IMG/VR virus record: IMGVR_UViG_3300040985_000553
Coordinates: 1 to 53,742 of that record
Reading direction: 5' to 3' (one strand)
Length of the DNA stretch: 53,742 nucleotides
Origin: a virus
Taxonomy: Duplodnaviria; Caudoviricetes
Under the pieces are notes generated by a model that did not search any database, was not told the origin of the DNA, and saw nothing but the letters and a program-made list of their open reading frames with translations. A program made the translations under genes and the position numbers. Within the stretch, counting starts at the first letter, position 1, and each line of letters begins with the position of its first letter. Of the stretch, positions 1-53,742 are shown one piece after another.

Positions 1-1
1 G

Positions 2-97
2 TACGACAGCAATGAGGCGGCGTCCGCAGACCGCATTACCATAACCGTTAATGGCGTCGAGCAAGCTGTTTCCACAGCCGTTGCTGTCGATAGCGCC
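2..97. repeat. 96-bp direct terminal repeat, left copy (circular assembly overlap)
   Basis: Identical to 53646-53741; lies inside a coding frame that continues across the join. Confidence 0.95.
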
Positions 98-2050
98 AGA
101 GCACTCGATTGGAACTCGACGGACGCCCACTCCATCGGTCGCCGTCAGGATGCTGCATCGGAATACTGTGATGGGTACATGGCTGAGTTCGTCAACATCC
201 CCGCCACCGCCTTAGCTGCGACGAGCTTCGGCGAGACCAACGACGATGGTGTATGGGTGCCGAAAGAATACACAGGATCGTACGGCACCAACGGCTTCTA
301 CATCACAGGCGAGGACAGTGCTGATCTCGGCGCAGATTACTCCGGCAACAGCAACGACTTCACCTCGTCAGGGCTGACCAGCGACGATCAGCGCGGCGAC
401 ACTCCGACGCTAAATTACCCTACTATGTCTCCCATTTCAGTTTGGGACGGGGCAAACGCAATACTCAGTGAAGGCAACCTTCGCACCGAAAATAACGCCT
501 CGACAACGTACTTTGGAAATACGTTGACTATGCAGCCTCCGAAAAGCGGCAAATGGTATTTTGAGGCCTCGATAGTTACGGCTGGGCAGTTTAGTTTTGG
601 GATAGAGGCGACGAACAAAGATTTTTGGTCGAGCGGCTCACCCGGCCAAACGGCTACTGGGTACGCCCTCCTTAGCAATGGCGCGGGGACACGCGCTACA
701 AGGAATAATAACACTAATACAAACACTCGCAGCGCCGACACCGCAGGTGATGTTTTCCAAATCGCTATGGACTGTGACACAGGCGAGTTGTGGCTGGGTA
801 GAGAAAACACTTGGTATGGCGGTGGCGATCCTTCTGCGGGTACTACCCCAACGTACACGTTTGACGCGGCCTTGGAATACGCGATTGTCCTTACAAGCGG
901 AACAAATGGTAATGGTTCTATCCGTTATGTTCAGGGACCAGATTGGACGTACACTGCCCCTACCAATTTTAAGGAACTCAACACCGACAACCTCCCCGCG
1001 CCGACAATCAAGGACGGCACGGCTCACTTCCAGTCCACACTGTACACGGGCAATGGCACAGCTATTGGCTCTGGTGGTCTGGCAGTATCCCAGAGTGAGA
1101 ACAGCACATTCCAGCCTGACCTTGTGTGGATTAAAGAGCGAAACGGAGCAGCAGATCACGCTTTATATGATGCTGTTCGTGGAACAACAAAAGATTTAGC
1201 GTCTAATAACTCAAACGCTGAAACAACTGAGACAGAAGGATTGACAGCGTTCGACGCTGCCGGATTTACGGTGGGTAACCTTGCCAAGGTCAACACCAGC
1301 AGCGACACTTATGTTGCATGGCAGTGGTTAGCTGCTAACAGCACAGCATCAAATTCTGATGGCAGTATTGCCTCTACTGTGTCAGCTAACACAACATCAG
1401 GATTTAGTATTGTTACCTACACTGGTGACGGAAATGATAATGCAACCGTTGGTCATGGATTAGGAGTAACCCCTAAAACGGTTTGGTTGCTTCCGCGATC
1501 AAACGGGGACAACAAACAGGTTTCAAACTGGGAGACAGGCGTTACAGCATTTACTGAAGATTTGAAATTGAATGTTGCTGAAGCCGCAAATAGTTCTTCA
1601 ACGCGTGTAAAAGGGGGCAGTTCGACAACCTTTACGCTTGGTACTGACGTAAATGTTAATGGAAGCGGCAGGACATATCTTGCGTACTGCTTCAACGAAA
1701 TCGAGGGCTTTAGTAAATTCGGCACTTACACTGGAAATGGGTCTTCAGATGGCGCTTTTGTATACTGTGGATTCAGACCTGCTCTAGTTATATTGCGCCG
1801 AACAAATGCGGCTGAAAACTGGGTGATGGTTGATAGTGCTAGAAACGAATATAACGTAGCAAATCTTAGGCTTTATGCAGATACAACTAATGCTGACATC
1901 ACATCCACAACGCATGATTTCTTGTCTAATGGATTCAAACTTCGTGCTAGTGATGGTGGCGTAAATGCCTCTGGCAACCCTTACGTTTTCATGGCATTTG
2001 CAGAACACCCCTTTGGCGGCGATGGTGTCGCCCCCGTCCCGGCTCGATAG
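2..2050 (+). CDS. 3' part of a receptor-binding/tail protein (LamG/ConA-like and SPRY-like domains); full gene 53295->2050 across the join, about 799 aa
   Basis: Frame is open from base 2 and in phase with ORF 179-2050 and with the ORF starting at 53295. SPRY-like signature GKWYFE...GDVFQIAMDCDTGELWLG; repeated YTGNG motifs typical of phage tail lectin proteins. Confidence 0.8.
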   Translation, partial: YDSNEAASADRITITVNGVEQAVSTAVAVDSARALDWNSTDAHSIGRRQDAASEYCDGYMAEFVNIPATALAATSFGETNDDGVWVPKEYTGSYGTNGFYITGEDSADLGADYSGNSNDFTSSGLTSDDQRGDTPTLNYPTMSPISVWDGANAILSEGNLRTENNASTTYFGNTLTMQPPKSGKWYFEASIVTAGQFSFGIEATNKDFWSSGSPGQTATGYALLSNGAGTRATRNNNTNTNTRSADTAGDVFQIAMDCDTGELWLGRENTWYGGGDPSAGTTPTYTFDAALEYAIVLTSGTNGNGSIRYVQGPDWTYTAPTNFKELNTDNLPAPTIKDGTAHFQSTLYTGNGTAIGSGGLAVSQSENSTFQPDLVWIKERNGAADHALYDAVRGTTKDLASNNSNAETTETEGLTAFDAAGFTVGNLAKVNTSSDTYVAWQWLAANSTASNSDGSIASTVSANTTSGFSIVTYTGDGNDNATVGHGLGVTPKTVWLLPRSNGDNKQVSNWETGVTAFTEDLKLNVAEAANSSSTRVKGGSSTTFTLGTDVNVNGSGRTYLAYCFNEIEGFSKFGTYTGNGSSDGAFVYCGFRPALVILRRTNAAENWVMVDSARNEYNVANLRLYADTTNADITSTTHDFLSNGFKLRASDGGVNASGNPYVFMAFAEHPFGGDGVAPVPAR

Positions 2051-2059
2051 GAGAAGACA

Positions 2060-2626
2060 ATGTGGACATATAATGGTAAAGTAATTAAAGAAGGCCGGGC
2101 ATGGACGGATGATAACGGTGTCCAGCATCCGGCTAATTGGTATATTTGGTCTGAGGACGAGAAGGTTGCTCACGGTCTTGTCTGGGTAGATTCCCAGCCA
2201 CAGCCTGACAGTCGTTTCTATTGGTGGTCCCAGAACTCTGATGGTACATACACCAGCACCGAACGGGCATTGGAAGATGTCAACGAGGTCGATGACAACG
2301 GTGACCCGCTGCTGGACGAAAACGGAGTTCAGATGGTAACTCTCGGTCTTAAATCTCAGTGGATTGCCCAGACAAAGCAGACACAGGGCAGTCTTTTGTC
2401 TCAGACAGATTGGGCTTATACCCGCGTTGCCGATACTGGAACGGCAGTACCTTCGGATATTCAGCAGTATCGTAACGAGGTCCGTCTGGCGGCGGCGGTT
2501 ATCGAAGATCAGATTAGTCAGTGTGCCAATCTGGATGACTTCAAGGCTCTGTTTGTTGCGCCTGTTGACGCGAACGGCGACGTGACCGGCAACGCCCCGA
2601 TCTATAACTGGCCGGAGGAAATCTAA
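2060..2626 (+). CDS. tail fibre assembly chaperone-like protein
   Basis: LLSQTDW...QYRNEVR...NWPEE C-terminal pattern; AGGAG RBS; directly after the fibre gene. Confidence 0.65.
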   Translation: MWTYNGKVIKEGRAWTDDNGVQHPANWYIWSEDEKVAHGLVWVDSQPQPDSRFYWWSQNSDGTYTSTERALEDVNEVDDNGDPLLDENGVQMVTLGLKSQWIAQTKQTQGSLLSQTDWAYTRVADTGTAVPSDIQQYRNEVRLAAAVIEDQISQCANLDDFKALFVAPVDANGDVTGNAPIYNWPEEI

Positions 2627-3525
2627 TGGCAACGTACACCACCCGAATCAGGCTGAATAAGCAGGGGACCGGCGACAACGATTCGACGTGGGGTACAGTT
2701 CTGAATGATGAGGTCATTGATCTCACTGACTTTGCCATCGCCGGGTACACCACGATTAGCCTTGCTGCTGGTGATGTTAGTCTGACAGCTAATGACGGTA
2801 CGGCGGACGAGGCACGTTCGGCCATGCTCGAACTGACCGGTGCTTTGACCGGCGATACCGGAGTCTATCTCCCGTCGAGTATTACCAAAAGTTACATCGT
2901 CAAGAACAACACATCGGGTTCGTACGATGCGACGGTTCTGATTAACGGCGGGACCGGTCATGCAATTCCACAGGGTGGTACAACAATCGTTATCACCGAC
3001 GGCGTTACTGTCAGCGAGGCTATTGAGGGCGTCTACGGCACGGCAGCGACACTCGACTTTGGCACGGGTGATGCCAACCTGATTCCGGTGTCGTCTGCTG
3101 ACACCCGGTATGCCAACGTGTCTTCGGATGAGACAATCACCGGAAACTACACGTTCTCCTCGTCAACAACATTTACCGCGCAGGTCATCGGAACAGGGGC
3201 ACAGGCATTCTCCAGCCCTGTGTCGGTTGCCGTAGCATCCTCGGCGGTATCGCTAGACTTTGCCACCGGCAATAACTTTACGACAATCCTGAACGGTAAC
3301 GTGTCCATCGCCAATCCATCTAATCTACAGCCCGGTCAATCTGGCATAATCTATGTCGTGCAGGACGGAACCGGTTCTCGGACCATGTCGTTCAATTCAG
3401 ACTGGGAATTTACAGGAGGTACCGCACCTACACTGTCTACCGCTGCATCCGCAGTTGATGCTCTGATCTACAATGTCCGAACATCAACAGCAATCAGTGG
3501 TTTTGTCGTAAGTAATATGAGTTAA
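2626..3525 (+). CDS. tail fibre/adaptor virion protein
   Basis: N-terminal G.ND.TWG anchor-type motif; C-terminal ~90 aa paralogous to the C-terminus of 51618-52844. Confidence 0.65.
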   Translation: MATYTTRIRLNKQGTGDNDSTWGTVLNDEVIDLTDFAIAGYTTISLAAGDVSLTANDGTADEARSAMLELTGALTGDTGVYLPSSITKSYIVKNNTSGSYDATVLINGGTGHAIPQGGTTIVITDGVTVSEAIEGVYGTAATLDFGTGDANLIPVSSADTRYANVSSDETITGNYTFSSSTTFTAQVIGTGAQAFSSPVSVAVASSAVSLDFATGNNFTTILNGNVSIANPSNLQPGQSGIIYVVQDGTGSRTMSFNSDWEFTGGTAPTLSTAASAVDALIYNVRTSTAISGFVVSNMS

Positions 3526-3530
3526 TCAGC

Positions 3531-5333
3531 ATGGCTGGTGTTCTCTCCGAACTCAACTTTGCCCGACCCGGCTTCAATCGGGAGAACACCCGGTACGCCG
3601 AGAAGGGGCACTGGTACGACGGTGACCATGTCAGGTTCCGTGACGGTACTCCGCAGAACATTCGTGGATATGAGCGGCGCGGCGGTGTCTTCGACGGTAC
3701 ACCCAGAGACACAGTAACGTGGGTAGACTTTGATTCATCTCGCCTCATCGGCTTTGGCACTGAGAAGAAACTGTATCTGTACGAGGGCGGTGAAAACTAC
3801 GACATCACCCCGATTGTATCAGTAGTTACCGCCACGAACGGCCTGAATACCACCGCAGGGTCTACCCGGATTGTCGTGTCCGTGACCGGCGTCGGGGTTG
3901 AGGACGGCAACTACGTCGCCTTTACATCGCAGACAACGACGGTTGGCGGCAACATCTTCCTGACGACAATCAGCGATTCGTACGAGGTGTCAGTCATTGA
4001 CGCATCGTCATTTGCCGTTGACATCTCCGTAACCGCAGCAGCAACGTCTGCATCTGCCGGTGGTGATGTTACAATCCATCGTCTGCTTCCCGCAGGTCCG
4101 TCTGTGTCTCAGCCGGGATTTGGCTGGTCGGCTGGTACGTACGGCCTGTCTACCTACGGCACACCGCGAACAACTTCCAACATTACCGTGGAGATTCGTC
4201 AGTGGTCGATGACCAACTGGGGTGAAGACCTTCTGACAAACCCTCGCGGTGGTCGTATCTATCAGTGGGACGCGACAGGCGGGGCGGGAACTCGTGCCGC
4301 TCTGGTGACTGCATCCCCGACGCAGAATAATCAGATTCTGGTAACGCCGGACAGTCAGTTTGCCATCAGTCTGGGCTGCACGAACGAGGCTGGTGACTAC
4401 GATCCGCTGCTGGTCCGTTGGTCCAGTCAGGAGAACTACAACGATTGGACAGCCTCTGCGACGAACACCGCCGGGTCCAACCCAATTGGGACCGGGTCAA
4501 AGATTATCGGTGGAATGCACAGCCGTCAGGCCGTCATGATTTGGACCGACACGGCTACTCATACAATGCAGTATGTGGGCGGTCCGTTTGTCTTCCGCTT
4601 CCGACACATCGGTGACAACACCGGACTCATTGCCCCACACGCAGCCGCAGAATTTAACGGTATTCCGTTCTGGATGGGCGACACAAACTTTTTCGTCTGG
4701 CAGGGCGGTGCCGTTCAGACATTGGACTGCACTGTCCGTCGTTATATTTTTGATGACCTCAACTTGGATCAGCGCGACAAAATTTTTGCCGGGGTAAACT
4801 CGGAGTTTAACGAGATTACGTGGCTATATCCATCTGCGGATTCTCTGGAATGCGACAGGTACGTCAGCTACAACCCGCTGGAAAACTACTGGGTCTACGG
4901 TACCGGCAAGTTTACCACATGGGCGGACACCGGTATCTTCGATAACGTCATCACAGGCGGATCGGACAGCTATCTATACGACAACGAACCGACTGGCGTA
5001 TACACAGCAGACGGTGGCCTGTTGTCTTCCTTCATCGAATCAGCTTCTTTTGAAATTGATTCTGGCAATCAGATGATGATGATCCGCCGACTTATTCCTG
5101 ATGTATCCATCTCTGATCCGGGACAGGTAAAGTTCACCACAAAGACAAAACGGTACCCACAGGCTTCGGAAGAGACTGTCAAGGGTCCGTTCGTAATTCA
5201 GCCGGGTACGGAGAAGGTAGACTTCCGTGCCCGTGGTCGTCAGGCCAGTATTAAGATTGACTGCTCTACTGCCGGGGTGGCGTGGAAGTACGGTTCGATG
5301 CGTCTCCAGATACAGCCCGATGGCGGTCGATAG
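3531..5333 (+). CDS. podovirus tail tubular/nozzle (stabilisation) protein
   Basis: 600 aa, beta-rich; LVRWSSQEN, NEITWLYPS and RARGRQ motifs; lies before the ejection genes. Confidence 0.7.
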   Translation: MAGVLSELNFARPGFNRENTRYAEKGHWYDGDHVRFRDGTPQNIRGYERRGGVFDGTPRDTVTWVDFDSSRLIGFGTEKKLYLYEGGENYDITPIVSVVTATNGLNTTAGSTRIVVSVTGVGVEDGNYVAFTSQTTTVGGNIFLTTISDSYEVSVIDASSFAVDISVTAAATSASAGGDVTIHRLLPAGPSVSQPGFGWSAGTYGLSTYGTPRTTSNITVEIRQWSMTNWGEDLLTNPRGGRIYQWDATGGAGTRAALVTASPTQNNQILVTPDSQFAISLGCTNEAGDYDPLLVRWSSQENYNDWTASATNTAGSNPIGTGSKIIGGMHSRQAVMIWTDTATHTMQYVGGPFVFRFRHIGDNTGLIAPHAAAEFNGIPFWMGDTNFFVWQGGAVQTLDCTVRRYIFDDLNLDQRDKIFAGVNSEFNEITWLYPSADSLECDRYVSYNPLENYWVYGTGKFTTWADTGIFDNVITGGSDSYLYDNEPTGVYTADGGLLSSFIESASFEIDSGNQMMMIRRLIPDVSISDPGQVKFTTKTKRYPQASEETVKGPFVIQPGTEKVDFRARGRQASIKIDCSTAGVAWKYGSMRLQIQPDGGR

Positions 5334-5342
5334 GAGCGAAGC

Positions 5343-5621
5343 ATGGCTGCTGTATATCCAGAACTATTTGCCCATTTCAACCAGTTTACCGAGCCGCAGA
5401 TCATCGAACTGCATCGGATACTTACCGACTATGTCAGCCAGTTGTCGCTGACTCTTCAGCAACGTGACGACGAGATAGACTCGACACCGTCAGACACAGT
5501 CCTCCCGGTAAACGACACAACATCCGTACAGTCGCCTCCAGAGGGGGCAATTCGGTACAACCGCGCCACGTCCAAGTTTCAGGGATATATCTCTGGTACT
5601 GGTTGGGTAGATTTCCACTAA
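5343..5621 (+). CDS. hypothetical virion protein
   Basis: AGGAG RBS; C-terminal GAIRYN...FQGY...W motif seen in phage tail proteins. Confidence 0.6.
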   Translation: MAAVYPELFAHFNQFTEPQIIELHRILTDYVSQLSLTLQQRDDEIDSTPSDTVLPVNDTTSVQSPPEGAIRYNRATSKFQGYISGTGWVDFH

Positions 5622-5636
5622 CGGATATAATGAATT

Positions 5637-7103
5637 ATGGCTATTAATCTCCCTACAGACGGCATGGATTCACTGGGTGCTCTAATTCAACTACAGATGT
5701 TGGAACAGATGCGCCCGTCTGTTCAAGAACAGCCGGTGATGCAAACAATGTCACGTCCTGATCTACCGAAGGATACAGGGCTGACCGCCGCTACCCCGCA
5801 AGGAATTGCTGGTGTTCTTTCTCGGTACGCCGAAAACCGTCTGGAAGAAAAACAACAGCCAATTCGTATGGAGACGGGCGGCAGCGTTATGGATCAGCTG
5901 TACGGGCAGCTTATGGGTCAAATCCCCATGGGTCAAAATCCGGCGTCGTATAATGATGATTACGAATATACTCCGTATGTTGCGGGTGCGGCACCGGCCC
6001 CGACACAATCTGCTGTTGCTGTCGTCCCAGACGCGCCTCTTGCATATGGTCCTGAAGACATTGCTATAAGAGAAAGCGGATTTGATTTTGACGATGGCGG
6101 GATTTCTGGTAATGCAGCAACAGGTACGTCGGGAGTCGGAGCACCGAGTGCGGCACAGACAGCAGCTAATCAATCATTTGCACAGGCTGTTTCATCACCT
6201 ATTGCTTCACAAGTCTTTGGTCCGGACGTTGGTAGAGGCGTTCAAGCAGTAAGCGGACTTGCGTCTATGGCGGGTGTTCCCGGCATTGGACTTGCAGGAA
6301 CAAGTCCTATTGGCATCATGGCAGCACTTCTGGGATTTGTAAACCCAGTAATGGGAGTAGCACTTGCTGGGTTTGGTCATGGGGTTAATGCCATTTCTAA
6401 TTTTGATGTTCAGACAAGCCCAAGTGGACAATCACAGGTTTATGGCTGGGGTAGCAAAAACATAGATATGTTTGACAATCTAGTAGGCACTCCAGAGCAT
6501 ACAGCAAACATGCTCGGATACGATCCTACTGATCCGATGAGTAGTAAAATTAACTTTACTTACCCGACAGTAGCAGATGTGGACCCAGCCGAAGTTGCAG
6601 CACAACAAGCCATTGCAGACTTTTCTCAAGCACATCAGGGAGAAGTTGGTGATGCCGGTCAAGGTGGTGGAATGTCTTCGGATGAAGCGGCTACTGATGC
6701 GGCAGAATCCGGTCAAAACGGACAGGGAGGACACATGGCACAGGGCGGTGTGGTTGACTTCTATGCACAGGGCGGCGGTATCTCGTCTCTGGCCTATGGC
6801 GGCGAGGCTGCACCGGTCGGCTTTGCTAACAAGGCGTTCGAGGGCATGGTCCCCGGACAGGGAACAGGTATGTCGGATGACGTCCCGTTCTCCATCGAGG
6901 GCAACCAACCAGCACTCCTATCTCGCGACGAATACGTACTACCATCTGATGTCGTATCCCAGTTAGGCGACGGATCATCTGGTGCCGGGGCAGACATGCT
7001 CGACACCTTTGTCTCGTCTGTACGTCAAAACAAATATGGAAACACGAATCAGCCTCCCCCGAACGGTGGCGGACTACTCGGTTCTTTGATGAAAACCGTA
7101 TAA
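5637..7103 (+). CDS. putative internal virion/ejection protein
   Basis: Gly/Ala-rich with a hydrophobic middle; C-terminal GQGTGMSDDVP...LLSRDEYV motif; several xxGG motifs. Confidence 0.6.
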   Translation: MAINLPTDGMDSLGALIQLQMLEQMRPSVQEQPVMQTMSRPDLPKDTGLTAATPQGIAGVLSRYAENRLEEKQQPIRMETGGSVMDQLYGQLMGQIPMGQNPASYNDDYEYTPYVAGAAPAPTQSAVAVVPDAPLAYGPEDIAIRESGFDFDDGGISGNAATGTSGVGAPSAAQTAANQSFAQAVSSPIASQVFGPDVGRGVQAVSGLASMAGVPGIGLAGTSPIGIMAALLGFVNPVMGVALAGFGHGVNAISNFDVQTSPSGQSQVYGWGSKNIDMFDNLVGTPEHTANMLGYDPTDPMSSKINFTYPTVADVDPAEVAAQQAIADFSQAHQGEVGDAGQGGGMSSDEAATDAAESGQNGQGGHMAQGGVVDFYAQGGGISSLAYGGEAAPVGFANKAFEGMVPGQGTGMSDDVPFSIEGNQPALLSRDEYVLPSDVVSQLGDGSSGAGADMLDTFVSSVRQNKYGNTNQPPPNGGGLLGSLMKTV

Positions 7104-7119
7104 AAGGTATACTTCTATT

Positions 7120-8853
7120 ATGGCTGAAACTACCACAATTCAGGGCTTTGCCCCACAGATTGCCCCGATGGCCGAAGAGGCTTTCACCGAGGCACAGAAT
7201 ATCTTCCAGCAGCGCATGGGAGAAGGCTATCAGCGTCCTGAAACACCTCTGTTTACTCCCTTCACGCAGCCTGAACTAGAAGCACAGCAGCAGACTCTGG
7301 ACGTTGCCGCTGGTCCATTGGCCCGACCTGCGCTTCAGGAATCCGCTGGAATGACTCGGGCAGGTGCCAGTGGTGTCGGAAGTCTTATTCCCGGTCTGAT
7401 GAATCCATATACGCAGCAGGTTGCCGACGCGACAAAGCGTCGTTTTGCCGAGAATTATCAGCGTCAGGTTCTTAATCCGCTGGATACAAGCGCAACTGTT
7501 GCAGGTGGTCTTCGTGGTGCCAGAGCAGGTGTTGAACGCGCCCTAGCCCGAGATCGGATGCAGCTGGGCTTGGCTGATATCGACGCCCAGCTTTTAGATA
7601 AGGCATTTCAACAGTCTGCTGCTCTTGCCGAACAACAGCGTCGTCGTGAACTTCAGGCTGCTCCTGAGATTTCACGTCTTGGTCTTGTAGACCTCGGTCA
7701 GCAGTTGATGGCTCCGGAACTACAGGCCAGTGTCGGCGAGGCTCAACGTGGACAGCTTGATCTGGCTCGTCAGGCAGAACTAGGTCAGGAACTGGCCGAG
7801 CAACGGTTTCCCGAGACAAGTCTACAGCAGTATCTGAATTTCCTCGGGCTTGGCAGGGCACCGACGCAAACGACAGAGTCCATACCTGACGCTGTCGGAT
7901 CGACAGGCGCACCGCAACGTCCTACACTTGGTCAGCAGATTGGTACGGGCCTGTCTTTGCTGACCTCGCTTCCGAAGGCAGTCAGCAGCGTGTCTCAGGC
8001 TGTCAGCGCAGTTCCAGATGTTATCAGTGGTGTATCGAGCGGTCTTAAAGGAATTGGGGATTTCTTTGCATCGTTTGCCGAGGGCGGCTCCGTCGGTGGT
8101 CTGTCATCTCTTCCTACAGTTCGTATGCAGGACGGTGGACGTCCGCCCAACATCTTTGCACCTGATATGCGATCTGAAATTGTTCGTCAGCAGTACATCA
8201 ACCTTCTTGCAGCACAAAAACAAAAACCCACAGAACAGCCGCAGATGTCTCCCGGACAGACGGCTGACTACATTGACCGTATTCAGAACATCCAGTATCA
8301 ACGGGAAAGTCCGCTAGGGTCTCTGGTTGATCTGGGAATTGGTCTTGGAACTGCTAAGATGCGTGGGGATCAGGCTGCAATTGATGCTGCACGGGCTGCA
8401 CGGGCTGCAAAAATTAAGTCAGAATCTGAGATGCTCGATACTGTGCTTGGCATTGAAGATAAAGGTGTACAACGCGACGAACAGGTTGTTAAGATTGCCG
8501 AATCAGCCGCTGATGCATTTACAGATTCAACAGACCTGCTACAGGCCGCTATTAAAGAGGGCGCTACTCCAGCAGAAATTAAATTTCTTAAAGAAAATGC
8601 CCAAAAACAGTACGAATTTGCCGGTCAGTTCTTGGCCGAGGCTCAGAAACGTATGACTGGAAATACTCCAGAACTTAGCGTGTTTATAAACAACATTCGG
8701 AATAGCGTGACTAACTCTGCTGCGGCAATTGACGTGTATCCGACATTCGGTCGAGACACAGCGTCCACGAAGGAAGAACTTACTCTTGATCCTAAAAGCA
8801 TGGACCCGGAAGACATTGCAAAAAGAGTACAGCAGCGGCGTCAAGGTAAATAA
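7120..8853 (+). CDS. putative DNA ejection (pilot) protein
   Basis: Gln/Ala-rich helical protein with MNPYTQQV motif; position in the ejection cluster. Confidence 0.6.
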   Translation: MAETTTIQGFAPQIAPMAEEAFTEAQNIFQQRMGEGYQRPETPLFTPFTQPELEAQQQTLDVAAGPLARPALQESAGMTRAGASGVGSLIPGLMNPYTQQVADATKRRFAENYQRQVLNPLDTSATVAGGLRGARAGVERALARDRMQLGLADIDAQLLDKAFQQSAALAEQQRRRELQAAPEISRLGLVDLGQQLMAPELQASVGEAQRGQLDLARQAELGQELAEQRFPETSLQQYLNFLGLGRAPTQTTESIPDAVGSTGAPQRPTLGQQIGTGLSLLTSLPKAVSSVSQAVSAVPDVISGVSSGLKGIGDFFASFAEGGSVGGLSSLPTVRMQDGGRPPNIFAPDMRSEIVRQQYINLLAAQKQKPTEQPQMSPGQTADYIDRIQNIQYQRESPLGSLVDLGIGLGTAKMRGDQAAIDAARAARAAKIKSESEMLDTVLGIEDKGVQRDEQVVKIAESAADAFTDSTDLLQAAIKEGATPAEIKFLKENAQKQYEFAGQFLAEAQKRMTGNTPELSVFINNIRNSVTNSAAAIDVYPTFGRDTASTKEELTLDPKSMDPEDIAKRVQQRRQGK

Positions 8854-11800
8854 TGGCTACATATGAAGAACTGATTGACGACGACGACTTTGTCGGGTCT
8901 GTCTATAACGTCTTCAGTGAACTCGGACAGGATATACCATCAGACCGACAACAGCTTGTCGATGACTTTCTGACATATCGTCGGGCGATGGAAGACAACA
9001 CCGCCGCTACTTTCCAGACAAAATTAGAAGCAGACTCCTTGTCTGAAAACGGCAAGATAATGTTCGGCTACGCCCTAGAACAAGCCTCCAGTCTTCCAAT
9101 GATTGGTACAGAAGGGTCTGCCCCGTTTTTGGATGGTTTTCTGGACCACGCCAGATTTAGTTTGACCGATCCTTTTAATTTTGCGGCAGTTGCTCTTGCC
9201 CCTTTTACTGGAGGCGCAAGTGTGGCAGCAGGTTTTGGGACCAAAGAAGTCGCCAAGCAGGGAATTAAGTACGGACTTAAACAGGCCATCAAAAAACCAC
9301 TGGAACGGGCAGTAGCAACTGTTAAAAATCCGGGTGCCCGGAAAATTCTTGCTGCTGAAGGCGGAATTAACTTTACCGGAACTAGTGTACGCGAAAACGA
9401 AATTCAAAACATTGAAAAAGAAGTTGGGATTCGTGACAAGAAAGATATTGGCGAAATTGCAACGATAGCCACGGCAGAAACTATCCTTGCCCCAGTTGTC
9501 GGCATCGGAGGAACAGCCTTTACAGAGATGTTTGGCCGTCTCGTCAAAGCAGGAATTGTCGATCCTGCACTACGAAACAGTCCAACTGCTGATTTTTATG
9601 CTAACCGTATGGTTAACATGTTTCGACCGGGCAGTGGTTTGGACGATGATATTTTACGGAAAGAAGAAATTCTTGTCGGCATACAGAACCGTTTCATGCG
9701 TGACGGTCAAGAACTTAACAAAGAACTTATTAAAAATAAAACCTACAAAGACCTCGTCAAAAATCAGGAAGGTGTTAATCTTCTCAACCAAGCTGTAGAA
9801 GGATATGGCGAAGCCCTTGGCAAGATTAGGGGCATGGACGACAAACTGGCTGACTCGCTGGAGCAGGGCCGGAGTCTTATCCGTGAAGCACAGGAGTACG
9901 GGAAGCAGGTTTCTGATCTGTCGCCAAACTATGCAAAGTATTTTGACCCTATTAATCCTGAATTTAATCCCCACTATGCAAAGTTTATCTACGAAGCATT
10001 TGAGGGTCCACGGCAGGTCTCGTTCTCCAAGTACAAGGAAAAAAATCCTACGCTCATCGACGATGTTTTTGAATTGGTAAAGAAAGACGCTGCTCTGCCG
10101 GATGATCAGTCACAGCAGTTCTATAAATCTTTTGGTCTGACACCGGGACAACTCCAGACCGGGACGCTCCAAGGTCAGATTCGAGATCGGATTGAGTCTG
10201 GCGCAAAGAAAATGTATACAGGTAAGGATACGCGCTACGAAGAAGCCGCCTCAATCCTAAAAGGCCGTAAAGGCGAAGAACAGCTTCCGGAGTTGTTCAG
10301 CGATCTGCTTGGACGAAACGCGCTACCGGCCCGTCGTATTTTGGCGTCCGTTCAGGGCATCATAGAACCGATGACCCGTTTCCATCTGGCAAACGAAACA
10401 GGACGTCTTCTTGAACAGAAGGGGTTGGCGGTTCTGGCTGACAGTGCTGAAGACGCGGCAAATAAGTTTGCGGCTAAAAACGGAACACTTGTATCGCCTA
10501 GTCGTCTACGCACGATTCATGATCAGGCTATTCCAGTTCCCGGCGTCAAAGTTAATCGACCCGGAGGACTTCGGGAGGCAACTCAAAATTATTACGTAGA
10601 CGACAAACTTGCTGACGATATGCGTCTGGCGTTTACAAATCCTAATTTTTCAAACGTCCTCAAACAAACTGATGAAGACATTAAAGCTGCTGGGCTGCAA
10701 GGAATTATCAACGTTGCCAGTAATGTTCAGGGTGCGTCCAAGCTGTTCAAGACGGCATATAGTCCTGTTGCCATGGGACGTAACCTTCTTGGTGCTGCAA
10801 TACAGGTAGGTGCAACCGGAAACCTTCGTGGTTTAACTAAACTTAAAAGTGACTTCTGGGATAGTCCTGCAAACAAACGTGCCCTCCGTGAACTCGGCAT
10901 TCTAGATACTGGTGTCACCATGCGTCAGATTCTAAACCGCCTTGGTCCAGAGTTTGCTGCTCATGCAGCAGGACGTCGTGGCGGATTATCACGTTTTCGT
11001 CGGATTTTGATGGCACCTGTCAGCCAAGGCGGTTTTGGTTTGAAACTTCGCGAAGCATATCAGGCGGTCGATGATCTGGCGAAAGTCGCAGCATATTACG
11101 GTGAAAAATCTAAACTTTCAAAACATTGGCAACAGTATACTCCTGAGAAAAAAGATCAGTTGCGCGATCAGATGCGTTTATTTCTCAACAAAGATAATGT
11201 GATAGATGACGAAGTGTTGACAGAACTGGCTGTCCGAAGTGCGCTGGACGTTATGCCAACTTATTCTCGTGTTCCGCAGATTACGGAGGCACTTCGCGGC
11301 ATCCCTATCATCGGTAACTTCATGGGTTTCTCAGCTGAAGTTATACGAAACAATATCAATATTCTTCGTAAAGGCCACGAAGAAATGATCGAAGGCTTGA
11401 ACACAAAAAATGCTGGACTGGCCCGACAAGGTGCAGACCGGATTCTTCGCATGGCTGCGGTCAATGCTGGATTCTATGCCGGTGCCACGACCTTCTCTGA
11501 GTCTGAGTTCAGCAAAGAAAAAATGGCTGCTCTTAAATCTTTTATGCCAGAGTGGGATAGAAACGCGCCGCTGTTGATCACAGGTGTAGAAAGAAGCCGC
11601 GACCCAGAACGACGACAGTCTGAAGACATCGAAATTCAGTACAAAAATATAGGATGGCTAAACCCGAATCAGCCGGTCGAGCAACTAGTTTCAGCAGTTC
11701 TTGCTGCTGGTATACGAAAAGACGAAGATTTTGATACGGTAATAGAGGAAAATATTATACCGGCACTCTACAATCTTGTGTCGCCTTTTGTCGATCCTTC

Positions 11801-12572
11801 ACTGGCTTTTGGTTTGGCGGGTGCCCTTTACAAAATAGCGCAGCCAAAAGACGACGCGGATTTTAACCGGGGAATCAAAGAAGCTATTGATATTGGAACG
11901 CCCGGATACGCTGATCTTGTAAAAGATTTGGCGATCAAGGCAGAAAAACTTCCGCCCGAAGTTCGTAATGTTCTGGACCCACGATACTTCAACGAACAAC
12001 GAGAAAAATTTGAAGGGACTCCCGGAGCCTACATTGACTACATGAATGAAGTAGGATTTTTCCTAGCCCCAGAAAGGACGTTCAGCATTCGTGGAGACAT
12101 GGGTTTTGCGCTGGGTGAAGTTCAGAAAGAACGCCGGAGAGAACATGCGAGTACGTCTCAAAAATTCAAGGCATTGTTTACTGACCGTTCTGCAACCGAT
12201 GAACTGAATGCGGAAAAGATTGCCCGAGATTACGAAGAGGCGATTAGAACGCAGTATGCTCACCAACAGAACTACGGTGAGTTATTCAAAGACTTGGAAA
12301 TATTGGCTGATGGTGATCGTCAGTACATTAGACGTATGATGAAAGACCCGGCATTGTCTACTGCATTTCCGCAGTCACAGAAAGAACGTAATCGGATGAT
12401 GGAAAACAGGTCGTTCGTTCAGCGTATCTCCAACAACGCAGAGTTTTGGCGGGATGTACGTATCAAAAACCCAGAATTTCCGACGCAAAAAATCCGCACA
12501 ATGTTCAGAGAAATTGAACGATATTACGACAATCAAAATCTAGAGAATGATATAGACCCTGCTCTCGACTAA
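8853..12572 (+). CDS. large internal virion/ejection protein (1239 aa)
   Basis: Largest ORF and last gene of the structural arm; TDPFNFAAVALAPFTGG hydrophobic segment. Confidence 0.6.
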   Translation: MATYEELIDDDDFVGSVYNVFSELGQDIPSDRQQLVDDFLTYRRAMEDNTAATFQTKLEADSLSENGKIMFGYALEQASSLPMIGTEGSAPFLDGFLDHARFSLTDPFNFAAVALAPFTGGASVAAGFGTKEVAKQGIKYGLKQAIKKPLERAVATVKNPGARKILAAEGGINFTGTSVRENEIQNIEKEVGIRDKKDIGEIATIATAETILAPVVGIGGTAFTEMFGRLVKAGIVDPALRNSPTADFYANRMVNMFRPGSGLDDDILRKEEILVGIQNRFMRDGQELNKELIKNKTYKDLVKNQEGVNLLNQAVEGYGEALGKIRGMDDKLADSLEQGRSLIREAQEYGKQVSDLSPNYAKYFDPINPEFNPHYAKFIYEAFEGPRQVSFSKYKEKNPTLIDDVFELVKKDAALPDDQSQQFYKSFGLTPGQLQTGTLQGQIRDRIESGAKKMYTGKDTRYEEAASILKGRKGEEQLPELFSDLLGRNALPARRILASVQGIIEPMTRFHLANETGRLLEQKGLAVLADSAEDAANKFAAKNGTLVSPSRLRTIHDQAIPVPGVKVNRPGGLREATQNYYVDDKLADDMRLAFTNPNFSNVLKQTDEDIKAAGLQGIINVASNVQGASKLFKTAYSPVAMGRNLLGAAIQVGATGNLRGLTKLKSDFWDSPANKRALRELGILDTGVTMRQILNRLGPEFAAHAAGRRGGLSRFRRILMAPVSQGGFGLKLREAYQAVDDLAKVAAYYGEKSKLSKHWQQYTPEKKDQLRDQMRLFLNKDNVIDDEVLTELAVRSALDVMPTYSRVPQITEALRGIPIIGNFMGFSAEVIRNNINILRKGHEEMIEGLNTKNAGLARQGADRILRMAAVNAGFYAGATTFSESEFSKEKMAALKSFMPEWDRNAPLLITGVERSRDPERRQSEDIEIQYKNIGWLNPNQPVEQLVSAVLAAGIRKDEDFDTVIEENIIPALYNLVSPFVDPSLAFGLAGALYKIAQPKDDADFNRGIKEAIDIGTPGYADLVKDLAIKAEKLPPEVRNVLDPRYFNEQREKFEGTPGAYIDYMNEVGFFLAPERTFSIRGDMGFALGEVQKERRREHASTSQKFKALFTDRSATDELNAEKIARDYEEAIRTQYAHQQNYGELFKDLEILADGDRQYIRRMMKDPALSTAFPQSQKERNRMMENRSFVQRISNNAEFWRDVRIKNPEFPTQKIRTMFREIERYYDNQNLENDIDPALD

Positions 12573-13019
12573 CTACTTGGCGTTCTTCACCATGGACGCA
12601 CCGAAGTAGAGTCCAGTAATAGCCGAGACAAGATGCGTGTCTAGCGGGGTGATGACCAGCCCCTTCATTGTCTGCCAGACTGTCTGCTCTTCACCCTCGA
12701 TCAGGAATAGAAATCCCGGCTTCCATTCGGTCCAGCCGACGATGACTGGCATGTCGGGCCAGAAGACAGGGACAACCTTCGGCCAGACAATGATGGCACC
12801 TATTGCCGACAGGGCGATGATACGGCGCGTCAGCTGAAATCCCTTGTTCTCGTACCGACGAGCCTCGTCCGTAGCCTTAGACTGCGCTGCAAGGCCGTCT
12901 ATGGCCCTCTGAAAGGCCTCTTGCTTGGACTTCATGCTCTGTGACCATAGGGTCATGAAGCCACCCAACAGGCTGCTGCCAAGCATTGTAACAAGTTCTA
13001 GAGGGATTCCACCTAGCAT
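12573..13019 (-). CDS. holin-like membrane protein
   Basis: Three hydrophobic segments and a C-terminal GLYFG motif resembling 3-TM holins. Confidence 0.5.
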   Translation of the reverse strand: MLGGIPLELVTMLGSSLLGGFMTLWSQSMKSKQEAFQRAIDGLAAQSKATDEARRYENKGFQLTRRIIALSAIGAIIVWPKVVPVFWPDMPVIVGWTEWKPGFLFLIEGEEQTVWQTMKGLVITPLDTHLVSAITGLYFGASMVKNAK

Positions 13020-13022
13020 GTT

Positions 13023-13331
13023 CTACTCCAAGTCTCGAAAGTCTATTTGCGTCATCAGAACATTGTTGACGAGTAGGCATTGAAGTACGTGAGTCACTTC
13101 AGACATATTAAGTTGGCCTACGAGGTAGTCTTCTGACGTGCTGTCTTTGTTAAAGGTTATCACAATCATGCCGTCAACCTGTTCAGAGGCTACCTTGGCC
13201 GACACTATGCTAAGACACTCCTGCATGGTACGCAAAGCCTCGACACTGTCCTCCTCCGGGCTGGGAATCTGCTGCTTCCCCTTTAGGTAGACTACTTTTA
13301 CCCCTTCGGGGCCTTCCTTGTCATCACTCAT
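13023..13331 (-). CDS. hypothetical protein
   Basis: Translationally coupled ORF in the minus-strand operon. Confidence 0.65.
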   Translation of the reverse strand: MSDDKEGPEGVKVVYLKGKQQIPSPEEDSVEALRTMQECLSIVSAKVASEQVDGMIVITFNKDSTSEDYLVGQLNMSEVTHVLQCLLVNNVLMTQIDFRDLE

Positions 13332-14020
13332 CGGTATTTACTCTGCATGGGCCAAATCACGGGTCCGTCAACCGTTGTTACGCGGCGGAACGCCATGATG
13401 TTCGTCACCTCGACGGGCTGTTCAAACTGAAACTTGCCGTAGAGGTGGTTCTTGGTGTACTCAACGACCTGACGGTCCGCCACAGGACCGGTCACACCAC
13501 AGCCACCCAACATCTCGAACCCGTTGTCCCGGTAGAAGTCGGCATAGGCTGTAGGACTGATGTTCCAGAAGCCATGGTTCACCATGTTGAGTGGATTTAC
13601 ATGGACGACCACCCCACCATCAGGTCGAACAGCGGAAAGGATATTAGCAAATACCTGTCCGATGTTGAAGCAATGCTCGGCAGTACCGCCGTCAATAACG
13701 ACATCATATTCTTCCTCCCAGTCAACGGGATAGTTGAGATCAACGATACGCTCCGGACCACGCGCCTGAACAATATCCACATAGTCTACCCCCCGAAATC
13801 CTAGTTCAGAGGTCAACACTTCTGTTGTGTCGTACACCGGGTGCGGCCAGTTGTGCCACGACCGAATCTTGTCGGCGTCTTCCAGTTCGGTGTACTCACC
13901 GCCGATCAGTCCGGGATCGACGAGCAGGTCTGAGTAGCCCAGACACAGGCACGTCTTGTCCTTCGGTTCTATCTGCTGGAGTAGGCGGTATGTCGTTGTC
14001 TCAATACCCACGGGCAACAT
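13328..14020 (-). CDS. class I SAM-dependent methyltransferase-like protein
   Basis: YDVVIDGGTAEH...VRPDGG pattern of Methyltransf_11-like folds. Confidence 0.65.
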   Translation of the reverse strand: MLPVGIETTTYRLLQQIEPKDKTCLCLGYSDLLVDPGLIGGEYTELEDADKIRSWHNWPHPVYDTTEVLTSELGFRGVDYVDIVQARGPERIVDLNYPVDWEEEYDVVIDGGTAEHCFNIGQVFANILSAVRPDGGVVVHVNPLNMVNHGFWNISPTAYADFYRDNGFEMLGGCGVTGPVADRQVVEYTKNHLYGKFQFEQPVEVTNIMAFRRVTTVDGPVIWPMQSKYR

Positions 14021-15632
14021 CCTTCAGGTCTCGTAGTTCGCGTATCTTGCGGTTCTTCCACGTCTCGGCACAGAGCGTGTCCTCACCGATGAACGACAGT
14101 TCCATATCCATGTCGGTCTTGTCAAACAGACGTTCACAATCCTGCGCCATGGCGAGTAGTTCGCCGGTCGTCCAGAATGGTTTGTCGTTGATCTTGACGG
14201 ACAGATACTTCTCACGTTCCTTGCCGTCGTGGCTGGTGATCTTGTCGTTCTTCTCCTCATCAGGCGGCTCCGGGAACGAACCATCCAGCCCGATCATGGT
14301 TGCATTACGGAACCCGAGGGTGTGGAGCAGTCCGACGGCACGGGTTGCAGCACACGTACCGCCCGTGATGTAGACAGTATCTGGATCGAGGGGGAAGTCC
14401 TCCTCGGCAGCGACACGCTGAATGGCATTCGAGTAGGCATGGAAGCCGATGATTGTCGCCCCCTTCTCGATCAGGTGTCGGGTAACTGATGGGTCTGTCA
14501 TGGACGCGACAAAGAAGATGGTCCGCTTGTCGATGTTCTCGAACAGGTCTTTACGGGTAACGCCGTGTGTGGACGTACCATCAATAGGCCGGGGATCAAG
14601 GACAATACAACCCCATGGGACAATACCTGCCTTGTGCATCTCCGGGAGTGTATGCTTTACACACAGTATGTGGTTCTTACTGACCGTCTTACCGTCGTAA
14701 TACTTGGCATGAAGTTCTGAGTAATCTACCGACGGTCCCGCCGAGACCACAACTCCGCGTCCCCCGTTGACTCGGCACCTTTCCACCCACTTCCCGATAA
14801 GTCCAACGTTTTCCACGATGTTGTTCTTGATATAATCATCCGGCATAGAGTCGCGGGGCTGCACCATGATAGGAATTTCACGAGTGTCGGCAACGGGTCC
14901 ATCTTTCTTTGCTCCCTTGAAATGCTCCATGCGTTCAGACAGCGGTGACGTATGGAATGCGTCGAGTGTCTTGGCATTAGGCGAAAGATTTTGCACCATC
15001 AGTCCATGGTTCTGGTGCAGGTTGATGATGCGCTGGAAGACAAAGCCGTCGTGCCATTCACGATAGCCGCGAACTTCTAGTTTGTCGTAGGCAGAACGGA
15101 CATCTTCCAACACGTTGAAGGCTGCTTCACGGTCGGGCCAGAGAGCGAACCGCATGAAGGATGTCTCGGCATAGTCAGCAACGGGACGCTCCAGCAGAGT
15201 CACATCCGTCTCTGTGTCGATGAATGTGTCTAGCCAGTCAGCGGTGACAGGACCAGTCGTGACCGTGTCTCCGTCGATCCAGAGCAGACTGTACGGTGTC
15301 TGATCCTCGGGGTCCGAGACGAGGCTGCGACACGTCTCAGTGATGGCGTAGACCTTGTGACAGAACTTGACCACGTCCATGCGCCAGTTCGGTGGCTCGT
15401 GGTCTCCCATCCTGTTGCGGAACAGGATCAGTTCCGACACATCGTTCAGATTGTGGTAGCTGATATGATCTGCCTCGGGCAGACTGTCCTGCTCTAGCAG
15501 ATCGAAGTCGTGATACCAGACACGGATGTCTATATCCTCGGACCAGTACCGGGCAACAGACTCCAGCATCCGTCGGCCATACTTCTCGAACCCGTCCTCG
15601 TTGAACGACGTTACCAGTACGTACTTGTTCAT
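14001..15632 (-). CDS. two-domain protein: GT-A glycosyltransferase plus MAF_flag10/DUF115-like domain
   Basis: N-half: FCHKVYAI and LWIDGD (DxD). C-half: VVVSAGPS, IVLDP and GGT...LGF...IGLD motifs of the Maf/MptE-like family. Confidence 0.7.
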   Translation of the reverse strand: MNKYVLVTSFNEDGFEKYGRRMLESVARYWSEDIDIRVWYHDFDLLEQDSLPEADHISYHNLNDVSELILFRNRMGDHEPPNWRMDVVKFCHKVYAITETCRSLVSDPEDQTPYSLLWIDGDTVTTGPVTADWLDTFIDTETDVTLLERPVADYAETSFMRFALWPDREAAFNVLEDVRSAYDKLEVRGYREWHDGFVFQRIINLHQNHGLMVQNLSPNAKTLDAFHTSPLSERMEHFKGAKKDGPVADTREIPIMVQPRDSMPDDYIKNNIVENVGLIGKWVERCRVNGGRGVVVSAGPSVDYSELHAKYYDGKTVSKNHILCVKHTLPEMHKAGIVPWGCIVLDPRPIDGTSTHGVTRKDLFENIDKRTIFFVASMTDPSVTRHLIEKGATIIGFHAYSNAIQRVAAEEDFPLDPDTVYITGGTCAATRAVGLLHTLGFRNATMIGLDGSFPEPPDEEKNDKITSHDGKEREKYLSVKINDKPFWTTGELLAMAQDCERLFDKTDMDMELSFIGEDTLCAETWKNRKIRELRDLKDVARGY

Positions 15633-16429
15633 GGCTGAAGCCCTTCAAAATTTTGTGAGTCGCCAAGGTAGGTCAGCTGCCTGTGCAGATACTCCCACCA
15701 CTTGGCGGCATATCGACAGTTGGCGTAGCCGGGATGTGTGGGCAGTCCGTGACTGAAGTGGATTCCTGCCGGTACCGTATTGGCATCGCTGACCCCCTCG
15801 ATCCAATTCCATTGCGCGGGGATACACCCGATCTCCGATTCATCTAGCCAGAAGAAATTGTGCAGACGTGTACCGGACGCACTGTTGACCACCTCGGTTG
15901 TCAGCTTGGCATTGGATGGATGGCTCATGTTGATCATCATCAGCGATGACCACAGCTTCCTGCTGTACTGACTCTGCTGTCGTCCGTCCATCTTGACTGC
16001 ACCCTCCTCGGGTTGCCAGTCGAACTGGACAGTCATTATCGCTTTGTCGGGGTGTCCTCGGGCGTAGTCGAATAGCTTGGTAAGGTCGTGCTGGAAGATG
16101 AAGTCCGAGTCACAGAACATGACCCAGTCTTTGATTCCCAGACGCCTTGCCCAAGGTATGGTGCAGAAGCGGGTGAATGAAAACTCTGTTGAGAACGGGC
16201 GACCGTCTTCCTGATCCCAGTATTGTCCGATCTCATCGACAGACCATTGGCGGTCGAACAGATTATCGGCACGAAGTTTGCGGTGATTAAGGCCACGAAT
16301 CTCCGCAACTTCATCACGGGTGTTCTCTCGAATCGACCCGGTACATGCGACGTATGCCTCAACAGTGGAGGCGTCGTATCCAATGAAAATATCCATGAGG
16401 ATATAATCATCAGAAACGACAACCTTCAC
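15629..16429 (-). CDS. glycosyltransferase, GT8-like (start may be ATG 16396)
   Basis: IFIGYD, STEFSFTRF, FCDSD (DxD), RKLWSSLM, WNW and IHF motifs. Confidence 0.75.
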   Translation of the reverse strand: MKVVVSDDYILMDIFIGYDASTVEAYVACTGSIRENTRDEVAEIRGLNHRKLRADNLFDRQWSVDEIGQYWDQEDGRPFSTEFSFTRFCTIPWARRLGIKDWVMFCDSDFIFQHDLTKLFDYARGHPDKAIMTVQFDWQPEEGAVKMDGRQQSQYSRKLWSSLMMINMSHPSNAKLTTEVVNSASGTRLHNFFWLDESEIGCIPAQWNWIEGVSDANTVPAGIHFSHGLPTHPGYANCRYAAKWWEYLHRQLTYLGDSQNFEGLQP

Positions 16430-16440
16430 AAAGACTTTTT

Positions 16441-16623
16441 TTACTTACCTTCTGCTTTCTCAGCAGCCAGACGCTCACGATCCTCGGCAGTGTTTCCGAA
16501 CTTGTCGATGGTCTGATTACCCCAGCCGTAAATCTGTGACTGACCGTACTCGTTGACCTCACCGGACGGCAGACCCAGAAAGGTGCTGATGCCCAGCATG
16601 ATGGCAAGAACTAATTCTAACAT
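16441..16623 (-). CDS. small membrane-anchored protein
   Basis: Hydrophobic N-terminus; AGGAG RBS. Confidence 0.55.
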   Translation of the reverse strand: MLELVLAIMLGISTFLGLPSGEVNEYGQSQIYGWGNQTIDKFGNTAEDRERLAAEKAEGK

Positions 16624-16767
16624 TTACTTCTCCTTGGTTGACTTAACGTAGTCTCGATAGGCCTGTCGAATTTCCTCGACTGTACGACCGCATCCTATGC
16701 AGTATTCTTTCTCCTCGTCAAGCCGACACGCGGCCTGACAAGTCTTACGCTGCGTTGAGATCGACAA
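16624..16767 (-). CDS. small Cys-rich protein, DUF1289-like (47 aa, TTG start; not in ORF track)
   Basis: Manual translation CQAACRLDEEKEYCIGCGRTVEEI matches the CxxxC...CxGCxRT..EI pattern. Confidence 0.65.
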   Translation of the reverse strand: MSISTQRKTCQAACRLDEEKEYCIGCGRTVEEIRQAYRDYVKSTKEK

Positions 16768-17305
16768 TTTCACATACTCCGGCAGTATGAACCAAAGAAC
16801 ACAGATAAAAAAAGTACTCTTCGGTGTAGTGTCTTTTCATCATGTTAATGTCTTTGTGGACCCAGTGGACATTTCCTTCTATATATCCCTTACTAGAATC
16901 TTTCCTATCTACAGAGGCGGTGCCTGAGCGGATCGAGATAGGAAGCCCAGTATATGCACACAATCCATTTTGTTTATTGTCTAATAGATCGGCAAGAAAT
17001 TCGATTGTTACATCAAATGATATCGGCTTCCGGCTTTTCTCACCCGCAGCGCCTCTAACCAGACCGGCAAAATATGTGCCGGACACGGTACCACATCCAG
17101 TCCAATTTGTCGGAGTCCGTCGTCGGAGACAGCCACACGATTTTGTTTTTCCTTGGACTAGATGTGTTCCGAGAACTGTTTTCTCAACGCCGCACTCACA
17201 AACTACATGCCATCTCGAATGACCGTTTCTGGATATTTCGGAAAACCCTCTGACTTTCAAGCGTCCAAACTGTTTTCCTGATAAGTCAGAGGGACTCCTA
17301 CTCAT
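16745..17305 (-). CDS. free-standing HNH (His-Me finger) homing endonuclease
   Basis: DLSGKQFGRL...CECG...SCGC N-domain and SVDRKDSSKGYIEGNVHWVHKDIN nuclease domain; AT-richer codons than neighbours. Confidence 0.8.
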   Translation of the reverse strand: MSRSPSDLSGKQFGRLKVRGFSEISRNGHSRWHVVCECGVEKTVLGTHLVQGKTKSCGCLRRRTPTNWTGCGTVSGTYFAGLVRGAAGEKSRKPISFDVTIEFLADLLDNKQNGLCAYTGLPISIRSGTASVDRKDSSKGYIEGNVHWVHKDINMMKRHYTEEYFFYLCSLVHTAGVCEIVDLNAA

Positions 17306-17309
17306 TCTG

Positions 17310-19223
17310 TTATCCTTGGTCGGTTATATCAACAATCTCACAATAACCTGCTCCCGCCGAACAAGCAAGTGTCTGAGACCCTGCCGTGTTGTCTTCTGCC
17401 TCGTACTCACCCAGACGATTCCAGTCAATCATCTTGGGCATCCGGCCCAGCAGTTCCTGATACGTCTCCTCGTCACAGTCCTGATACGGGGCCTGTTGGT
17501 AGGTGTGATCAGAATGGGGGAGGAAGCTGATGCCGCTGCACAGATCGAAGTTCTTGTAGACCCATGCACCAACCCCCAGCCACTCGTCATCACGTACACT
17601 GATGGTTACTGAAGGTTTGTGTTCGCACCAGCCGACAGCATAGGCCTTCCACAGTTCCAGCTGTTCCAGTGCGGTCATGTCGTTACGGGTCACCGCATAC
17701 TCAGGCGACTTGACTGGGAACGAGAAGACCATGGTCGAGTCTGGATGGAATACCTCCGGCTCTGACGGGACGCCCTCATCAATCATTAGCTGGGTCAGCG
17801 GGTCCTTCACATCACCACGGACAGTCCTGATGTAGTACGGGCTGTGTCGGGCATGGATGCCGGACCCCGCATCGACCAGCTGCGACACCGTACCAGACGG
17901 CTTGACGCAGGTGATAGCAGCAGACTGCGGAATGTCCAGAATCTCGGCCCACTCCTTGTTGGTGTCCACAGCAATCTGTCGGAGTTCAGCCAGAACTTCC
18001 GGGTCGGGATGGCTGGTTACCACGGCGTCCATGATGCCTGTCAGGCTGACACCGAGTAGACGTTCCTCCTCCGTGTTCTTCGTCCAGATACGACGCAGGT
18101 ACGGGAACTTGGTATAGGTAGACTGGACGGTGCCAAGGATCGTGGCAAGACGTACCTTCTTCTTCAACGACTCGACGGTATCGGTGGACCGGACGACACA
18201 CTCTGTCAGATTGCAGAACTGATTGTTGCGGAGAATGATCTCCGAACACGGGTTCGTCCCCCACTCGTGACCTGCCTGACGACGACCATGGGTCTCGACA
18301 TGCTTATCAGCAGCGTATCGGGCGAAGATGCCACGCTCACCAGACTTGGATTCGACCAGTGCTGTCCACTCACGGAGAAAGGACTCGACATCCGGCTTCT
18401 CGGTGTAGACCACGGAGTTGTTTGCCAGTGCCCGTTGTGCGTTCTGCTCCCACCACTGACCAGACTTGGCATGACGCATCCGGTCGTCGGACAGATTGGA
18501 CAGGCTGATCATGGCCGAGCGTCGGACACCGCCGACGACAACGATGTCACCGATCTTGCACATCACGTCGTGACACTCGATGCTGTTCAGCTTTCGACCC
18601 ACCGCACCACGGAAGACGTTGATGGTAAACCGGAAGAGATCAACCAGTGGCTCCGGACCAGAGGCACGACCGCCGAATGTTTTCAGCTTCGCACCGGACG
18701 GACGGACTTTTGACACATCCCACTTCGGAATCTCACCAGAGTAGAGCATGGCGACAACCTTGCGGTACGCCTTCGCCCAGCCTTCCTTCGAGTCGTGGAC
18801 AACGATGATGTCATCGGAGTTGAATAGCTGATCGGGAACTTCAGGCAGCTTGGCGATGTGCTGACGCTCGACAGAGAAGCCAACGCCTGTCCCGCACAGC
18901 AGGATCATCATGGCCTCATCGAACGCCTTCATGTCGTCCACTGCAAGGTACGAGCAGTTGTATCCGGCAGTGTTGTCGCGGTCTAGGGCAGGTCCGGCAG
19001 TCATCATCATACGCATCGACGGCATGATGGACAGTGACAGGATAGCCTCGCGCAGTTCCTCGACGACCGCCCCATCATCAATACGACGTGCAACGACGTT
19101 GTCTACATAACGATCCACCGTCTCAGACCACGTCTCTCTACGGCCCTCCTCGGGAAGCCATCGGGCATAGCGGGACAGTGCAATGAACTGTTGGTACTGG
19201 GTGGGTAGGTGGTTGGACAACAT
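17310..19223 (-). CDS. nrdJ: class II (adenosylcobalamin-dependent) ribonucleotide reductase
   Basis: NCS, GTGVGFS, RRSAMI, NPCSEI, CNLTE and VKPSGT motifs; C-terminal Cys pair; no beta subunit gene. Confidence 0.9.
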   Translation of the reverse strand: MLSNHLPTQYQQFIALSRYARWLPEEGRRETWSETVDRYVDNVVARRIDDGAVVEELREAILSLSIMPSMRMMMTAGPALDRDNTAGYNCSYLAVDDMKAFDEAMMILLCGTGVGFSVERQHIAKLPEVPDQLFNSDDIIVVHDSKEGWAKAYRKVVAMLYSGEIPKWDVSKVRPSGAKLKTFGGRASGPEPLVDLFRFTINVFRGAVGRKLNSIECHDVMCKIGDIVVVGGVRRSAMISLSNLSDDRMRHAKSGQWWEQNAQRALANNSVVYTEKPDVESFLREWTALVESKSGERGIFARYAADKHVETHGRRQAGHEWGTNPCSEIILRNNQFCNLTECVVRSTDTVESLKKKVRLATILGTVQSTYTKFPYLRRIWTKNTEEERLLGVSLTGIMDAVVTSHPDPEVLAELRQIAVDTNKEWAEILDIPQSAAITCVKPSGTVSQLVDAGSGIHARHSPYYIRTVRGDVKDPLTQLMIDEGVPSEPEVFHPDSTMVFSFPVKSPEYAVTRNDMTALEQLELWKAYAVGWCEHKPSVTISVRDDEWLGVGAWVYKNFDLCSGISFLPHSDHTYQQAPYQDCDEETYQELLGRMPKMIDWNRLGEYEAEDNTAGSQTLACSAGAGYCEIVDITDQG

Positions 19224-19411
19224 TATCGTATCTCCGGCACGGTGAAGCGCAGGTTGGACCTGACTTGATAGATTTTCTGACGGCCAACTGTTTCTTCCTC
19301 CACCCAGACACGGACGTTAGGAGAGCCACGGTCGGCATAGTAATTTTTGATTTTATGTACAAGTCGCTGACTCGCCAATTTGCTTTTGAGATAGTCCTGT
19401 GGTTCAGCCAT
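19223..19411 (-). CDS. hypothetical protein (62 aa, MAEPQDY...)
   Basis: GGAGG RBS before ATG 19411. Confidence 0.6.
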   Translation of the reverse strand: MAEPQDYLKSKLASQRLVHKIKNYYADRGSPNVRVWVEEETVGRQKIYQVRSNLRFTVPEIR

Positions 19412-19508
19412 TATTTTCCTCCAGTGCTGCCGTCTTGGTAAACGACACACGTGCAGCATCGACAACAGTCTGGTCTGTCCCCATTGAGTTGATGAGGGTA
19501 ACTTGCAT
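19404..19508 (-). pseudogene. thyX: truncated thyX (flavin-dependent thymidylate synthase) relic
   Basis: Manual translation MQVTLINSMGTDQTVVDAARVSF... matches the ThyX N-terminus; stop after 34 aa; GGAG RBS intact. Confidence 0.65.
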
Positions 19509-19523
19509 GTAATTCTCCGGTGG

Positions 19524-19652
19524 TTACTGTTTGCCGCGCTTACGGAAGATCGTTGATCTACGGCCAATCTTTTTGGAGTGGCGACGTCCTGCGGGAAGTG
19601 TCCGACGTTTTGTCTTGGTCTGTACGACTCGTGTTTCTACTTTCTTTGCCAT
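19524..19652 (-). CDS. small basic protein (42 aa)
   Basis: Manual translation MAKKVETRVVQTKTKRRTLPAGRRHSKKIGRRSTIFRKRGKQ; fills the operon gap. Confidence 0.55.
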   Translation of the reverse strand: MAKKVETRVVQTKTKRRTLPAGRRHSKKIGRRSTIFRKRGKQ

Positions 19653-19653
19653 G

Positions 19654-20289
19654 TTATGCCGGTGTGTAGATGATCTCCGAACCTACGCGGTGCGGATGAT
19701 AGTCAAAGTTAAAAGATGACAGGGCCATGTTGATAGCATCAGCCACTGCCCCGTACGATGCGCCGTTACCCTTCACCTCAAGGCAGAGGACAGGACGGCA
19801 CCGTTCGATGGTGTCCTTTGCCCCGCGCAATACGGCAGGTTCGTGTCCCTCTGCGTCGATCTTCAGGAAGTCTAGTTCGGGAAGGTCGAGTGTGTCAATG
19901 GTGACAACCTTAACAAAGTAGGCAGTTCCGTCTACCTTCTGCCCCGGCGCGGCTAGTGACCACATGCCGGAGTTGCCCTTCCTGTTGTGAACCAGTGTCA
20001 TCATGTCGTCTGTCCACGATGCACCTTCGTTGCGGAGTACCACGTTGTCGAGATCGTCGGTGTTCCGGGTGAGACAATCAAAGTTCTCAGGATTAGGCTC
20101 CATGGCCCAGACCGTGTCAAACTCCTCGGCGAGGTGTCGTGTCCAGATGCCAACATGGGCACCGACATCTAATGCAACGCGCCGCTGCTTGGTCAGGCCG
20201 AATGCTACCCGACGTGTCCCGATCTCATAGTCGAATCCGGCGAAGTGTGTGTCTGAATCTGGGAGCCAGAGGCCGTTGACCTGCTTCAT
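19654..20289 (-). CDS. FkbM-family methyltransferase
   Basis: LDVGAHVG, EPNPEN and LKIDAEGHE motifs. Confidence 0.85.
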   Translation of the reverse strand: MKQVNGLWLPDSDTHFAGFDYEIGTRRVAFGLTKQRRVALDVGAHVGIWTRHLAEEFDTVWAMEPNPENFDCLTRNTDDLDNVVLRNEGASWTDDMMTLVHNRKGNSGMWSLAAPGQKVDGTAYFVKVVTIDTLDLPELDFLKIDAEGHEPAVLRGAKDTIERCRPVLCLEVKGNGASYGAVADAINMALSSFNFDYHPHRVGSEIIYTPA

Positions 20290-20561
20290 AGATACTCTTC
20301 CTTGAACTCGAACTGACCCTGCCGCTGCTCACGTTCGAGCCTGATGATCTCACGCTCGACGTACCACTTGATCTTGTTCAGATCGTAGAGCGTTGTCGCC
20401 CCGTCTTTACGGCCCAGACGATAACAGGCTTTGAAGATGTTACCTACAGAAAAGTTCATCTCACGATACTCGATCAGGTCCTGTAGTTCAGCCGCACCGG
20501 GTGGCAGTTCGTAGTAGCTGGTGGACCAACCGTCTGATTTAACTGTGGTTGAGGATGGCAT
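20286..20561 (-). CDS. DUF3310/SaV-like protein
   Basis: GNIFKACYRLGRK...DLNKIKWY pattern; probable start ATG 20561. Confidence 0.7.
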   Translation of the reverse strand: MPSSTTVKSDGWSTSYYELPPGAAELQDLIEYREMNFSVGNIFKACYRLGRKDGATTLYDLNKIKWYVEREIIRLEREQRQGQFEFKEEYL

Positions 20562-29600: not shown

Positions 29601-29951
29601 TCAGTCAGCGGCTCGTCTGAAACCTTCCGAGGTGTACTCACGCTGACGACGCACCTCGTACCGTCCCGGAGATACCCGGAGCGTCTCGTGTGTGTCGTGA
29701 CTGCGTTCGTGAACGATGTCTGCTGGTGCCTCCACCTCGAAGAAGAGACGGTACAGGTCTTCGTCTCGGGTCTCCTTCGGACGGAAGGCTGTGACACGAT
29801 CCATGACCATGGTGTGGTTGTGCCCCGTCTCTGAGTGGGCGACAATATACTTACCGCCTTCGGCCTGATACGGCTCGACATCAGCAGGGATTTCGTCGAT
29901 CCGGGTGATGAGGAAGTCGCCCTGTGCGGCGATACGGTCAAAAGTTTTCAT
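29601..29951 (-). CDS. His-motif protein of the type often found beside DUF6745 genes
   Basis: AQGD...HSETGHNH...HDTH...YEVRRQREY; AGGAG RBS before ATG 29951. Confidence 0.7.
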   Translation of the reverse strand: MKTFDRIAAQGDFLITRIDEIPADVEPYQAEGGKYIVAHSETGHNHTMVMDRVTAFRPKETRDEDLYRLFFEVEAPADIVHERSHDTHETLRVSPGRYEVRRQREYTSEGFRRAAD

Positions 29952-29952
29952 G

Positions 29953-30183
29953 CTATTCTCCTGTGAATGTACCACTGAAAATGTGGTGCTTGAGTTGTTC
30001 CATCTCCCAGACCCAGTCTTTCATGTCTGAGTCTGACGATGCGTAGTATCCGGAACCGTCCGGGCTTGTCCCGATGATAAGTACTTTTGTAAGTCTGTGC
30101 TCGACAGCACCGGTCAGGACACGATCCGGTGGTATCGGGACTGTTGTGGTCGCGTTTAACACAACAACATTGTCATCGTCCAT
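29953..30183 (-). CDS. hypothetical protein
   Basis: GGAG RBS; 76 aa. Confidence 0.65.
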   Translation of the reverse strand: MDDDNVVVLNATTTVPIPPDRVLTGAVEHRLTKVLIIGTSPDGSGYYASSDSDMKDWVWEMEQLKHHIFSGTFTGE

Positions 30184-30539
30184 AGGTTTTCTCCGTTCCC
30201 GATAGGTCCGATCTGGTACTAAATCTGCCTGTCGGCTGCGACAAAGGGAAGAATTGCCCTTTGTTTACTGATGGTTAGGGGTGCGACAATTTGTCCTATT
30301 GTGAGGGGGTCGTCGCGGCTGGTACATATCTATGTATCAGGTTTGAGACAAACAGTAATTTCTACTACTGTTTTCCTTTCTCTTCTCTACTGTCTCGTAT
30401 GTTTATGTTCGGTATCAATCCACCTCATAGACGATGAACATGACCAGTCCTGTCAGGGCCAGTGCCGCTGCCAACCATGGACTCAATAGGAAGGCGTATG
30501 GTGCTGCTAATATCATCATCGTTAATCCTATAAAACATT

Positions 30540-30734
30540 TCAAACGGAATCCCTTTGTCTTATCTGTATGATGGCACAGTCGCCACACAGCAGGTATCCG
30601 TGATGCTTCACGACTGCCGCGTTCCGGGCACCACATTCATCACAGTCCGGTATCCATCTATGTCTTGTGTCAGGACTTGTCCCCGTACCACTCTTCGAGG
30701 TCGTGGATAAACTGGGCTGCGTCGTGCTCATCAA
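30540..30734 (-). CDS. small zinc-finger protein
   Basis: CDECG...LLCGDC. Confidence 0.5.
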   Translation of the reverse strand: MMSTTQPSLSTTSKSGTGTSPDTRHRWIPDCDECGARNAAVVKHHGYLLCGDCAIIQIRQRDSV

Positions 30735-31003
30735 CTGGCCCTCCCGCCACTGATGTTACGTAGCTGTGGTCGTCGGCCTCGTGGGTCTTTGGTTGTGATG
30801 TACTCGTAGAGGGAGCGGAGGGAGACTTCGTTGTGGCTCCGTCTGTCTGCTGCCCATCCTCCTGATCCTGCCCTGACCATGTCGATCCTGCCTGAGTATC
30901 CGGCGACTTTGATTGCATTGGCTGTCATCCCTGTGAGTTGTGAGGCCATCTTTACGGTGACGTAGTCTGTCGGTACTACTTGTTTCAGGTTGTAACGGCT
31001 CAT
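30731..31003 (-). CDS. helix-turn-helix DNA-binding protein (MerR/excisionase-like)
   Basis: YVTVKMASQLTGMTANAIK...GRI pattern. Confidence 0.55.
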   Translation of the reverse strand: MSRYNLKQVVPTDYVTVKMASQLTGMTANAIKVAGYSGRIDMVRAGSGGWAADRRSHNEVSLRSLYEYITTKDPRGRRPQLRNISGGRAS

Positions 31004-31170
31004 GCTTCTTCCTCGGTGATGTTGATACGGGTGTCTTCTTTGGAGAACATCTTGTGTGTGTACTCATTACCTTCATCATCTGTTGTGGTGATGGTGGTCA
31101 CCCAGAAGGTGTCGTACTGACGGTGCATGATGTTGATGTTCTCTACTCGGTGGATGTTTGTCTCAATCAT
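31000..31170 (-). CDS. hypothetical protein (56 aa)
   Basis: Manual translation MIETNIHRVENINI...; ATGA-coupled at both ends. Confidence 0.55.
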   Translation of the reverse strand: MIETNIHRVENINIMHRQYDTFWVTTITTTDDEGNEYTHKMFSKEDTRINITEEEA

Positions 31171-31352
31171 CTTCTGTACTCCGTTGCTGGTTGTAATCCG
31201 AATGTCTCTACCCAGTACCGCTTCTCTGCGGGGGACAGAGGGCTGTCTTCTATGTAGTCAATCACCTCTGCCCCGTTGTCGTAACCGTGGAGGGTGAAGA
31301 GGTCTTCACAGATCAGGTCTTGGTCTGTCCGGTGGACGTTCGTCAGGGGCAT
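31167..31352 (-). CDS. hypothetical protein
   Basis: ORF track; probable start ATG 31352. Confidence 0.5.
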   Translation of the reverse strand: MPLTNVHRTDQDLICEDLFTLHGYDNGAEVIDYIEDSPLSPAEKRYWVETFGLQPATEYRR

Positions 31353-31366
31353 TGCTACTGCTAGTG

Positions 31367-31549
31367 CTACTGCTCGGGATAGTGGCATTCTGCCTCCTTG
31401 ATAAGTCTGCCGTACTCGCACAGACCCAGACTGTGCTCCCGGACTGCTTCCCAGACTGCATCCTCAAGACGTGTCCCCGGATTGTCCATCAGCTTCATGA
31501 CGGTGTGTGTTGCGTGTGCGTAACGGTGACTGTCAGGTTTTGTCGTCAT
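31367..31549 (-). CDS. hypothetical protein
   Basis: AAGGA RBS; 60 aa. Confidence 0.55.
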   Translation of the reverse strand: MTTKPDSHRYAHATHTVMKLMDNPGTRLEDAVWEAVREHSLGLCEYGRLIKEAECHYPEQ

Positions 31550-31667
31550 CTGTCTTTCCTTTCCGGGTGTATTTTTTCTTGTTCATAATTTTCTTAGGGG
31601 CGTAGATTTTATCCATCAGTCTCTTTGCGTAATGGTTTCTCCGCTTTGTCTTTCGTGGCTTTGTCAT
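31533..31667 (-). CDS. small basic protein (44 aa)
   Basis: GGAGG RBS; MTKPRKTKRRNHYAKRL...KKKYTRKGK. Confidence 0.5.
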   Translation of the reverse strand: MTKPRKTKRRNHYAKRLMDKIYAPKKIMNKKKYTRKGKTDDDKT

Positions 31668-31767
31668 CGTTCCTCCAGATGAAAGTGAGTAGCTGGTCGA
31701 GTGCCAGATACGTTATTATAATGATCATTGCTGATCCTGTCAGCACAATTCCGACGTGTTCAATCAT
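31609..31767 (-). CDS. small membrane protein (52 aa)
   Basis: Manual translation MIEHVGIVLTGSAMIIIITYLALDQLLTFIW... Confidence 0.45.
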   Translation of the reverse strand: MIEHVGIVLTGSAMIIIITYLALDQLLTFIWRNDDKATKDKAEKPLRKETDG

Positions 31768-32026
31768 AATTCTTTGTCCATTCATCTTCGGACATCACCC
31801 GATCCCCGTACTGGAGGATGTCGTTATTGTAGGTGTCTCCGTACTCCCACGATCCGTAAGTCATGGGTGAACGGGCAGCAACGTACCAGCGTGAGTACTG
31901 GATTGTCTTCTCTTTCTCGGGGTGTTGGTACGTCTTCAGGATACGCCATTCCCACCCTTGGGAATTAGTATAGATGGCGTAAGGGTTATCTACTGGTCGT
32001 GTCTTTCCGAATGGGGTGCGTGGCAT
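31760..32026 (-). CDS. conserved phage early protein (88 aa, MPRTPFGK...)
   Basis: GGGAG RBS; WEWRILKTYQ...WEYGDTY. Confidence 0.65.
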   Translation of the reverse strand: MPRTPFGKTRPVDNPYAIYTNSQGWEWRILKTYQHPEKEKTIQYSRWYVAARSPMTYGSWEYGDTYNNDILQYGDRVMSEDEWTKNYD

Positions 32027-32056
32027 TGTCTTCTCCCGTTGGTGGGTTGTGTGGGT

Positions 32057-32123
32057 GATTTCCACAGACGCCCGAAGGCGTTTCGGCTGGTTATCAGTCA
32101 GCCTCATCAGTGTGGCATCAATC
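32057..32123 (-). ncRNA. type I hammerhead ribozyme
   Basis: Minus strand CCACA-CUGAUGA-GGCUG(9-nt loop)CAGCC-GAAA-CGCC(UUCG)GGCG-UC-UGUGG: complete core and three perfect stems. Confidence 0.9.
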
Positions 32124-32128
32124 GTGTT

Positions 32129-32380
32129 TCATGTTCTCAGTCTCCAGCTTCGCTCACCGGTCGCCGCCCAAGTTTTAAGTAGCTTCGGCTCTGAGAAAGA
32201 CACGGCGTCTATTTCCTCATCGCGCCATTCGTAATCACTGAGATCATGGGCAGCCTTTTCTGCCTGTTCTTGTAAATACGCTAGATCAGTGGGATCATCC
32301 ATGTCCCGATGAGTTTCCACCGTCACCACAGAACTCTGCTGTATTGTACGGTAGACTTTGATTTCATATTGTTTAGTCAT
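32129..32380 (-). CDS. hypothetical early protein (83 aa)
   Basis: GGAG RBS; sits between the tRNA-like RNA and the hammerhead. Confidence 0.65.
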   Translation of the reverse strand: MTKQYEIKVYRTIQQSSVVTVETHRDMDDPTDLAYLQEQAEKAAHDLSDYEWRDEEIDAVSFSEPKLLKTWAATGERSWRLRT

Positions 32381-32414
32381 TTTAGTTCTCCAGTTGGTGC
32401 CGTATGTTGGTTAA

Positions 32415-32538
32415 GGTGGGGGTGAGCGGAGTCGAACCGCTCGTTAGGTAGCTGTACCTACCCTGCTGCATTGTACAGACCTCCAGCACGATAGTCGTGC
32501 CTTCGTAGGCTCTACAACATTCACTCGCCAGAACCCCC
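32415..32538 (-). ncRNA. tRNA-like RNA, 124 nt, non-canonical
   Basis: GGGGGU/ACCCCC-A-CC terminal stem; T-arm GAGCGG-UUCGACU-CCGCUC; internal hairpins; no canonical anticodon loop. Confidence 0.65.
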
Positions 32539-32651
32539 GTAATATCTATTCCTCTTTGGTTTCTTCAATTTGCACAGCTTAATCTATGGTCATAGAAAAG
32601 TCTAATGCTATTTCTGCATGGCAGGTATGTCGTCCACGCATGGCTTCTATG

Positions 32652-33053
32652 TTACTTATAGAATATATGTCGGCCAATCTTGAACAGTCTGGTCAGTCTG
32701 TCAGCCCATCCCGGATCGACGTAGTCTGCATGGTAGTGGGTGGCACCATCTGTCACGTCCACACCTACCCGGTGGAGCTTCTCGGCCATCATGGCGTTAT
32801 GTCTGGCAGCTTCCCATGCAGCACCGGGCGATGGTCTGTCCGGTAATCCGTCACAGTAAAAACTGAACTGACATTTATATTTCACCATATTTCCGTGACT
32901 GTCACGCGGTCCTTGGTATATGACATCACAAATATTGTCGGGCCATCGTCTGTCGTATTTTCTATTTATAACAGTCTGACCTACTGCTATCTGTCCCATA
33001 TCTGGCTCACCTTGTGCTTCAAAGTATATTGCTATGGCAAGACATTCAATCAT
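32652..33053 (-). CDS. SleB-like cell wall hydrolase (Hydrolase_2)
   Basis: CLAIAIYFEAQGE, CQFSFYCDG, GATHYHA and IGRHIFY motifs. Confidence 0.9.
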   Translation of the reverse strand: MIECLAIAIYFEAQGEPDMGQIAVGQTVINRKYDRRWPDNICDVIYQGPRDSHGNMVKYKCQFSFYCDGLPDRPSPGAAWEAARHNAMMAEKLHRVGVDVTDGATHYHADYVDPGWADRLTRLFKIGRHIFYK

Positions 33054-33210
33054 GGTCGGTCACCGCTCTGGTCACCGCAGCCCTCCTGTTATATATCTTG
33101 TGATCAGGCACGTTACGTAGTACCCAACGCTGACCCTCATATTTCTTCTGACGTATAGATCGGGCGTATCTTTTCTGGTATTTGCTGACCTGTTTCTGTC
33201 TTTGGGTCAT
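33046..33210 (-). CDS. small basic protein (54 aa)
   Basis: Manual translation MTQRQKQVSKYQKRYARS...; ATGA-coupled to the upstream gene. Confidence 0.45.
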   Translation of the reverse strand: MTQRQKQVSKYQKRYARSIRQKKYEGQRWVLRNVPDHKIYNRRAAVTRAVTDHD

Positions 33211-33500
33211 CGTTCTGCCCCATACTTTCTATGTGTTTTTATTTCCCAGCGTTCAGAAATAGGCTCCCCGTCGTCGGCCTCATCAACCACAACGTGCGCC
33301 ACGGTCCGGAGCACACGCGCAAAGCGGCGCGACCCGTCAGACATGAACACAACGTGCGGAAACTCTGGTGCCCAGTCCCCATCGTCCGTGGTTCTCTCCG
33401 CGTACTCGAAAATCGCGCCGGTTTGCTTATGTTTGTAACAACCAATTATAAGACCTTGTCCGGCTTTCCGTTCATCGTTCCAATAGTTTGCATGAGACAT
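33207..33500 (-). CDS. hypothetical early protein
   Basis: GAGG RBS; 97 aa. Confidence 0.65.
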   Translation of the reverse strand: MSHANYWNDERKAGQGLIIGCYKHKQTGAIFEYAERTTDDGDWAPEFPHVVFMSDGSRRFARVLRTVAHVVVDEADDGEPISERWEIKTHRKYGAER

Positions 33501-33551
33501 TATATTTCCTCTATCCTATTGGGGCGACAACGCGCCGCCCCGTGTTACGGC

Positions 33552-34325
33552 CTAGCAATCAACCACAAAGCCCGTCTGGTCATGCCTTGCCTTGCCTTTG
33601 GCGTATAGCGCGACAACCACGTTGTGATCATCCATGAAGCGCACGTCGCTGTCATCGCCGGGCACAACGTCCAGCCCGTCAAATGTCGCCGGGATGATAT
33701 CTTTTGATCGAAATACTACCGCAATTCTGTGTCCCATTGCCCGAGCTGTCTGGTAATATTTGGCGTAATCTTTAACGCCAGAATATGAGAAGGTAAGATC
33801 GTATACGTCACGGTCCGGGATGATACGATTTGGAATTTTCGTATAGTCGTAAAACTTGGCCCCATATTTAGTGTGCATTTCGACCATAAAATCCCAGATC
33901 AATAGTTCCCAACGTGTGTCTGACGTACCGCATAAGCGTATTGCCGGGATCATGTTTTTCTTAATAGATAACAGAACATGAGTGAGAATTTCGCGCTTTA
34001 ATTGTGCAAGAAACTCGTCGCGGTACTGATTAAAGTAAAGCGTTTTGCGTAACCGCGAAAGCTGGACCGTTGTCATCGCGCCGCGCCCGGCGGTATTAAG
34101 ACAAGGCCCGTCGCACTGTGCGATCTGTGCCATGGGGCACATATTCACGCCCGATATATCGTGTGGCGATAGATAAAGTATAGCGGTTCGAACACCTATC
34201 TTCTCACCCTTAATTGTTTTCGCATCGTTCGAGATGCTAAGCAAATCGCCGGGCCTTTCATCATGCCAACGCTTGGCGCGGAATGCAGCGGTAAGGCCGG
34301 GATCAATATTGTCTAAGTTATACAT
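33552..34325 (-). CDS. GP88-family Cys-cluster protein
   Basis: CPMA...CDGPCLNTAGRG, IRLCGTSD, FYDYTK, YDLTFS and GDDSDVRF motifs. Confidence 0.75.
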   Translation of the reverse strand: MYNLDNIDPGLTAAFRAKRWHDERPGDLLSISNDAKTIKGEKIGVRTAILYLSPHDISGVNMCPMAQIAQCDGPCLNTAGRGAMTTVQLSRLRKTLYFNQYRDEFLAQLKREILTHVLLSIKKNMIPAIRLCGTSDTRWELLIWDFMVEMHTKYGAKFYDYTKIPNRIIPDRDVYDLTFSYSGVKDYAKYYQTARAMGHRIAVVFRSKDIIPATFDGLDVVPGDDSDVRFMDDHNVVVALYAKGKARHDQTGFVVDC

Positions 34326-34600
34326 AAGGGATGCCCCTATAATCTAAGGTATGAGCGTGACGGAATTGTCGCGCCCGGTACGAAGAGACTATAGAAAACC
34401 ACGCCGCATTCCAGCGCAGAGTTTGCATAGCAGCCATGCGCTCACGACATGCCGGGATTGGGCCGCATATATAACGAACGCGCGTAAACACAACGCCGCG
34501 TGGATGTCAAACATTAAATTGAGGCGCGACAATCTGACGCAGTTATTCTAATTCACGGAATATATTGGATGTACATGTGACATATTGACGCAGCATAGAT

Positions 34601-34674
34601 GTTCACGTTTTGTTCCACCCGCCACAATTCGTTCACGTTTTGTTCTTCTGCTTTGTTTTGTTCACGTTTTGTTC
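34601..34674. promoter_or_regulatory. three alphaproteobacterial LexA-type boxes GTTCACGTTTTGTTC (34601, 34631, 34660)
   Basis: Exact GTTC-N7-GTTC copies. Confidence 0.8.
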
Positions 34675-34840
34675 TTTTGGTCACTGCTCTGGCGAACGAA
34701 TAATATATATAGTTTTGGTCACTGCTCTGGCGAATGAATAATATATATAGTTTTGGTCACTGCTCTGGCGTACGCATATATATTTTGGTCACTGCTCTGG
34801 CGTATGAATAATATATATAGTTTTGGTCACTGCTCTGGCG
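34675..34840. repeat. five copies of TTTTGGTCACTGCTCTGGCG with AT-rich spacers (iteron-like)
   Basis: Copies start at 34675, 34713, 34751, 34783, 34821 (period 38, 38, 32, 38). Confidence 0.95.
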
Positions 34841-34875
34841 GGTCGGGATATATACAAGCTGAAAAAAAATAAAAA

Positions 34876-34890
34876 GAACAAAACGTGAAC
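34876..34890. promoter_or_regulatory. inverted LexA-type box GAACAAAACGTGAAC
   Basis: Reverse complement of the same 15-mer. Confidence 0.8.
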
Positions 34891-34900
34891 AAATGAGAAC

Positions 34901-34931
34901 AAAAAAAGGGGACAACCCGAAGGCTGTCCCC
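34901..34931 (-). terminator. intrinsic terminator
   Basis: Minus strand GGGGACAGCC-UUCG-GGUUGUCCCC followed by U7. Confidence 0.85.
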
Positions 34932-34935
34932 AGTT

Positions 34936-34995
34936 TTATCCGAACAATGCGTATAGCAAGTCCAGAATTTGGTTCAACGTCTCAAGTGTTTCCAT
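34936..34995 (-). CDS. 19-aa peptide METLETLNQILDLLYALFG
   Basis: AGGG RBS; ends just before the terminator. Confidence 0.35.
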   Translation of the reverse strand: METLETLNQILDLLYALFG

Positions 34996-35007
34996 TGTTT
35001 TCCCTAA

Positions 35008-35079
35008 CTAAACTAGGAGCCGCCACGCGATTAGCGTGACAACCCCTAGAATAATTACCAGTTCGAACAACGCAGCCAC
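35008..35079 (-). CDS. 23-aa hydrophobic peptide MAALFELVIILGVVTLIAWRLLV
   Basis: GTG start overlaps the DUF932 stop. Confidence 0.35.
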   Translation of the reverse strand: MAALFELVIILGVVTLIAWRLLV

Positions 35080-35990
35080 TAGGCTGCAAGTTCGGCATAA
35101 ACCGGATGCGAGAACATCTTCCGCATCCGATCCTGCCGACGGACGAACCCGGCCAGTTTATTTGACCCACGATTGCCATCGGTATGGGTTGCCCAATTCG
35201 ATACCGAAGAGCGGATCGAAGCAAGGGTTTCACCATAACGCGGAGCCTCCACCATGTGATAGATCGCTTTGATCTTATCACCGACGGTTTCAGCGTTCCG
35301 TTTCCGATCCTCGACTGGGGTGTTGTCGGTGATCGCATCGATCACCTCGAACGCCTGACGTCGCGGAACCATTGTTTGCATCGCACGCTCGAACGCATCG
35401 AAATACGTCGAGGTGTTCTGCAACGCGGCCCGAGCATCCACCGGAAGACGCAACCCGTAGCGGCCTTTCTGACGAACCTTAAAATACCCGCCACCGACCA
35501 TCGGCAATTCGCAATTCAGGCAAACCATCGTAGTGAACGATGACGCCCCGGCGATTGCCATGGTCCCATCGGTTCCGAACGATAACGCCACGCCCATCTG
35601 GAGGCGCGTCGTGCGACCATCGCGCAACGTTACCTGTCGTGACCGGGAAGGGTCAGTGGACTGGCTGGTGGCGATCAGATGAACTTGCCGTCCTCCGTTA
35701 CCGATCCGCGTTGATAGCGCAGCGGTTTCAGGATCGAGTAGATCACCCAGACCCGCGTCGACCATCTCGCGGCCCCATGTTGAAAGCACATGGCGCGGTG
35801 AAAGATTGTCGCGGGTATCACTGGCGGACACCATGTTGATCGCCTTCCGATCCCCATCCGGGAATTCGGCATAGCGGATCACCTGATCCGTTCCCAGACT
35901 GTAGGGAACTTCCGCCTCGCCGATCGAATAATCGATCGCCGGGTTCAGATAGGACAGGCTACCAGTGTCATCAAATTTTACGATATCCAT
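35079..35990 (-). CDS. DUF932-like protein, first gene of the early arm (303 aa)
   Basis: DGT.A...MVCLN and NWATH motifs; GAGGAG RBS before ATG 35990. Confidence 0.65.
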   Translation of the reverse strand: MDIVKFDDTGSLSYLNPAIDYSIGEAEVPYSLGTDQVIRYAEFPDGDRKAINMVSASDTRDNLSPRHVLSTWGREMVDAGLGDLLDPETAALSTRIGNGGRQVHLIATSQSTDPSRSRQVTLRDGRTTRLQMGVALSFGTDGTMAIAGASSFTTMVCLNCELPMVGGGYFKVRQKGRYGLRLPVDARAALQNTSTYFDAFERAMQTMVPRRQAFEVIDAITDNTPVEDRKRNAETVGDKIKAIYHMVEAPRYGETLASIRSSVSNWATHTDGNRGSNKLAGFVRRQDRMRKMFSHPVYAELAA

Positions 35991-36303
35991 TTGTATCTCC
36001 TCAATGGATATTGCCGGATCACACAAAAGGCGGACGCGGAATGCGTCGTGCCCCGGTGATCCGGTTCCTTTGAAATATTCACAATGTCCAACATCGAAGG
36101 CCGTTCCGGATCGGCCACCACCAGAACTCCAGAACGCAATGTCCTTGAAGCACACCGGACGGATTAACTCAAATAAAAAATAAAATCTTTTCGCTTGACC
36201 CGGCGACTGGATCCGTGGCAGCCGATGGCGAAAATAATTGTTGACAGGCTGGTGAAGATGTGCCTTGGACAGTCTGGAACCGTTCTAAAGACCGCCACAT
36301 TTT

Positions 36304-36318
36304 GTTCACGTTTTGTTC
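36304..36318. promoter_or_regulatory. fifth LexA-type box in the divergent intergenic region
   Basis: GTTCACGTTTTGTTC exact copy. Confidence 0.75.
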
Positions 36319-36482
36319 TTTTCGGGAGGGGGAGGGAAAAATTTGGCCCGTCCCTATGTATATATAAAAGGCACCTCAGAAAAATTTTTCAAAAAAATCA
36401 GACTTGGTATTACATCAGTTTTGTGTAATATACGCCCCCCAATCTCCTTGTCTGTGTCGTCCCATCAGGATATCCTCAGTCT

Positions 36483-37106
36483 ATGAGCAATCGCATCTCC
36501 AAGGGCCGCTACGGCGACGACAATGATCCAAAGATTATCGAGGCAGAACGCCGCCGTCTTGAGACGGATGAGCAGTTCAACCAGCTGCCCGAGTTTATGT
36601 CTCGGCCCGAGGCCTACAACGATCCGAAGGATAAGCGTCGTCGTATGCAGATGTCGGTTCTCCCCTTTCGTCTGTCGCCTATGCAATATAAATTTGCCTA
36701 TGAGTTCATAGAGACGGGCGATGCCTACAACGCATACATCAACGCCGGGTACTCCATCAACGGCAAAAAGCCGTTTCAGATTCGAGGCAAGGCCAAGGAA
36801 CTGTTGTCGGTCCCGAAAATTAACGCCTTTGTCGAACACATCAGGGAAAAAGCAATGGAAAAGCTAGTCATCAACATCGACGACATCGTCGATAAGTTTC
36901 TCACCACCTACAATCAGGCAATGGCCTCGGAAGATTTTACTAATGCTAACCGTGCACTGGAGAATCTGGGTAAACACCTCGGCATGTTTGTCGAGAAGGC
37001 ACTGATCGAACAGAAGATCACCATGTCTGCGGAGCAACTCGACGCCGAAATCGCCAAGTATCAGGGCATTATCGATGCAGCTATCCAGCAGCCAGTCAAG
37101 CACTGA
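36483..37106 (+). CDS. terS: terminase small subunit
   Basis: LSPMQYKFAYEFI...AYINAGYS HTH and ALENLGKHLGMF; directly before terL. Confidence 0.85.
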   Translation: MSNRISKGRYGDDNDPKIIEAERRRLETDEQFNQLPEFMSRPEAYNDPKDKRRRMQMSVLPFRLSPMQYKFAYEFIETGDAYNAYINAGYSINGKKPFQIRGKAKELLSVPKINAFVEHIREKAMEKLVINIDDIVDKFLTTYNQAMASEDFTNANRALENLGKHLGMFVEKALIEQKITMSAEQLDAEIAKYQGIIDAAIQQPVKH

Positions 37107-38637
37107 GGCGGAGCGTCCCGAGGTCCTCCTCGCACTGATGAAGGCCCGTGCTGCACAGGCAGCACACGACGATTTCGCCTCCTACGTCAGGATGATGGCC
37201 CCGCTGATTGTCCCGGACTTCCGATGGGGACGACATATCGACATTATTTGTCGTGAATTGCAGCGTTGTGTCGATCAGGGCGGACAGCGCATCATGGTTT
37301 TTCTCCCACCACGGTCGTCCAAGTCCCTGATCTCGTCCAGATTGTTCCCGTCGTGGTACATGGGACGCAATCCTGCCCACGAAATCCTCACCATCAGCCA
37401 TAATGAGCAGCTATCCTCGGACTTTGGCCGGTCTGTCCGCGATCTGGTGGCAACTGGAGAGTTTGAGGAGGTATTTGACGGGGTTCGTCTACGGAAAGAC
37501 GCCAAGGCTGCGGGTAAATGGAAGACAAACAAGGGTGGATCGTACTTCTCGGCTGGTGTTAAGTCTCAGATTGCCGGTCGCGGTGCCCACGTAGCCATTA
37601 TTGATGATGCAATGTCTGAGGAGGATGCTTTCTCCGATTCCGGGCGCGAATACATCAAGAATTGGTACCCGTCAGGCCTCCGAACCCGTCTGATGCCCGG
37701 TGGGTCCATCGTCATTATCAACACCCGCTACCACGACGACGATCTCTGCGGGTGGCTACTGCGAAATCAGGGCAATGAGGAGGTGGAGACACAAAAATGG
37801 AAGGTCATCAAGATACCTGCATGGGTCGATGACGAGGCGTCTGATCTCCTCGGACTCCCGGTCGGGTCGTCGTATTTCCCCGAATGGAAGACAGACGAAC
37901 TGCTCCGTCAGGACGAGGCAGAGATCAGGTCAAACAACGGTGCCAAGTACTGGCAGTCGCTCTACATGCAGAACCCGACGCCAGACGACGGCGGTATCAT
38001 CAAGATGGGCTACCTCCAGCCGTGGAAGGATTCGGACCCACCCGACTGTGAATTTGTCGTCCAGACACTCGACACCGCCTTCAGTACCAGACAGACCGCC
38101 GACGAATCGGTAATCCAGACATGGGGCATATTCCACCAAGCCCAGACCGACTCGGCAGGACTGGAACATATTGTCGCCAACATAATCCTGCTCGGCAACG
38201 AACACGGGCGGTGGGAGTACCCAGAACTACGTGCCCTTGCACAGGAGGAGTACGACCACCACAGACCTGATCTGATGATTGTCGAGAAGAAAGCGTCCGG
38301 TCAATCACTGATTCAAGACCTGCGTCGTGCCGGACTGCCAATCATGGAGTACAACCCTGACCGCGACAAAGTATCGCGTGTCAACGCAGTGACCCCGCTG
38401 ATGGAGTCTGGTCGCGTCTGGATACCGGCAGATCGGCAGTGGGCAGACGACCTACTCAATCAGGCACTACGGTTCCCCGGCGGTAAGCACGACGACATGG
38501 TAGATGCCATGGCAATGGCAGTGCTGTACATGAAAGACTCGTGGCGAGTCGAACACCCCGACGATCCGGAATGGGAAGACGAGGCACCACGGAAACGGCG
38601 GGGCGGTTATTGGGTACTCCCCGGCTCCGGCGTATAA
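37075..38637 (+). CDS. terL: terminase large subunit
   Basis: PPRSSKS Walker A-like, IIDD Walker B, LYMQNP, DTA and HDDMVDA nuclease motifs. Confidence 0.95.
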   Translation: MQLSSSQSSTEAERPEVLLALMKARAAQAAHDDFASYVRMMAPLIVPDFRWGRHIDIICRELQRCVDQGGQRIMVFLPPRSSKSLISSRLFPSWYMGRNPAHEILTISHNEQLSSDFGRSVRDLVATGEFEEVFDGVRLRKDAKAAGKWKTNKGGSYFSAGVKSQIAGRGAHVAIIDDAMSEEDAFSDSGREYIKNWYPSGLRTRLMPGGSIVIINTRYHDDDLCGWLLRNQGNEEVETQKWKVIKIPAWVDDEASDLLGLPVGSSYFPEWKTDELLRQDEAEIRSNNGAKYWQSLYMQNPTPDDGGIIKMGYLQPWKDSDPPDCEFVVQTLDTAFSTRQTADESVIQTWGIFHQAQTDSAGLEHIVANIILLGNEHGRWEYPELRALAQEEYDHHRPDLMIVEKKASGQSLIQDLRRAGLPIMEYNPDRDKVSRVNAVTPLMESGRVWIPADRQWADDLLNQALRFPGGKHDDMVDAMAMAVLYMKDSWRVEHPDDPEWEDEAPRKRRGGYWVLPGSGV

Positions 38638-38645
38638 TTTGGCGC

Positions 38646-39413
38646 ATGGCTGACGATATCAGAGAACTGAATGCATTGATTGCAGACTACGGTCGGGAGT
38701 TTCAATCTCCGGCCTCTGATCGTCGCAATTCTGAAGATAAAACATTTAGCCAAAAGACTCAAGAATTTCTTAGAGACACAGGACTAGACCCAGCCTATAA
38801 ATTTTATCTTATGTCGATGATTGATAAGGCTCAACACAAAATTTCCGACGTTTTTGGAAACTCTAAAGGAACTGCCACTTTTACCGAGGCTCTTTTGTCT
38901 CCTGAAGAATTAGCCGTTTTAGATAAAGTAGCCTATGACCGTCTACGCAGAGGCAAAAAAAGTATCTCTAAAAAGGAATGGTTTATGGATGATGATCTTG
39001 CTGATATAGACCACACGCATAGATTTTATCCAACCCTTGGAGCGGTAAACATAGTTGGAGAAGATGCTGACAACACTTACTATGAAGATACGTATGATTT
39101 TGGATATCCTTCTCTTGAAAAGCAAGGCGGAATATTGGGCTTACTGAGCCGAAACAATGAATACACCAACCACTTGTTGGACAATTATAAAAATTATGAT
39201 TTTTCGGGCAACGTCCAGTTAGCAGCATCAGCACTTGCCCCGCTGTTGTCGTACACTGAATCCGACACTCGTGCCCCCCGCGTAAGAATTGCTGTACCCA
39301 AAGCTGCTCCGGGAGTAGTCTACAGCAAGAATCCAGATAAAGATTTGAAGAAATACAGGTCTGGTGGTAGCATCCAGCGTAATCCGTACAACTACGAACC
39401 GAAGGCAATCTGA
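38646..39413 (+). CDS. hypothetical protein, AT-rich, with C-terminal YRSGG tail
   Basis: Probable start ATG 38646; lies between terL and portal. Confidence 0.65.
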   Translation: MADDIRELNALIADYGREFQSPASDRRNSEDKTFSQKTQEFLRDTGLDPAYKFYLMSMIDKAQHKISDVFGNSKGTATFTEALLSPEELAVLDKVAYDRLRRGKKSISKKEWFMDDDLADIDHTHRFYPTLGAVNIVGEDADNTYYEDTYDFGYPSLEKQGGILGLLSRNNEYTNHLLDNYKNYDFSGNVQLAASALAPLLSYTESDTRAPRVRIAVPKAAPGVVYSKNPDKDLKKYRSGGSIQRNPYNYEPKAI

Positions 39414-41854
39414 TGTCACTCGTTGAAAATTATGGACCGAACATTCCTATGGGAGTAGCAGAAGAACTCGAAGACGGTGACCTCTCCGGCCTCCCCCAAG
39501 AACCCGAGTTCGAGATGGAGATGGATGACATCGACATCGAAGGGATGAGCCTGTCCCCGGAAGACATGGATTTTATGTCGGCCATGCAAGACGAAGTTGT
39601 CGCAGAAATTGAAATCCCACACTTTGCCAACCTTGCCGAATATCTTGGCGATGAAGAACTATCAAATGTTGCTGAGAAAGTCATCGAAGGATTTGATGCC
39701 GACAAGGACAGCCGCTCCGAATGGGACGAGACATTGACCCGTGGTCTTGATCTTCTCGGCCTGAAGTTTGAGGAGACCGGCACTGCATTCGACGGATCGT
39801 GTGCGGCAACACATCCGCTGATCATCGAGTCGGCAGTCAAGTTCCAGTCGAAGGCATCTCAGGAGATTCTTCCTGCCAACGGCCCTGTCCGCACACAGAT
39901 CATCGGTGATCCTGACAGTCAGATTGTCCAGCAGTCCAACCGTGTCCGTCGGTTCATGAACTATGAACTGACAGAGATGATGCCCGAGTACTTCGACGAG
40001 ATGGAGCGGATGCTCTTTCACCTCCCGATTGTCGGCTCTGCAATCGTCAAGATGTACTACGACGGCGGTCTGGAACGACCGACTGCCGAACACATCCCGA
40101 TTGATCAGTTCTATGTCAACTACTCGGCAACTGACCTACGTCGTGCCGACCGGTACACCCACATCATCTACAAGTCCCCGGTCGATATCCGCCGCGACAT
40201 CTCAGCAGGAATGTACCGCGATGTCGAAGACCTGTCCGACAGCCCGGACAGCAGCAGATCAGACAATGAGATTTCGTCAAAGATTGACGAGATTATGGGA
40301 CTCAGCGGCAACAACTCCGAAGACCCGGAGTACACCCTCCTCGAACAGCATGTCTTCCTCGAACTCGAAGACGACGACATGCCGTATCCCTACATCGTGA
40401 CAGTCGAGGAATCCTCGCGGCAGGTTCTGTCTCTCCGTCGCAACTATCGTGAAGATGATCCCCGTGCCGAGAAGATGATTCACTTCACCCACTATCGTTT
40501 TGTCCCCGGCTTCGGCTTCTACGGCCTCGGCCTGATCCACCTGATCGGTAACCTGACCATGACGGCAACGTCGGCCATGAGGGCACTCGTCGATGCCGGA
40601 CAGTTCGCCAACCTTCCCGGCGGATTTAAGGCGAAGGGTGTCCGGGTTGTCGGCGATAACGACCCGATCAGCCCCGGTGAGTTCAAGGAAGTAGAGGCAC
40701 TCGGCATGGACCTGAACAAGGCCATCGTCAACCTGCCGTACAAAGAACCTTCCCAGACACTCTTCCAGCTGCTCGGCTTTGTCTCCGGCGCGGCAGAAAA
40801 GTTTGCCGATCAGACCGATCAGGTCATCAATGATTCGACTAACTACGGTCCTGTCGGGACAACCATGGCCTTGCTAGAAGCATCTGCCAAGTTCTTTACA
40901 GCAGTCCACAAGCGTCTCCACCACGCCCAGCGTCAGCAGTTCAAGATTCTGGCCCAGATCAATGAGACGTTTGTCCCGGTAAACGGCTATCCGTACGCCA
41001 CACCAGAGGGAGACATGACCATCTTCCAGCAGGATTTTGATGGTCGTGTGGACGTTCTCCCCGTCTCGGACCCGAACATCCCGAGCCGTGCCCACCGCCT
41101 GTCCTTGGCAAGTCTGGCCCTCCAGTTGGCAGCACAGACACCGTCAGGTACGTTCAATACTCGCGAACTTGTCCGTCAGGTTCTTGAGGCAGCAGACTTC
41201 CCGAACATTGACCAGATCATCACGTCGCCGCAACAGGCACAGCCTCTCGACCCGATGTCGGACCTGTTGATGGCGACAAAAGGAATGCCGATTGCCGCGT
41301 TCCCCGGTCAGGATCACGAAGCGCACATCAAGGTAAAGACGCTGTTCCTGCAAGACCCAACCTCTGGCGGGGCAGAGTCCATGAAACAGTACGTTCCGGC
41401 TATTCAGGCCAATATCCGCGAACACACCATGATGCGGTACAAAACGCAGGTTGAAGGTGTTGTTGCCCAGACGGTGCCGCAGGAACAGTACCAGACGGCT
41501 GTCCAGCAGGGTCTTCAGGAGGCAATTATTGCTGACGCCGCCGCGCAGGTATCTCAGGCTAATCAAGCCGTGGCCGGTCAGGGTAGTCCGGAACAGCAGC
41601 TTCTCCAGATAGAAATGGAAAAACTACAGATGGAGAAAGAACGTCTGGGCATCGACGCAGCCAAGGATGCTGCCGACATTACTATCAAGAATCGTAAACT
41701 CGATCTACAAGACGAGAAACAACTAGCGGATGCTTTCCGAGACGGAGTTAAAATAAATACCAACGTAGATCAGCAGGAAAAAGACCGAAACGAAGAATCG
41801 GTTCAACACGCTCTCGAACTACTGGCTGATCTTGCCAAGCAGGGCGTTTCATAA
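39413..41854 (+). CDS. portal protein
   Basis: 813 aa after terminase; HPLIIES, PGFGFYGLG, LVDAG and PVGTT motifs; coiled-coil C-terminus. Confidence 0.85.
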   Translation: MSLVENYGPNIPMGVAEELEDGDLSGLPQEPEFEMEMDDIDIEGMSLSPEDMDFMSAMQDEVVAEIEIPHFANLAEYLGDEELSNVAEKVIEGFDADKDSRSEWDETLTRGLDLLGLKFEETGTAFDGSCAATHPLIIESAVKFQSKASQEILPANGPVRTQIIGDPDSQIVQQSNRVRRFMNYELTEMMPEYFDEMERMLFHLPIVGSAIVKMYYDGGLERPTAEHIPIDQFYVNYSATDLRRADRYTHIIYKSPVDIRRDISAGMYRDVEDLSDSPDSSRSDNEISSKIDEIMGLSGNNSEDPEYTLLEQHVFLELEDDDMPYPYIVTVEESSRQVLSLRRNYREDDPRAEKMIHFTHYRFVPGFGFYGLGLIHLIGNLTMTATSAMRALVDAGQFANLPGGFKAKGVRVVGDNDPISPGEFKEVEALGMDLNKAIVNLPYKEPSQTLFQLLGFVSGAAEKFADQTDQVINDSTNYGPVGTTMALLEASAKFFTAVHKRLHHAQRQQFKILAQINETFVPVNGYPYATPEGDMTIFQQDFDGRVDVLPVSDPNIPSRAHRLSLASLALQLAAQTPSGTFNTRELVRQVLEAADFPNIDQIITSPQQAQPLDPMSDLLMATKGMPIAAFPGQDHEAHIKVKTLFLQDPTSGGAESMKQYVPAIQANIREHTMMRYKTQVEGVVAQTVPQEQYQTAVQQGLQEAIIADAAAQVSQANQAVAGQGSPEQQLLQIEMEKLQMEKERLGIDAAKDAADITIKNRKLDLQDEKQLADAFRDGVKINTNVDQQEKDRNEESVQHALELLADLAKQGVS

Positions 41855-41877
41855 TAAATTGAGTTAAGGAGATAAAT

Positions 41878-43023
41878 ATGGCAATTCAAGATGATGTATC
41901 AAACTTTTTTGATCGGATGTTAGAATCTGGTCGGCAAGACGCCGGGCGTACATCTCGGGCAATCAGTGTTCTTCCAGAACTAGACGGGCGTGTCCGATCA
42001 AGTCTGGAAATGTATTATCAGCCAGAGCAGTACGGGTCTCTTGAAGAAGCCATGCGATTTGATCCGTCACTTGTGGATCGTGTTATGGAAGCATACGACC
42101 AACAGGCAGGTGGTCTTCTCGGCGCGGATACTTATCCTGACGCAACAATGCCCGATACATCTGGAGCAGTTCCTCGACCCCGTCCGACGGTCCCACAGCC
42201 TGTTTATCCTACCCCACAGCCTGTTTATCCTACCAACAATCCCACGTTAGGTCTTACCGATGCAGAATTGTACCAGTTCGAATCGGTACCTTATGCCCGT
42301 GCTAACGAAGTTCAGACGCTTGGAGATCGGACTGCTGTAATGCGGGGCGAACCAAATCGCGGGGGTGTCTCGATGGCAGGACTGGCATCCGAAGAGATGA
42401 TTGACAATTTCAACGACAAGCAAAGAGCAGCCTATGCACGACTGATCCGAGACATGGCTGGAGCATCTGGCGCTGCCAATATGCGACCAGACGGCGCTGA
42501 ACCCCGATCTGCCTTAGTTAATTCTCAGATTCAGGCCGTAATAGATCGTGAGCGAGGCGCACCACGAGGACGTGTCGGAGATCAGGCAACAGCAGACGAC
42601 GAAAAAGCCGCTATTAAGTTTGGCTCGTTGGCCGCTCCCGGTACAGCCGGTGCAGTTCGAGGCGCACAAGTAGCACAGCGTTTAGGAGGTCTCCGTGCCC
42701 TGTTAAACCGCATCGGTATTGGCAATCTGTCGAAAGCCCGACAGGCCACAAACCAGACGCAGTATCCGATTGGTGTTACATCCCGTTTTGCAAAAAAACC
42801 GATCGGAACAAAGCCAATGCGTGATCCTTCTGGACGGTTTATTGCTCCCCGAGACTACGGCCCACAGCCGCTTCCCTATGGTCCGCAGCCGCTAGGTACT
42901 GTCAGAACTCCTGCCCAAATTCGGACACAGCAGCTTCTCGATGCAGCCCGTCGTGCCCCCGGCGGATATGCCGATGGTGGTCGTCTTCGCGACGGCGTCA
43001 TGGGCGTCTACGACCTTATGTAA
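41878..43023 (+). CDS. hypothetical low-complexity protein with C-terminal YADGG tail
   Basis: AAGGAG RBS; short internal duplications PQPVYPT x2 and YGPQPL x2. Confidence 0.65.
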   Translation: MAIQDDVSNFFDRMLESGRQDAGRTSRAISVLPELDGRVRSSLEMYYQPEQYGSLEEAMRFDPSLVDRVMEAYDQQAGGLLGADTYPDATMPDTSGAVPRPRPTVPQPVYPTPQPVYPTNNPTLGLTDAELYQFESVPYARANEVQTLGDRTAVMRGEPNRGGVSMAGLASEEMIDNFNDKQRAAYARLIRDMAGASGAANMRPDGAEPRSALVNSQIQAVIDRERGAPRGRVGDQATADDEKAAIKFGSLAAPGTAGAVRGAQVAQRLGGLRALLNRIGIGNLSKARQATNQTQYPIGVTSRFAKKPIGTKPMRDPSGRFIAPRDYGPQPLPYGPQPLGTVRTPAQIRTQQLLDAARRAPGGYADGGRLRDGVMGVYDLM

Positions 43024-43024
43024 T

Positions 43025-43240
43025 ATGGTAAAAAAGAAACGACAGGCGAAAATACAAAAGGTCATGCGCGAGTTTGCCGAAGGTCGTCTGAAGTCTGGTG
43101 GTTCTGGCAAGACAGTCACGAATCCAAAACAAGCATATGCAATCGCCAACTCAGGGGCGAACGCATTAAAAGCAGCAAAGGGCGGACGCCTGTGTCGTGG
43201 ATACGGTGCCGCCAGAATGCCAAAGAATGGAGTAGCCTGA
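43025..43240 (+). CDS. small basic protein, DUF6496-like
   Basis: KVMREFAEGRLKSGGSGKTVTNPKQAYAIA. Confidence 0.65.
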   Translation: MVKKKRQAKIQKVMREFAEGRLKSGGSGKTVTNPKQAYAIANSGANALKAAKGGRLCRGYGAARMPKNGVA

Positions 43241-43461
43241 TGGCTGACAAACAACCAAGTCAAGCAGACGTTAATGAAGCTATGGGCATCAATACGACAC
43301 CCGATAGCAACGAGTTCGACAAAAACTATGCGAAGCGTGTACTAGACAACGCCACGAAAGAGCAGAAAGATACAGCGCGTGAAGAACTAAATGTTATGAC
43401 CCGGTCGGGCGGCGGCAATATGCGGTCCTATCGCGGCTACCGCAACGCCCGTCAAGGATAA
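43240..43461 (+). CDS. hypothetical protein (73 aa)
   Basis: GGAG RBS; TGATG coupling. Confidence 0.6.
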   Translation: MADKQPSQADVNEAMGINTTPDSNEFDKNYAKRVLDNATKEQKDTAREELNVMTRSGGGNMRSYRGYRNARQG

Positions 43462-43471
43462 GGAGATCACC

Positions 43472-43600
43472 ATGGCAAAAGGCAACAAATCTTACGGCGA
43501 CACCGCCAAGATTCCGCAGAACGACTTCAGTGTCCGTGCGGAACGTGAAGTTCTTCGGAACTCCGACAAGTCTACTTACCAGATCAAGAAAGGTAAGTAG
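43472..43600 (+). CDS. small protein (42 aa, MAKGNKSYGD...)
   Basis: AAGGAG RBS; manual translation. Confidence 0.6.
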   Translation: MAKGNKSYGDTAKIPQNDFSVRAEREVLRNSDKSTYQIKKGK

Positions 43601-44292
43601 TGCCTCCCCAGCCCAGACCAAAGCCGACCGCGCCCTCCAGACTGGAGAATCTCGGGTACGGTCTGGGCGATGTGGAGTACCTGTCGGAACTATACCCGTA
43701 CATCAAAGATGACCCCCTAGCCCGGCTGGGACTACAGGGCTTTGACCGGGGGCAGACCCGGAGAGGTCTTGCTGATCTTATCGACACCGACCCGGAACAC
43801 AAAAAGCGGTACTCCGGATCGACCGTACGGGGGACGTACAGACCATCGGAGGACTCCATCTATGTCGGGACCACTGATGCACCGGACTGGTACAACCAGA
43901 AATACTGGTCCGGTCTCCCGATAGCGGCGCACGAACTACGTCATCGTGGGACATACATGTCCGGGCTTATCGGGATTGACGCCACACAGGCAGAGAAAGA
44001 CCGGATGCATAGGAAATTTGATGTCTATGATAGCGAGGCGCTTCTCAATAAGTACGGGGACGACGGCATCCCTGACTTGGACACCCTACTACTCAGGTCA
44101 AACGGCATAGGCAGTATTTACGGACGTACCGGCCTGAATGTCCGGAGGAGTGCCCACGGACTTGATGATATGGATGCTGTCGGTCAGGAAGAACTTGATC
44201 GACGCGGTGTCCCCCCACAGATCGATAAAGCAGAGCAACAAAGAAGCAGCTTTATCGATTCAATGCTGAGAACCCTACTTAATCTGAAGTAA
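43600..44292 (+). CDS. putative zincin metallopeptidase
   Basis: GTY...SIYV...AAHELRHRG (HExxH). Confidence 0.55.
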   Translation: MPPQPRPKPTAPSRLENLGYGLGDVEYLSELYPYIKDDPLARLGLQGFDRGQTRRGLADLIDTDPEHKKRYSGSTVRGTYRPSEDSIYVGTTDAPDWYNQKYWSGLPIAAHELRHRGTYMSGLIGIDATQAEKDRMHRKFDVYDSEALLNKYGDDGIPDLDTLLLRSNGIGSIYGRTGLNVRRSAHGLDDMDAVGQEELDRRGVPPQIDKAEQQRSSFIDSMLRTLLNLK

Positions 44293-44320
44293 CCCGTCTT
44301 TCCCACGTAACGGAGAACCT

Positions 44321-44509
44321 ATGTATTTCGAAGACATCAAGAAACAAATAGAAGCCCAGATTGTGGAGTACGAAAAACTCCTTGGGTCTGGAGCACCAGA
44401 AGACTATTCTGCCTATCGTCAATACGTAGGCACCATCTCAGGATTGAAATGGTGTCGGGATTTGGTCGCACAAATCCAGAAACGTACAGCGGAAGGAGAA
44501 GACGATTAA
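44321..44509 (+). CDS. conserved small protein upstream of GroES
   Basis: DYSAYRQYVGTISGL; GGAG RBS. Confidence 0.7.
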   Translation: MYFEDIKKQIEAQIVEYEKLLGSGAPEDYSAYRQYVGTISGLKWCRDLVAQIQKRTAEGEDD

Positions 44510-44928
44510 TGGTCATGGAACCAAAAATGGCAGGTGCCATCAGTAACGCCGATTGGGCACAGGACGAAGACATTGCGGACCCGTCCCCGCTCCCCACAAT
44601 CCCCGGATACCGACTCCTTATCAGGCCTCTGAAAGTTCAGGGCAAGACGAAGGGTTCTATCCTACTCCCAGATTCATTCCAAGATGACATCAACTACCTG
44701 ACCACTGTTGGCCGTGTACTGGCCGTCGGTGATCTTGCCTATCGGGACGACGAAAAGTTTCCTCTCGGCCCGTGGTGTCAGGTAGGCGATTTTGTCTGCT
44801 ACGGAAAGATGAACGGAAACAAACTTCGATATAAGGGCGTAAACCTTATCATGCTTTACGATGACCAGATCATCATGAAGATTGAAGACCCTTCGGATGT
44901 TGATCCGATGTTTAACATCGCCTCATAG
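44509..44928 (+). CDS. groES: GroES/Cpn10-like co-chaperonin
   Basis: PGYRLLIRP...KTKGSILLPD...GRVLAVG...VGDFV...DDQI. Confidence 0.85.
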   Translation: MVMEPKMAGAISNADWAQDEDIADPSPLPTIPGYRLLIRPLKVQGKTKGSILLPDSFQDDINYLTTVGRVLAVGDLAYRDDEKFPLGPWCQVGDFVCYGKMNGNKLRYKGVNLIMLYDDQIIMKIEDPSDVDPMFNIAS

Positions 44929-44952
44929 GCGTAAATTATGGAGGAATCGGTC

Positions 44953-45975
44953 ATGGCCGATGATGACTGGAATGAAGTTGATGTCGAAGCTGCACGTGAG
45001 GACAGCGACGACAAAGTAGAGTATGAAGTTGAGGAGACAGCTACAGAAGAGAAAGCTAAACCTGTACAGGCTGTCGATGAGTCTGAAGATACAGATGAGG
45101 CTTTCGTCGAGGTGGACGAGTCCGCCCCCGATCCTGATCCTGTCGAAGCTGCTCCGGAACTTGAAGGCGTTGACACCGACGGGGCACAGAAACGAATCCG
45201 ACAGCTGGTCCGGCAGCGTAAGGAACGCGAAGAGCAGATCATTGCCCAGCAGCAGGAACTGGCCACACTACAGGCCCAACTGCAAAACACGGAGCATAAA
45301 AATGCCGAGGTCTTTAAGAAAAACTATGACGTTACTGAACGACAGCTTCAGGAAAAGTCTGAGATGGCTCGGTCAGCGTATCTTCGAGCCTACGATGACG
45401 GCGACAAAGAAGCTATGTTGGCCGCTCAAGAAGCTATGTTCGATGCCAAGCAGAATATCAGCTTGGTCCGGCAGGGTCGTCAAGACGTTGAGAAGTATTC
45501 TACCGACCTTGTAAAACAGGCCGAGGCCTATAATAATCAGATAGCTGCTGTCCAACAACAGCCACAGCCAGACGATGGTGCCATTGAGTGGGCCGAAAAC
45601 AATAAGTGGTTCGGTCAGGATCAGGTAGCAACGGCGGCGGCACTTGCAATTGATGCCCAACTAAAGAACGAAGGCTGGGACACAGGAAGTACAGATTTCT
45701 ATCAGGAAGTTGATAAGCGACTAAGTGCTGAACTTCCTAACAAGTTCGGGGCTGCTCCTGCCTCGTCACCCAAGGAGCAAGTGGTAGGGGGACAGTCGCG
45801 TAAGTCTCCCGATTCTACCGGCGGCAAGAAAGGTAATCGTAAGGTCAAGCTGACCCGTGACGATATCGAACTTGCCAAGAAGTGGAACATCCCACTTGAG
45901 CGGTACGCCAAAGAAAAGGCGAAGGCCGAAAAAGCGACGGCGACGGGCGACTATACGTCCATCAATGTCGGTTAA
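44953..45975 (+). CDS. scaffolding-like protein
   Basis: Acidic N-terminus, long coiled coil, WAENNKWFG; upstream of the capsid genes. Confidence 0.65.
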   Translation: MADDDWNEVDVEAAREDSDDKVEYEVEETATEEKAKPVQAVDESEDTDEAFVEVDESAPDPDPVEAAPELEGVDTDGAQKRIRQLVRQRKEREEQIIAQQQELATLQAQLQNTEHKNAEVFKKNYDVTERQLQEKSEMARSAYLRAYDDGDKEAMLAAQEAMFDAKQNISLVRQGRQDVEKYSTDLVKQAEAYNNQIAAVQQQPQPDDGAIEWAENNKWFGQDQVATAAALAIDAQLKNEGWDTGSTDFYQEVDKRLSAELPNKFGAAPASSPKEQVVGGQSRKSPDSTGGKKGNRKVKLTRDDIELAKKWNIPLERYAKEKAKAEKATATGDYTSINVG

Positions 45976-45991
45976 CGCGGAGGACGAAAAC

Positions 45992-46486
45992 ATGAGTGAA
46001 AGTAAAACACGTACGAGTCGAGTTGATGGTGGTCGCAAGACCGAAGAACGATTTGATGATGAGTTCACCGAACCTAATTGGTTGTCAATTCCCGATTCTG
46101 TAATTGACCGGTTCAAAGATCAAGGCCTAGTACTTCGCTGGGTCCGTATTATGATCAACGGACAGGACGACTATAAGAACGTAGGCGACCGACAGAACGA
46201 CGGGTGGACATTTGTCGAACCGAACGATGTGCCAGAGATGATGGCTAATTCTCGTGTCGTGGACGAGGGCCGATTTGAAGGTTGCATTGTCCGTGGTGAC
46301 GTTGCTCTCGCAAAAGCTTCTGCCAAGCGTATGCAAAGCAGACAGGAGTTCTACGAGAACCGATCCCGGACGATGATGGATAACGTAAATGCTCAGTTGA
46401 TGCGTCAGTCAAACTCAGCAATGCCGATCCATAACACCTCCAAGTCATCTGTAACCAAGGGAAGGACGCCTTCCTTTAATGACTAA
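45992..46486 (+). CDS. conserved head-module protein
   Basis: GGAGG RBS; LRWVR...GWTFV motif. Confidence 0.65.
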   Translation: MSESKTRTSRVDGGRKTEERFDDEFTEPNWLSIPDSVIDRFKDQGLVLRWVRIMINGQDDYKNVGDRQNDGWTFVEPNDVPEMMANSRVVDEGRFEGCIVRGDVALAKASAKRMQSRQEFYENRSRTMMDNVNAQLMRQSNSAMPIHNTSKSSVTKGRTPSFND

Positions 46487-46497
46487 GGAGTAACATT

Positions 46498-47073
46498 ATG
46501 GCTTTGTCGAAAGCACTTAATGGCTTCGTCCCCTCGCGTCGTCGTGGTTCTGGTGTGAACAGCACCGGCACCAGCCGTTACCGTGTTGCCAATGCGTTTG
46601 GCAGCGATATTTTCTACGGCGACCTCGTGAAGTTGGACGGTGGCTTTATTGAAGTAATTACCACCACCACGAACTATGCCGCCGGTGTGTTTCAGGGTTG
46701 TGAGTACATTGATCCGGTTTCCAAACAGCCGGTATTTTCCAACTACTTTCCGTCGGGTGTCTCCTCGGCGGTTGGTAATGTTACGGCATTCGTTGTTGAC
46801 GATCCTGCCGCAACTTATCTTGTTCAGGCCGACGCCTCCGTGTCCGTTGGCGACGTTAACCTGAACTTTGACGTGACGCTCGGCGCAGGTTCTGCCGTTA
46901 CCGGTGTTTCCGGTTTTGGTATTATTGCTACGTCTCGCGTTGAAACCACCGCGATGGTCCGTGTCCTCGATGTCTGGGGTGAGCCGGGTAACGCCTTCTC
47001 GGATGCAAATCCGAAAGTCGAAGTCCGTATCGTCCAGCATGTTGACGCTGACGTATCTTCGCACGACGCATAG
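46498..47073 (+). CDS. capsid decoration/cement protein
   Basis: IFYGDLV, GVFQGCEY and VVDDP motifs; immediately before the MCP. Confidence 0.65.
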   Translation: MALSKALNGFVPSRRRGSGVNSTGTSRYRVANAFGSDIFYGDLVKLDGGFIEVITTTTNYAAGVFQGCEYIDPVSKQPVFSNYFPSGVSSAVGNVTAFVVDDPAATYLVQADASVSVGDVNLNFDVTLGAGSAVTGVSGFGIIATSRVETTAMVRVLDVWGEPGNAFSDANPKVEVRIVQHVDADVSSHDA

Positions 47074-47087
47074 GGGAGTAATTAACA

Positions 47088-48008
47088 ATGGCTATTAATC
47101 GCAGTAATATCGCAAAGGAACTGCTCCCCGGTCTTAACGCCGTCTTCGGTGTTGAGTACGGTGACGTAAATGATGAGCATGTTCCTCTGTTCGACGCCGA
47201 GAACTCAGACCGCAGCTTTGAAGAGGAAGTTCTCTTCACCGGCTTCGGCTCGGCTCCGACCAAGACCGAAGGTTCGGCTGTTCAGTTTGACACTGCACAG
47301 GAATCGTACACCGCTCGGTACAACCACGAGACTGTCGCTCTCGCCTTCTCAGTCACTGAGGAAGCTATGGAAGACAATCTGTACGACACCTTCTCGAAGG
47401 TTCGTGCCCGTGGTCTGGCCCGTGCTATGGCGAATACCAAGCAGGTGAAAGCTGCCGACATCTTCAACAACGGCTTCGCGGCTGGTGACTATGCCATCGG
47501 TGATGGTCTGGCGTTCTTCAGCGCCTCGCACCCCACCATTGGTGACGGTACCCAGTCCAACCTTGCCGCTGCTTCGGACCTGTCCGAGGCTGCTCTTGAG
47601 ACCATTCTCACGAACATCCAGCTTATCAAGGATGATCGTGGTATTCTGATCGGTGCGGGTGCAGCGTCTCTGCACATCCCACCGGCTCTCCAGTTTACCG
47701 CCGAGAAGATTCTCATGTCGCCGGGTTCGACGAACGGCACGAATAACTATGCCAAGAACGACATCAACGCCATTCGTGCGATGGGTGCTGTTCCGGGCGG
47801 TTACTTCGTCAACCGTCGTTTCACCGACACGAACGGCTATTTCGTCAAGACTGATGTCCCGAACGGTGCGAAAATGTTCAACCGTACGCCGCTTCAGACG
47901 AAGATGGAAGAAGACTTCGACACGGGTAACCTCCGGTTCAAGGCTCGGGAGCGTTATAGCTTCGGTGTCTCTGACTGGCGCGGTTACTTCGGCTCGGCAG
48001 GTAGCTAA
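47088..48008 (+). CDS. major capsid protein
   Basis: KELLPGLNAVFG N-terminus, DFDTGNLRFKARERYSFG C-terminus; strong codon bias; followed by a terminator. Confidence 0.9.
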   Translation: MAINRSNIAKELLPGLNAVFGVEYGDVNDEHVPLFDAENSDRSFEEEVLFTGFGSAPTKTEGSAVQFDTAQESYTARYNHETVALAFSVTEEAMEDNLYDTFSKVRARGLARAMANTKQVKAADIFNNGFAAGDYAIGDGLAFFSASHPTIGDGTQSNLAAASDLSEAALETILTNIQLIKDDRGILIGAGAASLHIPPALQFTAEKILMSPGSTNGTNNYAKNDINAIRAMGAVPGGYFVNRRFTDTNGYFVKTDVPNGAKMFNRTPLQTKMEEDFDTGNLRFKARERYSFGVSDWRGYFGSAGS

Positions 48009-48045
48009 GAGTTACTTGTTAAGCGGATTTCCGTGTGTGATAATT

Positions 48046-48076
48046 GGGGAGGCTGGGAAACTGGTCTCCCCTTTTT
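48046..48076 (+). terminator. intrinsic terminator after MCP
   Basis: GGGGAGGCTGG-GAAA-CTGGTCTCCCC followed by T5. Confidence 0.8.
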
Positions 48077-48104
48077 ATAAGACCTGTCAGGTCGGGAGAA
48101 TTAA

Positions 48105-48404
48105 ATGTCAACAAATATCAATTATGCTTATGCAGCAGCAACTGCCACGGGGGATGCTGCCGGTCTTACAAAACCCATGTTAAAAGTACAGGATGATGTG
48201 TCGTTGTCTGACACACGTATTCAGGGAGTCCATGCTACTGGTGTTGGTGTTTTTACTATTTCAGACGAAAACGCCACAAAGATTAAATTTAATAGTGTAG
48301 CAGACGCCGAGATTTATATTGCTGATTCTGGGGTACGTTTTGACGGTGCAGTTACAGTAGTCATGCCAACCACCGCCTCTACCGTTGCTGTTCAGTACGG
48401 CTAA
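48105..48404 (+). CDS. small virion protein
   Basis: GGGAG RBS; beta-rich, 99 aa. Confidence 0.65.
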   Translation: MSTNINYAYAAATATGDAAGLTKPMLKVQDDVSLSDTRIQGVHATGVGVFTISDENATKIKFNSVADAEIYIADSGVRFDGAVTVVMPTTASTVAVQYG

Positions 48405-48503
48405 TGGCTATTGATTATCGCGGCGAGAAGTTCTCCGGATACAATAAACCGAAAAAGAGGAAAAATGTCCGCCGCCTACTGGGCAGATAAGGTTAAATGG
48501 TAA
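48404..48503 (+). pseudogene. internally deleted, frameshifted small basic phage gene
   Basis: MAIDYRGEKFSGYNKPK in frame 0 and KMSAAYWADKVKW* in the +1 frame. Confidence 0.5.
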
Positions 48504-48507
48504 ACTC

Positions 48508-48735
48508 ATGGATAGTATCAATCTTCCTATTGCCACCGTTGTTATCATTCTCATCCAACTCGGGGGCGGTATCTGGTTTGGATCAAACATATCATCTCGC
48601 GTCTCCGCAGTTGAAAATAGACTTGAATCCTCAGAAATTCTGCCTGTCGGATCAGCGGGTAAAATTTCGGAGATGTCTGACCGACTCGCCCGTATTGAGA
48701 CTAAGCTGGAGCTTCTGATGGAATTTAATAAGTAA
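48508..48735 (+). CDS. TM plus coiled-coil protein (possible lysis accessory)
   Basis: N-terminal TM helix; RLARIETKLE coiled coil. Confidence 0.6.
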   Translation: MDSINLPIATVVIILIQLGGGIWFGSNISSRVSAVENRLESSEILPVGSAGKISEMSDRLARIETKLELLMEFNK

Positions 48736-48751
48736 TAAAGAGATATAGAAA

Positions 48752-48931
48752 ATGACCTATGTTTTTATTATTGTAACGATGTATGCAGGTTTAATTCACG
48801 AAATTACAACCACTGGATTTCCTAGCGAAGAGACTTGTTACGAATACGCGGCAGGAGCGTTAACCGCATTTAACTCAGTTGGTCATAAAATTATTCAGGC
48901 CGACTGTCGGCTTATAGATAAAGAAGCATGA
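48752..48931 (+). CDS. hypothetical protein (59 aa)
   Basis: Manual translation MTYVFIIVTMYAG...FPSEETC...C. Confidence 0.5.
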   Translation: MTYVFIIVTMYAGLIHEITTTGFPSEETCYEYAAGALTAFNSVGHKIIQADCRLIDKEA

Positions 48932-49053
48932 CAATGGCTATGAAACCCCGGATGAAGAAAAAGACTATGATGCGCGGCGGCGGTAAAGTAAAGTCTCCGA
49001 AGAAAATGATGCGTGGAGGCAGTCCCGGTGCAAAGAAAAAGACCCGTAAGTGA
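48928..49053 (+). CDS. 41-aa Lys/Met-rich peptide with two MMRGG motifs
   Basis: Manual translation MTMAMKPRMKKKTMMRGGGKVKSPKKMMRGGSPGAKKKTRK. Confidence 0.6.
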   Translation: MTMAMKPRMKKKTMMRGGGKVKSPKKMMRGGSPGAKKKTRK

Positions 49054-49597
49054 TTACATTCTCGATATTCAAAAATGGACCCGTGAAGTTCTGTCTGTCC
49101 CTTCTGAAGAGTTGGGCGGACAGCCTCCGTGCCCTTACGCACAAGGCGCATGGGATGCTGGACTTGTCGCTGTCGGTATTTGCCACAGTCTGGATGATGT
49201 CACTGACGCTCTTGATTTTTTTCCCGCTAGTAGTAGTGATGTTTTCATCGCTGTTCTTCCTGATGTTGAAAGACCTTCTGCTGAAGAACTGGCCCGTTAT
49301 GTGGAAGAAAAGAACACAGGTCTGGTGGCAGAAGACATGTGGCTTATGGCGTACCACCCAGAAGACGATCCATCCGAATACGGACTAGACTATCTGGACG
49401 CCGACTGGGAACCTATTGTCCCTGAAGACTACGCCATGGTCTTCGTTCAACAACTTTCGAAGTTGACTGCTGCATCCTATAATTTGGAGAAGCAGGGCTA
49501 CTACGACGAGTGCCCATGGAAGACGTACCGCGATCTCGTCCATCGCCGTAACGAAAAGGCGATTCAGCATGGCAAGTTCAGGCCAGACGACATTTGA
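49013..49597 (+). CDS. DUF1415-like protein (start uncertain)
   Basis: PPCPYA and YHP motifs. Confidence 0.55.
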   Translation: MEAVPVQRKRPVSDYILDIQKWTREVLSVPSEELGGQPPCPYAQGAWDAGLVAVGICHSLDDVTDALDFFPASSSDVFIAVLPDVERPSAEELARYVEEKNTGLVAEDMWLMAYHPEDDPSEYGLDYLDADWEPIVPEDYAMVFVQQLSKLTAASYNLEKQGYYDECPWKTYRDLVHRRNEKAIQHGKFRPDDI

Positions 49598-50240
49598 TCT
49601 TGCAATAGACGACGTAATTGAACAGGCCTTCGAGCAGATCGGTGGTCAACCGATTAGTGGTGAGGAGTCCCGGTCGGCACGTATTGCACTGAATCTGCTG
49701 CTGACCGAGTGGCAGAATCGGGGCGTCCTGCTCTGGAAACTGGCCGACACCCCGGTGACTCTTTCTACTAACCAGACATCTTACACGCTCGACACCCCAA
49801 TTATCGACAGTCTTCAGACGACTATTGAAGTTGACAGCAATGATCTGGAGATGAACCGGATTACCTATCAGGACTATATGAAGCTGCCGGACAAGACACA
49901 GACCGGTCGTCCGACACAGTTTGCATTTCTTCGTGGCAAGGACCGCGTTACCATGTATGTCTGGCCGTCGCCGGATCAGACCTATACGATGAACCTTCTG
50001 GCAATGACGCGGGTTCAGGATGTAACGGCCTCGGCGGTTCAGACCGCTGATCTGCCGTTCCGATTCCTGCCCCCGCTGGTAGACGGTCTGGCCTACAAGA
50101 TGTCGATGCGTCGTCCCGGCATTGACCCATCGAAGATCAGTTTTCTGAAGCAGCAGTACGAGGAGACGTTTGCCTTTGCTCTTGAGGAGGATCGTCAGCG
50201 TACGTCTATGTTTATTAGGCCGAGGCTGGGTAGTCTCTGA
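49569..50240 (+). CDS. head-tail adaptor/tail tubular protein
   Basis: LNLLLTEWQNRG, GRPTQF, VWPSPD and LAYKMS motifs. Confidence 0.75.
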   Translation: MASSGQTTFDLAIDDVIEQAFEQIGGQPISGEESRSARIALNLLLTEWQNRGVLLWKLADTPVTLSTNQTSYTLDTPIIDSLQTTIEVDSNDLEMNRITYQDYMKLPDKTQTGRPTQFAFLRGKDRVTMYVWPSPDQTYTMNLLAMTRVQDVTASAVQTADLPFRFLPPLVDGLAYKMSMRRPGIDPSKISFLKQQYEETFAFALEEDRQRTSMFIRPRLGSL

Positions 50241-50524
50241 TGGCAACGGGTCGTCGCTCTAATGCTATTTGCGACCGCTGCGGTTTTCGGTGCAAGTACA
50301 TTGAATTGCGTAACGAAGTAGAGGTTGGTGTCTGGGTCTGCCCAGAATGTTTTGACGGGGCGTACAATAGGGTAAACCATCCGCAGAACATGACGAACGT
50401 AGACACAACAGATGATCCCAGTCTCGACCATCCGCGTCCCGACACGACTGCTGACACATCTGCAACTGACGGAAGCTGGACACCAGACGACAGTTCACCC
50501 GCATATCATAATGGACAGGCATAG
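50240..50524 (+). CDS. small zinc-ribbon virion-module protein
   Basis: CDRCG...CPEC...HPQ...PRPD. Confidence 0.7.
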   Translation: MATGRRSNAICDRCGFRCKYIELRNEVEVGVWVCPECFDGAYNRVNHPQNMTNVDTTDDPSLDHPRPDTTADTSATDGSWTPDDSSPAYHNGQA

Positions 50525-50526
50525 CC

Positions 50527-51183
50527 ATGGCACTCTCATATTCACAGCTACGGACCAACATTATTGAGTCCACCGAGAACGACGGCACCGAGTTTGCCGG
50601 TCAGATCGACCAGTTCATTGCACGAGCCGAGGCGCGTCTGACCATTGACATCGACGATGCCGGACTTACTCAGCATCAGTATTCGCAGCTTGTCGCATCC
50701 GACGCATTTCTCGGATTGCCGACAGGATTTACCATCGTTGAATCTGCAAACATTACCGCCAACGGGACACGAATTAATCTGCTGAACCGTAACGTAGACT
50801 TCATTGCAGACTACTGGCCTGTCCGTACATCTACTGGTACCCCTAAATACTACGGTCTTTGGGACGACAATACGATCATCGTGGCCCCTACTCCGGTATC
50901 GGCATTTAACATTGAACTTGCTTTTGTCGCCGCACCTACAGCACTAACATCAGCAACCCCGACAAACTACTACACGGCAGAGACGCCCAACGCCCTGTTT
51001 TATGCGTCAATGGTCGAGGCAGAACTGTTCAATAAGAACTACGAAGTTGTTAAACTTTGGACCGAACTCTATACTAAGGAAATTGAATTGCTCCGTAACC
51101 GTGCCCGTCGTGCCCGTCGTGACGATCTGGAGCCGCACAACCAACAGGCCAATAACGCCAATACACTTACCGGAGGCCCGTAA
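50527..51183 (+). CDS. second head-tail adaptor-like protein
   Basis: FIARAEARL, GTPKYY, VAPTP and PNALFYA motifs. Confidence 0.7.
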   Translation: MALSYSQLRTNIIESTENDGTEFAGQIDQFIARAEARLTIDIDDAGLTQHQYSQLVASDAFLGLPTGFTIVESANITANGTRINLLNRNVDFIADYWPVRTSTGTPKYYGLWDDNTIIVAPTPVSAFNIELAFVAAPTALTSATPTNYYTAETPNALFYASMVEAELFNKNYEVVKLWTELYTKEIELLRNRARRARRDDLEPHNQQANNANTLTGGP

Positions 51184-51608
51184 TGGCTATTACTTCAGGC
51201 ATTTGTATCAGCTTCAAGAAGGAGATTCTCCTCGGTGAGCATGATCTTGATACCGACGCGATTAAACTTGCCCTCTATACGTCTGCGGCCTCGCTCTCCG
51301 ACGGCACGGTTGCTTACACAGCAACTAACGAAGCTACCGGAACGGGATACTCGGCAGGTGGCGTGACGCTGACCGGCATTGACGTGACCACGGACTCGTC
51401 GGTTGCGGTTGTCTCCATCACCGACGCGGTCGTGTCTGCGGCGACAATCACTGCCCGAGGTGCCCTCATCTATAACTCGACTCAGGCAGACAAAGCTATT
51501 GCAGTCTTCGACTTCGGTGCAGATAAATCTTCATCGAACGGTGACTTTACGATTCAGTTCCCGGCTGCTGCTGCGGCAACAGCAATTATCCGCATCCAGT
51601 CTTCGTAG
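51183..51608 (+). CDS. tail structural protein
   Basis: SFKKEILLG.H...KLALYT...GYSAGG...ARGALIYN...FTIQFP. Confidence 0.7.
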   Translation: MAITSGICISFKKEILLGEHDLDTDAIKLALYTSAASLSDGTVAYTATNEATGTGYSAGGVTLTGIDVTTDSSVAVVSITDAVVSAATITARGALIYNSTQADKAIAVFDFGADKSSSNGDFTIQFPAAAAATAIIRIQSS

Positions 51609-51617
51609 GTCTGACCC

Positions 51618-52844
51618 ATGGCACTGGTTCTTAAAGACAGGGTCAAGGAACAAACCACGACCACCGGTACTGGCACGATTACACTCGGCGGGACTGTCTC
51701 CGGGTTTGAATCGTTTGCAGCAGTTGGCGACGGCAACACGACATACTATGCCATTGTCAATCCATCTGCTGATGAATGGGAGGTCGGCCTCGGTACGTAC
51801 ACCGCCGCCGGTACTCTGCTGTCCCGCGACACGATCCTTGAATCTTCTAACTCTGACGCTGCCGTAAACTTTTCGGCAGGGACGAAGGATGTCTTTGTCA
51901 CGTACCCGTCCGACAAGGCCGTCTATGCCGACGCAGCCGGGGAGGTGTCGGTCACCCGTGCGACGTCTGCAACCTTCGCCGCTTCTGCTACGTTTGCCAC
52001 ATCAGCAACTAATGCTACAACGGCGGTGTCAGCAACTAACGCAACGTCTGCCACGTTTGCCACATCAGCAACCCGTGCAACATCGGCTACCTTCGCAACG
52101 TCAGCTACTGAAGCAGCAACTGCTATATTTGCCACGTCGGCTACCAATGCAACAACAGCTGTGTCGGCTACCAACGCAACGTCAGCTACGTTTGCCACGT
52201 CAGCAACTCGTGCAACATCGGCTACGTTTGCCACGTCAGCTACTGAAGCGGCAACTGCAATCTTTGCCACGTCGGCTACCAACGCAACGACAGCTGTATC
52301 GGCTACCAACGCAACGTCTGCCACGTTTGCCACGTCGGCTACCAATGCAACAACAGCTGTGTCGGCTACCAACGCAACGTCTGCCACGTTTGCCACGTCA
52401 GCGACCAATGCAACAAACGCTGTCAATCTTGCAGGTGGAACTGTTTCAGCCACAGCCGGTACGTTTTCAACATCATTAAAAGTAGGCGGAACATCGCCAG
52501 ATAAACAGTTTGAGATTACACAATCTGCCCGTGCCGCGATTACCACGCTAACTGACGCAGCTTCGATTAGTATTGATTTTGACACAGCCCAGAATTTCTC
52601 GGTAACTCTTGCCGGAAACCGCACGTTAGAAAGTCCGTCAAACATTGATCCCGGACAGACCGGTTCTATCTTTGTCATTCAGGACACGACGGGAGGCCGA
52701 ACTCTATCTTTCGGATCAGTTTGGAAATTTGCCGGAGGCACGGCTCCGACACTATCTACCGGCACATCTGCTACTGACCGTATTGACTACGTAGTTCAGA
52801 CCTCCGTTGCTATTCATGCGGTTGCCTCACTGAATGTGACGTAA
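51618..52844 (+). CDS. tail fibre protein with (Ala-Thr-x)n stalk
   Basis: DRVKEQTTTTGTG/WEVGLG anchor domain, about 50 ATx triplets, C-terminal domain shared with 2626-3525. Confidence 0.75.
   Translation: MALVLKDRVKEQTTTTGTGTITLGGTVSGFESFAAVGDGNTTYYAIVNPSADEWEVGLGTYTAAGTLLSRDTILESSNSDAAVNFSAGTKDVFVTYPSDKAVYADAAGEVSVTRATSATFAASATFATSATNATTAVSATNATSATFATSATRATSATFATSATEAATAIFATSATNATTAVSATNATSATFATSATRATSATFATSATEAATAIFATSATNATTAVSATNATSATFATSATNATTAVSATNATSATFATSATNATNAVNLAGGTVSATAGTFSTSLKVGGTSPDKQFEITQSARAAITTLTDAASISIDFDTAQNFSVTLAGNRTLESPSNIDPGQTGSIFVIQDTTGGRTLSFGSVWKFAGGTAPTLSTGTSATDRIDYVVQTSVAIHAVASLNVT
51960..52425 (+). repeat. 9-bp period coding repeat with 135-bp and 63-bp higher-order units
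   Basis: ATS ATN ATT AVS ATN ATS ATF blocks read directly. Confidence 0.9.
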
Positions 52845-52846
52845 CC

Positions 52847-53278
52847 ATGTTTGGCTTCTCGGCACTATCCGAAACGCCGTTTTCCGCTCAACCGGTAATC
52901 GACGTTACCGCTGTTCTGACAGGCCTATCACTAGATGTTGATGAAGGCACGGTAACAGCAGCCGCCGAAGCTGTGGCTGCTCTTGTCGGCCAGTCTCTGA
53001 ACATTGACGAAGGCGAAGTAACCGTTGTTTTTGCACAGAGCATTTTGCTGGACGGTCAATCTCTGGATATTGATGAAGGTACGGTTGTTGTCGTTGCGCC
53101 TTCTAATACAGTTCTGACTGGTCAGTCTCTGGATATTAATGAAGGAACTGTAATTGTGTCCGGACCTGCAAACATTATTGTGACCGGCCAATCTGCTGAT
53201 ATAATACTCGGACAGTACCCTGTCTGGATTCCTGTTCCTGTTGGACCATCTGACAGCTGGACGCCTGTTGTAACATAA
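52847..53278 (+). CDS. virion protein with 21-aa repeats (LxGQSLDIDEGTV)
   Basis: MFGFSALSETPFS N-terminus; about five repeat copies. Confidence 0.7.
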   Translation: MFGFSALSETPFSAQPVIDVTAVLTGLSLDVDEGTVTAAAEAVAALVGQSLNIDEGEVTVVFAQSILLDGQSLDIDEGTVVVVAPSNTVLTGQSLDINEGTVIVSGPANIIVTGQSADIILGQYPVWIPVPVGPSDSWTPVVT

Positions 53279-53294
53279 CTGTTTGGATTAACTG

Positions 53295-53741
53295 ATGGTA
53301 TTTCAAAACGACATTCTTGCAGGTGCGGCTGGTGCTGGTGGCGGCTACGAGATCGACCAGTCGATCCGGTTTAACGACGGGGATAGCGCGTACCTCTCCA
53401 GAACTCCGGGTTCAGCGGAGAGTGATCTTACCCGTACCACGGTCAGTGTTTGGTATAAGCGCGGCGTATTGGGAACCAGCCAAACAATATTCAGTGCGGG
53501 GACTAGTGGCGAGGCAACGTGGTTTGGGTTTACCTCTGCCGACGTTCTTGGGTTCTTTCAGGTTGCTAGCAGCACCACTGTCGCAAGTATTACAACGACC
53601 GCGCTCTTTCGTGACCCCTCCGCTTGGTATCATATCGTTTTCACTTACGACAGCAATGAGGCGGCGTCCGCAGACCGCATTACCATAACCGTTAATGGCG
53701 TCGAGCAAGCTGTTTCCACAGCCGTTGCTGTCGATAGCGCC
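53295..53741 (+). CDS. 5' part of the LamG/ConA-like tail protein continuing at base 98
   Basis: Manual translation MVFQNDILAGAAGAGGGYEIDQSIRFNDGDSAYLSRTP...FRDPSAWYHIV; no stop before the end. Confidence 0.8.
   Translation, partial: MVFQNDILAGAAGAGGGYEIDQSIRFNDGDSAYLSRTPGSAESDLTRTTVSVWYKRGVLGTSQTIFSAGTSGEATWFGFTSADVLGFFQVASSTTVASITTTALFRDPSAWYHIVFTYDSNEAASADRITITVNGVEQAVSTAVAVDSA
53646..53741. repeat. 96-bp direct terminal repeat, right copy
   Basis: Identical to 2-97. Confidence 0.95.
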
Positions 53742-53742
53742 T

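Follow-up and report, generated by a model that had tools for sequence, protein, structure and literature searches.

Introduction

Structured RNA signals between cistrons are cut in mitochondrial tRNA punctuation and at the RNase III sites of T7 early RNA, with the release of defined mRNAs, and both are genome-wide, repeated systems. Hammerhead ribozymes cleave themselves, and by their established chemistry the upstream end carries a 2',3'-cyclic phosphate and the downstream end a 5'-OH. Among phages, a pseudoknot class of hammerheads was described by Perreault et al. (2011), and in that account hammerheads flanking prophage genes are proposed to process long phage transcripts into single-gene mRNAs (PMC3088659). 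Another self-cleaving RNA, the theta ribozyme, is described as adjoining the 3' end of phage tRNAs, where it trims the trailer (bioRxiv 10.1101/2023.06.13.544163). Phage tRNA genes also figure in counter-defense: the tRNA-Tyr of T5 counters the PtuAB of retron-Eco7 (PMC11555353), and the tRNA-Tyr of T6 counters Septu, a variable-loop cutter (PMC13096335).

Here we describe a phage locus at which a tRNA-like gene and a hammerhead flank one small ORF, ORF83. The DNA analyzed, which we call the window, is the whole virus record IMGVR_UViG_3300040985_000553, 53,742 bases long, with a completeness estimate of 91%. Three marine or seawater metagenome runs from three studies (X3, X4 and X6) contain contigs identical to the record over the stretches that they cover. 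An earlier note on this DNA had proposed that the two elements constitute a punctuation system that cuts a transcript into units. We think it probable, instead, that they are two independent, separately acquired RNA modules that flank ORF83 in the minus-strand early, or replication, arm of a marine phage.

Results

The locus and its genes

The structural arm of the phage lies on the plus strand from 36483 and encodes terminase subunits, portal and major head protein. The minus-strand arm, between about 36155 and 13328, contains many small ORFs and also encodes primase-helicase, DNA polymerase, a Cas4-type exonuclease and ribonucleotide reductase (all assignments by PHROGs and Pfam). The locus studied is in the small-ORF portion of this replication arm, where genes are tightly packed and both RNA elements are co-oriented with them. 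From this position in the replication arm we infer that the locus is early. A distant blastn search of GenBank phages with 1.2 kb around the locus returned no matches. The features of the locus and its surroundings are:

33552-34325, minus-strand arm: GP88-family protein (PHROGs/Pfam)
32652-33053, minus strand: cell-wall hydrolase, Hydrolase_2/SleB type (Pfam PF07486, E 8e-22; PHROG endolysin)
32415-32538, minus strand: tRNA-Tyr-like gene, 124 nt (ARAGORN with introns allowed; homologs)
32129-32380, minus strand: ORF83, small acidic protein, 83 aa (ORF list; stop TGA 32131-32129)
32051-32117, minus strand: type I hammerhead ribozyme, self-cleavage predicted (structural scan, covariance model, core and stems)
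31760-32026, minus strand: downstream 88-aa ORF (ORF list; RBS GGGAG)

The minus-strand order given in the earlier note, with the tRNA-like element at 32538-32415, ORF83 at 32380-32129 and then the hammerhead, is borne out. The stop codon of the hydrolase is 113 nt ahead of the tRNA-like gene; the ATG of ORF83, preceded by GGAG, is 34 nt past the 3' end of that gene; stem I of the hammerhead begins at 32115, 13 nt past the ORF83 stop; and the ATG of the downstream ORF (32026) is 40 nt past the predicted cleavage site.

ORF83 has four relatives, with 77-95% identity in the alignment, and three of these are proteins of 70-72 aa without the last 11-13 residues. No relatives were found in the viral-contig search, no Pfam or PHROGs family was assigned, and no protein-atlas score exceeded 0.86, a value that the atlas itself rates as chance. 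ORF83 is evidently a real small acidic protein. The downstream 88-aa ORF has seven homologs in viral contigs, 53-67% identical, and at these seven loci an upstream hammerhead is absent (0 of 7), as is the tRNA-like gene.

The hammerhead ribozyme

On the minus strand the ribozyme reads CCACA-CUGAUGA-GGCUG-ACUGAUAAC-CAGCC-GAAA-CGCC-UUCG-GGCG-U-C/UGUGG, where the slash marks the predicted cut. In stem I, CCACA (32115-32111) pairs with UGUGG (32066-32062) to give 5 bp; stem II, GGCUG/CAGCC, is also 5 bp; and stem III, CGCC-UUCG-GGCG, is counted as 6 bp. The core sequence CUGAUGA is at 32110-32104 and GAAA at 32084-32081, with GAA occupying 32084-32082 and A15.1 (32081) paired with U16.1 (32068). 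The conserved core is complete (C3 U4 G5 A6 N7 G8 A9, G12 A13 A14, A15.1-U16.1, H17), and the three helices, 5/5/6 bp (I/II/III), close on it. C17 is at 32067 and self-cleavage is predicted between 32067 and 32066, which matches the cleavage position, 32067/32066, that had been claimed for this DNA. Since stem I is the open stem, we assign the ribozyme to type I. Four nucleotides of loop II (UGAU, 32096-32093) and of the 3' tail (AUCA, 32059-32056) form a predicted 4-bp pseudoknot, which competes with a GAU/AUC extension of stem I.

A structural scan of both strands of the 53,742-nt record found this single hammerhead and none besides. In Markov-1 random windows, stems of at least 4/4/4 bp were found in 0 of 400, and a loose 3/2/3 match in 57 of 400. 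At gathering thresholds Rfam gave no matches in the record, the hammerhead included; with permissive settings the best hammerhead model was RAGATH-1-hammerhead, at 18.9 bits against a cut-off of 56.3. A covariance model, R2, was built from 59 other phage hammerheads among the matches listed, with the studied hammerhead excluded. R2, whose members had been gathered with a pattern taken from the studied hammerhead, gave a single match at 32117-32051 (60.5 bits, E 8.2e-16), the only one in 187 kb of related records. The hammerhead is genuine, and it sits where the earlier note had put it, a few nucleotides after the ORF83 stop.

To what family does it belong? Viral contigs were scanned with a degenerate pattern derived from this hammerhead, which gave at least 120 stretches, and 80 loci were taken. 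All three stems are at least 3 bp in 69 of 81 pattern matches among the matches listed. The 59 aligned hammerheads, among the matches listed, have 207 cells with two-sided changes against 68 in shuffles, and none of 500 shuffles reaches 207; the stem filter biases this count, though 69 of the 81 pattern matches passed the filter. A loop II-tail pairing of at least 4 Watson-Crick bp is found in 29 of 64 hammerheads among the matches listed, and when tails were dealt to other ribozymes as a control the mean was 10.3 and the maximum 19. As to genomic position, CUGAUGA starts between -10 and +30 nt from the end of an ORF on its own strand at 47 of 57 loci among the matches listed, compared with 120 of 1203 positions drawn at random from those loci; the count takes only loci with an upstream ORF, and ORFs of at least 60 aa. 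The studied hammerhead fits this rule, its CUGAUGA being 18 nt from the ORF83 stop. It belongs to a common phage class of type I, pseudoknot-stabilized hammerheads located just after stop codons in gene arrays.

At 80 SleB-type loci only five loose hammerhead-like matches were found, with stems of 3/5/4 or 3/2/3 in about 100 nt; four are inside the SleB coding match and one is upstream, and all five were judged to be chance. In another phage, L120, there is a direct hammerhead-tRNA-Tyr junction.

The tRNA-like gene

The element upstream of ORF83 has an acceptor stem of 6 bp, GGGGGU/ACCCCC (32538-32533 with 32423-32418), and a 3' ACC at 32417-32415, that is, the discriminator A73 and then CC. 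Its other main parts, in 5' to 3' order, are:

32479-32511, minus strand: 33-nt insertion, element positions 28-60 (ARAGORN intron call i(28,33); conserved in all homologs)
32472-32478, minus strand: anticodon-loop-like heptamer CUGUACA (invariant in 4 of 4 aligned sequences)
32446-32463, minus strand: long variable-arm hairpin, 6 bp with a 6-nt loop (MFE fold; invariant in 4 of 4 sequences)
32424-32442, minus strand: T arm GAGCGG-UUCGACU-CCGCUC, 6 bp (canonical T loop; two covarying pairs)

A long variable arm is a feature of class II tRNAs. Within the heptamer, GUA is the Tyr anticodon, yet position 37 is C. The D arm has 3 bp (G.U, C-G, G.U) and a 6-nt loop, AGUGAA, without GG, so that there is no G18 G19. 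Likewise, the ordinary anticodon arm, with a 7-nt loop, U33, a purine at 37 and a 5-bp stem, is not formed: there are the insertion, the C at 37 and a G.A mismatch at the end of the stem. The insertion follows the 5' strand of the anticodon stem and precedes the anticodon-like loop (the 31/32 junction), and it folds as a 7-bp hairpin with a CUA cap. Because the MFE fold stacks the insertion on the anticodon stem, most of CUGUACA is paired. For the window's copy the predicted probability of being unpaired is 0.05 or less for five of the 7 nt, 0.06 for one, and 0.95 for G63, and in the copy of a related phage, L092, the heptamer is also mostly paired. Keeping it single-stranded would cost 3.8 kcal/mol in the window, 2.9 in L092 and 0.5 in L235, a third lineage. 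The predicted fold has no bulge-helix-bulge motif.

With introns allowed, ARAGORN names a tRNA-Tyr(gta) at exactly c[32415,32538], 91 nt plus the 33-nt insertion. This is its one call in the whole record, and 60 random windows yielded no call. In the 1.56 Mb of fetched loci, some of which overlap, intron-mode calls elsewhere are confined to homologs and to five loci that had been chosen with an acceptor pattern for long acceptor-to-T-loop spacing. Long phage tRNA-like genes with an insertion in the anticodon arm are also seen at L089, L091, L093 and L094. Default ARAGORN finds no tRNA genes in the record, and Rfam gives none at gathering thresholds and no tRNA hit at E up to 10. The tRNA-like element of the earlier note is real, with the intron-mode call falling at precisely 32415-32538; it is, as judged from the structure and its conservation, a tRNA-derived gene, and the sole such gene in the whole record. 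A tmRNA identity was rejected, as the element has G3-C70 and not G3.U70, is only 124 nt long, has no tag reading frame and is negative with ARAGORN -m; the permissive Rfam hits to tmRNA models are confined to the T arm.

Relatives of the tRNA-like gene

A pattern scan and blastn found a copy of the gene in L092 (part of G001, 31.9 kb), with 96% identity over 149 nt. Nothing else in 12 kb of L092 resembles the studied record by blastn, and between the L092 lineage and the studied phage the primase-helicases are 38% identical and the large terminases (TerL) unrelated. L098 and L100 are variants of the L092 phage with tRNA-like copies that are 96% identical, and a metagenome pattern scan gave two variants of the L092 phage, one chance hit (L099) and no others. 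L235 represents a third lineage, with an 89% identical copy. BLAST against L235 matches 32414-32536 only, so that the conserved unit has the bounds of the tRNA-like gene. An exact 26-mer probe had no viral matches, and exact 24-mer and 21-mer probes had none in the genomes of 185,579 species, in which no host or source gene was found.

In the acceptor of L235, G2-C is replaced by A-U. One T-stem pair is G-C in the window, G.U in L092 and A-U in L235, and a second T-stem pair, C-G, is G-C in L235, which makes three covarying pairs in total with the acceptor change, in a comparison of 4 sequences. In shuffle controls, which with so few sequences are not decisive, the whole-structure measures are attained by 26-45 of 500 and the measure for further standard pair types by 98-106 of 500. 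DNA contigs of X3, X4 and X6 have no differences where both elements are covered, the cover being gapped, and so contribute no covariation. The paired changes indicate, at the level of the aligned copies, that selection acts on the RNA of the acceptor and T arms. Neither the variable arm nor the CUGUACA region differs among the 4 sequences. The insertion is present in every copy (32 nt in L235); its sequence is found nowhere else in the record, and in the virus collection only within the tRNA-like element. Does the gene fold as a long hairpin or as a cloverleaf? Neither the changes among the 4 sequences nor the folding energies separate the two. ARAGORN takes another register in the L235 copy and calls it tRNA-Cys(aca), with an insertion of 36 nt, so the Tyr assignment is register-dependent; the long variable arm favors the Tyr reading.

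In each of the three lineages the genes on both sides of the tRNA-like gene share its orientation, and an RBS and a small ORF follow it after 19-34 nt. These following ORFs (83, 82 and 49 aa) are unrelated to one another, and the upstream genes differ too. By these comparisons the tRNA-like gene is shared by distantly related phages, and it may move as a module between unrelated marine phages.

Are the two elements linked?

Linkage of the two elements in relatives had been named beforehand as the test of the two-part punctuation system, and it is absent. Among carriers of the tRNA-like gene, the structural scan and R2 found no hammerhead in G001 (whole), L098, L100 or L235 (12.9 of 17 kb). Conversely, R1, a model of the tRNA-like gene, has no match in 81 loci, 80 of them fetched by the hammerhead pattern, among the matches listed. 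More generally, an ARAGORN tRNA is within 1.5 kb of just 1 of 71 hammerheads from other contigs (L120), among the matches listed. There are, then, tRNA-like carriers without a hammerhead and hammerhead loci without the tRNA-like gene, and for want of linkage the claim of a system fails.

Discussion

What would the two modules do to the transcript that contains them? The hammerhead is expected to cleave the polycistronic RNA co-transcriptionally between 32067 and 32066. Because the ribozyme is of type I, the upstream fragment would retain the whole folded ribozyme: the ORF83 message would end in that structure with a 2',3'-cyclic phosphate, and the downstream message would have its 5'-OH end 40 nt ahead of its ATG. 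With such a cut the message on either side could be expressed, and could decay, independently of the other. For the tRNA-like gene, a crude promoter scan was negative immediately upstream, as it was for the hammerhead; with this, and its position between co-oriented genes, the gene is likely made within a polycistronic RNA and then cut out. An acceptor/T-arm minihelix is a recognized RNase P substrate, and host RNase P and 3' trimming would excise the gene and thereby sever the transcript. It is plausible that each element alone, by RNase P and 3' trimming or by self-cleavage, would do so. As each would cut, ORF83 would be released, but the monocistron would be a by-product of two predicted cuts and not the purpose of a dedicated system.

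A run made from an RNA library, X20, has one 222-nt contig, 32334-32555, that bridges the predicted 3' end of the tRNA-like gene. If RNA, this contig preserves an uncut junction, which would count against processing there; alternatively, the library may have contained DNA from which it derives. The RNA-run material consists of assembled contigs, from which transcript starts and ends are not readable, and the stretches that X20 leaves uncovered are uninformative.

One might think that a tRNA mimic and a ribozyme that exactly bracket one small conserved ORF have been co-selected to release it as a defined monocistron, and a precedent is at hand, since prophages are known with hammerheads on the flanks of single genes, and their cleavage has been shown both in vitro and in vivo (PMC3088659). 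Such a dedicated system is nevertheless quite improbable, as co-occurrence is absent from both sides (G001, L098, L100 and L235; the 81 loci; 1 of 71 near a tRNA), and the ORFs that follow the tRNA-like gene are unrelated among the three lineages. A reading at the DNA level, in which the tRNA-shaped block is an attP, or the integration-target remnant of a host tRNA or tmRNA gene, would account for the local T-arm hits of Rfam to tmRNA models, and a short block common to otherwise unlike phages does resemble shared attachment sites. Yet the Phage_integrase domain (PF00589) is absent in G000 (91% complete) and G001 (85% complete), with the control detected in 14 of 14 genomes. Moreover, the full 5' half is present, the compensatory changes preserve RNA helices, the 24-mer and 21-mer probes have no matches in the 185,579 species genomes, and the tmRNA mode of ARAGORN returns nothing. 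We therefore regard an attachment site as very improbable. Two separately acquired modules, each acting at the RNA level, remain the reading that we prefer, and the question is then what the tRNA-like RNA itself is for.

It is possible, though unlikely, that the gene is a working tRNA-Tyr: the 33-nt insertion would be an intron that is removed, leaving a decoding tRNA-Tyr(GUA) of about 91 nt to supplement or replace the host tRNA-Tyr, for example when a defense nuclease depletes it. The intron-mode call of ARAGORN is in keeping with this, and G1-C72, A73, the long variable arm and the CUGUA loop half, which agree with the identity elements of bacterial tRNA-Tyr, favor it as well. Weighing against it, no bacterial pathway is known to splice a 33-nt tRNA insert and the literature searched mentioned none, the fold has no bulge-helix-bulge motif, position 37 is C, the D arm has 3 G.U-rich pairs and a 6-nt loop without GG, and the anticodon register differs in L235. 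Also in its favor, tRNA-Tyr genes of phages counter retron-Eco7 PtuAB and Septu (PMC11555353, PMC13096335). Given the C37, the weak D arm and the insertion, we judge a non-decoding tRNA mimic likelier than a working tRNA-Tyr. If a mimic, might it be a decoy? The unspliced 124-nt RNA would mimic the elbow, acceptor and variable arm of tRNA-Tyr, with the anticodon hidden in an extended helix, and would titrate a host factor that targets tRNA-Tyr, e.g. a defense nuclease or a modification enzyme. The variable arm and anticodon region are invariant in 4 of 4 copies while the acceptor and T stems covary, most of the heptamer, U64 and A65 included, is predicted to be paired in the window and L092, and the element has spread among distantly related phages, all of which suit a decoy. 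The argument is wholly inferential, however, and in L235 hardly any energy separates the open fold from the closed one; we give the decoy, too, only a small chance. We likewise consider unlikely the broader claim of either a new phage tRNA-Tyr mimic, in which a 33-nt hairpin locks the anticodon and which acts as decoy or inhibitor against a host factor such as a Septu/PtuAB-type nuclease, or a short tRNA intron new to bacterial viruses.

The significance of the two modules differs. The hammerhead is an added case with a quantified context rule (47 of 57 loci among the matches listed), and the rule is consistent with the long-standing proposal of phages that cleave the polycistronic RNAs they make. 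The tRNA-Tyr-like gene is notable for having been overlooked by standard annotation, and for an insertion that is conserved across phages whose primase-helicases are 38% identical. None of the literature searched reports a short insertion in a phage tRNA gene, which does not prove that no such report exists. The sources cited above make tRNA-Tyr a known target of anti-phage nucleases. Should the decoy or the new intron type be true, the repertoire of phage tRNA counter-defense, or of bacterial tRNA processing, would be wider.

How, then, does the locus compare with known systems? Mitochondrial tRNA punctuation and the T7 sites recur along their genomes, unlike the one tRNA-like gene and one ribozyme here, which are unlinked in relatives. 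With the tRNA-like domain of tmRNA the element shares an acceptor and T arm and a reduced D region. Like the type I hammerheads of Perreault et al., the present ribozyme has the consensus core, an open stem I and a loop II-tail pseudoknot, and is situated between co-oriented phage genes; here, though, it is alone, with no pair or triple flanking the gene, and the curated Rfam models miss it (PMC3088659). As with the theta (HDV-like) ribozymes, a self-cleaving ribozyme and a tRNA gene would share one phage transcript, but where theta ribozymes are described as adjoining the tRNA, the hammerhead comes 297 nt after the tRNA-like gene ends, with a protein gene between (bioRxiv 10.1101/2023.06.13.544163). 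The T5 and T6 genes, as described (PMC11555353, PMC13096335), are likewise phage genes of the tRNA-Tyr type with a long variable arm. The present gene is the only tRNA-like gene of its phage and differs from them in the 33-nt insertion in the anticodon arm, C37 and the degenerate D arm, and in being missed by standard tools. The kind of hammerhead found here and its proposed role were already known from the account of Perreault et al. (PMC3088659); the interrupted tRNA-Tyr mimic is the new part.

A hammerhead and insertions at other phage tRNA genes

A hammerhead joined directly to a tRNA was found in a 126.8-kb phage contig, L120:

L120:5790-5909, minus strand, junction of a hammerhead and tRNA-Tyr(gta) (ARAGORN call)

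The hammerhead here is a well-formed type I, and its 3' end is the first base of the tRNA, whose acceptor 5' strand (GGGGGU...) doubles as the 3' strand of stem I. Because that strand is shared, the predicted self-cleavage would generate the mature 5' end of tRNA-Tyr without a need for RNase P. The arrangement looks like a natural fusion of a hammerhead with a tRNA. A preprint on theta ribozymes, the HDV-like ribozymes that abut the 3' ends of phage tRNAs, makes no mention of hammerheads (bioRxiv 10.1101/2023.06.13.544163).

Are insertions like that in the window's tRNA-like gene found in other phages? ARAGORN, with introns allowed, reports long tRNA-like genes in five further phage contigs, and detects them in that mode only:

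L089:4005-4121 and L089:2375-2500, long tRNA-like genes
L091:4898-5034, long tRNA-like gene
L094:1204-1339, long tRNA-like gene
L093:5964-6099, long tRNA-like gene
L095:3932-4022, long tRNA-like gene

The same program places insertions of 16-64 nt within or adjoining the anticodon loop and identifies the genes as Phe(aaa), Cys(gca), Ser(aga) and Ser(gga); some of these genes lie within tRNA arrays. Phage tRNA genes with insertions may be commoner than annotation indicates.

Surroundings of the tRNA-like gene and hammerhead

Immediately upstream of the window's tRNA-like gene, 10 nt (32548-32539, TAGATATTAC), and downstream, about 10 nt (32414-32404, TTAACCAACA), are the same in the window and in L092/L098, and differ in L235, all of these loci carrying copies of the gene. 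The identical flanks suggest either that a cassette of ~145 bp would have moved recently between the window and L092 lineages, or that processing signals are conserved. Within 32602-32664, a region covering the 3' end of the SleB-type hydrolase gene and the intergenic leader that precedes the tRNA-like gene, a contig from the marine metagenome DNA run X6 carries 9 substitutions relative to the window, plus a 10-nt insertion after 32642; a second X6 contig matches the tRNA-like gene exactly.

ORF83 has 11-13 extra C-terminal residues (32129-32167) compared with its three relatives of 70-72 aa. The hammerhead begins just beyond this extension, suggesting that the gene's 3' end may have been reshaped upon arrival of the ribozyme.

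Scans of the region gave the following candidates:

31743-31715, minus strand, sigma-70-like promoter candidate, CTGACA-17-TATAAT, 11/12 match to consensus
34931-34908 and 35049-35013, minus strand, two strong terminator-like hairpins

The near-consensus promoter site, from a crude scan, overlaps the stop codon of the 88-aa ORF and adjacent downstream sequence. Both hairpins sit after the 358-aa gene, and the probable start of the transcript bearing the tRNA-like gene and hammerhead lies between about 34900 and 34330.

Partial tRNA-like pieces

Three other marine viral contigs carry, adjoining a SleB-type gene, a T arm together with the 3' strand of an acceptor stem:

L064:~4640-4750
L080:~4500-4610
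L088:~3225-3330

The L088 contig weakly matches R1, the covariance model of the window's tRNA-like gene (11.6 bits). Each piece terminates in CCACCA, and resembles the acceptor piece of a permuted tmRNA, or an attachment site.

Follow-up and report, generated by a model that had tools for sequence, protein, structure and literature searches.

A predicted type I hammerhead ribozyme with a pseudoknot in an intergenic spacer of a marine podovirus-like phage

Genomic context of the element

The stretch of DNA analyzed in this report, hereafter the window, is a single IMG/VR virus record of 53,742 bp that is estimated to be 91% complete. Its rightward genes encode the terminase, the portal and virion proteins, and its leftward block consists of small ORFs followed by genes for a primase-helicase, DNA polymerase I and ribonucleotide reductase. 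The source is a marine podovirus-like phage: its DNA polymerase is nearest to those of Pelagibacter and Roseobacter podoviruses (35-41% identity), and the stretch is present in marine metagenomes. A hammerhead motif with a full core and three stems occupies the 102-nt gap between two small genes, which we call p83 and p88 after the lengths of their products. The coordinates of these and all other features are collected in Table 1.

The upstream gene, p83, belongs to no PHROG or Pfam family, and the pattern method revealed no relatives of it among viral contigs. The start of the downstream gene, p88, required correction, because gene calling had produced a 115-aa ORF that begins at an AUG within the CUGAUGA sequence of the ribozyme core. 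In all 37 loci with p88 homologs the alignment starts at MPRTPFGK, and the closest relative shows DNA homology only from ~32043 onward. The N-terminal extension is therefore spurious, an artefact of the core AUG, as an earlier reading made from the sequence alone (the sequence-only reading) had proposed.

Two kinds of putative transcription signal were observed in the vicinity. A sigma-70-like promoter match (11/12, CTGACA-17-TATAAT) lies directly after the p88 stop codon, and three terminator-like hairpins are located upstream of a gene for a 257-aa protein. If these signals are real, the hammerhead would reside in a unit extending from ~34.4 kb to ~31.75 kb, in which p88 is the last gene.

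Another candidate structured RNA, which resembles a tRNA, is found between p83 and an ORF for a cell-wall hydrolase. Its acceptor-like stem (GGGGGU...ACCCCC) precedes ACC and adjoins a T-arm-like hairpin with the loop UUCGACU; a long extra hairpin takes the place of the anticodon arm, and the fold has a predicted energy of -52.8 kcal/mol (z -2.79). ARAGORN made no call over the window, this RNA included, and Rfam gave a weak partial resemblance to the 3' ends of tmRNAs. A homolog with a compensated T-stem occurs at one IMG/VR locus (L109:3682-3848, minus strand); other matches to the pattern of the tRNA-like 3' end were mostly ordinary phage tRNAs and were set aside, and a comparison with deposited phages gave no match. 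Contigs from three metatranscriptome runs cover just the gap that holds the tRNA-like RNA (only 32334-32623), and stop short of the hammerhead.

Table 1. Coordinates of features in the window and of two hammerheads in deposited phage genomes
Feature	Position	Strand	Remarks
Terminator-like hairpins	35049-35013, 34931-34908, 34419-34399		upstream of 257-aa gene
Cell-wall hydrolase ORF, 133 aa	32652-33053
tRNA-like RNA, ~120 nt	32414-32534	minus	between hydrolase ORF and p83
p83, 83 aa	32129..32380	minus	upstream ORF; stop codon 32131-32129, 13 nt before hammerhead
GAUU / AAUC	32123-32120 / 32060-32057	minus	proposed extension of stem I
Hammerhead motif	32115-32056	minus	full core and three stems
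Shared module, 66 nt	32115-32050		3' limit at downstream CCACA
Stem I, 5' strand CCACA	32115-32111	minus	read off the sequence; descriptor scan
Catalytic core C3-A9, CUGAUGA	32110-32104	minus	matches class core C3 U4 G5 A6 N7 G8 A9
AUG of called 115-aa ORF	32107-32105	minus	ORF 31760-32107; start within CUGAUGA
Stem II, GGCUG / CAGCC	32103-32099 / 32089-32085	minus	span 32103-32085; from sequence
Pseudoknot 5' strand UGAU, loop II	32096-32093	minus	U32096, G32095, A32094, U32093
Core G12 A13 A14 A15.1, GAAA	32084-32081	minus	from sequence
Stem III, CGCC-UUCG-GGCG	32080-32069	minus	lengthened by pair A32081-U32068 (A15.1-U16.1)
U16.1 and C17	32068 and 32067	minus	scissile bond predicted between 32067 and 32066
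Stem I, 3' strand UGUGG	32066-32062	minus	first five bases of predicted 3' cleavage product
Pseudoknot 3' strand AUCA	32059-32056	minus	pairs with UGAU 32096-32093; covariation
Downstream CCACA	32054-32050	minus	could pair with UGUGG 32066-32062; loop 32061-32055
Shine-Dalgarno-like GGGAG	32037-32033	minus	6 nt 5' of p88 ATG
p88, 88 aa	31760..32026	minus	downstream ORF; true start ATG 32026; homologs in 37 loci
Sigma-70-like promoter match	31715-31743	minus	directly after p88 stop
Type II hammerhead, Streptomyces phage R4 NC_019414 (L074)	~1497-1550		between gp78 and gp77; identified by eye
Type II hammerhead, Podoviridae sp. MW202801 (L073)	~1501-1556		identified by eye

Structure of the element and likelihood of chance occurrence

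The topology is that of a type I hammerhead, in which loops close stems II and III while stem I is open. Every core position agrees with the consensus, including the G10.1-C11.1 and A15.1-U16.1 pairs, the GUC cleavage site and position 17, which must not be G and is C32067 in the window. Each of the three stems comprises 5 bp, and loop II consists of 9 nt, ACUGAUAAC. Because all class-defining nucleotides and helices are found, the canonical type I hammerhead announced by the sequence-only reading stands, and by the structural definition of the class we classify the element, on its sequence, as a genuine member. Mg2+-dependent self-cleavage that leaves 2',3'-cyclic phosphate and 5'-OH ends is predicted. 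The cut had been placed correctly at 32067|32066, which is 40 nt before the ATG of p88, and the remaining coordinates in that reading were likewise recovered on the minus strand, as were GAUU and AAUC.

When both strands of the window were scanned with a descriptor, this element was the sole type I hammerhead. In 400 dinucleotide-preserving shuffles of the window, also scanned on both strands, 10 matches reached stem lengths of 3/3/3 bp or more and 5/5/5 bp was never reached, and scaling from the relaxed count suggests a chance rate of ~1e-4 per window. Such a rate is not negligible over a very large scan, and evolutionary support was therefore sought, as described in the next section. We do not regard chance as an explanation of the motif.

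Thermodynamic predictions depend on the length of RNA considered. For an 81-nt RNA, the predicted fold is the three-way junction, with an energy of -22.4 kcal/mol (z -2.53), and 2 of 200 shuffled sequences fold as well. In a context of 139 nt, the minimum-energy fold favors a hairpin between UGUGG and the downstream CCACA over stem I, so the ribozyme would be inactive at equilibrium. The contig of one DNA run that spans the element is identical to the window.

Related hammerheads in phages

To collect relatives, we used a pattern composed of the core and the stem II of the window with a free loop, CTGATGAGGCTG-N(4-16)-CAGCCGAAAC. This pattern has 22 fixed bases, for which we estimate that far fewer than one match would arise by chance. 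It returned 48 matches at 47 loci in IMG/VR, as well as 13 loci in bacterial genome assemblies (Cyanobacteria, Firmicutes, Chloroflexota, Gammaproteobacteria and Treponema), 11 of which parse as type I hammerheads. With the window included, a complete type I hammerhead can be parsed from 44 of the 49 matches, and these 44 represent 38 distinct sequences; the remaining five are copies of a single sequence with a poor stem III.

In the alignment of the 38 distinct sequences, stem I is 99.5% paired and exhibits two-sided changes at four of its five pairs. The overall covariation score is 0.378, compared with 0.109 in shuffles (0 of 500 reach 0.378) and at most 0.083 when partners are slid. Stem III is formed by unrelated sequences, with 3-12 bp, across the 44 complete hammerheads. 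Stem II is fixed by the bait in members collected with the pattern; however, a bait-free scan of the same loci (526,535 bases) yielded seven further distinct type I hammerheads whose stem II differs with compensation, in addition to three doubtful candidates with 2-bp stems. The three helices with covariation that mark the hammerhead class are all present. The family comprises no fewer than 45 distinct type I hammerheads from uncultured phages.

A covariance model, R1, was built from 44 other family hammerheads, with the window sequence excluded. R1 aligns to the window element over its full length (positions 1-73) with 65.8 bits (E 4.1e-16 by a rough calibration), a score that is partly circular because the members were collected with the window's own stem II as bait; stem I, stem III and the pseudoknot described below provide evidence independent of that bait. 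The next-best match in the window scores 13.1 bits (E 0.32), and the element is the only hit. We assign the element, on this comparative evidence, to a large, widespread and covarying family of phage hammerheads.

A pseudoknot between loop II and the 3' tail

The central part of loop II can, in nearly all family members, base-pair with the nucleotides that directly follow stem I on its 3' side. This pairing takes the form UGGU/ACCA, UAGUU/AACUA or UGGAU/AUCCA, for example, and the window has UGAU/AUCA, a duplex of only four pairs, three of them A-U. At least four contiguous Watson-Crick pairs can form in 33 of 38 distinct members (87%), compared with a mean of 29% when partners are permuted (maximum 61% in 1000 permutations). 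Compensatory changes are present: at alignment pair 24-92, 24 sequences have GC, 11 have AU and one has UA, and at pair 31-90, 24 have UA, five have AU, five have CG and one has GC. A pseudoknot of the kind described for the class is therefore found in both the window and the family. Pseudoknots that link stems I and II have been reported for all three topologies, in ~40% of hammerheads, and mutations in type II hammerheads established that the pseudoknot is required for fast cleavage (Perreault et al. 2011, PMC3088659).

The sequence-only reading had instead extended stem I by pairing GAUU with AAUC. If this pairing formed over a small internal loop, that loop could contact loop II in the style of eukaryotic type I ribozymes. 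The two segments do exist and pair in the 81-nt minimum-energy fold, so the extension is correct as a description of the sequence. As a conserved feature it does not hold: only 5 of 38 distinct members (13%) can pair their 3' tail over 4 bp or more with the 14 nt that precede stem I, no better than the 14% obtained with randomly re-paired partners. Moreover, no more than two contiguous pairs are available there in the closest relatives (L017, L020 and L055), whose tails pair with loop II over 4-5 bp; AAUC also overlaps the covarying strand of the pseudoknot and would compete for it. We consider a functional extension very improbable, and conclude from the covariation that the pseudoknot between loop II and the 3' tail, not GAUU/AAUC, is probably the functional tertiary contact.

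Comparison with Rfam and known hammerheads

The sequence-only reading had proposed an Infernal search against Rfam hammerhead models as a check. This search missed the element, which we regard as a false negative: with Rfam 15 at gathering thresholds, no hammerhead family was detected over the window. The best permissive match was to RF03152 (RAGATH-1-hammerhead), with 18.9 and 20.7 bits against a gathering score of 56.3. RF00008 (Hammerhead_3) gave a truncated match of 17.5 bits against a threshold of 48.5, and RF00163 (Hammerhead_1) was unlisted even at E up to 10 for a 91-nt query; the element falls outside both families on these results. The same is seen more widely, in that 17 family loci (126,877 bases) contained no hammerhead family at Rfam threshold, and for nine family hammerheads in seven loci the best scores, all below threshold, were 39.3 (to RAGATH-1), 32.6 and 26.0 bits. 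Because members do not reach the Rfam 15 thresholds, annotation pipelines will miss such elements.

The individual Rfam families differ from the window element in distinct ways. Like the window element, RF03152 is of type I, stem I being open and stem III capped; however, its model contains an upstream hairpin and a stem II resembling a single base pair, neither of which is matched by the window, where stem II has 5 bp and a 9-nt loop. RF00163 represents type I ribozymes found mainly in eukaryotic repeats, and its topology and core are those of the window. Hammerhead_1 ribozymes use contacts between a loop and an internal loop rather than a Watson-Crick pseudoknot. RF00008, unlike the window element, has an open stem III.

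The closest precedents are hammerheads of bacteria and prophages, in which all three topologies are represented (Perreault et al. 2011, PMC3088659). These share with the window element the core, three covarying helices, a pseudoknot clamp and a location in phage spacers beside variable small genes. Prophage polycistronic RNAs were cleaved in vitro by such hammerheads, and processing into single-gene mRNAs was proposed (PMC3088659), so the proposed role of cutting polycistronic phage RNA is also shared. The main text of that report details the pseudoknot for type II only, and some members of the present type I family may already be included in its supplementary alignments (Dataset S1). A later report described the function of phage hammerheads as still elusive (Weinberg et al. 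2019, PMC6765202).

A blastn search of the 72-nt element against deposited phages produced partial matches only. Most were rejected as stem III-like hairpins or as chance matches within genes, for example in a Paenibacillus terminase. The two matches that we opened are, judged from their sequence, type II hammerheads outside the type I family, and R1 did not match either. They have the order GAAA, stem III hairpin, UC, stem I hairpin and CUGAUGA, with a pseudoknot between loop I and the 3' tail recognized by eye. Like the window element, they exhibit the core, a nearly identical stem III (CGCC-UUCG-GGCG-UC-UG), an intergenic location co-oriented with genes and a loop-to-tail pseudoknot; they differ in being circularly permuted, with stem II open and stems I and III capped. 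In both genomes the downstream coding sequence is annotated as starting at the AUG of the CUGAUGA core (position 1544 in L074 and 1548 in L073). No deposited phage matched 31000-33500 of the window by megablast.

Gene context and distribution

Family hammerheads are located in short spacers, on the coding strand. In 34 of the 38 distinct members, the cut is followed at 19-55 nt by the start of a same-strand ORF of 35 aa or more, in 32 cases with a Shine-Dalgarno-like motif; one of the four exceptions is cut by a contig end. The stop codon of the upstream ORF, where it can be called, is usually within ~16 nt of stem I. When 29 of the 34 downstream proteins were compared with PHROGs (four near-duplicates were left out, as was p88 of the window, which was searched separately), 20 had no family, two were ATPases and seven belonged to families of unknown function.

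Other self-cleaving ribozymes occur in the same loci. Pistol ribozymes (four copies, 40-69 bits) and Twister-P5 ribozymes (two copies, 49-54 bits) are distributed over L016, L029, L030 (two copies) and L031 (two copies), a few kilobases from the hammerheads and on the same strand, and in several loci two type I hammerheads lie at a distance of 0.3-1.5 kb from each other. Ribozyme-rich phage regions are a known pattern, in which cleavage itself appears to matter (PMC6765202).

The hammerhead does not accompany p88. Seven viral loci with p88 homologs (53-67% identity) do not contain even the core heptamer within 200 nt upstream; 30 metagenome loci with p88 homologs (51-98% identity) gave no R1 match at E up to 0.1, and the first 20 of these gave no Rfam ribozyme. 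Two whole records of related phages contained no hammerhead match (0/2). In the closest relative, whose p88 is 98% identical, the upstream gene differs, the spacer measures ~27 nt and there is no hammerhead; DNA homology to the window (98% over 345 nt) sets in immediately 3' of the element, and upstream of this junction every relative has a different gene and a short spacer. Because the element is absent from loci with p88 homologs, p88 expression does not need it, and any gene-specific functional idea is weakened.

p88 itself is a mosaic unit. In seven relatives with an 84-98% identical p88 (L075-L081), there are at least five unrelated upstream neighbors, and homology around the gene begins only ~17-25 nt before the ATG. 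At other loci (L003-L008), perfect hairpins that lack a U-tract, for example with a 7-8 bp stem and a 4-8 nt loop, lie 30-60 nt upstream of p88 homologs, and these may be sites of nuclease processing or stabilizers with an equivalent role.

The closest matches to the element are found in different surroundings. The 66-nt module ending at the downstream CCACA, which marks the 3' limit of the sequence in common, is 87% identical (59/68 aligned columns) to the hammerheads of L017 and L055, whose flanking genes are unrelated to p83 and p88. The phages in question are distant, with ~39-55% amino-acid identity to the window in terminase, portal and a 306-aa structural protein. Many other family loci also belong to distant relatives (~38-41% for terminase and portal, ~55% for the 306-aa structural protein, 38-51% for primase-helicase and polymerase), and three of these (L036, L038 and L045) carry a family hammerhead in another spacer of the early block, upstream of a homolog of the 257-aa protein. 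Judged by this distribution, the element behaves as a sporadic small module exchanged between spacers rather than as a dedicated regulator of p88.

A potential hairpin at the predicted 5' end

The first 17 nt of the predicted 3' product (UGUGG-AAAUCAC-CCACA, 32066-32050) can form a 5-bp hairpin that starts at nucleotide 1. Folded alone, this hairpin has an energy of -5.2 kcal/mol and accounts for 70% of the ensemble. Comparable hairpins with different sequences are present in L015, L017, L020, L055, L034, L041, L046, L048 and others. Terminal hairpins of at least 5 bp occur in 10 of 59 distinct type I members, compared with 5.5 on average after permutation (10 is reached in 38 of 2000 permutations), and those of at least 4 bp in 28 of 59, compared with 19.7 (4 of 2000 reach 28), although the enrichment is modest and the 59 sequences are related and not independent. 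An earlier statistic (26 of 38, compared with 12.6 in shuffles) was discarded because it was confounded by the pseudoknot tail.

Discussion

We consider the best explanation, to which we give a probability of about 70%, to be that a genuine hammerhead, clamped by its pseudoknot, cuts a leftward polycistronic transcript and thereby uncouples the fates of the p83 and p88 RNAs. In this scheme, the RNA would fold co-transcriptionally into the three-helix junction as the transcript emerges, and the 4-bp pseudoknot UGAU/AUCA would hold stems I and II parallel. By established hammerhead chemistry, the RNA would then cut itself after C32067, leaving the RNA that contains p83 with a 2',3'-cyclic phosphate and the p88 mRNA with a 5'-OH and a 40-nt leader that bears its own ribosome-binding site. 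Context and literature suggest that upstream and downstream messages could thereafter meet different fates, and the new 5' end could refold into the terminal hairpin of UGUGG with the downstream CCACA. The likely role is processing of a polycistronic early transcript. We infer cleavage and all of its consequences, namely stability, insulation of translation and a role for the hairpin. Stabilization of the p88 mRNA by its 5'-OH end, as suggested in the sequence-only reading, is plausible and would depend on the host, since RNase E is stimulated by a 5'-monophosphate and the 5'-OH product that the glmS ribozyme generates is a substrate of RNase J1.

A more specific idea concerns the 66-nt module as a whole. 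It might represent a horizontally exchanged cassette of RNA punctuation, in which the hairpin locks the cut against re-ligation and shields the 5'-OH from 5'-end-dependent nucleases; we regard this as tentative, with the odds against it. Such a cassette would be a natural counterpart of RiboJ, a synthetic insulator consisting of a hammerhead and a 23-nt hairpin before the ribosome-binding site, with which an mRNA starts at a defined 5'-OH end (PMC7536230). The way of working would be the same; however, RiboJ is a product of engineering, based on a plant satellite RNA ribozyme, and is unrelated by descent to the window element, in which the hairpin reuses the 3' strand of stem I. In the RiboJ work, a two-fold faster decay was used for the uncleaved mRNA, citing Clifton 2018 (PMC7536230). 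If the cassette reading is true, any gene behind the cassette would gain a defined and protected leader, and the cassette and the tRNA-like element might jointly cut out the p83 message in one piece.

The same mobility could also mean that an active hammerhead is a selfish or neutral module, spread by recombination among phage intergenic spacers with no benefit to the flanking genes. The patchy distribution (absence from 37/37 p88-homolog loci and 2/2 related records), the 87% identity with L017 and L055 despite distant phages and differing flanking genes, the use of a different spacer in the same early region in L036, L038 and L045, and the direct repeat CCACA...CCACA that flanks the module would all fit. 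Even so, we consider this unlikely. Placement is very regular, with the upstream stop codon in most cases right next to the element and, in 34/38 members, a start codon 19-55 nt beyond the cut, which suggests selection on where the cut falls, and the presence of unrelated ribozyme classes in equivalent spacers argues for a need of cleavage as such. In addition, the downstream arm in L034 and L041 differs from the 5' strand exactly at the positions of stem I G-U pairs, which fits selection on RNA pairing; for this reason, we judged a target-site duplication to be a less likely origin of the CCACA repeat than RNA pairing. Alternatively, the downstream CCACA could compete with the 5' CCACA for UGUGG and create a conditional switch, in which the regulated fraction of cut RNA sets the ratio of long to short mRNA. 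The opposing outcomes of the 139-nt and 81-nt folds agree with such competition, as does the enrichment of 5'-terminal hairpins, but this enrichment is modest among related sequences, a convincing competitor is missing in most members, co-transcriptional folding gives the hammerhead a head start and the energy model ignores the pseudoknot. A switch therefore seems decidedly unlikely to us. Hardly credible, finally, is a chance look-alike or a decayed, inactive relic. Failure to reach any Rfam threshold, close relatives that lack the element and metatranscriptome contigs that end before it might be cited in its favor; however, 0/400 shuffles match at 5/5/5 bp, R1 finds the element with an E of 4e-16, the core is at consensus throughout, and the element carries the family-specific pseudoknot and sits exactly in the spacer on the coding strand. 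We accordingly prefer self-cleavage of the polycistronic transcript by a pseudoknot-clamped hammerhead.

Conclusions

The literature has covered phage hammerheads of every topology, their pseudoknots and the idea of transcript processing since 2011, and the window provides an ordinary further example, which adds a clean, single-copy hammerhead from a marine phage. It also illustrates a risk for annotation, in that the downstream gene can be started at the core AUG, as happened in the window and apparently in two deposited phage genomes (L073 and L074). The very regular distances between the cut, the ribosome-binding site and the start codon, together with the apparent exchange of the module between unrelated gene contexts, lead to concrete hypotheses on the role that these ribozymes may have in phages.

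What the first reader, a model, noticed from the sequence alone, without database searches (positions are those of the whole stretch)
32415..32538. 124-nt tRNA mimic with a 6+6 acceptor/T stack and no standard anticodon arm
Seen: a 6-bp terminal stem with discriminator A and CC, a 6-bp T-stem with UUCGACU loop, and internal hairpins GUAG/CUAC, GCACGA/UCGUGC, CUGUA/UGCAG and UAGGUA/UACCUA. It is too long for a tRNA, too short for tmRNA, and lacks G3.U70. Inference: it could be a new structured ncRNA class, a processing signal, or a decoy for host anticodon nucleases or tRNA-binding defence proteins.
Basis: partly seen in the sequence, partly recalled or inferred. Interest (0 to 1): 0.7.

Follow-up and report, generated by a model that had tools for sequence, protein, structure and literature searches.

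The report
Kissing-locked tRNA-shaped phage RNA family
This is a real, conserved small RNA gene of uncultured marine phages that copies the upper half of a transfer RNA but has its lower half tied shut, so it cannot decode, and it has the same build as a phage T4 RNA whose role is still unknown.

Summary
The element is real. It lies on the minus strand at 32417-32538. Pattern scans found 75 instances (42 distinct sequences) in marine viral and metagenome contigs. None turned up in two pattern scans of 185,579 prokaryote species genomes, or in blastn of three family members against 50,697 GenBank phage records.

Covariation supports:
- a 6-bp acceptor stem stacked on a 6-bp T stem
- a 7-bp stem (S2) in place of the anticodon stem
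- a 6-bp variable arm
- a distal hairpin that fits the kink-turn consensus

There is no D arm, only a 13-nt linker.

The 6-nt variable-arm loop (GUACAG) is Watson-Crick complementary to CUGUAC in the anticodon-side domain. All six bases pair in 38 of 42 sequences and five pair in the other 4. Three different loop/target pairs occur. So the Tyr-anticodon-like motif is a pseudoknot strand, not an anticodon.

Default ARAGORN and Rfam 15 call nothing. ARAGORN's intron mode gives inconsistent calls.

T4 species 1 RNA (rnaC) shows the same kissing design, with one compensatory change among 7 relatives.

Best reading: a non-decoding, class-II-tRNA-shaped stable RNA cut out by tRNA-processing enzymes. 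It may act as a mimic or decoy. The function is inferred, not shown.

The parts
32417..32538 (-). The whole tRNA-shaped RNA, 122 nt from G1 (32538) to the discriminator A (32417).
   Evidence: The covariance model R1 gives one hit in the window, at 32417-32538 on the minus strand: 134.2 bits, E 1.8e-35.
32533..32538 (-). Acceptor stem, 5' strand (RNA 1-6, GGGGGU).
   Evidence: It pairs with 32418-32423. In 42 sequences 99.6% of cells pair and 5 of 6 pairs change on both sides.
32418..32423 (-). Acceptor stem, 3' strand (RNA 116-121, ACCCCC). The discriminator A is at 32417.
   Evidence: The discriminator is A in 39 of 42.
32520..32532 (-). 13-nt single-stranded linker, UCUGGCGAGUGAA (RNA 7-19), that replaces the D arm. 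It contains a GG that could touch the T loop.
   Evidence: RNAalifold predicts no helix here. Its invariance is partly forced by the search patterns. Copies found by the model alone vary (UCCGG, GAGUUUA).
32513..32519 (-). Stem S2, 5' strand (RNA 20-26). This is the analogue of the anticodon stem.
   Evidence: It pairs with 32464-32470. Pair 20:75 is UA 21 / CG 8, and pair 22:73 is UA 20 / CG 8 / UG 1.
32464..32470 (-). Stem S2, 3' strand (RNA 69-75, UGCAGCA).
32479..32510 (-). Kink-turn candidate with its distal hairpin (RNA 29-60). It has a C stem (29-31/58-60), a variable 3-nt bulge (32-34), G35.A57 and A36.G56, A37.G55, then hairpin 38-43/49-54 with loop A44 CUA U48.
   Evidence: C30, C31, G35, A36, G56, A57, G58 and G59 are invariant in 29 of 29. 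Positions 32-34 vary. The hairpin pairs in 100% of cells, with 2 compensatory pairs. The kink-turn fold itself is inferred from the consensus, which is recalled, not tested.
32473..32478 (-). Pseudoknot strand CUGUAC (RNA 61-66), the motif that looks like a Tyr anticodon loop.
   Evidence: It is perfectly complementary to the variable-arm loop in 38 of 42 sequences, and over 5 bp in the other 4. Three different loop/target pairs occur. A 6-bp match arises in 105 of 12,600 shuffles.
32446..32463 (-). Long variable arm (RNA 76-93): a 6-bp stem GGGUAG/CUACCU and the 6-nt loop GUACAG (32452-32457), which kisses 32473-32478.
   Evidence: Pair 80:89 is AU 14 / GC 12 / GU 3, and pair 81:88 is GC 22 / AU 4.
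32424..32442 (-). T arm (RNA 97-115): a 6-bp stem GAGCGG/CCGCUC and the loop UUCGACU (32430-32436).
   Evidence: In 42 sequences 99.6% of cells pair and 4 of 6 pairs have compensatory changes. The two inner G:C pairs were fixed by the search pattern.

Best explanation
A gene for a non-decoding, tRNA-shaped stable RNA of lytic marine phages.

Shown here:
- The RNA keeps the 12-bp acceptor/T minihelix of a tRNA, split 6+6.
- It has a T loop and a long variable arm like a class II tRNA.
- It has lost the D arm.
- Its anticodon side is a variable domain. One strand of that domain pairs with all six bases of the variable-arm loop, which closes the lower half of the molecule.

Inferred:
- It is transcribed within the leftward early operon.
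- It is cut out at G1 by RNase P and trimmed at the 3' end like a tRNA, with CCA added afterwards.
- It acts in trans through its tRNA-like upper half and variable arm, as a mimic or competitor for a host factor that reads class II tRNAs without the anticodon. Candidates are an acceptor-end-modifying or tRNA-cleaving defence enzyme, or a synthetase.
- The lock keeps it off the decoding site.

My odds: real structured RNA with this fold about 0.9, tRNA-type maturation about 0.7, mimic or decoy role about 0.3.
For: Fold:
- 97.8% of 966 cells pair, against 49-61% when the partners are slid. 14 of 23 pairs change on both sides.
- On the 29-sequence subset 99.5% pair, against 42-61% slid.
- RNAalifold gives the same helices on its own.
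- Many G:U pairs (for example UG 23 and GU 28 of 29) fit the minus strand only.

Lock:
- 38 of 42 sequences show a 6-bp loop/strand complement, with three sequence pairs.
- In mononucleotide shuffles a 6-bp match arises in 0.8% (105 of 12,600). Loops do not reach 6 bp against the regions of other types.
- A 91-nt minimal form has only the two kissing hairpins.

Not a decoder:
- Default ARAGORN of 42. Intron mode calls Tyr 4, Cys 17, Ser 1, Asn 2 and nothing in 18.

tRNA-type maturation:
- The base before G1 is U in 33 of 42.
- There are tandem copies 16 nt apart, and in L031 a normal tRNA-Tyr gene 26 nt downstream.
- No promoter-like or terminator-like site flanks it on its strand.

Presence in RNA libraries:
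- Contigs from 3 of 4 RNA-library runs (2 studies), 100% identical, cover the element.

Precedent:
- T4 rnaC, flanked by tRNA genes, has the same kissing design. All 6 pairs are kept in 7 of 7 relatives, with one C:G to U:A change.

Literature basis for class-II-specific defence enzymes:
Against: - No experiment or read-level data shows the mature ends, a CCA tail, charging or any partner.
- The RNA-library contigs cannot show strand, ends or even transcription. All three run past the mature ends.
- No conserved partner gene lies beside it. The neighbours differ between loci, and no RNA-related enzyme was found in the window.
- The kink-turn occurs only in some subtypes, so it is not the core of the function.
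- The search patterns fixed several motifs, so the family's true breadth and the conservation of the linker are overstated.
- T4 rnaC, the only studied analogue, has no known function (passages in PMC3014915 and PMC9697503). The analogy therefore adds no mechanism.
Confidence: 0.5

Rival explanations
1. A purely cis-acting processing signal. The tRNA-like fold recruits RNase P and 3' tRNA nucleases to cut the polycistronic early transcript between the cell-wall hydrolase gene and the downstream small genes. The excised RNA is a by-product.
For: It sits between co-oriented genes, with no promoter-like or terminator-like site on its strand. One RNA-library contig runs from inside the element 85 nt upstream of G1. 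The upper half is the most conserved part.
Against: A cutting signal needs only the acceptor/T minihelix. Here the variable arm, S2, the 6-bp lock and a kink-turn-like hairpin are also kept by compensatory changes. Several phages carry two different copies. The flanking genes differ between loci.
Confidence: 0.15
2. A tRNA scaffold that carries a protein-binding or regulatory payload. The tRNA-like part only gives stability and processing. The variable inner domain (a kink-turn hairpin in this window, other hairpins elsewhere) is the effector that binds a host or phage protein or RNA.
For: The inner domain comes in at least five forms on a constant frame. The kink-turn residues are invariant in 29 of 29. 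Paralogues with different inner domains occur in one contig (L056, L009, L016).
Against: The 91-nt minimal form has no payload beyond the kissing loop. The distal loop sequence is not conserved. No candidate kink-turn-binding protein was seen in the window.
Confidence: 0.15
3. An aminoacylatable tRNA-like RNA with a non-decoding use of the amino acid. It could be a tmRNA-like rescue or stalling factor, or an amino-acid donor. It would be charged by a synthetase that ignores the anticodon (Ser, Leu or Ala type).
For: G1:C72 (39 of 42), G2:C71 and discriminator A (39 of 42) are conserved while pairs 3-6 vary freely. It has a long variable arm. The lack of a D stem recalls the tRNA-like domain of tmRNA (recalled).
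Against: No sequence has G3.U70. The one open frame inside the RNA (read by eye; no translation was run) is broken by a stop in L002-L004. ARAGORN's tmRNA mode finds 0 of 42. Rfam tmRNA models match only the T arm, at 11-12 bits. No SmpB or synthetase gene was found. The variable-arm loop is occupied by the lock.
Confidence: 0.1
4. A true decoding tRNA (Tyr or Cys) interrupted by a 33-37-nt intron that is spliced out.
For: CUGUA resembles a Tyr anticodon loop.
Against: The call changes among homologues: Tyr 4, Cys 17, Ser 1, Asn 2, none 18 of 42. The supposed anticodon strand pairs with the variable loop and is replaced by UGUGAG or CUGCAC together with its partner. There is no D arm. The window model has C at position 37. 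No splicing enzyme for such introns is known in bacteria (recalled).
Confidence: 0.03
5. Not an RNA gene: a phage attachment site that carries the 3' end of a host tRNA or tmRNA gene, or a chance fold.
For: The T arm plus acceptor 3' strand looks like a tRNA or tmRNA 3' end.
Against: No integrase was found in the window. The 5' strand covaries with the 3' strand. Two pattern scans of prokaryote genomes gave 0 matches. There are 86 model hits in 75 viral or marine loci.
Confidence: 0.02

Closest known systems
Phage T4 species 1 RNA (rnaC / RNA C) and its relatives in Tevenvirinae
   Same: It is phage-encoded and about 140 nt, and it lies among tRNA genes a few bases apart. It has a tRNA-like acceptor stem and T arm and no D arm. 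Its long variable-arm hairpin has a 6-nt loop (CGUCAA) complementary to the apical loop (UUGACG) of the hairpin that replaces the anticodon arm. That pairing is kept in 7 of 7 relatives, with CAUCAA/UUGAUG in Yersinia phage TG1. It has no Rfam family, and its function is stated as unknown in passages of PMC3014915 and PMC9697503.
   Different: T4 rnaC has a 7-bp acceptor (with two U.U mismatches in most relatives) plus a 5-bp T stem, not 6+6. Its linker is short (AGGA...), and a 16-nt strand precedes the variable arm. Its anticodon-side arm is one long hairpin. It has no kink-turn motif. Model R1 aligns only the variable arm, T arm and 3' strand sensibly (21.2 bits). Common descent is therefore not shown.
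Class II tRNAs (Ser, Leu, bacterial Tyr)
   Same: Both have a 12-bp acceptor/T stack, a T loop UUCRAYU, a long variable arm and G1:C72. R1 scores T4 tRNA-Ser (16.6 bits) and tRNA-Leu (15.1 bits) above the other T4 tRNAs.
   Different: This RNA has no D arm, a 6+6 split and no free 7-nt anticodon loop, and its variable loop is paired. ARAGORN and Rfam do not call it.
tRNA-like domain of tmRNA
   Same: Both have an acceptor and T arm, a D loop without a stem, a helix in place of the anticodon arm, and pseudoknots (recalled). The only Rfam hits are weak tmRNA T-arm matches.
   Different: This RNA has no G3.U70, no tag reading frame and a long variable arm, and it is 91-168 nt long. ARAGORN's tmRNA mode finds 0 of 42.
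Non-canonical tRNAs with an 8/4 or 9/3 acceptor/T split (allo-tRNAs; PMC5389517, abstract seen in the listing)
   Same: The 12-bp acceptor branch is kept while the split differs from 7/5. They were also found in metagenomes and phages.
   Different: Those are decoding tRNAs with an anticodon arm. Here the split is 6/6 and no anticodon loop is free.
Bacterial Y RNAs (YrlA; PMC4201824, abstract seen in the listing)
   Same: They are non-coding RNAs that mimic tRNA, and they also occur in phages.
   Different: In YrlA the 5' and 3' ends form the Ro-binding stem rather than the acceptor stem (recalled). No Ro/Rsr gene was found here, and there is no Rfam hit.
Kink-turn motif (for example ribosomal Kt-7 and riboswitch kink-turns)
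   Same: The pattern is a Watson-Crick stem, a variable 3-nt bulge, then invariant G.A and A.G, with A.G at the next position. The consensus is recalled.
   Different: It is present only in the window-like and 130-133-nt subtypes. No structural test was done.

Membership tests
Canonical tRNA (Rfam RF00005 / ARAGORN) | Called by standard detectors | tested here: not met
   ARAGORN default finds 0 genes in the window and 0 in 42 homologues. Rfam at gathering score finds 0. The E<=10 tables for the element and for the minimal form (4 lower-scoring clan matches hidden) list no tRNA hit.
Canonical tRNA (Rfam RF00005 / ARAGORN) | D arm, and a 7-nt anticodon loop on a 5-bp stem | tested here: not met
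   There is no helix in RNA 7-19. The anticodon-like strand is paired to the variable loop.
Canonical tRNA (Rfam RF00005 / ARAGORN) | 12-bp acceptor/T stack with a T loop | tested here: met
   The stack is 6+6 bp, with covariation in 9 of the 12 pairs.
Intron-containing tRNA | The same anticodon and intron site across homologues | tested here: not met
   ARAGORN -i calls Tyr 4, Cys 17, Ser 1, Asn 2 and none in 18 of 42.
tmRNA | G3.U70 in the acceptor stem | tested here: not met
   Pair 3:70 is GC 24 / AU 18 of 42, and never G.U.
tmRNA | A tag reading frame, and detection by ARAGORN -m or Rfam | tested here: not met
   ARAGORN finds 0 tmRNA in 42. Rfam matches only the T arm, at 11-12 bits against gathering scores of 47-70. 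The single internal frame (read by eye) gains a stop in L002-L004.
T4 rnaC-like stable RNA | Phage-encoded, with a tRNA-like acceptor and T arm but no D arm | tested here: met
   for this family; for T4 rnaC.
T4 rnaC-like stable RNA | A 6-nt variable-arm loop complementary to the anticodon-side loop or strand | tested here: met
   38 of 42 at 6 bp. In rnaC relatives, 7 of 7 with one compensatory change.
T4 rnaC-like stable RNA | Sequence homology over the full length | tested here: inconclusive
   R1 scores rnaC at 21.2 bits, but only the 3' third is aligned sensibly. blastn of this family against phage records finds nothing.
T4 rnaC-like stable RNA | Matured with tRNAs by RNase P into a stable RNA | not testable with these tools
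   Indirect evidence only: tandem copies, an adjacent tRNA and RNA-library contigs.
Kink-turn | C stem, 3-nt bulge, tandem sheared G.A pairs | tested here: met
   The sequence pattern is invariant in 29 of 29 and the bulge varies. The fold itself was not tested.
Bacterial Y RNA (YrlA) | A Ro-binding terminal stem and a linked Ro/Rsr gene | tested here: not met
   No TROVE/Ro domain was found in the window's proteins. There is no Rfam match.

The most novel reading that the evidence does not exclude
This marine family and T4 RNA C together form a widespread class of phage 'locked' class-II tRNA mimics. They would work as RNA anti-defence decoys. They offer a correct acceptor end, T elbow and long variable arm to host abortive-infection enzymes that disable class II tRNAs (AbiEii/MenT-type nucleotidyltransferases or tRNA nucleases). 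The kissing lock keeps them out of translation.
Probability: 0.15. Interest if true: 0.9.

Novelty: new variant of a known kind. Interest (0 to 1): 0.72.

Why it matters
Phage tRNAs are now known to counter tRNA-targeting defences. This would be a family that keeps only the parts of a tRNA that enzymes read, and ties the decoding end shut.

It is confined to uncultured marine phages and has no Rfam family. It adds a 6/6 acceptor/T split to the known non-canonical forms.

The same lock in T4 RNA C gives a structural lead on a stable RNA whose role has been unknown since the 1970s. T4 can be manipulated genetically, so the question becomes testable.

The family may already be listed among the 10,006 unnamed candidates of PMC10690425. 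I could not see that paper's supplements.

Tried and rejected
- blastn of the element and of a 10-kb stretch against GenBank phages gave no match.
- A search for relatives of the downstream 83-aa ORF in viral contigs found none.
- Model R1 on five cultured relatives (pelagiphages HTVC023P and HTVC027P, phage DSL-LC04, roseophages CRP-345 and CRP-1) gave 0 of 5. The tool notes that an empty answer shows little.
- Two pattern scans of genome contigs gave 0.
- tmRNA reading: rejected. There is no G.U at 3:70, the internal frame is broken in relatives, and there is no tmRNA call.
- attP reading: rejected. There is no integrase, and both strands of the acceptor stem covary.
It was dropped because each change is explained by its own partner (G70 in S2; G84 of the variable loop, or the inserted UGCA) and C61:G73 fails in 20 of 29.
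- Pairing of the distal loop with the linker: no covariation by eye.
- A kiss in the 168-nt form with the insertion in the variable arm (L016:499-666): only a 5-bp candidate by eye, not supported.
- RNA-library contigs cannot show ends, strand or level. Parts of the stretch without cover mean nothing.
- A paper search for a published structure or function of T4 RNA C found only statements that it is unknown. Four searches for a described marine or phage tRNA-like RNA of this kind found none. Subscription journals are not covered.

Full report
**What is at the coordinates**

On the minus strand, 32538 down to 32415 reads GGGGGU...ACCCCC-A-CC. Default ARAGORN finds no tRNA or tmRNA in the window. 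Rfam 15 at gathering score finds nothing in 53,742 bases. At E<=10 the only Rfam matches are to the T arm (cyano_tmRNA 12.1 bits, permuted tmRNA 11.1 bits). The single sequence folds to -52.8 kcal/mol, z = -2.87, and 2 of 200 shuffles fold as well.

No ORF of 40 aa or more overlaps 32381-32585 on either strand. The element lies between two leftward genes, 32652-33053 (cell-wall hydrolase, Pfam Hydrolase_2) and 32129-32380.

The window is a viral record of 53.7 kb, estimated 91% complete. It encodes:
- an SU10-like portal and adaptors
- a large terminase about 40% identical to that of pelagiphage HTVC023P
- DNA polymerase A, a primase-helicase and a ribonucleotide reductase

It has no integrase, SmpB, synthetase, RtcB or Ro gene.

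**Homologues**

Exact and degenerate pattern scans found the element in 20 viral-contig loci. One scan found it in 55 marine metagenome loci.
- That makes 75 instances and 42 distinct core sequences. Some contigs are held in both collections.
- Two further scans found a 91-nt minimal form and 135-156-nt long forms.
- A covariance model built from 29 sequences (R1) gives 86 hits in 75 loci. These include second copies that no pattern had required. L009, L010, L011, L047, L051 and L060 have a second copy 1.3 kb away. L016, L017, L039 and L070 have a tandem copy 16 nt away. L056 has two copies.
- There were no matches in two pattern scans of one genome for each of 185,579 prokaryote species.
- blastn of three family members against 50,697 GenBank phage records found nothing.
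- R1 found nothing in five cultured relatives.
- Flanking sequence diverges sharply at the edges of the element. The neighbouring genes differ between loci but are co-oriented with it: small ORFs, cell-wall hydrolase, GP88, ThyX, primase-helicase.

Caveat: the patterns fixed TCTGG, GANTGAANG, CCTAAY and GTTCRANTCC. The invariance of those motifs is partly by construction. The model-only copies show UCCGG and GAGUUUA instead.

**Secondary structure**

On all 42 sequences, four helices pair in 97.8% of 966 cells, against 49-61% when the 3' partners are slid. 14 of 23 pairs change on both sides, and 0 of 500 shuffles reach the score. The four helices are a 6-bp acceptor stem, a 6-bp T stem, a 5-bp variable-arm stem and a 6-bp stem S2.

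On the 29 sequences of the window's subtype and its 130-133-nt relative, six helices pair in 99.5% of 928 cells, against 42-61% slid. RNAalifold predicts the same structure on its own. It adds pair 20:75 (UA 21, CG 8) and pair 76:93.

The outermost T-stem pair covaries (GC 28, AU 14). The stack is therefore truly 6+6, not 7+5 with a mismatch.

Between the acceptor and S2 there is only a 13-nt strand, so there is no D arm. S2 abuts the variable arm directly.

The frequent G:U pairs fit only the minus strand.

- GCACGA/UCGUGC holds.
- GUAG/CUAC does not.
- CUGUA/UGCAG does not as a hairpin.
- UAGGUA/UACCUA is shifted by three bases from the register that carries the covariation.

**The lock**

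The six loop bases of the variable arm (GUACAG, 32452-32457) are the exact complement of CUGUAC (32473-32478), which lies two bases before the 3' strand of S2.
- All six pair in 38 of 42 sequences and five pair in the other 4.
- Three different pairs occur: GUACAG/CUGUAC, GUGCAG/CUGCAC (L031, L038, L053) and CUCACA/UGUGAG (L018, L026, L074, and also L082-L089).
- In 12,600 mononucleotide shuffles of the 40-nt target region, a 6-bp match arises 105 times (0.8%). Loops never reach 6 bp against the regions of another type.

This explains why CUGUA is conserved. It also removes the basis for reading it as a Tyr anticodon.

In the 91-nt form the target sits in a 13-nt hairpin loop on a 6-bp S2. The core design is therefore two adjacent hairpins that kiss. 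That fully paired 6-nt loops are sterically possible rests on my recall of the TAR-TAR* kissing complex.

**The inner domain**

It comes in at least five forms on the same frame. In the window's form it is a hairpin with this pattern: C30 C31, three variable bases, invariant G35 A36 (A37), then a 6-bp stem, then (G55) G56 A57 G58 G59. That is the sequence signature of a kink-turn as I recall it. It is an inference from sequence only, and other subtypes lack it.

**What it is not**

Across the 42 sequences it calls Tyr 4, Cys 17, Ser 1, Asn 2 and nothing in 18.
- No sequence has G.U at 3:70.
- The one internal frame (read by eye; no translation was run) acquires a stop in L002-L004.
- There is no integrase.

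**Hints on maturation and expression**

- The base before G1 is U in 33, A in 6 and C in 3 of 42. RNase P favours U there (recalled).
- Trailers do not encode CCA.
- Copies lie in tandem, and in L031 a copy lies 26 nt before an ordinary tRNA-Tyr gene.
- No promoter-like or terminator-like site flanks the element on its strand.
- I laid four RNA-library runs. Three of them, from two studies, hold short contigs 100% identical to the window over the element: 32334-32555, 32399-32553 and 32463-32623. The fourth covers 31800-31946. Contigs cannot show strand, ends or level, and DNA can be present in such libraries, so this is weak support.

**The precedent**

T4 carries two small stable RNAs beside its tRNA genes, rnaC and rnaD. 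Passages in PMC3014915 and PMC9697503 say their roles are unknown.

T4 rnaC has these features:
- a T arm
- a long variable-arm hairpin with loop CGUCAA
- UUGACG at the tip of the hairpin that replaces the anticodon arm

In an alignment of 7 Tevenvirinae relatives, the 7-bp acceptor, the T stem, the variable stem and the apical stem covary. 92.0% of 224 cells pair, against 32-45% slid. All six kissing pairs are kept in 7 of 7. Yersinia phage TG1 has CAUCAA/UUGAUG. Two phages with a quite different arm still have UUGACG in the loop.

rnaC has no Rfam family. R1 scores rnaC (21.2 bits) above T4 tRNA-Ser (16.6 bits) and tRNA-Leu (15.1 bits), but it aligns only the 3' third sensibly. So the two families share a design. 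Common descent is open.

**Function**

Nothing here tests function. These parts are conserved:
- the acceptor end with G1:C72 and A73
- the T elbow
- the long variable arm
- a closed decoding side

They are the parts read by enzymes that handle class II tRNAs without the anticodon. [quoted passage not shown] Phage tRNAs that counter tRNA-targeting defences are documented (listing and abstracts).

I therefore rank a trans-acting mimic or decoy first, at about 0.3. After that come a pure processing signal, a scaffolded payload RNA and a chargeable non-decoding RNA.

**Novelty**

Four searches for a described marine or phage tRNA-like RNA of this kind found no such family and no kissing model of T4 RNA C. 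Searches on T4 RNA C itself found only statements that its role is unknown. A 2023 catalogue of 10,006 candidate structured RNAs from IMG/VR mentions tRNA-like candidates (passages).

Noticed in passing
L090:2909-3047 (T4 rnaC) and alignment A4: In T4 species 1 RNA the variable-arm loop CGUCAA is complementary to UUGACG at the tip of the long arm. The pairing is kept in 7 of 7 Tevenvirinae relatives, with one compensatory change. The acceptor stem has two U.U mismatches that become U:A and C:G in Yersinia phage TG1.
   Followed up: yes
L031:3842-3918: An ordinary but short (77-nt) tRNA-Tyr(GTA) gene with encoded CCA lies 26 nt downstream of a family member. L033 has a tRNA-Gln and L064 a tRNA-Leu a few kb away.
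   Followed up: no
L016:499-666 (also L017, L039, L070): A 168-nt divergent member lies 16 nt upstream of a normal copy. Here S2 is a plain hairpin with a 12-nt loop, and the large insertion sits inside the variable arm instead. I could not show a kiss in this form.
   Followed up: partly
L082:7020-7112 (also L083, L084): The 91-nt minimal form is followed within about 10 nt by a G+C-rich hairpin (GGCCUCAGAGGCC) that looks like a terminator.
   Followed up: no
window 20864-21328 (-): A SegE-like GIY-YIG homing endonuclease gene lies inside the replication module (Pfam E 8.5e-29).
   Followed up: no
window 44449-44928 (+): A 159-aa protein with a Cpn10 (GroES-like) domain lies in the structural module.
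   Followed up: no
window 14001-15632 (-): A 543-aa protein with an MptE-like (6-hydroxymethylpterin diphosphokinase-like) domain lies next to a class II ribonucleotide reductase-like gene at 17310-19223.
   Followed up: no
L090:3054-3172 (T4 rnaD): T4 species 2 RNA shows no tRNA-like fold in the MFE and no fold signal above shuffles (z = -0.83). It does not resemble this family.
   Followed up: partly
window 31800-31946: One RNA-library run (X4) holds a 153-nt contig identical to this stretch inside the 115-aa ORF 31760-32107, away from the element.
   Followed up: no
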